From Raja brachyura (taxonomy: Eukaryota): a stretch of DNA of 64,000 bases. The stretch covers positions 22,878,001 through 22,942,000 of the forward strand of contig OY740809.1 in the NCBI GenBank assembly GCA_963514005.1. The letters are read 5' to 3'. The translations under genes were made by a program, and so were the position numbers. This document shows positions 1-64,000 of this stretch, piece after piece (position 1 is the stretch's first letter; the number at the start of each line of letters is the position of its first letter). The notes beneath the pieces were generated by a model that saw only the letters and a list, made by a program, of their open reading frames with translations, had not been told where the DNA came from and did not search any database.

Positions 1-149
1 ATTTATTTGTAATCAATGTCTTTATAAATATTGTCAGCATTGAATGTCAACATATGTGTTGAGAATTAGTGCAGTTACCGTGCAGAAATAACACAAATGA
101 GCATGGATGTCCTGTTATAACTATAGGATGCCTTGTTTTATTTTTATTA

Positions 150-1170
150 TATTGGTCCTTGGTGAGTCTATATCTGCTTTGGTCTCTTTACACAAGAAAG
201 ATTATGCTTGCCATAGGGAGAGTTCAGCAAAGATTCACCAAAATGATTCCGCAAATGGGAAGAAAGTAGAAACAAGGAACTGCAGATGCTGATTTGCAAA
301 AAGAAGAGACCCAAAGTGATGGAGTAACTCAACGGGTCAGGCAGCATCCCTGGAGAACATGGATAGGTAACATATTGGGCCAGGATCCTTCCTCAGGCCG
401 AAGAAGGGTCCTGACCCAAAATGTCATCCATCCATGTTCTTCAGGGTTGCTTCCAGACCCGCTCAGTTACTTGAGCATTTTGTGCCTCAGATGAGAAGGA
501 TTGACTTATGAGAAGAGATTAGGTTGATTAGCCCTGTACTCATTCAATCGGGGTTAGAAGAATGGGAGATTTTATTGATGAACTGGATAAATTGGATTCA
601 GGGAGACTGGTTCCCCTGAATGGGAATCTAGAATTAAGCCTCTGTCCCATGATGCAAGTTCACCCAAGAGCTCTCCCGAGTTAAAAAAAAATCAAACTCG
701 TGGTACTTCATCACGAGTATTTTTTTACTCTTGGAAATTTTTCACACTGTTGAAAAAGCTTCACGAGTTTCTGCGTTTCCCGAGTACCTGCCGTTAGCAT
801 TACGAGCCATCCACGAGCTCCGACGTACCTGCTATAGACATTCTACGTACTTACCATGAGTTTGATTTTTTTTTTAACCTCAGAAGAGTTCTTCGGTGAA
901 CTCGCATCGTGGGACAGGGGCTTTAGGATTTACAGTCTCCACACATGAGCTAAGACATGGAGGACTGAGAAGAGGTGATATTTCTTTGATCAGGGCGTGG
1001 TGAACTTGTGGAATTCTACATCATATATAAGAAGGTGGTGGATAGATTTCTAGACACAATCAAAGAGTAGGGGAGAGAATGGGAATATGGCACTAAGATA
1101 AATGTTGAATCATGATCATAATGAGTGGTGGAGTAATCTCACTGGGCCACAGGCCTCCACCTGATCCTAT
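150..1170 (+). mobile_element. Old CR1/HER1-type LINE 3' fragment interrupted by a Penelope-derived repeat and a MITE
   Basis: Degenerate similarity to the CR1 copy at 24.9-25.5 kb (peptide remnant LAIGRVQQRFTKMIP; GTGGTGAACTTGTGGAATTC). Confidence 0.6.
637..922. mobile_element. PIF/Harbinger-type MITE
   Basis: ~70-bp imperfect TIRs beginning AGCC(T/C)CTGTCCCA; TTA TSD at 634-636 and 923-925; interrupts a CR1 fragment. Confidence 0.8.
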
Positions 1171-1889
1171 ATGCCATATGTCCATGTTTCTAGAACTGGA
1201 GCTGTAGGACCGTCAGTCGTTCTCTGGCCACAATAGCCTCATTCTGGCAATAGCCAGTTTTTACATTGTATGCCATATACTTTATCTGCACTTGAAGTCC
1301 CTGTAATTATGTTGTGTGGTCATAGACATGTTAGAGTCATAGACTCATGCCATGTAGAAACAGGCCATTCACCCCAACTTGCCATTCAGCCCAACTTGCC
1401 CACGCCAACCAACATGTCCCATCTCTGAAATTCTTTGAAACATTAAGGGCATTGAATCCCGCATCCTATCAGTTTATCCCATTATTTTTGAGGTGATGCT
1501 CTTCTGCAATAAATAAGCTCAATAACAAATATATAAAAATAAAAATGCTAGAACAGTCTTAATGAACTGTGTCAACCCAAGACCATCACACTCATCACCA
1601 ATCCTCTCACTCTCCATCCCTGTGCTCACACAATCACCAGAGTGGAGTAGAAAGAGCGTGAGGAATCCATCGAAAAATCTTCGGGATATTCTTCTCTGAC
1701 TAAGGCAATTAGATTAACTGCAGCCATTTGTGGTAACTCCTAAAAGTAGGTCCCATTATACAGCTCATTTCTACGTGGAGCCGCATTATTCCGTAAAACC
1801 ACAAACACATGTCATTGTTGTTCTTATTGATGAATCCTCATTAAACGGAATATTGGAAAGCATCCAAAAAAATCTGTTTACATACGCCC

Positions 1890-2352
1890 AGGGAGGAATG
1901 AGGTTCCAGAGCATGGTACAGATAGACACTGCTCGGTACATCACAGATACTGACCTCCCCACCATCGAAGGGATCAATAGGAGATGCTGTCTCAAAGAGG
2001 CAGCCAGTATCATCAGAGACCCACACCACCCTGGGCACACTCTCATTTCATTCCCACCATTGGGTGAAAAACGTATAGGAATCTAAAACCATGGCCACCA
2101 GGTTCAACAGTAGCTTCTTCCCAACAACAATTGTGCTGTTGAACAGTACATAAAACCATCATGAACCAAGGAGTCTCTTTGGTTTACTAAGGACTACAGG
2201 TTTATATTTGCATTAGTTATGGGTGTTATTAATGTAATTGTTATTTTTTTGTTTATTGTATATTATCTATTGCATTTACAGGTCTGTCATGCTGCTGCAA
2301 GTAAGAATTTCATAATTCTGTTTTCAGTATATATGACATTTAAACACTCTTG
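1890..2352 (+). mobile_element. Rex1/Babar-like LINE 3' fragment
   Basis: TARYITDTDLPTIEGI...KEAASIIRDPHHPGHTL and 3' UTR GCTGCTGCAAGTAAGAATTTC, related to the minus-strand tail at ~45730-45900. Confidence 0.7.
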
Positions 2353-2618
2353 AATCCTGCCTTGATCGCTTGAGATATTTCTGTTTAAATTAGGCATGCT
2401 GCTTATTCACACTGCTCTGCAGTGGATGGATTGAACACACCCAGAGTCCAATGCTTATTTTCTGCAATGATGGGGTGTAAATCTCCATAAATCCGTGTAA
2501 ATCCTAACTTCACAGCCTGAGCATCTCAGTCATCATCTGCCCGTTTTCAAATGAATCTGTCTTTTTTGTTTGCCCACATAACAAGCTGTTCATACTGCAG
2601 CAATTGCTTGAAGTGTAA

Positions 2619-3196
2619 AGGGCCTGTCCTACCAGCATCCGACTCCATGCGGTGAGCACGATCAAACTAGAAGCGGGGGCCGCACGGAGGTCGGGTGATC
2701 CCTGTACAGGGCCGGTCCCAACAGCATGCACCTGCATGCGGCAAGCACGACCAAACCGGCAGTGAGGGCCGCGCGGAGGTCGGGTGAGTGGCGCAACGCG
2801 GTGCAAAGTGAGGCGATCTTGGAGCGAAGTCTTAAAGGTAAGTTCGCCAGGACAGAGAGGGGCACACAGAGAGGGGCACAGAGGCACACACAGAGAGGGC
2901 CACGGAGCCACACACAGAGAGGGTCACGGAGGCACCTACAGAGAGGGTCACGGAGGCACGACGTCAAGGCGGTGTGTAATGCGTCGAGGCGACTGCGAGC
3001 CGACGAGCCGTTGCCGCTCGGAATTTTTGAACATGGTCAGTTTTTCGGAGCCCCGCGCGATGTCGGAACAAACTCCGCACAATTCCGCACGGCTCCGGCG
3101 ATCGAAGTGGGACCGGCCCCGCGACGCTGGGCGGCTCAAGCCACCACGTTAGGTCGCGCTCATCGCATAGAGTTGCATGCTGGTGGGACAGGCCCT
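2619..3196. mobile_element. PIF/Harbinger-type MITE with internal minisatellite
   Basis: ~43-bp TIRs AGGGCCTGTCC(T/C)ACCAGCAT...; TAA TSD at 2616-2618 and 3197-3199; CpG-rich interior with ~24-bp tandem units at ~2850-2960. Confidence 0.85.
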
Positions 3197-4149
3197 TAAG
3201 TAAACAGTGAGCACATCAGGGAAAAGGAAGCACAACATATAATGTGCAAGTTAAACAGGGTGTTCTCATTGTATTGGAGTTGGGGTTTTTTCCCTCTATA
3301 CTCTGGACTGGTCCGTTAGAACACAGCAGCAAGATTTGAGGTGTCTTCTAGTGTGCGGTTCAATGGAAATAAATGGAAGCCGCATTAAATCTAGTTATAG
3401 AGATATGGCACGAAAACAGGTCCTCTGGCCCACTGGGTCCATGGGACTACCTGTTCACAGTAGTTATATGTATTCCCACTTTATCATCCCTACACTCTGG
3501 GAACAATTCAACAGAGGGCAATTAACCTATAAACCTACATGTCTTTGGGATCTGGGAGAAAATCCCACATGGTGGATCCAACGACACCTAATCCTTCTCT
3601 CCAGAGATGCCGCCTGCCACGCTCCAGCATTTTGTGCTTATCTTCCCTTTAAACCAGCATCTACAGTGCCTTCCTACAGTGTTTCAGTTTTGATTGTGTG
3701 ATCATTATGGAATTTATGGAACTTTGATTGTTTCATATCTGAGCACAGATCCTATTTTGCTGGCAGGATAATTTTGTAAATATGGACGTCTAATGTAATG
3801 TCCAGGCAGTGAAGTGACTTGATGAGTTTGATTCTGGTGTCTATCCTTCAGATGCTTTATAATTAGATGCCCCAGTCCAGTTGTTGCAAAGTTGTCTCTG
3901 TAGCTGATGTTACAGGATGTTCAGTCACTGAATATATTCAAGGCTGAAATCTGTAGGACGCCTCCTTGTTTTGTTCACTGTTTATAAATTGCATTCATTC
4001 CTTTGATTTGGTGCATATTAATTACTTGAAAATGGGTGCGCAGAGTAACATGTTGAGTTTTACAGTTGACACAAAGCTAAGAAGTGTGTTCAACTGTGAT
4101 AATACGGTGTGGTAATTAGTGATATCCTGCAAAGAGACATAGATAGACT

Positions 4150-4558
4150 GGCTCAGTGTGTGGAATTCTCTGCCTCAGAGGGCGGTGGAGGCAGGTTCTC
4201 TGGATGCTTTCAAGAGAGAGCTAGATAGGGCTCTTAAAGATAGCGGAGTCAGGGGATATGAGGAAAAGGCAGGAACGGGGTACTGATTGGGGATGCTCAG
4301 CCATGATCACATTGAATGGCAGTGCTGGCTCGAAGGGCAGAATGGCCTACTCCTTCACCTATTGTCTATTGTCTATTGTCAAACTAGCAGTAGATTAAAT
4401 TTATGACAGAAAAATGTGAAGTTATAAGTTTTGGCAAAGTGATGAATGGCAGTATCGGCTACATGACTGTGGAATTCTCTACCTCAGAGGGAGGTGGAGG
4501 CAGGTTCTCTGGATGCTTACAATGGCCTACTCCTGCACCTATTGTCTATTGTCTATTG
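4150..4558 (+). mobile_element. Two CR1/HER1 3'-end copies with (CTATTGT)n tails
   Basis: TGTGGAATTCTCTGCCTCAGAGGGCGGTGG...ATGGCCTACTCC...CTATTGTCTATTGT. The second copy (~4467-4558) is internally deleted. Confidence 0.8.
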
Positions 4559-7500
4559 ACATAGTTATAAAAGATGTGCGGGAACTGAGGGACTGGGTGT
4601 ACATGCAAATAAACCGCTGTAAGTGTAAAAACATGCCAAGGGAACGCATGAGATATTTAAGTAGAGGCAGAGATTCAAGACCAGGGGGTGGGTGTGGGGG
4701 TGGGGGGAAGGGAGGGGTGGGGAATGGGTATTGGTGGTGTTACACTGAAACTGCATAACGCTCTGGTAAAGCCTTTGGAATCTTCAATGTAATTCTGATC
4801 AACTTGCCCTAGGAAGGTTATAAACACTCTAGAGATGGTGTGAGAAAGATTTGGTGGAATGGTTCCGGTGAGGAAAATTTTCATCCACGGATTTCGACCG
4901 AGAAGTCACTAGTTGTTTTCCTTAGTGCAAAATCAAATTGCTGTAAATCTAAAATAAAAATAGAAAATGCTGGAATCCCTCAGCGGGTCAGATTCAATCT
5001 GTAGAAGGAGAGACCGTTATTGTTTCAGGAGAGAGACCTTCTCCAGAACAAGACCTTCAATGATTTAGTTTGGAAAGACGGAGGGACAATCTTTCCATGA
5101 TCTGAAAGAAAAATGACCAGCAAGCACCAATAATCAGATGGGCAATTCACACAATGGGGACGCGAGGAAACACATATCCTGCAGGGAATGGTGATGACGG
5201 AAGCAATGAGGGAGGAAAAATAACTCAGCGCTTTAAAAAGGAAATTAGATGGGATAATTTGAAAGAATAATTTGCTGCACCATGGGGGACGAGTGGAATG
5301 AATAGGATCAACTCTAGTGTGCTACAAAGAACTGTTGCAAACTTCATGGGTGAATGGCATGTTGTGTGGTGCAAGGATTCTATAAAAATGTGAAACAAAA
5401 TAAAGCAATTACTTCAAACTTAAAATTGTCTTAAATTTAGCTCCATGCATTGTTTAGGATTCATAAAACCAACATGTCTTTGCTTTGTTTGGACACTGTC
5501 GGTGTCTGCTCTCTATCCATTCCCTTTCTGTTGTTTTGTTACAAGCCAGTATCATATTTCCTCCTACATTCATTTTTAAAAGAGTTGCACTGAGGGTTTG
5601 CAATGTCCTTGAACATCAGCTCTAAGCATCTGGCACTCTGATGGAATCTAAACTCAGCTTTTACTCATGAGCATCTCGCTGTACTCAGTCAATGTCCTTT
5701 GTTCCACCTTCTAAAACATCCATTCATTGACCATGTTGAATACATTTATTTTGCATCTATTTTAATTGTCAATTAATTCACTTTAAATTCTATTTATCCC
5801 TGAGAAGCTCAAGTAAATTATTTATCAGAATGTACTTGAATAACAACAGCATCTTGTGCAATGCGTGTTCCCTATGCAGAAATGTCTTTCTATTAAGTTT
5901 GGATATGACCCTTTGGCAGAAGGTCCTGATGAGCCGCGGCCATACCCTGACAGCAGACCTGGCTCGCCCACCGCGGAACCCGGAGAGGGAAGCCCCTATT
6001 CGCTCCCCCGAATACCGGGAACCGGAGAGGAGGTGGAGGAAATTGACGACGGTGGCGGACGCTGGGCAAGAAGATCAGGAGGGATTTACCTTCCATGCCA
6101 TCAAGACCAGCTGTTGGAGACTCCGCTGTGGCACAAACGTTGAGGGTATCCTAGGAAAGAAAGGGTGGACATGACAATTCGCTGGTGACCCGGATGGAGA
6201 TGACGGCTGCACCAGGCCTTTGTGGCCACTGCAGTTGGGACTGGGAAATGGCACCAAAACCCGGCGACTCTTGCATATAGACTCCGTGGGCTGTTTCTGT
6301 GCATCCCTACTTACAAGGGATTGTACTTGTGTATGGCAATAATCTTACTGATCCATATGCAGAAAGAGAATCTCATTGTACCTTGATACACGTGATAATA
6401 ATGGAACTATTGAACCACTGAACCTTTCCTCCAAGTTGCTTCTGAACACTGAGAATAATCATGATTAAGCTACTGACTTAATTAAGTGGGAATCTCCTGT
6501 TCAAATACCTATTTCCAATTATCTAGATATGCTTTTAATCCATTTTTAAGTGTTTTCCTAACTTCATGATCTTGCACCCATTACCACTCTTTTGAGGTAA
6601 TATATCAATGTCTTTTGAAGCTCTATATCATCCACTTAGTTACAAGCTGTAATGCATTCATGTTGCAAAGCTGTGATGTTCAGTTCACAACTGTGTGCCG
6701 ACATTCATTAATCTTCTTCAGTGTTGCTATCTGACCGTGAATTGTATTTCTCATTAAATTACATTAATTCAGTTGTTCTTATTAGGATCTTGCTGCAGAT
6801 AGATTTCACACTGTAACTGTGTGCGGAAGTCACCCTACTTCAGATTAATTCACCATGCGCAAAACCATCTGGGAAGGAAGTTTCTGAAGGACACCACAAA
6901 ATGTATTATAAATGCAAGTCTTTTGTTCAAAACTGTTTAGTATGTAATACTCCCGGGAAGTATTCTCACATATGCTGATGCCCAATGTTTAATTTTAATT
7001 CCTTTGTTCTTATCTCTGAACTCCAAAGCACATGAGCCACTGTTAGGTATCAGATGCCCATCCATTTTCTGAGATGCTGGACATTTCTGTCAAAAGCTTA
7101 TTTAATTATCCTTCTGACATTAAGTATATTTTATGAGGTTACAAATGGATCTTGAAAACCATAGAGATCCAGTGCTCAGAGAGTTAACACACACTATCAT
7201 TACCTTTGCTTGAGTTAGAGTAATGTATTTTCACTCTGATACATGAAGCAGTACAGACACTTTTATCATTAGATGCAGTACAGACACTCTGTCATTTGTG
7301 CTTATCAGTACTCTGAGAACAGAGACAGAATGTTTTTACAGAAAGTCACAGACTTGATCTGTTTTTCAAACATGATAATGACAAGCAAATTAACCAACTT
7401 GTGACGCTGTCGAGTTTAACTGTATGTCATAATATGTCACAGTGGATTGGAAAGTATTCCACATGTGTGGTCACTTTTATTGTTAACTGACAGGCAAGTG

Positions 7501-8311
7501 GAAGATATTTTGTTGTTGACTCTATTTAAAACAATGACATCCATGTAGACAAAGCAATATTGCGAACAATTTATATTATGAATAGTATTGTGTAATATAA
7601 TATATTAACGGCAGATATTAGGAACATTTCATAATATCCAGTTGTAAACATCACTGTTAATTCAAATTTACATCAAAGATACTCAAGATCTGAGGAAGGG
7701 CCTCAACGTGAAATGTTACCTATTCCTTCTGTCCAGAGATGCTGCCTGACCTGCTGAGTTTCTCCAGCTTTTTGTGTCTTTACTGAAGACCAGTGTGTTT
7801 TGAGGATAATAGCTGAATCATTTTATTTTAACAGTTTAACTTTAAGGAGGTTATTCTGATTTAGGGTTTCAACGGATTGGCCATACAGTATTAAATTTAC
7901 TCAGATTTATGGCCCCTTTCTCCAGATCTGGTCATATTCCTGTGGCAAATAGTAGCTCCAAACCTGGCAGAGAACTTTAGATATATTTCATCATTTGCCA
8001 CTGTCGAGAATAGCGTTCATGAGAAAACATAGATAACATTTTGCAAAATTGAAACATTACATTTTAGTGGCTATTTCTTTGCCATAAAACACTACACAAA
8101 GCAGCAACTGTGCAAACTTTATCGTGTGAAATGTTGTGCTCCTGCTATAATGCATTTAATCTTCTGGCATTGGATTTCATTACTGCCATTTTTTAATGTT
8201 GAATCACACCACATAACGAAGATGCTCAGCACAACTGACCAATGACTGTCCAAACAAAATACTGCAGATGCTGGAAATCTAAAACAAAAACAGAAAACAC
8301 TGAAAATGAAT

Positions 8312-8630
8312 GGCAGCACTGTGGTGCAGCAGTAGTGGCCGCGGTTGTAGCGGTACAGCGCCAGAGACCTGGGTTCGATCCTGACTATGGATGCTGCCTG
8401 TGCGGACTTTGTACGTTCTTCTTGTGACTGTGTGGGTTTTCTCTGGGTGCTCTGGTTCGCTCCCACTTTCCAAAAACGTACGCGTTAGTAGGTTAGTTGG
8501 CTGAAGTAAAAATTGTAAAATTGGCCCTAGTATGTAGGATAGCGCTAGTGTACGGGGATCGCTGGTCGGCACGGACTCAATGGGCTGAAGGGCCTGTTTC
8601 TGCGTTCTACCTCTTAACTAAAGTAAACTG
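8312..8630 (+). mobile_element. Full-length HE1-like V-SINE
   Basis: tRNA-like head with B box GGTTCGATCC, V-domain, 3' end GGGCTGAAGGGCCTGTTTCTGCG and an (AACTA)-like tail. Confidence 0.85.
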
Positions 8631-9329
8631 AAAATATGCAGGTGTCAGGCAGCATGAATGGATAGAGAAGCAAAGACAACATTTCAGGTCAATGCGATTT
8701 CAACAGGAATAGGAAAAAATAAATATAACTTGTTCCAAAATGTTAAACTTGTTTTATTTCTAACTTTTCCTGGTTATAATGAAAACCTAAAGCGTTCTCT
8801 CCTACCAATGCTGAATGACTGCTGAGTATTTCCAAAGTTTTGTTTTAATTAGGACTTACAATTGTGTTTATGTTTACTTTTGTTTAGCATGGAAACAGGC
8901 CCACTGAGTCATCGCCAACCATCAATCACTCGTTCATATTAGTTCTATGTTTATCCCACTTTCTCATCCACTCCACATTAAGGGCAATTTTCACAGAAGC
9001 CAATTAACCTCCGAATTTTGCGATGTGGAAGGAAGCCGGAGTTCATAAGACACAGAACTATGCCATTTGGCCCATCAAGTCTCCTCCGCCATTCAATCAT
9101 GGCTGATCTATCTTTCCCTCTCAACCCCACTCTCGTACCTTTTCCCCATAACTCCTGACGCCCATACGACTCAAGAATCTATCAATCCCTACCTTAAAAA
9201 TATCCATTGACTTGGCTTCCACAGCCAACTGTGGCAATTAATTCTACAGATTCACCACCCTCTGATTAAAGAAATTCAAAGAAAGGCACCTTTTAAAGGT
9301 GCAAGATAGAACAACTTGCACATTTTTTT

Positions 9330-9850
9330 TCATCTGATGCCTATTGCTTTCCCAGATTTGCCAGGGCACCATGATTCCACTCTCGGTCCAATGCTGCTTT
9401 GATATCAAAGGCGGTCAATCTCACCTCACCTTAGAATCCAACTCTTTAGGACATATTTGCTCTGAAGTCTAGTGGTTTTAGCAAAAATCAAAACCAGATA
9501 TTGATGGGTAGGTTATTGGTGAGTAAGTTCCACTTGATAACAGCATCAATTTTCATAATTTTGTTGATAACGGAGGCTAGAATGATTGAACGGTAAATAA
9601 CCACATTGGATTTTTATATCTTTTTGTGAATGGGACATATCTGGACAATTTCCTGTGTTGTTGGGTAGATGCCAGGGTTGGAATTGTACTGATACCATTT
9701 GCAGTAGTTCTGGAATATAAGTCTTTGTACTAGAGTTGGGAAATTGTCTAGTCCAGTAGTCTGTCCAGTATCTCATGCTGTCAGCCATTTCTTGATATCA
9801 TATGAAGTGAATCAAATTGGTTACTGGTGCAACTTTGTGACAGTGTATAG
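9330..9850 (-). mobile_element. Ancient CR1-group RT fragment
   Basis: Reverse strand gives FDIKAALDREWNHG (LDIKAAFDRVWH-like motif) with many disruptions. Confidence 0.5.
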
Positions 9851-11804
9851 CAGAAGTTACTAAACACAACTGAAGTCTAAGTAAAGCATTTACATAAATA
9901 TAAAGGTTGGAGTAGAGAAAGAAAAATGCAGTAGATCTACCAGATATTTATTTAATCTGCCATCTGAAATAAATAGGGTAAATGCATAGTCTTTTACCCA
10001 GGGTGGGGGAATCAAGAGCCAGAGAACAATGGTGACAGGGGCAAGATTTTGATGGAAACCTGAGCTACAGCTATTTCACTCAGAGAATTGTGTGTATATG
10101 CAACAAGACGCCAGATGAGGTTGTTGAGGCAGGTACAATAATATAATTTAAAAAACACTTGGACAGGTACATGGATAAGAAAGGTTTAGGTGTATATTGG
10201 CCAAAAATTGACAAATGGGACTCACTTATATGAGGCATCTTGGATGGCATGGACGAGTTGGGCTGAAGGGCCTGTTGCTGTGCTTCGTGACTCTCTGACT
10301 CTATATTTTAAGGGAACATTGATTCTGATTAAACTTATTTACCGAGACTCATGGGGGTAGGGGGTGGGGGTATAAATTCTTCCAGTTGCATGCATTTATT
10401 CTTGGTTTAGCAACGTATGTGCTTCACACCTTTGGCTTTATTTACTTCAATGGAACCGAATCTTGAAAACAGTGCAATGAACATTGAATGTTATGTTGCA
10501 CATTCTATATATCGAATTGGATACATTGAATTTGGCTGGAATAGAGGGAGCTAATTGTCACTTTGATTCTGATGATATTGTGTGCACTGGTGACGTTGTG
10601 TCCAAGTAAATGGCAATGAGGTTTGATAGAAATAAGTTACATACATAGAGGCTGTTCAATAATTGAAATTGTTGCTTCATGAAATGGCTGTGCATTATAA
10701 CGAGGAACTGATCAAATCTCCACCCAGGAAGCCTTTTGTTAAATAGATTAACCGTAACCCAGATGGATCAATGAATGTCATCAAAATTGCAAGACCAAAT
10801 AATGCAATTAAATATTTGGATCAGTTATACATTTGAAAATACATGCATTAAATGAAAGTTAACTATGCAAAATGATTTGAGAAATACAAGAGACATAAAG
10901 ATTCAAATGATCACAAAGAGATCTGAGCTGCTTTATTTCAAACTCCATGTCTCTCAATGTTTATATTATTTAATCCAACCTTCTTATTCTGGAAATTGAC
11001 TTCTATGCCAATTATCTTGGCGTAGGTCAAATGGAGGATTGAAGGGAAAAAACCCATGGGCTGGAGTTCAGATAAAGCCGTGGCGATCTAAGAATAGCAT
11101 TGAAATGGATATTTGATTGTTTTTTTCAGAGCACTGGTTATGATCTTGTCTTTGGTTCCCATCTTCCTCTTTCTCCACAACAATCCCTGATGCTCTAAGA
11201 ATGATTGATTCGCCTGCAGGGATTTTCTCCCACTCGTGTCAATGTTGCTTCAAGTTCCTCAACTTGTTTTCTGCTTGCAGGTGGGTACGGTGTTATGATC
11301 AGCAAAAAGATGATAACACCGTGAAAAAAATCTTTAAATGCATCAGGCTGTACTGTACCTTTTCTTGACTTTAATAAATCTTCAATTTGCTTTTATATTC
11401 TATGCATTTCAAATTCATGATTTATCCTTGTACCTATTGAAATTCTAAAATGCTTTGATCTATAAATGAGCCCCATCTCTTCACAAATGATATTGAGGTA
11501 CATAGTAAGATGTGCACCTTCAACTAGTCTCTAGTTGGATTTTGTTACTTTGCTATCAAACATGAACAGGTCCAAACTTACAGCAGCCCGTCTACAAACC
11601 TGGCACAGGATGTTACTTTCTAACACTGCAATCTAATATATGTGTATTTCCTAGAGGAAAAGAAAGCGTTAGAAAGCAAGCACAGGCAACATGGTAAGAA
11701 AATGTGATGGACATCATCGTGCGTTTAACCTGATAACTCTTGTCTATGTTAAAATAATTTATTTGACAGGTCTAAAAATCAAAATTAAACCTTTGGATCA
11801 TCAT

Positions 11805-12050
11805 GTTCATAAGTGATAGGAGCAGGATTAGGCCATTTGGCCCATCAAGTCTATTCTGCCATTCAATCATGGCTGATCAATCTTTCCCTCTCAACCCCAT
11901 TCTCCTGCCTTCTTCCCATAACCCCTGACACCCGTATTAATCAAGAATCTATCAATCTGTGCCTTAAAAGTATTCATTGATATTCTGTGGCAATGAATTC
12001 CACAGATTCGCCACCCTCTGTCTAAAAGAAATTCCTCCTTGTCTCTTGCC
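11805..12050 (-). mobile_element. CR1/HER1 3'-end copy (further copies at ~9060-9270 -, ~17975-18200 +, ~31480-31825 -, ~48620-48790 +)
   Basis: CCATTCAATCATGGCTGATC...CCCCATTCTCCTGCCTTC, the reverse complement of the conserved CR1 3' end. Confidence 0.8.
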
Positions 12051-15000
12051 TAAATTTCTTTAAACTTTACTAAATCTAATGGGCAGGTAATCCAACTATA
12101 GAAAGAATAATGCAGAAGAATTTCTTCACTAAGCAATAAATAAGGAGCACTGGAATAATTTGGCTTCTAAACTGCAAGAAGGGTGGTGCCAGAAAAAATA
12201 CATCAGCTTTGGAGTCAGAGACCAACTCTACAAAGCAGGATTTTGCCATCCAAGTTTAAGACGCCAGCACTGACAGGAGGTCCTGTAATTATCATCTGTT
12301 TGTGTAGTTCCAGATAACACCAGCGCCATGCAGTAGAATGGCTGAAGTAATGCATAGAGAGATCATCATGAATGGACAATTTCTGGCTCAGTTGTTATTG
12401 AGTGTATCAGCTAGATATTAGGATGAGGTTTGAGATTTATTTAAGATAGAGTTAATGTAAAGCAACAAGGAGGATTGATTGTAGTCAAAATAAAATTCTA
12501 TAAAGAAAAATGTAACCGTTGTTCCCAAGGCATTACTGGTCGGTAATACTTAGAGGACAATGAAATGGATTATATATATTTAAACTACTTGTCAAAAAAG
12601 GAAGAAAAGTAATTTATTTTTAATCTAAATGTAGTAAATATGCAAATGATTTGTGGTTTCCAGCATTTGAATTGCAAACGCTGGAAATGTACCCTATAAG
12701 TAACAATAAATTAAACAGTATGTTAGGGCTTTACAATATCAGTGGCAACTTTGAAAAATTGTGACATTCTTTTGCTGGTGCACTTTGAGGTTTATTGTTG
12801 CTGTTGGCTCCTATATTGAATATTGTGCTATTAGCTCCTGTAAAGACTATTACCCAATGTTTAATGAATATCTTCTTGATAATATGCATGCAATTTTGTC
12901 GAGTACATTTAATACACATTATGCTCATAGTACAAGTGTGTTATGAGAACAAAACGTGTATCTGATGTATATCATATACTTGTAATTGTTTAATGAATTA
13001 AATTTGCATAGTTGAACGTACTTGTTACTTTCAGACTGCAACGGATATGCTAACCTCTGATTCATTTGTACTGATTACAACATCAGACATTGTTCTACTT
13101 GTATTAATGTCTTATAAGGAATACTTAGCTAAACTGACCACAATCTGATGAAAAGCTGGCCAAGAACAGTTTATACAATCATTTTGCAGAGGTACAGAAA
13201 CCACAACACTGAAATATGCAGTGGCTTAAAACACTATTGCAACAGCCCTTTACAGGACTCTTTTACTGGTACCACGGTGACCTAATCTCTGACAAGGGAA
13301 ATCCTGTGTTCTGTTCCTGCTGCATCAATATCTTCACTGTCTTGATATTATTGTATCAGCACTGCGATGGCTTCAATCACCAGCACAAATATAGCGACTG
13401 ACGTTGTGGGAACCACTAGTGACTCCATTTACACAGAACAAAGTCTGGCAATGACATTCCGTGAGTGATCACGGTGTCCAATAAATCCCCCTAAATTGGG
13501 AAGCCCCTGAAACCTTATGAACAGAGGATGCAAAGTCCAAATGTATTTATCAGTGGCGGATCATAACTATCAACAGAAGACAGTAGAGCCAGTATCTTTC
13601 CACCATCAGCAAACTATTGTGTTTGTGAAGATACAACTTTTGCACATTAACTGCTGGTTGGTGGGTTCAATTAACTTTGTTTAAATATGCTTCATTTTAT
13701 TAGATGAGCATAATGATATAAAGGTATAAAACTATTTTGTTTTGCATGATTCATTATTGTTTTTTCTCAACGGAGCATTTTCTTCCTAAACACGTCTGAA
13801 TCTTCAGTTTGAAGAGAACGCAACACAGACGAACACAAGAAAATAGGATCAGCTGTAGCCATCAATATCCTAAAGCCTCCCCTGCCATTAAATATGATCA
13901 TGGCTGATCTATGTTGGGCTCTACTCCTCTTCTGCACCATTTCAACATGCCCCTCTTTTCCTCGACCTATTGAATGTTTTTCCAACACCATTTTAAATAT
14001 GTGCAATAATTCAGCTTCCACCACCTGCTGGGGCAGGCAATTCTGCAAAGCACTTATTCCTAGATAGTTTTTCCTATTGGGTCCCACAATTGCTGACTGT
14101 GGGTAATCCAAAGGCATTTAACCCTCACCAAGTGGGTGCCCATCATCCATGTGCCTGAAGAAGAGTCTTCACACGAAATGTCACCCATTCCTTCTCTCCA
14201 GAGATGCTGCCTGTCCCGCTGAGTTACTCCAGCTTTTTGTGTTTATCTTCGGTATAAACCAACATCTGCAGTTCCTTCCTATTCATGTTCCCCTAAGCAA
14301 CCAGCGTCGACAGGTGAATCTGGTGTAGGCTCCCCCACCAGAGCCTCTCCAGTGACAGGTAGCCACACTTACAGGTCATTTCCAAATGGAGGTCAGTTGA
14401 TTTTTCTGAATTCAGAAACATTGTGATCATCTCAGGTTCTATTTTGAACATAAAACAAAATGCAAAGAGTTCGGGAAGGAATGGTGTTAGAATTTATGTC
14501 TGTAAGGGATTGTGATGTGGGGATGACTGCGCTTTGCTTCAAGAATTCAGGCACATGGCAGAATATTGCACATATCAAACTCAAAATCCTTTGCTTTGCC
14601 TGGTGATATTTTACCGTAAGCATTGCCGTTGTCCTTTTTATCCTTCAGGTAATCTTTAGCATTGGATAAAATTTACATTATGATCAAAAAGAGCTTTTCT
14701 TCAGTATCGTTCAATGGCCAGAATTTGCTGCCAATCATAAATGACTGCACTTGCCAGACCATTCTACTTGTCCCAGGGTTTCTGTGGGCTTTTGCTCTGT
14801 GATTTGCAGCATTGATTCAGAATAGTGGATGGCCACAACGGGAAGAAGTATTTGGTGATTTGCACTGATTAATTTTGGGGTAGGGAATCTGCTTGTTAAA
14901 TGCCATCCATGTGCTTCCAAACCACACACTTTTCATTTTATTCTCTGACATAATCCCATCCCATACATTTTTTTACAATTACGGCAGATCCCCTTAATTA

Positions 15001-16600
15001 GGAAAAATGGAAATAAGGTATGTGAACGCGAAATATGATGAGTTTAATAGAAAAGATGAGTGGAAGAGAAAATACACCCATTGTTATTCCAGGTATGAAA
15101 CACCACAATGATAGAAGTACATCGTTGGTGCCAGAGATATTGCTTGTTGTAATTAAAACTACACATCATTAAAAATCAACATCCTTGAATAGACAAGTTT
15201 GGGCTAGTTCTCACCTTCAACTATCTGTGAATGTTAGGCCTCTCAGTAAGATGCTATGAAATATAGTTCTGGAGAAGCAGAATAAATTGGACAATGGCTT
15301 ACTGATTTCTACATGTAACTGCAAAGGCATATGTGTTGAGAATTGCTGCGTTCTTGACTTTATGTTATCATACATTCCAGGCTTTAGAAGCAAACCATTT
15401 AGCCATATGTAAAGGACAACGTCAATTTGTTCAATGCATGACTCACGAAGTGTAAACACTGATGCGACATTTTCTGTTTTAAAGGAATCTGAAGTTTAAG
15501 TTGGAGAAAAGTCAAACTCATTCTTCCAGGAGACACATTAAAATAATACAATTCCCAAGAGTCCATGCCTCCAGACCCTTCTGACACACCCTGTCCTCTA
15601 TGGAATGATAGGTGCAAGAATGAAATCAACCGTACCACATATTGGCTTCCTGAGAAATGGGATGCATCTGGGATCATATGGTTCCATAGAAATCAGGTGC
15701 GGTCTGCGATGAGTGTGTTTTATATTCACATACAGTGGGTAATTTATGAATATAGTAGTGTCCATTGAGATCTTGGAGCACGTTTCTTCACCATTACCAT
15801 GTATCTGCAAAATGACCTTAATTCTATCCATGAATAATAAATACATTGTTCAATCTGTAAGACGATACTATTGTATATATACCAATGGTGTGTGACATTT
15901 ACTGTAGTGCATCTGACGATGCTTCTTGTCATTCAGCTTCCAAGAAAGAGTCCTTTATTGTGCATCCCATTGATTCCATGGATATATTTGGTCATCTGGC
16001 CTTAAATTAGTTAGCAAAAACAAGGAACTGCAGATGCTGGGTTTTTTTTAAAGCACAAAGTGCTGGAGTAACTCAGTAGGTCAGGCACCATCTCTGGCAA
16101 ACACAGGTAGGTGATTTTTTGGATTAGGACCTTTCTTCAGCTCATGAACAGACTGACATTCAGTCTTTAGAAGAGTCCTGACCCGAAATGTCATTCATCT
16201 ATGTTCTCTAGAGGACCTGCTTGACCTGCTGAGTTACTCCAGCACTTTATGCCTTACCTGATTTAGCATGTTACTGTTGCTCTTCTCAAATTATATTATT
16301 CCTTCTCACAAAACCAGAAATTTGCTACTGTGTGCACAGTACCCCTTATAAATGAAAAAGACGAATGCCTCCAATTGAATACAAAAGAGTGAAGTGTTCT
16401 TCCTGAAAATATTTCTTCTTATAAAAAGCTGACACCCATTCACCATACTCTGAGCCCGACCTGGGTTCATGCGTATTCATACATACAAGCAAACAATCCT
16501 GAATGCCCAGACACAAGGGTATCATGAACTTTTCTTTCTGAGGTAAATACACAGATTATTATGGGTTTTTGTCCAAAGAGGTTGCAACTTAACCAACTTC

Positions 16601-16678
16601 AATTAAAACAACCAACACATTGCAGGCGTGACACCCATAGCCAAGAGACAATCTGAATTTATTAAGTTGTATTTTATT
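16601..16678 (-). terminator. Probable polyadenylation signal of the GATA gene
   Basis: Two AATAAA on the minus strand (16673-16678, 16658-16663), followed by a GU-rich element (TGTGTTGGTTGTTTT, ~16601-16620), about 0.5 kb after the stop codon. Confidence 0.55.
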
Positions 16679-17158
16679 ATTAGCTTGAACCATCCATAAT
16701 AGAACAAGAACTACTTACACTAAGAAAAAAATAATTCCTCGATGAAATGCAAATGTATTTTTACCAGAGGCAAAGTCTGTTCAAACTATTCCACATGTGC
16801 AACGGTCCAAGGAGCACACTCCAAATATATCCATTTCAAGTGGAAAGTTAGAGACATACAGCAAATGGTGGTCCAAAATAAGGCACTTAATTACAAACAA
16901 TGTTGGATCAGAATGCACCAAGGTCACCTACAGAGAATTTAGGTGGTGTTATACCTTGGCAATAAGACATCATTTCTGCAACACTCACTCTTTTAAATTA
17001 TAAGATGATATGACCCAGCATTCCATTTGATTTCTCTTCTTGGCATTCTTGGATCCTCTTCGTCATTTCCAGTTTTCATTCAGATAAAATGTATCTCCGT
17101 TGCAAACTCCATTAATGAAACTAGCTTCGTGAAGATTGTGGTGGCGGTGTGTTTGGCG

Positions 17159-17296
17159 TCAGACCAGCTCCATACTTCCGAAGGGGTAGGATTTGCCTCC
17201 CTTGGATTCTCTACTGGTGCTTGGTTCACTTGAGTTTGTCAGTTTCAAAGTTGGAATGCTGAAGCGAAGACTGTTGCCACCTGTCCCGAAAGTGTC
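17159..17296 (-). CDS. gata4: GATA4-like last coding exon
   Basis: ctatatttccag|GAC...TGA; 138 nt. Encodes DTFGTGGNSLRFSIPTLKLTNSSEPSTSRESKGGKSYPFGSMELV*. The LKL motif is weakly similar to GATA4 ALKLS; phase 0 fits. Confidence 0.78.
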   Translation of the reverse strand, partial: DTFGTGGNSLRFSIPTLKLTNSSEPSTSRESKGGKSYPFGSMELV

Positions 17297-18323
17297 CTGG
17301 AAATATAGAGCAGAGGACACGTTGACATGGAACATTAGCAACATTGGGTGTGCCACTTATGTTAGTATTGTCATGTTGTAATGGTTAAATATTACCATTT
17401 AGCACAAAGTAATTTAGTGTAAGCTTGCAGCCTGGAAGAAAGAAGCTAGCAAGAAGTTTGGCACAGAGAGGTGATTGCCTTTGACTGCATTTCTTGCAAA
17501 ATTGGGGAGGACCAGTAAAGATTCCTTCAAGTTTCGAGAAGATTACCGGACCTACATGTTATCTAAATCTTTCTCATGCTCAGATTTACCTTCCTGTCTG
17601 GTTAATTGTCTGTTGACCCAGATCTTTAACCCCGCCAAGCTCTGGGGTCCCATTCATGTGCACCACATATTGTCTCCTGTCCCAGACAGATGGAAACTCT
17701 GACCATAGTGGTTCCCTGCAATACCAACATCAACCCAGTCCAATATGTTGGGAGAGTTATGGTGGCACCAAGTCACAGGGGAAATTAGTAGAGTACAAAT
17801 AGAATTTCTACCCATTAATCTCTTGCAGAACTTTGTTTCTTTACACTTCAAAAGGAAACATCGGAGTCACCTTTCTCAGAACCCAAGGTGACTCCTGTAC
17901 GGACTCAGTGTGGTCTACCATCTTACAATCTTACACTTAATAAGAATGTGCCTAACCTAGCATTACTTCTTTAGTCAGAGGGTGGTGAATCTGTGGAATT
18001 CATTGCCACAGACGGCTGTGGAAGCCAAGTCAATGGATATTCTTAAGGCGGAGATTGACAGATTCTTACTTTGTAAGGGTGTTAGGGGTTATAGGGAGAA
18101 GGCAGGAGAATGGGGTTGATAGGGAAAAAATAGATCAGCCATGACTGAATGGCAGAGTAGAATTAATGGGCCCAGTGGCCTAATTCTGCTCCTATTGCTT
18201 ATCAATGTATTAGGATTATCACTGAACTGTTTGCAAACAACAAAAGAATGTCACTGTATTTCGGTAAACGTGACAATAAAGTACCATTGGCTCATTGAAA
18301 GTCGCCCCGCTTCCCGGACTTAC

Positions 18324-18448
18324 CTGGGTGCTAACTCTCTGAACTCTGCACGCGGATGAGTAAAGGCCTGGCTCCGTCTTTGGTGTGAGAAGTTCCAATG
18401 CACCCGCGGAATTGCTAATGGGGGTGGATGGCAAACTGGAAAAGGGCG
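18324..18448 (-). CDS. gata4: GATA4-like coding exon 5
   Basis: ttttgtccttcag|CG...CAG|gtaagt; 125 nt. Encodes (A)PFSSLPSTPISNSAGALELLTPKTEPGLYSSACRVQRVSTQ; KTEPGL matches GATA4 IKTEPGL. Confidence 0.88.
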
Positions 18449-18965
18449 CTGAAGGACAAAAATAGAGACAACGGGTTGGTGTCAATTAAAACAAAATGCA
18501 GAGCTGGTAGCAAGCAGCATCACCAAATTGGGACGCGTGTGGTCGATTTCACCGCAAAATGAAACATAATTGAAAACGGGTGGACTTCATGCAGGTGGCT
18601 CGGGCTGTTAGTTTCATTCAGGACCTCCCTGTATTGAAGCGCCAATGCAAAGACGCCCGCCAGCATGCACGCTTGCCACTGCTGCACCGCCCACAGTAAA
18701 CATGGGCAGAAGGAATGACTTTACATTTTACTTTAGACTACAGCACGGAAACAGGTTATTCGTGCCACTGTCCGTGTCTACCAGCGATCACCGGACACTA
18801 GCGCTTTCCTAAGAACAATTTACAATTTTTTACCGAAGCCAATTAACCTACAACTCTGTATGTCTTTGGAGTGTGGAAGGAAGCAGGACACTCACAGGGA
18901 GAACGTACACACACCATGCAGCACTCTGTTTTATCTACACGACTATGAAACATATACTGCTACAA

Positions 18966-21159
18966 CAACATGCTTCTAGCTGGTAGCATGTCAGACTCCA
19001 TGAGGAAGGGCAACATCACCCTAATCCACAAGCAGAAGGGGGAGATGAAGGACATAAGGAATTGGAGACCCATAACGCTCTTGAATGTAGACTACAAGAT
19101 CCTGTCTAAGGCTATCGCCAACCGGGTCAAGTCTGCTCTGGGACAGGTGATCCACCCGGACCAAACTTGTGCTGTACCTGGCAGGAAAATCTCAGACAGC
19201 CTAGTGCTGCTGAGAGATACCATCGCCTACGTGCAGGACAGACGGGTGGATGCCTGCCTAGTCAGCTTGGACCAGGAGAAGGCCTTTGACAGGATTTCGC
19301 ACACGTACATGAGGGACGTGCTCTCCAAAATGGGTTTTGGGGAGGGAATCAGGAATTGGATCAATCTGCTCTACACCGACATCCGTAGTGCAGTCCACAT
19401 AAATGGGTGGGAATCAGACAGTTTCCCTGTAAGGTCTGGAGTCAGGCAGGGTTGCCCTCTCTCTCCTCTCTTGTTTGTCTGCTGTATTGAACCTTTTGCC
19501 GAATCCATCAGGAAGGATGCGAGCATTAGAGGAGTGACACTGCCCGGCAGTGGGGGCATTCAAGTAAAGACCTCCCTGTACATGGACGATGTCGCTGTCT
19601 TCTGCTCGGATCCAGGGTCGGTCCGCAGATTGATTAGTATCTGCGACCAGTTTGAGTCGGCCACGGGAGCCAGGGTGAACCGCAGGAAGAGCGAGGCCAT
19701 GCTCTTTGGCAACTGGCCCGACAGATCTTCCGTCCCCTTCACCATCAAGCCTGACTTCTTGAAGGTGCTGGGGATCTGGTTCGGGGGGGCTGAGGCGTGT
19801 AACAAGAATTGGCTGGAGCGGATAGCCAGGGTGGGGAAGAAGCTGGAGCTGTGGAGGCAACGCTCCCTCTCCATAACGGGAAAGAATTTGGTCATCAGGT
19901 GTGAGGTGCTCTCGGGCCTGCTGTACTTGGCACAGGTGTGGCCTGTCCCTCCTTCCTACGCCACAGGGATCACCCGGGCCGTCTTCCAGTTCATCTGGGG
20001 GTCGAGGATGGACCGGGTGCGACGGGCCACAATGTACAAGTCGGCAGACAACGGGGGTAAAAGCGTGCCCAACGTCGCCCTCATCCTGATGGCCACCTTC
20101 GTGTGTGGCTGCATCAGGCGGAGTGTAGAGCCAAGGCACGTGGGCACCAAGTGTCACTACCTGCTGAGGTTCTACCTGTCCCCGGTGTTGCGAAGGATGG
20201 GCCTGGCGCAGATGCCACGCAATGTGCCAGTCAGCTGGTCACTGCCGCCCCATCTGTCGTCTGTGGAAAGGTTCTTCCGGACCAACACCTTTGACCACAT
20301 GTCCATTGGGCAGTGGTCAGCACAGAATGTCCTGCAGGTACTGCAGGGAAAGGACTCGATGGACCCGGTGGCGTGGTTCCCTGAGCAGACTGCCCAGCTT
20401 GTCTGGCAAAATGCCTCATCGCCAGAACTCACCAACAAGCACCAAGACCTGGCTTGGCTGGCGGTGAGGGGAGCCCTCCCAGTCAGATCCTTCCTGCACC
20501 ATCGGAACCTCACTACCAGCGCACGCTGCCCTCGGGACGGCTGCTATGGAGTGGAGACGGTCGCCCACCTCTTTGCAGAGTGTGGATTTGCCCAAAGAGT
20601 CTGGAGAAAAATGCAAGGGTCCCTGGTACGCTTTATTCCAAACAGCTCTGTCACAGAGGACTCTGTGATTTACGGACTGTTCCCAGGGACACATTCAGAG
20701 ACTGACATCAAGTGCTGCTGGAAGGTCATCAACTCGGTGAAAGACGCTCTCTGGTCTGCCCGAGCTTTGTTCACCACCCAGCAGAGCGAGATGTCCGTCG
20801 GGGAATGTTGCCGACTGGCCCACTGCAGACTGCAGGAGTACGTACTAAGGGACGCACTGAAGCTCGGTGCAGCCAACGCCAAGGCTCGGTGGGGGAGGGC
20901 CACAGTCTAAGGTCCTTCCGCTGCTGGACATGGGGGCACTGTATGGTGGAGACGCCCCTCAAAATAAGGGAAGGTATCCCATGCCGGGGGGCCACATGAG
21001 TGGCACGGGTGGGGGATTAATTAGTAAAATTTGAAAAATGTATATAGACTGCATGGAAGAATTTGTATAGCCTCCGAAAATGTCGGATGGATTTTTCGCA
21101 CGGTTGATGTATTGTAAATATTTATTACTTGAATAAAGTCTATTTTGAAATAAAAAAAA
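18966..21159 (+). mobile_element. Young 5'-truncated Tx1-clade (L1 group) non-LTR retrotransposon in GATA intron, antisense to the gene
   Basis: 14-bp TSD ATATACTGCTACAA at 18952-18965 and 21160-21173; AATAAA plus A-tail at the 3' end; uninterrupted RT ORF. Confidence 0.95.
18970..20910 (+). CDS. Tx1-like ORF2 fragment: reverse transcriptase plus C-terminal Cys/His (zf-RVT) domain, endonuclease missing
   Basis: RT motifs NWRPITLLNVDYKIL, LDQEKAFDRI, GVRQGCPLSPLLF and YMDD; C-terminal CPRDGC...ETVAHLFAEC; 646 codons with no stop. Confidence 0.9.
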   Translation: MLLAGSMSDSMRKGNITLIHKQKGEMKDIRNWRPITLLNVDYKILSKAIANRVKSALGQVIHPDQTCAVPGRKISDSLVLLRDTIAYVQDRRVDACLVSLDQEKAFDRISHTYMRDVLSKMGFGEGIRNWINLLYTDIRSAVHINGWESDSFPVRSGVRQGCPLSPLLFVCCIEPFAESIRKDASIRGVTLPGSGGIQVKTSLYMDDVAVFCSDPGSVRRLISICDQFESATGARVNRRKSEAMLFGNWPDRSSVPFTIKPDFLKVLGIWFGGAEACNKNWLERIARVGKKLELWRQRSLSITGKNLVIRCEVLSGLLYLAQVWPVPPSYATGITRAVFQFIWGSRMDRVRRATMYKSADNGGKSVPNVALILMATFVCGCIRRSVEPRHVGTKCHYLLRFYLSPVLRRMGLAQMPRNVPVSWSLPPHLSSVERFFRTNTFDHMSIGQWSAQNVLQVLQGKDSMDPVAWFPEQTAQLVWQNASSPELTNKHQDLAWLAVRGALPVRSFLHHRNLTTSARCPRDGCYGVETVAHLFAECGFAQRVWRKMQGSLVRFIPNSSVTEDSVIYGLFPGTHSETDIKCCWKVINSVKDALWSARALFTTQQSEMSVGECCRLAHCRLQEYVLRDALKLGAANAKARWGRATV

Positions 21160-21194
21160 ATATACTGCTACAATACCCTACATATCTGTAGTCC

Positions 21195-21530
21195 TTTTTT
21201 TCCAAACATAATTGTAATCAACTATTTACAGAAATATTCACAAAAATACAAACAAACCACCACAATACAAAATAAAGAAATATTCTTAAATATTAAATCG
21301 CTATTTCCCCATCCTTATTGACGACAAAATTCCACCCCCGCTGTGCCCAGCGGTCCCGGAAATCCCTCAGGGCGCCCGTGGACAGCGCTAGTCCCTCTCT
21401 AGCAAAGATCTCCGGCGTAACCCTGGAAAAGGGGCCGGAGGCCGGCTCGGGTGGAGCCCTCTTCCGCCTGGCTCTGTGACTCGCGGATGGCCAGGCCTTG
21501 GAGCAACCGAACCAGGACATCTTCAGCCCT
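21195..21530 (-). mobile_element. Degenerate 3' end of a second Tx1-type LINE
   Basis: Frameshifted peptide EDVLVRLLQGLAIRES...PLFQGY / REGLALSTGALRDFRDRWAQRG...EIAI* resembles Tx1 ORF2 C-termini, followed by a T-rich 3' UTR and short A-tail. Confidence 0.6.
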
Positions 21531-21690
21531 AAATCTTGACGTCTTTGAATTGTGGGAGGATGCCGGAGCACCCGGAGCCAATCCACGCGGTCACCGGGAG
21601 AATGTACAAACTCCGGACACACCGCACCCGGAGTCAGCATCGAACCCGGGACTCTGGCTTCGATCCTCGACCTACTGCTGCGTCACCCCA
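21531..21690 (-). mobile_element. HE1-like V-SINE 5' portion (tRNA-derived head plus V-domain)
   Basis: A/B-box-like GGTGACGCAGCAGTAG...GGTTCGATGCT, then TTTGTACATTCTCCCGGTGACCGCGTGG...CTCCCACAATTCAAAGACGT. Confidence 0.7.
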
Positions 21691-23015
21691 AATGCTCACA
21701 ACTCCAGGAAAATCTTTGAGTGCATGAGCAAAGTCTGAGCAGGCGTGGACAGCTGACGGGAAATCGACGCAAGTAGAACCCCTACTTGGGGGGGGGGGGG
21801 GGGGGGGGGTAAATCAGAATCCGTCTCATTTTGGAGCACACCCGCCATTTTCGCCCCGGGCCCAATCTCCTTGCTGCTCCATACAATCGTTGACTGCATT
21901 TCACCACTGACCGCCCCTCTGACCACAGATCCCCGCAGCATCCCTCAACCACCAAGCCTCTTCCAATCACGATGCACCGCAATCAGCGATACTCCCGATA
22001 CACCACCGTGACAGGTAAACCTATGCTTCCTTCCCCCACCTATATTCCCCACCTCCTCTTCCCTCGACTGCAATCCTGCCCTTCGTCAACTGCAAGCCCA
22101 CCAATTCCACCCTGCCCCGAACCCACTAATCCTGCCCTCTCCCACAGCTGGCCACCAAACCTTCCTGGCAGCTCATCTTCCAGCAGCAAACCGCCGAACT
22201 TCAATGACAAAAAGTGTGAGCCAATGCCAATTCCTTCGGTCAGAAGAAAGAAACAAAATGCAGGACTAACTCAGCGGGACAGGCAGCATCTGGAGAGAAG
22301 GAATGGGTGACGTTTCGGGTCGAGACCCTTCTGCAGACCTATCTTCTCGACGGCGGCTCTCAGACGGAATAGTGTCGATTGGTCTGTCTGAATCAACTGA
22401 GCTGAGCTGCGTAGAGCAGTACTAACGCGTTTCCAACGAATAGTCCATCGGATGTCGACCCTTTAACATAATTACACAATCTGTGCCAGCACTTGCATTT
22501 CTCATAATCCGACTCTAAATTTTTTTTTTTTTTTAATGTCCTATCATCTATAAAGCGATGTGAATTTTGCATTTGTCCTCAGGACCTGCGTTGATGGAGA
22601 AATAAAGAACTGGTTAATTCGCAAAAAGACACAAAGTGCTGGAGTAACTCAGCGGGTCAGGCAGCATCTCTGGAGAACATGCCCAGGTGCGTCAGTCAGT
22701 CTGAAGAAGGGTCTCGATCCCAAACGGCAGCAATCCATGTTCGGCAGAGATGCTGCCTGCTGACCCGCCGAGTTACTCCATCACGCCGTGTCCTTCTGTG
22801 TTGTTGTAGATTGGCTGGAAATGTTTACAAGCAATAAGGATTTATAAAGGTTTTTTCACTAAAAAGTGCTTCAGCATTCTCAAGCTTCGCGGTATACTTA
22901 TTCCACTGTTAGTATTCCACTGCCACATCCCAATGCTCGGACTATCCTGGCAAAAGTACTGAACGAACCATTCATTGTCAGATGAAAGTTACCAGTCCTG
23001 ACGACTGTCGCTTAC

Positions 23016-23103
23016 CAGCGGAAGATGCGTCTTTGTTCACATTCTTTGGTTTCCGCTTCCGTGTCTGGATCCCTTCTTTCTTCATTGCTAAAGGTCGTGG
23101 TAT
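23016..23103 (-). CDS. gata4: GATA4-like coding exon 4 (basic tail/NLS)
   Basis: cgcctactag|ATA...CTG|gtaagc; 88 nt. Encodes [29 protein letters not shown], phase 1 end. Confidence 0.96.
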
Positions 23104-24095
23104 CTAGTAGGCGAAGCGAAGCGAAGATTCAGTGAAACAGCCAAGCAAATAATTGTATGAATATATGGGGGGTGGAGAACATGGGGATGGTGGGCAGAAT
23201 GTCCTCGCGTTGTGCATTAACTGTTCTCTGTGTTATCACTTTTGAAATATAAAGCAGGACGGCACAGATGTGCTTTTAATTCGAAAATCATACCAGGCAT
23301 CACACACAGTGTAACTTTATTCGTGTGTCAGGCTGTGCCATGCAACTAATACCCTGGATTCATTCAGAAACAAAATGTTGGCATTTAAATCCGCCAATTG
23401 CTCACTCGCATCGACTCTCGATTATCTTTAAATTAGGAAGTGGTATGTGGGATAACACTCTGAAATAAAATAGGACCACATATTCATTTAAGAAGCGAGA
23501 GCGCTGTCGCGTATGATCTGGGCGTGGGGCCCCAGTCTCAGGAGTCACAGGCTTCGTCAAGTGGAATCAACTTATATTTATTTCTTTTCAGATCAAAACC
23601 AGACCTTAAACAAACCAAAAATGAAGCTTGCAGTTGTTGTGGTTTACAACCAATGATACCTTTATTTTTTTCATTTTCAAGGCGGTTTCAGTTTTAGAAA
23701 ACGAGGCAGGTGTTTTTTGCACATCACGCTCAGGCGATCGGATAATTTGTTGTTGCAGAATTGATGTTGATTGATGAACTATACCAAAGACTCCGTGGAT
23801 AAAGCTTCTGCTCTTTATGTTTCGAAATAGTGCCTTGGGATCGTTTAAATACTGACCCAAGGGAACAGTGTTTCACGTCTCACTCAAAGAAGCGGAGGCA
23901 CATTGGTCCCACAGTCGCTCGATGTGCTTCCAACCTGCGGACCCGTTGAAGTTGTGGAATTTCAGCCCTCGACTTGCCGACTCGGGCATGATAATTAGAC
24001 TGGTCAATTTTTTAGAAACAAATGAACTGCGGATACCGGTTTACACAAAGGGACATATACTGCTGGAGTAGCTCAGCGGGCAGGCGGCATCTCAG

Positions 24096-35155: not shown

Positions 35156-38100
35156 ACCACGCGTCTGTCTACACCAGTCTGAAGTTAAATGGCACAGTTT
35201 GGAACCGGTCAGTTATTTTGAACGCCTCTTGTGAATGGCCAATAATTGCCCGTTTAGGTATAACGCGACATGAAGTAGTTGGGCCGCTGTCCCAACCCTT
35301 TTGTCCATCTCCAATACTGTTCAACGTTACCATTCCTGCTTTGAATGTCGGAGGCCTTATGGGCTACACCAACTTTTAGCTGAAAATGCGTGAAAACTGT
35401 TCGTAATCAGCCGAGGACAACAATAAATCATTTCACGTCGGGTCTAAATTTTGGTTTCAGACCCAGACCGACGCTTTCAAAATCTCTGCAATTTAACCCG
35501 TCAAGTCAACTCAAATTAGCCCCCTGCCCCCTCTTCCATTGCCACGTGTTCTAGACAGTCACAGGTGAAATGCAAGTGCTGGAGGGTCCAATCGATTGTA
35601 TACCGGCTGCAAGTCAACAGCGGTCGGGGAAGTGGAATGATTAATGGAATCAGTTTCTACACAGAACTTCAGTGCAACTTCCATAAATAACAGCGAGAAG
35701 AAATAACGGACTGTCTAAAAAAGTCATTTTGTTACAAAAATGTGCGTGAAATAATTTTGGATTTGGAATCATGGGGGTTTAGCGATGGGGACTAACGGGG
35801 GAGGTCCTAATCTGCGGCTTGCGAACAATGTTAGTTCGCAAGAGAAATGTCTCTAACCATTGATCACAAGCGTCGGTACTCAGTCACTGTGGTTGAAGTG
35901 TCAGTCAGACCAAATCAATAGTTTGATTGAAGAGTTGATCCGGTGGCAGTTCTAGACGTCAAGTAACCATTACTTTTTTGATCACCGTGTATCGCCCCAC
36001 TCCCCCCTCCACCCCCCGCACTGTCTCACCAAGCCACTGACTGACCCAATCTGACAATGGGTTTCTCGAAGCCGATTAACGTAATTCTAGCTGAGCCGCA
36101 TAAAACCAACCCACGCACCCATTGAAGTGACTTCATCGCCGTCAGTGTCGCGACCCGAAACGTCACCTATTCCTTTTCTCCAGAGAAGCTGCCAGACCTG
36201 CTGAGTCACTCCCCCCTGTATCTATTAGCTAAACTGTGCTCAGCAGCCGATGAAAGAACGGCTTTCAATATAACCGAGTGCTCTTACACAGATATTTCAC
36301 AGTAATTTCGCAAACTGTGAAAAAATATATTGAAAGCGGGTTTAGCATTTCTGCTGTACTTGGGAGAGTGAACACTCACATTTTGTGCATGGCAGGATAA
36401 CACTGGATACCCAATGTTATTCTATCGTACACAAAATGGATACACATCGCCTTGTCATATAGATTTCTCATCTAACTGCCATCATGTTTCATCAACGACG
36501 GGGAAAATATGGAGAGAGAAAAATCGGCTTCAGAAATTTGGTGCAACGAACGCTGAATTGGTGGCATTTGGTGAAATGTGATTTTAGCCACGAGGAACAC
36601 CCGTCTCTGACATTTGTCGTGTTTTACTAGTTGTGTGACGCTAGTCAAATTGCTTCCAAAGGCCTGAACAAAACGACGTGCTTTTTTGGGTTTCGAATGG
36701 AAACTGAGCAGCCGGTGTCTGCTACATTTAATATTCAGTTTGAGAAGCTGTAAAAATAATCACGTTAGATGAGTTAGATTTGAGGAGATAAAACGATTAC
36801 ATTACATAATTAAGGAAGATAGGCTTGCTATGGGCCCAACATTACTGCGGTTCACACCAGAGACGAGGAAGTTGGTGAGCGGCAGAAGTATTTGGGCAGA
36901 ATATGGAAGAGCGGGAGTTAAATACAAAATATAGACAAAAAATGCAGGAGTCATTCAGCGGGGCAGACAGCATCTCTGGAGAGACGGGATGGGTGACGTT
37001 TCGGGTCGAGACCCTTCTTCACCCAAATACAAAAGTGATCGGCTGTTATCTTTAAAATGTGCGAGTTATGTTCGCGAAGTGGGAGGTGATACAGTGGACC
37101 TGGGCAGGCAAACCGACGTTCAGCGGATGTTTTTTTTTAAATTCCGCATGGGTTGCCGGGGTCTTTTCGCCGGCACTGCTTGTGGATGAAGCGACGCACA
37201 TTTATAGTTGATTGGAAAGAAAACGGTTGTTTTTGGTTAAGATCTGATCAAAGAATATTTAGTTACACCGGTTCTTTGTGAGGGAGACCCAGGTCTCATG
37301 AATCGTTCTTTGAAAGGCATGATGTGTACTTTTTAAAGCGGCCCATATATTCGCCGCTTCTATGCTGTCGGCGGAGTCACCATGTAATTCCAGACTATCG
37401 GAAAATAAATCTTAATTACGTCTGAAATTCTGCAGCTTTCTCAACAGCTTATGTGCCGCGACACATTATTCGGGCTTTCAATAAACCCTCGGATTGACTT
37501 CCATATCTCGGCAGCTGTGAGTTTGCGGGCTACATTCGTGATGTGGAACAAGGATAGGACAAGAGTGGAAGCGTGATCGGGATTTCCAGTCTAAAGTTCG
37601 TGTAAAACAGACACCCCCCGCTCACGGGTCTTTCTCTCCTCCACCCGCTGTTGGACTCCGAGCCCTTCCCCGTTGTAACCTCCTCTCTGTCCCATCCACT
37701 TCAAAAAACATTCTCCGTCGCTCCTTTTTCGCTTTAACAATTGAACTTTTTTTTTCCGATTTTTTTTTTTTACTAAGAGTAGTGTTTTACTGTCCCGAGC
37801 GGACAAAGTCTGTTCCCAAACTTGCGGTAGTATCATCGACTTTAATGTTCCCAACCGGCTAATCCAATCCCGCCGCTATTCACTGTTTGATGGCAAGACC
37901 ATTTTCGTTACGGTCTATAATATTCAATTCTACCCTCACTTTAAACGTGGCAACACTATCCATATCCACGCAATCGTTCGTGTAGCTGTGCACTCCGTGA
38001 CATTGAATTTGTGTTTAAAGGAAGATATCTCTTAGACTGCAGAGGAAGTGAATCTCCCGGGGAAGGAGGGCAAATAATCTCTCCCTCCGGTAGGGTATCT

Positions 38101-40790
38101 CAACTACTCTCGCTAGGGTCTGGTTTGATTGAACCGAGTTGACCGTTTTTTGCCAAATGCACGTTTTTCCCTAAACCTCTCCCATCGAGGTTGTGTTGTT
38201 CACGCGGATGATGGGACAGGAAATAGTAACTCGCCTCCACTCCCTTCGGGCGCCGTGTTAACTTCTGGCCCGAACCAAGCCTCAAGCTCTATAAATTCAC
38301 ATAAATGTGCAGACCGGTGGCATCCCGCCTGCTCAACCATTGTCAACCAATTAATCAATCAATCAGTTGTATTCGTCACTTGCACATAAAGTGGGCGAAA
38401 ATCAATTATGTTAAAGCATCACGGACCAGAAACGTGAACAGTTTCTCGTTCCACAGATGCTGCTTGACTTCTCGCATGCTTTTACATTTTCTATTTTTGT
38501 AAGAATTGCTAGCGGGGGATGTTAAAAAAGACAGAGAAGTCTTATTGAAATTCAGCAGAAAACAATTACTCTTATTCCCCAAAGATGTACAAATAATAAT
38601 TAAAATGGAACACTTTTCCCATGATGGGGAAAGACGTGAAGTGTCAAATTTGTATGTGGTCGTTTTGTCCCCACCATTAATCAGGGGGCGCTTCGACTGT
38701 GAGGTTTGGAAGCCGCTGGACTGTCGCACTCGCCCTAATCCCAGTTATCAGACACTTTGTATTTTACAAATCGTGATCACGGGATTTAATTACTAACTAT
38801 CCTTGTTACGTTGGTTAACTCGATTTAGTTTACTTTCCAATTTTAGAGGTACAGCGTCGGAAACAGGTCCTTCGACCCACCGAGTCCGCGCCGACCAGCG
38901 ATCACCCGTAAACTAGTTCTATCCTACATACTTGGGACAATTTACAAAAGCCAATCAACCCACACACCAGAATGAATCAGACCCTCTCTCGCCCACAGAG
39001 AGATTTGCCAATTCTGATCGATGTCTATCCAACTCTATTATCTGTGTATATTGCAGTAGGCTCCAACTCTGTAATCGAATTGGCTGAATCTTTCCTTCCC
39101 TCCCTATTTCATATCGCCATTTTAGCTGATTAGAGAAGGAGTCAGTTAATATCTGGCCGAGACAGCCGAACTGTTGGTGTGACACCCTTCATCCCCCGGT
39201 CCGACTGATCCCTTGCATCCAGTCTGCAGCATATTTCCCCAAGCTAAATCGCCTCTTCCGGGCTGCTGAAGGGGAAAGGAAGCTAATTAATTGCAAAGAG
39301 GCTAGAAAGTTAATGAAATGGATGGCGGTGACTGGTGCAAAAGAAAAAAATAAATTCCAGGCGAAACCACGCAACTTGCTCCATTTCGCAATTGAGCGAG
39401 CTCCCCTCCCCTCCCCTCCCCTCCCGCCCGCCGCTCCTCCCAAAGTATGTAAAAATAACGAGGCGGGTGAAGGTTGCCGACTGTGCTGGGACATTGCGGT
39501 ACGTTCCGAGCACAACCCAATGTTCCACAACACGGTACAAAAACAAATCAGTGATCTTTGTGCATTGAGGAGGTTTCCCCTCCCCTATGGCGAGTGGCGC
39601 CGAGGGCTGAAGGATGTCACCACCAACGGGCGGCCTGTCTCTTCCAGATAGTAACTAAATCCTAAATCCAAGGCAACGCACAGTATCAGTATCATCTGAA
39701 TTTTGAGACTGGCGGGTGGTGTTGATAATTGCTCAAATCTGCAACGATCTGTCCCTTCACAATATCACCCTCCTCCCCCCTCCCATGTCAAAGTGCTGAT
39801 TTCCATTAAGTTCGTTTCGTTAATTTTCGGGTGTTCCTGTCTATTGCCTTGACATCAACATTTGTTTCACCAGCCCTTCAACCCTGGAAGAATTCGGGGT
39901 GGGGAGGGGTGCGGGGACCAACCTTTCTTGGTAAAAAGAACACGTCACATTTATTTTACAAAAGTCCAAAGGGGTCACCGATTGGAACTAGACGGAGGTT
40001 CTTGCGGCATTATTTTGGATATGGTACCGCGGGGGCAGATATGGCCTGTTCGATGCTGGGTGATTTTGCAATGGGCCTGGGACCCGTTTGTGACTTGTGA
40101 GATTTTGAACCTATGACTAAAACAATTCCCCGTACGAAGGCACAGCAGGCCGTTAGCAACCTGTTGTGCCTTAAATATCTGTAGAACCTCGACTACAATT
40201 GAAATCAAACATTGTTGATTCCTGCAATGTTGTGTTTGCATTTTAAGGCAAATCTACACCAGAGTCGCACTGTAGACAGGACATTTTACAAAGAGAATAT
40301 TGAGCACCAAGCCGACCAGTGTTGACCATTCGACAAAGGATCTCAAGTCCCGATTTGCGAGCCACCATTTCATTCTTACAGTTACAATGGGGAAACCTTC
40401 TTGACAAACCAAGCTAACTAATCTTTTGAAAATTCTATTTAAAACACACCATAGCAGCTGCTTTATTCAGATGTGACTGTTGGATAGGAACATTTAAAAA
40501 GGACCTTCGAAAATGTATTTCAATTTTGTTTGTGTGTTGGCCGGCGCACTGAATAGCGAGCAAATGTAAAACAAACTGCTGGAGGAACATTTGCAGAGGG
40601 AGAAGGACTGACGACATTTCGTGCCGAGATCCTTCCTCAGATGGGCCGAAGGGTCACCTGCCAATTTCCCTCCAAAGATGCTTCGCGACCCGCAGAGTTC
40701 CTCCAGAAGGGTGTTTTTATTTTTCGCTCACCATTCCAGCATCTGTAATCTCTTATGTCTACGTTTTGACACTCGTAATTTGCCCTTCAG

Positions 40791-40835
40791 ATTATTATTA
40801 CGATTATTATTATTATTATTATTATTATTGTTATT
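40791..40835. repeat. (ATT)n microsatellite
   Basis: Directly visible, with one interruption. Confidence 0.9.
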
Positions 40836-43290
40836 CTTCTAATGCTGCTTATCATTATTATTCTACATACACTCATGATTATACGTTATTACGAACAAAA
40901 AAGCTTTTTACGGTACCTCTGTACACGTGACAATAAGCTAAACCAAACTAAACTAACTAAGGGCCCTGTGCTTTTTTTTAATGACATTCAGGAGATTTTA
41001 TAGTTCAACAAACGAAAGCTTTCAAGTTCAGTTTAAAAAAAACAGGACTTTCCATGATTCCCTTCCTGATACTAAACATGTCCCGTTCCTGCCAAACACC
41101 TTTTCCTGTAACTCTCCCACACATAGCCGAATCATTCTGTTGCAACAAAGGAAACCTACTCCCCTTCAACTAAGCAGCGGCTCCGCTCCAGGCCGGCCTG
41201 CAAAGCCTGAGCAGAACTCTGACTGAAATGTTCGGCTTGGAGCGCCCTTACTTTCCGCTGTCTGATAGCCGCAGACGGCATCAGACGGATACTTGTAAAC
41301 TGCTTCCAGTAATGTCACTGTATCTGGATAGTGTAGGTTGTCCTTGTTCGTCTAACACGTAAAAACAAGGTTACGTCTTATGTGTAAGATTGGAAGCGTC
41401 GGTTTCCTTGCTCCTATGTATTTTTGATAATCTATAGCCCACAAGGTGGCAGATGAAAATGGCAGCTCAATGCAAGTAAGTTCATACTATTACCCTTTTT
41501 CTCGAGAACCAGGCAACGAAGATATCGGGAAAGTTTGCAAGCTCCAATTAGGCCTGGTGGAGTGTATTTTAAACCTGCCAGAGGGCTTATTAACCTCAAT
41601 GGGTTGAACGCTAGCCCAATACCAAGGAACCCGCACTTCCACCCACTCTGTAGGTTCTTCTGGTCGTTGGGTTATTATGCAGAGTGTGTAAAAACTAGTT
41701 GACATCTCCCCGTGAAACAGGGCAAAGCCGTCACAATGGATTACATTGAAGCCTACATACAGGCACCACGCGAGAAATGGGAAAACTTCGACGCAAATTC
41801 AACGAAAATAAACATTTGCGGCCAAGCTTTGAAATCGACCCTTAAAGCGCTAATCAAAAAAATCAAGAAGGAATTGTAGGGGAAGTGCACTGCTTTTACC
41901 TGGAATGTATAGCATTGGTTCCTTAAGAAAACAAATACCTTATCGTCCATTAAGATAGAATCAAGATATATAATTCAAGTCATTAACTTCTCGTTGATAC
42001 CTGGTCTGTTTCTCGGCATGTTCTACACTTGAGGGACAACAGATTAATTCAATTAATATTTAATTCCCAAGTGAACGTGCAAAGTGGACGATGTTCCCCA
42101 ACAGCGGGATTTTAACTATGAATCCAGCCACTGGATCAGAATCATTAATGCTCTCAATCCCTAATCATGATCAGTTACAGACTGATCAGTTACCCTTTGA
42201 GTGTAACAGTTTGATCAATTTCACGTCCAAAGACTGAGGCTGCGAGCTAGGATTGCCATAATAGCAGGGCGCTCCAGAACGCTCCACACAATAAGATGTG
42301 GGCTACAAACGAATGTAACATCACAAGTGCGTTAAAGATGGGCTCTATTTTTCTTCTGAATGTTCTCGCTGTGATGTGATCTACTCTGTACATGCAGCCG
42401 AACCAACATAGACCCGGTATTCTGAATTTATATACTGTGGGATTTTTCTTCAGTATCTACACTTTAAATTACAAGACGGCGAATTTATTTTAAAAAAAAT
42501 AGTTCCACTCTCTCTCAATTAAACTAATAGAATCGCTGGTTCCAACGCGCGCCCTGCTTAAATACAGGCATAGAATCTTTTCAAGGCCTCGCCTGCGCCT
42601 CTTACAATCAATACTGTTACAACAGCATTAGAAAAAAAACAACTTGTGCGCCGCCCTGGTCTATTCCAGTTAATAGAATTCGCTGCGTTTAATCTGTTTG
42701 AGCACAATTTGTAATCAACACAGGTTTACTGACGCCTGGAGAAATATTTATAACATTAATTCGTCACATAGTTTGTACCATTAGAATATGTCGCATTTGT
42801 TTTCCAAAAAATATGGATAGAATGCTACAGTTTGTACTGAATACATTTTCGTTAATTAAATTGAGAAACTATCACAGTCACATACAATTTCTTTAGAGCT
42901 GTTTGAATTAATGATTTGAGTCCAACTTGTAAAGCTCACACTGTTATACCGGCAATTTATATCAGAGTCAACTCTCCAATTATGACAGTAAACTTCACTT
43001 ATCCAGATTGTAGACTGTGCATAACACAAATTAAAATGTCAACATTCAGATATTTTAAGGAGTAGAAATACGTTTCTTGATTCTCACTCCTGTCTGAATC
43101 GACATATGTTAAATGTAAAGCTAGTTTTAGGGGAGAGGGGCTGGTAGGCATCGGTGATCCGCTGGCGAACAGATCAAGTGGAAATTGGTGCACGGTTATT
43201 TTAGGACACGAACAACACACCTCCTTGCCTCTATTTTTTTAATTGGATAAATGACCCCACATTCCCCAAAGCACCAAGTCAAGGTCCTAC

Positions 43291-43780
43291 CTTCGCCGTG
43301 CCTGCGATGCGGGATCAGACTGAAGGCAGCATTGTCCATGGGAGCCGGGCTCCAGGCGCCGGCCGCCTCCGAGCTCAGGTACTGCGGGTAGTGGTTGGGG
43401 AAGGAGCCGCTGAGGGTCCAGCTGATACTGACCTGGTCCCGCACGGCGGCGGCGGCGGCGGCTGCCGAGGAGATGGAGAGAGGGCTGCTGAAGGCGGGAG
43501 AACCGCTGGAGATCGGCGGGCTGGAAGAGTAGGAAGCGGGGTTGCGGCTGCAAGAAGGTTCGCTGCTCGCCGCCTGAGCCTGCGCCTGAGCCCAGGATGG
43601 GTGAGCGGACACTGGGCTGGCCTGCTGGGGGGAGCTGCCTTGCAGGTAAGAGAAGCCCGACAGCCCGCTGCTCATCCTGGAGCTCGGGACATAGACGGCA
43701 GAACTGGCCGAGTGGAGGAAAGCCCCGACCGGGTCAGGGTGCGCCGTGTAGGGCGGGGGATTGGCCAGACCCTGGTACAT
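43291..43780 (-). CDS. gata4: GATA4-like transcription factor, coding exon 1 (N-terminal activation domain)
   Basis: ATG at 43780 (gagATGT) reads MYQGLANPPPYTAHPDPVGAFLHSASSAVYVPSSRM...YLQGSSPQQASPVSAHPSWAQA...SPPIS...SSPLSIS...YPQYLSSEAAGAW, matching GATA4-type N-terminal motifs. Ends at GAAG|GTAGGA donor; 490 nt, phase 1. Confidence 0.9.
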
Positions 43781-44032
43781 CTCCGGGGCAGGGTCCCGGG
43801 ACAAGCCGAGGGCAAACCCGCACACAGAGAGAGGCTTCAGCGGTGCCACCCGCCTGAATGTCCCGGGACTCAGCGCTCACCCCCCACCAACTCAAAATAG
43901 ATGTCCTTTAGTGGAAAGTCCTCGCGATCTCAACTGATGCCAACTCGCAGCGGCTCCCAGTCCGTCCCAACGCCGGAGAGTAGATCCCGACCACTGACAT
44001 CCGCCGAGGGAGTGGGGTAACTGACAGAACTA
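43781..44032 (-). other. gata4: 5' UTR portion of the first coding exon
   Basis: Strong polypyrimidine acceptor ctctgtctctcgctctctcag|TAG (NAGNAG) at 44033-44055. An in-frame TGA upstream of the ATG excludes a long N-terminal extension. Confidence 0.6.
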
Positions 44033-44952
44033 CTGAGAGAGCGAGAGACAGAGTTCATCAGCTGGTCAAAGATCGAAGGAAAAATGGAAAGGAAATGGAA
44101 ATCAAACCATGGGAGATTTCAATGGGACCTCCCATCTCCCAATGAACGCATCTCGCTGTCAATCTGGCTTTCCAGTCCCCGCCCGCGCTCAACTTTCCGG
44201 GGCGGGCTCTTGTCTGCTCTGAGTTTACCGGAGTTTTCAAGCAGCCACAGTCTCCGGCATTGCAGGTGCGAGAGCGACCGCCTTGCCCCAAGTTTCCCGG
44301 GCGAAGCCGACGCTGGAAGCAGCCGATGTAACGGACCGGCTCGCGAATGTTACCACTTTAAACAAAACGAGCTAACCTCCAAGTAAAATCGTGATTTTAA
44401 GAAAGTAGTGCCCAAATCGGGCTGTAAATTCATCTTTATTAGATTCTCTGCTAACAACAATTTCACCTAACTATTTGGTACCCAGCAAAGGCTTTTCACT
44501 GTGCCCCGGTACACGTGTCAATAAACTAAACTAAACTAGACTAGAGTTGGACTCATGACTCCCATTCCTTCTATTATCCGTCTTCTGTTATTTTTATCAT
44601 ACGTGACTAAAACGGGATTAAGAAAATGGACGCGCAAGAAAATGTAGGCGTCAGAAATAGTTGCCTTGCGAGGAAACATGTAAAGGAGACTTGATAATAA
44701 TTCGTTAAGAGGGAATATTCTTGACAAGGGCGCTCGGGCCAAAGGACAAGAACACACTCTCAGTGGCCAAACACGGCGGGACAAGAAGTGAACTGCAGGT
44801 GCTGGTTCATAGCGAAGATGGACAATGCTGGAGTAACTCAGCGGGTTAGGCAGCATCTCTGGTGAAAAAAATCGGTGATGTTTCGGGTCGGAGCTATTCT
44901 TCAGACAGAGAGCTATTCTTGAGACAGTGGTGGTGTGGGGGGCGGTGGAAGG

Positions 44953-44954
<2 letters not shown>

Positions 44955-44986
<32 letters not shown>
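44955..44986. repeat. (GT)n microsatellite followed by poly-G
   Basis: Directly visible. Confidence 0.95.
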
Positions 44987-44987
<1 letters not shown>

Positions 44988-46652
44988 GGGGGGGGGGGGA
45001 TTAACGTGAGACTAAAGAATAACGGGTGGACTGGAGAGCCCAGGGCAGAGGCAGCTCCATACGGCGCAAACTTGGCGTAGGTCTGGGAGCTGGGAACATC
45101 ACGTTCAGGGTTCCTCCTCGGCTTTTCGTGCATGAAAGGAGTATTTAACACGGACTTGTCCCAGGCGGGCAGGAAGCTGAAAACATGAAGCCGTTAATCA
45201 CAGTGTAGGATAGACACAACATGCTGGGGTGTAGCAGCGGGTCAAACAGCATCTCTGGAGAAAAGGAATAGTGACGTTTCGGGTCGAGACTGCTCTTCAA
45301 CCACTATCTAACGCGGCGGATTGCTACAACTTGATCTGCAATCTCCTTCTATGAGCATTTTAAGCGAATGAAAGGGATTCTCATATAACGTAACAATTGT
45401 TAACTATCCTTGATACGGAGTGAACATTATCTCACAAAGCTATACAATCGAGACGCTGCGGTCCAGCGGTTTATAAACTACTGCCAATCGTTCATCTGAT
45501 GTTTTAGATGCACCCCGGTTTGGAATAAACCAGGCGAATAGTACTCACGATAAATCCTCCAAGTATTTTCAATTTTGTGCAGTTTTGAACATAAGGCGAT
45601 TGGGACACTATTTCCAGTGGAACGTCAGTGAACGGTTTTGAGAAATTACCCTCTTCCCCCGCCAACCTTGCAAATAAGGAAACCCGTTCAAGCGTCCGCA
45701 GAAGGATGCCGACGTTTATAGGATAAGAGTGAGTTATTGTCATATGTCCCAGTCGGAACAATGACATTCTTACTTGCAGCAGTACAACAGAATATGTAAA
45801 CAATATAATACACGAGAATATCTCTGTAAACAATATATAAACGAGAATAAAGTTCTCGTATGGTGTACACACTGAATAGATATATATATTATATTTTCAG
45901 ACATATAGACGCATAAAATAAGCAAACAATAGGGAAAATTCGGTGAATATATACAAGGCCACACCTCGATTACTGCGCAGTTTTAGGCATCTCGTTACAG
46001 AAAGGAGGTGAAAGGCATAGAGGACATTCGGCACAGAATCATCGGGTTAATTTGAGCACGATAATTTATTGTTAAAGGAGGTGTGAGGTTCTGAGGCAAT
46101 TGCCACTGAGATGGGGAAAAATAATTGAGATTAATGGGATATTTGTATTTATCATTTTTCAAGACTTTGGAAATGCTACTTCTGAGTGGTGTGTCATCGA
46201 GAATTGGTTCAATGATTTACTTATTAAAATGGTGAGGTGAAAGACGAGGAGAATATTATCCACAAAATTGTACTCTCAGAAGTATGTAATAAGGGAGAAT
46301 GCGGTTAGAAACAGGCATATGCAATGAGATTAATTTTGGATTGAGCTGGCTAGTTGCTGGCACAGACTCAATGGGAGGTGTAGTTTGAAATTCTTTCCTT
46401 AAACTATGTGCCACTACTGCACAAGGCTGGCCTGCATCCAGAGTGGCCAAACTGTGTCAATTCTTATCGGAACGAGTCTTTGGGTTAGTCTAAAATGAAC
46501 TTTAACCTACTGATCCAATTTCGTGCATTAGTAACATTCCAAAAGAAAGGGCCCATTATTGACAACTCCAATGTATTAACATCAACGCATGAGAATGTCC
46601 TTATTATAATAAAATGTGCATATTACATAGCCATTGATTAAGGGGATCTTAC

Positions 46653-46766
46653 CTATCTGCTTTGTTCTTGCGCTACCGAAATCCTTTAGTTCTTTAAATC
46701 ATTTGATATTGCGGGTGTTAAAAGAAATTCAGAATACAGGTCTCTGCCTCACGTGAATTGTACGTG
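46653..46766 (-). promoter_or_regulatory. Candidate proximal promoter (TCACGTGA E-box) and non-coding exon 1 of the GATA gene
   Basis: Palindromic TCACGTGA at 46749-46756 and TACGTG at 46761-46766. A consensus donor ATAG|GTAAGA lies ~100 nt downstream at 46653, near the edge of the CpG-rich domain. Confidence 0.35.
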
Positions 46767-49700
46767 GATAGCATTCATCCCTTGTGCCCAAATACACTCC
46801 TGCCACAGTTAGTCTTGCCTTTCTGCCCCGTGGCCTTTGAATATGATGTCTGAGTTCTTACATTTATGGAGTTTAATCAGGTCCAGGTTTAACATTATTG
46901 ACGTTGACATTATTGAAAGTATGCATCCGATAAAGGACAGGAGCCCTATGAGAAATATACATGCCTGAACATTAATACATAAACACAGTTTTGGTCTTTA
47001 AAAGTATTAATCTTATTACATTTGTATTTCATTTTTATCTTGATGAATCCCTTAGTTTAACTGCGCAGAAAGAACATGTGTTTACTATGGGGTTTAACAC
47101 CATTCCTAACCAACTAAAACCTTCTTTTCATCTCTTAACCTAATCACTGAAGACGTTTACACATTGAAGGAACAGGAGTTCCACCCCTTTCTACCACTGG
47201 AAGTTAGTCACAGGGCAAATTTTGACCCTCTTAATGTTAAAATTGTTGGTTTTGGCATTGATTTCAAGAGACACATAAAGCAGGACACCACTCCCCTTCC
47301 ATGTGCGATAAAAAAAAGTGTTAGGAGATAGGTGTGAAGGCTGCTTTACTCTCATTTCATTTATTCTCCACTGTCAGATGGACCTCTTTTCACACTCACC
47401 TCATTAATTATAAACATCAACCTCAATGCTGTTTGTGAAAGATTTGTTAGCACAATTTATCTTGCCATTCAAAATATGTTTGAGCAAAGGAAACTTTTGT
47501 TTTCCTTTGTACAAGACTCTAATAATAAAACTCAAGGTGATACACAATAGAAAATTGGGACTTGCAAAGATAGTATTGCAAAGAGGGTAATTATATAATT
47601 AATTAGGAAATGATTAGAAAGTATAACATCTCATTTAGTAGAATGTCATATAATATTATTTTTTTGACATAGTGCACAAAACATTATCAAATGACATTGG
47701 TAGCTATTATAGTTGTAAAATCAAATCAAATAGCCCATTAGTTCTGGTTTAGGCAAAGAAGGAGAAAGTTGTACCCATTAACAATAGCCCGAGGATTCAC
47801 TCTGGATCTCCTCCATGACCATCTTAGAAGGTAGGGATCATTTTATGTTGACAAGGTACTAATTTTAGCTTTAAGACGGCTCAAAATACCAGAAAATATA
47901 AATATCGTACAAGGAGCCTCAATAGCAAGGTCAATATTGCAAGAAAGAACAGAGAAGATTTTTAACCCATGTGGGAATTTTTTATTACTTGCCATTTCAT
48001 AAATCAGTAGTCAATTTAAACGTCATGTATTTTGCACATTATCTTCAATATGAGAAATGTCTCACGGTGCCTCGTTTAATGATGTCCGGACTGAATCTGT
48101 TGTAGATATATCTCAAAGCTGGTCAAGGTCTGATGACAGCTGTACTGTGGTGGTATATCCTGCAAGGCAACACAAACTATGATGATTAGTTCCTATGTCC
48201 AGATAGTTTCTCAATCATGGACAAATTAGAAAATAAAATGTGGAAAGATGTTTTCTTCAGAAGAGAATTGCTGAATAGTCTGATGCTTCTCATTTTCTGA
48301 CACAATTCACAAGAAAAACTGTAAGGATAATAGAACTGATTATGATTCCCTTTTAACACAGGTATATAAATATAACTCTACAGGGAGCATAGAGTTACTA
48401 AGAGGAGCTTACAACAATTTCTTTCGGTCCAACAGTCCCCAATGGTATTTATGCTGCACTCAAATTTAGAGCACTAGATTTAGAGCCCTAGTTTGATTAA
48501 CCTGCTACCTAACAATCATCAAACTGTGACATAATAGAATGCAGAGATGTCAATGATGGGCAATATGGAATGCACAAAACTAAAGGGAAAATAAGCTGAT
48601 GTTTAATAGATTCTTAATCGAAACTGAGATAGATTTTTGAATGGTACCAGTGTCAAGGGTTATGGGGAGAAGGCAGGAGAATGGGGTTAGGACAGAGAGA
48701 TAGATCAGCCATGCTTTAAGATGGCTCAAAAAGATAGCGGAGTAGACGATGGGCTGAATGGCCTAATTCTACTCCTACCAATTCCGACCTTGTGACCATA
48801 ATGGGAGTTATTTGTTTTTATTTCAAAGCCAGCTTATCGGCATGATATTTCTGGAATTTTCTGATTTAACAAAAGTGAAGATATTAGTCTAAGTACCAAT
48901 ATAATATATTTTCATAAATCTTAGTCTCATATAACAACATTTAAAATTATATTATAGTTAGGATTAATCATTTTGAAAGCATGAAAAACAGATTTTTTTT
49001 TAAAATGCAAGTAAAATAAAATATTCATAATCTGAAAATAGATTTTATCAGCAAAATAGTATTAGGAGGGCATATCTCTTTACGAGTTTAACACTAAACG
49101 ATCTGACATTATTTACTGTATATTCAGCAGCTTCGCCCTTGTACAATTTCATTTACCCATATTAATATCACGGGGTGAGTTAAAGTTCAACTTTTGTCAA
49201 TCAAGAAAAATAAACCTAAAGACTCCACTTTCAAGGAAGTGACTCAAGGAGCGGTGGGTGTTTTGTGTTACAAAGCTGTATTTTTAGCACATGGCTGAAA
49301 TTCTACAAGATGTGACATGAGAATCAATCATTTACTTAAACCTGCTAATAATGATTTAACACACAAAGTGATGGGAAAAATAGATACAAGGATGATGTGG
49401 GAATTTACTTTTATTCAGAGGATGGATATGATCTGGACCTTCCTGTCCATAGGTGTGTTGGAAATAGAAGCAACCAGGGTTTCGTAAAGTAGATTGATAA
49501 TTAATTAAGGGAAATTTATTCCAGGGTTCTGGACAAATAATGGAAGACTGGGACTATCAGTATTGCTGTGCAAGAAGCTGGCACTCGGTTAATGGGTTGG
49601 TCTTTGTTTTGCGCTGTAATGATTTGAGGATTGCACTGTAAGATTTGTAATGAGAATGTATACAGTGGTTGGTCCCATTATAAATCACAGTCTGCAAAGA

Positions 49701-62535: not shown

Positions 62536-64000
62536 AATGCACTCGGTGTTTGATCTTTTATATAATGTTTCAGTGGCAATTTCTTCACTTTATATTCACA
62601 CTGAAATTCGCATAAGGCACTTTGTTGTTACCATGGAAATGATCTGACAAAAATTACTCAGGCTCAATATTTAAGATGTAACATTATTTTAATATAATTC
62701 AGGAATTTGATTTAACTCTCTTTGCTATTAAGTGTACAATTTATCTATCATTTATTAGTTTCATATGTTGTTCTTTATTTTCCAGAGTAATGCTACATCC
62801 CACATGTGGCCATGGGAGTGGAGGAGACACTAACCTGGAGTGAAAACATGTGAGTAGTTGGTTAAGTGTTTCTTTTTATTTTACTTAGTCTTAATATTTT
62901 AATTAATACATACGACTTGAGCTTGTTTCAAAATAAATGCATAATGTTTCAATGTTTTTTTTATTTTGTGACATTTTTAATGATTCTAACAAAGCAGCCA
63001 AATTAATGCTGCTTCTCGACTACATTCAAATACTTCCAAATGTATTTTCAACACTGCTAGGGTGTATCAAAATTATCATAAGTCCTCATAGACTCTTAAC
63101 AGCACAGAAAGGAGGCCATTTACAGTCATCCATTAAATCCCATACTTTATCCCAATAACCCTAAAAATATTTTCCCTCCAGTGTCTACCTTAATTCTATC
63201 TCAAAGCCCTGATTTTTTTTAAATTGCACTGCCTTAATAGATAGTTGGCAGTGTTAGCCCTCACAATCCCCCTGGTATCTTCTGCAAACATTGCCATTTC
63301 TCTATTTTTCATTTGCACTATGACATTAACCGGTGTCTTAAAAACAAAGTCTCCAATCCCCACAATTTATATTTAAATTCTGTGCATAACGCTCTTTACT
63401 TCAAATTTCTTCTCGAGTACATATTTTCCTTTTCGATTAATTTTCATCTGTTGCTTATCGTTTAATTCTTCTCATATCCCCCTATTGGTTTCGTGTTTAA
63501 TATATTTCATTAATTCAAGGCTGTTGTTTATTGTCAATTCCTAACACTCCTTTGGAATATGGTGCCAGGCTGGCTCTTTAATTATTGCTACCCTTGTGCT
63601 GAAAATATTTCAATATTATTAGAGAGGGAGATTCAGAATTTTGACCTGATGATGAAGGAAGTGTGATAAATTTTAAATTCCGCCTCAAATGTTTTCTGGA
63701 GGTAACATGAAGGTAGTGATGTTTTCATATATTTGCTCCCCTTGTCCTAATAATTTGTTGAAGCCATTGGTCTAGATGGTGCTCTGATGAAATCGTACTG
63801 TATTGCTTAATTGCATCTTAATGGTAACAGACACTAGCCATTTGGTAGCAATGTTACAACATTTTGAGATTTAAAAAATCAAGTCTGCAATTTATCCCAT
63901 CAGATAAAAAGAAGTTTAATTTGACACCAAATTCACTTTCATATCTTCAGCATTAAAAACGTTATGGCTATTTTCATACTTGGAAATTAGCATCTTGTTC

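What the first reader, a model, noticed from the sequence alone, without database searches (positions are those of the whole stretch)
17159..43780. Intact but strongly diverged GATA4-like gene: fast-evolving GATA4 or a retained fourth GATA4/5/6 ohnolog?
Seen: six in-phase exons giving 377 aa. GATA4-type marks are present ([42 protein letters not shown]), yet normally near-invariant positions differ. YHKMNG is YNRING, PQRRL is PLKRL and RRVGL is RREGL. The tail is MKKEG as in GATA5/6, and the C-terminal DSWNSLVLA motif is eroded to FGSMELV*. Established: jawed vertebrates generally have three GATA4/5/6 genes from two genome duplications, and cartilaginous fish proteins are usually slow-evolving. 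Inference: this is either an unusually relaxed GATA4 orthologue or the missing sister paralogue. No neighbouring gene is in the window, so I cannot decide.
Basis: partly seen in the sequence, partly recalled or inferred. Interest (0 to 1): 0.7.

Follow-up and report, generated by a model that had tools for sequence, protein, structure and literature searches.

The report
Lost GATA4 twin kept in sharks
This intact heart-and-gut-type regulator gene, labelled GATA4-like in sharks, rays and chimaeras, sits on the chromosome where the long-missing fourth GATA4/5/6 copy would be expected, so it is likely an ancient twin of our GATA4 that cartilaginous fishes kept while probably losing GATA4 itself.

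Summary
The six-exon, 377-aa minus-strand gene is real. It is not a relaxed gene: its odd zinc-finger residues are fixed in orthologues from 19 named sharks, rays and a chimaera. Five searches find only three GATA4/5/6 loci in this skate-like genome: GATA6, GATA5 and this one. It lies between KIAA0319L and ADPRS, near a TFAP2 and a GRHL gene, on the contig carrying LCK-like and FAM167B-like genes. That is the slot left empty for GATA in the published paralogon table. BLK-like/FAM167A-like and NEIL2/FDFT1 lie on two other contigs with no GATA beside them. Trees place it on the GATA4 side but cannot separate twin from orthologue. Best reading (0.78): the second-duplication sister of bony-vertebrate GATA4, predicted as lost in 2009, with reciprocal loss in the two lineages. 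Main rival (0.15): true GATA4 moved onto the sister chromosome early. No paper saying this turned up in nine searches, and the scan had not found it on other DNA.

The parts
43291..43780 (-). Coding exon 1 (ATG at 43780), N-terminal activation region, Pfam GATA-N
   Evidence: GATA-N 88 bits against 213 and 250 for the own GATA6 and GATA5
32888..33054 (-). Coding exon 2, N-terminal zinc finger with YNRING and PLKRL
26354..26479 (-). Coding exon 3, linker (RREGL) and C-terminal zinc finger
23016..23103 (-). Coding exon 4, basic tail ([14 protein letters not shown])
   Evidence: contig depth in its bin equals an 88-nt piece
18324..18448 (-). Coding exon 5 (PKTEPGL)
17159..17296 (-). Coding exon 6 ending FGSMELV and stop
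16654..17158 (-). 3' untranslated region with two AATAAA signals near 16678 and 16663
   Evidence: a 1351-nt contig of a related organism ends at 16654
43001..45500 (.). GC- and CpG-rich stretch over exon 1 and upstream (GC 0.48-0.65, CpG observed/expected 0.69-0.92); likely promoter island
   Evidence: promoter role inferred

Best explanation
The window holds an intact two-zinc-finger GATA4/5/6 transcription factor gene, shared by sharks, rays and a chimaera and lying on the LCK-type chromosome, which is likely the second-genome-duplication sister of bony-vertebrate GATA4 (the 'ohnologue gone missing'), likely kept in cartilaginous fishes while their GATA4 proper was probably lost. Shown: gene structure, three GATA4/5/6 loci, neighbours, conservation, clade. 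Inferred history: after the second duplication both copies were redundant; bony vertebrates kept the copy on the BLK chromosome, cartilaginous fishes the copy on the LCK chromosome, which changed fast early and was then frozen by selection. Inferred working: it would bind WGATAR sites through an essentially unchanged C-finger and basic tail, and would act with GATA5 and GATA6 in heart, gut endoderm and gonad programmes, with cofactor contacts likely retuned, because six of its eight core differences from coelacanth GATA4 cluster at the end of the N-finger and in the linker.
For: Paralogous quartet in this genome: Src-B kinases on C4, C5, C22, C31; TFAP2 genes on C4, C5 (two), C22, C31; the three best GRHL-type CP2 loci on C4, C5, C31; FAM167 on C5 and C31. 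GATA6 is on C4, GATA5 on C22, this gene on C31, none on C5. Lamb 2021 Table S1, paralogon 11, lists GATA4 | blank | GATA5 | GATA6 beside BLK|LCK|HCK|LYN, TFAP2B|E|C|A and GRHL1|GRHL3|blank|GRHL2 and pairs columns A with B at the second duplication. Neighbours on C31: neurochondrin, KIAA0319L (65 kb), ADPRS/ARH3 (182 kb), GRHL (0.33 Mb), TFAP2 (0.8 Mb); chicken GATA4 is 0.9 Mb from TFAP2B and the own GATA5 2.35 Mb from its TFAP2. No GATA match in 400 kb around BLK-like on C5 or 200 kb around NEIL2/FDFT1 on C8. Little skate 'Gata4' is on LER26, flagged there as a possible beta copy of LER5/LER8. C31 is 1.4% of the assembly, so a random move would seldom land there. Tree: own clade 100/100; union with GATA5 or GATA6 rejected (p-AU 0.025, 0.026), union with GATA4 not rejected (0.38); mixture model joins it to GATA4 at 93/96. 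Beta segments evolve faster (PMC10115646). Gillis 2009 predicted a lost GATA4 ohnologue whose region it could not find.
Against: No species with both genes was found, and that is the only direct proof of paralogy: among the best 120 of 818 hits no bony vertebrate has this gene and no chondrichthyan has canonical GATA4. Trees give the same shape for orthologue and twin; the mixture tree nests the clade inside GATA4 on a 0.70 branch. With the topology fixed, the GATA4 stem (0.062) is shorter than the bony-vertebrate stems of GATA5 and GATA6 (0.089, 0.088), which fits orthology; the proportion test favoured paralogy in only 101 of 150 bootstraps, interval 0.18-0.95. LCK-like and FAM167B-like are 15 Mb away on C31. 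The BLK-like to NEIL2 link is broken in this genome exactly where GATA4 sits in chicken and human, so GATA4 could have left at that break; BLK and GATA4 are also 83 Mb apart in reedfish. The assembly can miss GATA genes: only two GATA1/2/3 loci were found, one without its N-finger beside a 200-N gap. Neighbours were read in this genome only; in 8 of 18 species with a contig length the gene lies on a contig outside the 33-48 Mb range. No function was tested.
Confidence: 0.78

Rival explanations
1. It is the true GATA4 orthologue, moved (by translocation or exchange between the two sister chromosomes) onto the LCK-type chromosome in the stem of cartilaginous fishes, where it went through a burst of change and was then conserved.
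For: Exactly three GATA4/5/6 genes, as in bony vertebrates; groups with GATA4 in the mixture tree; short GATA4 stem; the BLK-like to NEIL2 junction is broken at the GATA4 site in this genome; one event plus the known loss instead of two independent losses.
Against: Needs a landing on the one paralogous chromosome that lacks a GATA gene (1.4% of the assembly) and 0.8 Mb from a TFAP2 gene, mirroring GATA4-TFAP2B and GATA5-TFAP2C. Identity to bony GATA4 (56-63%, 5 pairs) is in the range of paralogue pairs (60-64%, 4 pairs) rather than shark-bony orthologue pairs (63-72%, 4 pairs), with overlap. 18 of 19 named database entries call it 'GATA-4-like', only Callorhinchus 'GATA-4'.
Confidence: 0.15
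2. It is the fourth ohnologue and a canonical GATA4 also exists in cartilaginous fishes (four genes), but is missing from this assembly and from the hit lists.
For: The assembly lacks one expected GATA1/2/3 locus and one N-finger exon; the C8 region near NEIL2 is GC-rich and holds a gap; only the best 120 hits of 818 and of 201 were listed.
Against: Five searches of the assembly agree on three loci. A search with the skate GATA6 N-terminal exon lists 17 chondrichthyan GATA6 and 9 chondrichthyan GATA5 entries and many bony GATA4s down to E 3e-27, but no chondrichthyan GATA4; 21 unnamed hits all match bony-vertebrate proteins best.
Confidence: 0.04
3. It is a fast-evolving, decaying or lineage-specific copy under relaxed selection.
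For: Long stem branch; crown depth about twice that of chondrichthyan GATA6 (0.128 against 0.060); the SPRF motif is absent in 21 of 21 proteins but present in 95 of 106 bony GATA4s.
Against: Intact in 19 named species across rays, sharks and a chimaera; core nearly invariant; spliced-length contigs exist.
Confidence: 0.03

Closest known systems
GATA4 of bony vertebrates (coelacanth P0014; human in PDB 8vg0, 2m9w)
   Same: Same exon plan, GATA-N domain, two fingers, basic tail; best PDB match; 100 of 108 core residues identical to coelacanth GATA4; same side of the tree.
   Different: Lies on the LCK/TFAP2E/GRHL3-type chromosome, not with BLK or NEIL2/FDFT1; fixed changes at the equivalents of human H245, K246, M247, Q258, R259, V267, A272, V304 (numbering anchored on G296 and V267); no SPRF motif; PKTE in place of IKTE/IKIE in elasmobranchs; different C-terminus; absent from listed bony-vertebrate hits.
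GATA4-ogm, the 'ohnolog gone missing' of Gillis et al. 2009 (PMC2857956, passages read)
   Same: A GATA4 sister from the second duplication, expected on a fourth paralogous region.
   Different: That paper inferred the gene lost in vertebrates, could not identify its region, and has no mention of sharks in its main text; here the slot holds an intact gene.
Database 'transcription factor GATA-4-like' of elasmobranchs; 'Gata4' of the little skate genome (PMC10115646); C. milii 'gata4' used as GATA4 (PMC7712675)
   Same: These are the orthologues of this gene (78-97% identity).
   Different: They are named as or like GATA4; no source seen treats them as a separate ohnologue.
Differentially retained ohnologues and hidden paralogy (68 cases in PMC10115646; Kazald quartet in PMC12955574)
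   Same: Same kind of event: lineages keep different copies from the vertebrate duplications.
   Different: Here the loss would be reciprocal and would concern a core heart and endoderm regulator; whether it is among the 68 cases could not be checked, because that list is not in the supplement as held.

Membership tests
Vertebrate GATA4/5/6 subfamily | Two C-X2-C-X17-C-X2-C GATA fingers with basic tail | tested here: met
   PF00320 twice, 102 bits
Vertebrate GATA4/5/6 subfamily | GATA-N activation domain (PF05349) | tested here: met
   88 bits, cut-off 20.3
Vertebrate GATA4/5/6 subfamily | One coding exon before the fingers and three short exons after them (Gillis 2009) | tested here: met
Vertebrate GATA4/5/6 subfamily | Binds WGATAR and activates transcription | not testable with these tools
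   Inferred from a C-finger and tail that differ from coelacanth GATA4 at 2 positions
GATA4 orthologue | Lies on the BLK/TFAP2B/GRHL1 chromosome, near BLK or NEIL2/FDFT1 | tested here: not met
   On C31; BLK-like on C5, NEIL2/FDFT1 on C8, no GATA match near either
GATA4 orthologue | Groups with bony-vertebrate GATA4 in a tree | tested here: inconclusive
   Unresolved under LG+G4, not rejected (p-AU 0.38), 93/96 under the mixture model; a twin would group the same way
GATA4 orthologue | [30 protein letters not shown] linker and SPRF motif of bony GATA4 | tested here: not met
GATA5 or GATA6 orthologue | Groups with GATA5 or GATA6; no other copy in the genome | tested here: not met
   p-AU 0.025 and 0.026; own GATA5 and GATA6 found elsewhere
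Second-duplication sister of GATA4 (GATA4-ogm) | Lies on the fourth chromosome of the paralogon (LCK, FGR, TFAP2E, GRHL3) | tested here: met
   paralogue labels rest on best PDB hit (LCK only narrowly over HCK), position and recall
Second-duplication sister of GATA4 (GATA4-ogm) | On the GATA4 side of the first duplication | tested here: met
Second-duplication sister of GATA4 (GATA4-ogm) | Predates the shark-chimaera split | tested here: met
   Callorhinchus orthologue in the 100/100 clade
Second-duplication sister of GATA4 (GATA4-ogm) | Split from GATA4 is older than the shark-bony split | tested here: inconclusive
   101 of 150 bootstraps closer to the paralogue expectation; short GATA4 stem
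Second-duplication sister of GATA4 (GATA4-ogm) | Coexists with GATA4 in some species, or a remnant of the other copy survives | tested here: inconclusive
   None seen in listed hits or in this assembly; other vertebrate genomes could not be searched

The most novel reading that the evidence does not exclude
Cartilaginous fishes have no GATA4: the gene every database calls shark GATA4 is the fourth GATA4/5/6 ohnologue, thought extinct, and jawed vertebrates split the pair reciprocally, so shark hearts, guts and gonads are built with a rewired twin whose linker and N-finger were reshaped early and then frozen for some 400 million years.
Probability: 0.72. Interest if true: 0.75.

Novelty: new member of a known kind. 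Interest (0 to 1): 0.66.

Why it matters
GATA4 is treated as a universal jawed-vertebrate regulator of heart, endoderm and gonad. If sharks, rays and chimaeras run on its twin, the jawed-vertebrate ancestor had four GATA4/5/6 genes, the 2009 'missing ohnologue' is found, and comparisons that use shark 'GATA4' as GATA4 compare paralogues. It also offers a natural experiment: a vertebrate heart built with a factor that has a charged residue at the equivalent of V267, where a human variant weakens a chromatin-cofactor contact, and that lacks two motifs recalled as GATA4 regulatory sites.

Tried and rejected
A 26-aa finger query found only itself. The cathepsin B propeptide family rang nowhere, controls included, so CTSB was not located. 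A first strict exon finder caught 1 of 4 internal exons and was replaced. tblastx between regions was swamped by repeats and not used. No gene was recognised in the 100 kb just upstream of the window, nor among the GATA5 flanks scanned. Pfam gave no match for the Claspin-like and GRHL N-terminal exons; the PDB search did not name the kinase beside BLK-like. The branch-proportion test was inconclusive. Two motif counts failed on a faulty pattern and were redone. The catshark supplement and file 1 of the little skate supplement could not be read. No structure or complex was predicted: the fold is known and would not decide the question. Rejected: pseudogene or retrocopy (intact, introns), GATA5/6 duplicate (AU tests), species-specific oddity (19 species).
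Full report
1. Observation. The window is G000:C31:22,878,001-22,942,000 of a 2.70-Gb assembly. Six minus-strand exons (43291-43780, 32888-33054, 26354-26479, 23016-23103, 18324-18448, 17159-17296) with GT..AG introns give 377 aa and one terminal stop. The protein is 96.6% identical to an Amblyraja protein, so the animal is skate-like (inference). A 1351-nt contig from a guessed-RNA run of a related organism lies on 16654-17295, stops at the exon 6 acceptor and runs on for 688 letters; depth in the exon 4 bin equals an 88-nt piece in two runs of one sample. Full-length orthologues also come from contigs of 1922 and 1899 nt, which must be spliced since the gene spans 26.6 kb. The gene is real and its orthologues are likely transcribed; tissue is unknown.

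2. It is a conserved cartilaginous-fish gene, not a relaxed one. Exon 1 finds 10 proteins among 1197 candidates: 8 chondrichthyan-type at 65-95%, then a frog GATA4 at 34% and a bird GATA5. Cluster look-up names 19 species: 9 batoids, 9 sharks and Callorhinchus; 18 are annotated 'GATA-4-like', Callorhinchus 'GATA-4'. In the 108-aa finger core, 20 elasmobranch proteins differ from the window's by 0 or 1 residue, Callorhinchus by 4. Against coelacanth GATA4 the core has 8 differences, as many as skate GATA5 has; lungfish and Xenopus GATA4 have none; but shark-bony orthologue pairs of GATA5 and GATA6 also differ by 5 and 6, so this count alone decides little.

3. Count of GATA4/5/6 loci. PF00320 (150 of 227 candidates scored), an exact CNACGLY pattern (10 sites, 0 in the reversed control), the own GATA5 N-finger exon (11 of 11 scored), PF05349 (3 matches, 6 of 6 scored) and coelacanth GATA4 (40 of 40 scored) all give three loci: GATA6 on C4 (16.72 Mb), GATA5 on C22 (34.78 Mb) and this gene on C31. 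Caveat: only two GATA1/2/3 loci were found, and one lacks its N-finger exon with a 200-N gap upstream, so this assembly can miss GATA genes. Database searches cover the gap in part. With the skate-type protein, the best 120 of 818 hits are 9 proteins of this clade, 1 mite protein, 4 GATA5 and 106 bony-type GATA4. With the skate GATA6 N-terminal exon, the best 120 of 201 hits include 17 chondrichthyan GATA6, 9 chondrichthyan GATA5 and many bony GATA4 entries, but no chondrichthyan GATA4. The 21 unnamed hits checked from these two lists match bony-vertebrate proteins best. The best 150 representatives at 50% identity gave no second protein with the NRI state.

4. Neighbours. On C31, in order: a TFAP2 gene (22.07-22.10 Mb), Claspin-like exons (label recalled, no Pfam match), neurochondrin (22.75 Mb), KIAA0319L (22.79-22.83 Mb; Pfam and PDB), this gene (22.895-22.922 Mb), ADPRS/ARH3 (23.10-23.135 Mb) and a GRHL gene (23.24-23.27 Mb). 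Far along the same contig lie a Src-A kinase (37.44 Mb), a FAM167 gene (38.06 Mb) and a kinase whose best PDB match is LCK, narrowly over HCK (38.11 Mb; 92.5 against 91.5 bits). That these are human 1p34-36 genes is recalled. On C5, a FAM167 gene is head to head with a Src-B kinase (BLK by position), followed by an SH3-SH2 tyrosine kinase (FRK/PTK6-type, label recalled) and GCKR; 400 kb gave no GATA match. On C8, EMILIN-like, GPN1-like, NEIL2, FDFT1 and an adenylate cyclase lie together; 200 kb gave no GATA match.

5. The chromosome is the empty slot. Src-B kinases lie on C4, C5, C22 and C31, TFAP2 genes on the same four, and the three strongest CP2-family loci on C4, C5 and C31. Lamb 2021 (PMC8040251; passages and supplement rows read) lists for paralogon 11: GATA4, blank, GATA5, GATA6; BLK, LCK, HCK, LYN; TFAP2B, E, C, A; GRHL1, GRHL3, blank, GRHL2, and derives columns A and B from one parent at the second duplication. 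GATA5 fixes C22 as column C and GATA6 fixes C4 as D; C5 fits A and C31 fits B. Chicken GATA4 is 0.9 Mb from TFAP2B; this gene is 0.8 Mb from its TFAP2. In chicken chromosome 23, TFAP2E, LCK and GRHL3 lie within 1.4 Mb. The little skate paper (PMC10115646; passages, section 6 and parts of supplement file 2 read) places a gene named Gata4 on LER26, notes LER26 as a possible beta copy of LER5/LER8, numbers Kiaa0319l and Grhl3 eleven models apart, and reports faster evolution of beta segments. In 10 of 18 species with a contig length the gene is on a 33-48 Mb contig; the others were not checked, and catshark chromosomes are reported as fused (PMC11979771, passages).

6. Trees. With 53 proteins chosen from those fetched (374 columns, LG+G4), the clade has 100/100 support and a 0.44 stem; GATA5 and GATA6 each hold shark and bony subclades, GATA4 holds only bony vertebrates, and the base is unresolved. 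AU tests reject joining it to GATA5 (0.025) or GATA6 (0.026) but not to GATA4 (0.38). With 35 of the rows (cyclostomes and 13 redundant rows left out) and a mixture model it joins GATA4 at 93/96, nested on a 0.70 branch. With topology fixed the GATA4 stem is 0.062, shorter than the GATA5 and GATA6 bony stems, which counts against the twin reading; as a share of the GATA4 path it is closer to the paralogue expectation in 101 of 150 bootstraps. No amphioxus sequence was in the set. Trees show the GATA4 side and no more.

7. How it likely works. Shown: both fingers and the basic tail are intact, and the C-finger and tail differ from coelacanth GATA4 at two positions. Inferred: it binds WGATAR and activates or pioneers GATA targets with GATA5 and GATA6. 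The N-finger face recalled as binding FOG cofactors is unchanged. Six changes cluster at the end of the N-finger and in the linker, including glutamate at the equivalent of V267; a preprint (10.1101/2020.02.12.945790, passages read) maps JMJD3 binding to this linker and finds that V266M/V267M weakens it without loss of DNA binding. SPRF (recalled as the S105 kinase site) is absent in 21 of 21 proteins and present in 95 of 106 bony GATA4s; the IKTE/IKIE motif (recalled as a SUMO site) reads PKTE in 20 elasmobranch proteins and VKTE in Callorhinchus. So cofactor use and signalling input are likely retuned. None of this was tested.

8. Known and new. Gillis 2009 (PMC2857956, passages read) concluded that a GATA4 ohnologue was lost after the second duplication and could not find its region. 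PMC7712675 (passages) uses C. milii gata4 as GATA4. Nine searches of the held library listed no paper that treats chondrichthyan GATA4 as a separate ohnologue; most listed papers were seen only as listings, subscription journals are not covered, and the little skate list of 68 differentially retained ohnologues could not be seen, so prior notice is possible. Earlier scan notes hold nothing on this gene.

9. Verdict. Likely the fourth GATA4/5/6 ohnologue with reciprocal loss, 0.78; early move of true GATA4 onto the sister chromosome, 0.15; four genes with GATA4 missed, 0.04; relaxed copy, 0.03. New member of a known kind; interest 0.66.

Noticed in passing
window 18949-20910 (+), intron 4: 653-aa stop-free frame of a LINE-type reverse transcriptase (RVT_1 and zf-RVT), antisense to the GATA gene; a shorter RT fragment lies at 24350-24886 in intron 3.
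   Followed up: partly
window 43781-44005 (-): The N-terminal extension of the Heterodontus model (P0004) aligns to sequence upstream of the ATG, which here contains a stop: likely conserved non-coding 5' sequence misread as coding in that model.
   Followed up: no
L071-L080, L061-L064 (C5 63.88-64.02 Mb) and L133-L138 (C8 27.47-27.53 Mb): BLK-like is followed by an SH3-SH2 kinase and GCKR, while NEIL2/FDFT1 follow GPN1-like. GCKR and GPN1 are recalled as near neighbours in human, so this looks like a reciprocal rearrangement with one break at the GATA4 site.
   Followed up: partly
L156:3264-3463 and 7589-7717 (C19 3.84 Mb); C16 23.70 Mb: Only two GATA1/2/3 loci were found; the C19 one shows only its C-finger exon, 4 kb after a 200-N gap. 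A third GATA1/2/3 gene (GATA1 or GATA3) was not seen.
   Followed up: partly
L087 (C870), L014 (C1104), L012 (C375): A FYN-like kinase exon and two GATA-finger co-regulator exons lie on small unplaced contigs, a sign of incomplete placement in the assembly.
   Followed up: no
L186:3036-4621 (C31 23.115 Mb): GC-rich stretch with long overlapping frames and a short peptide repeat inside an ADPRS intron; no Pfam match for the one frame tested.
   Followed up: no
P0221, P0228, P0233 (database proteins): Hagfish and lamprey GATA4-like proteins form a weakly supported group (59/87) near the base; one hagfish copy also has N at the H245 position.
   Followed up: partly
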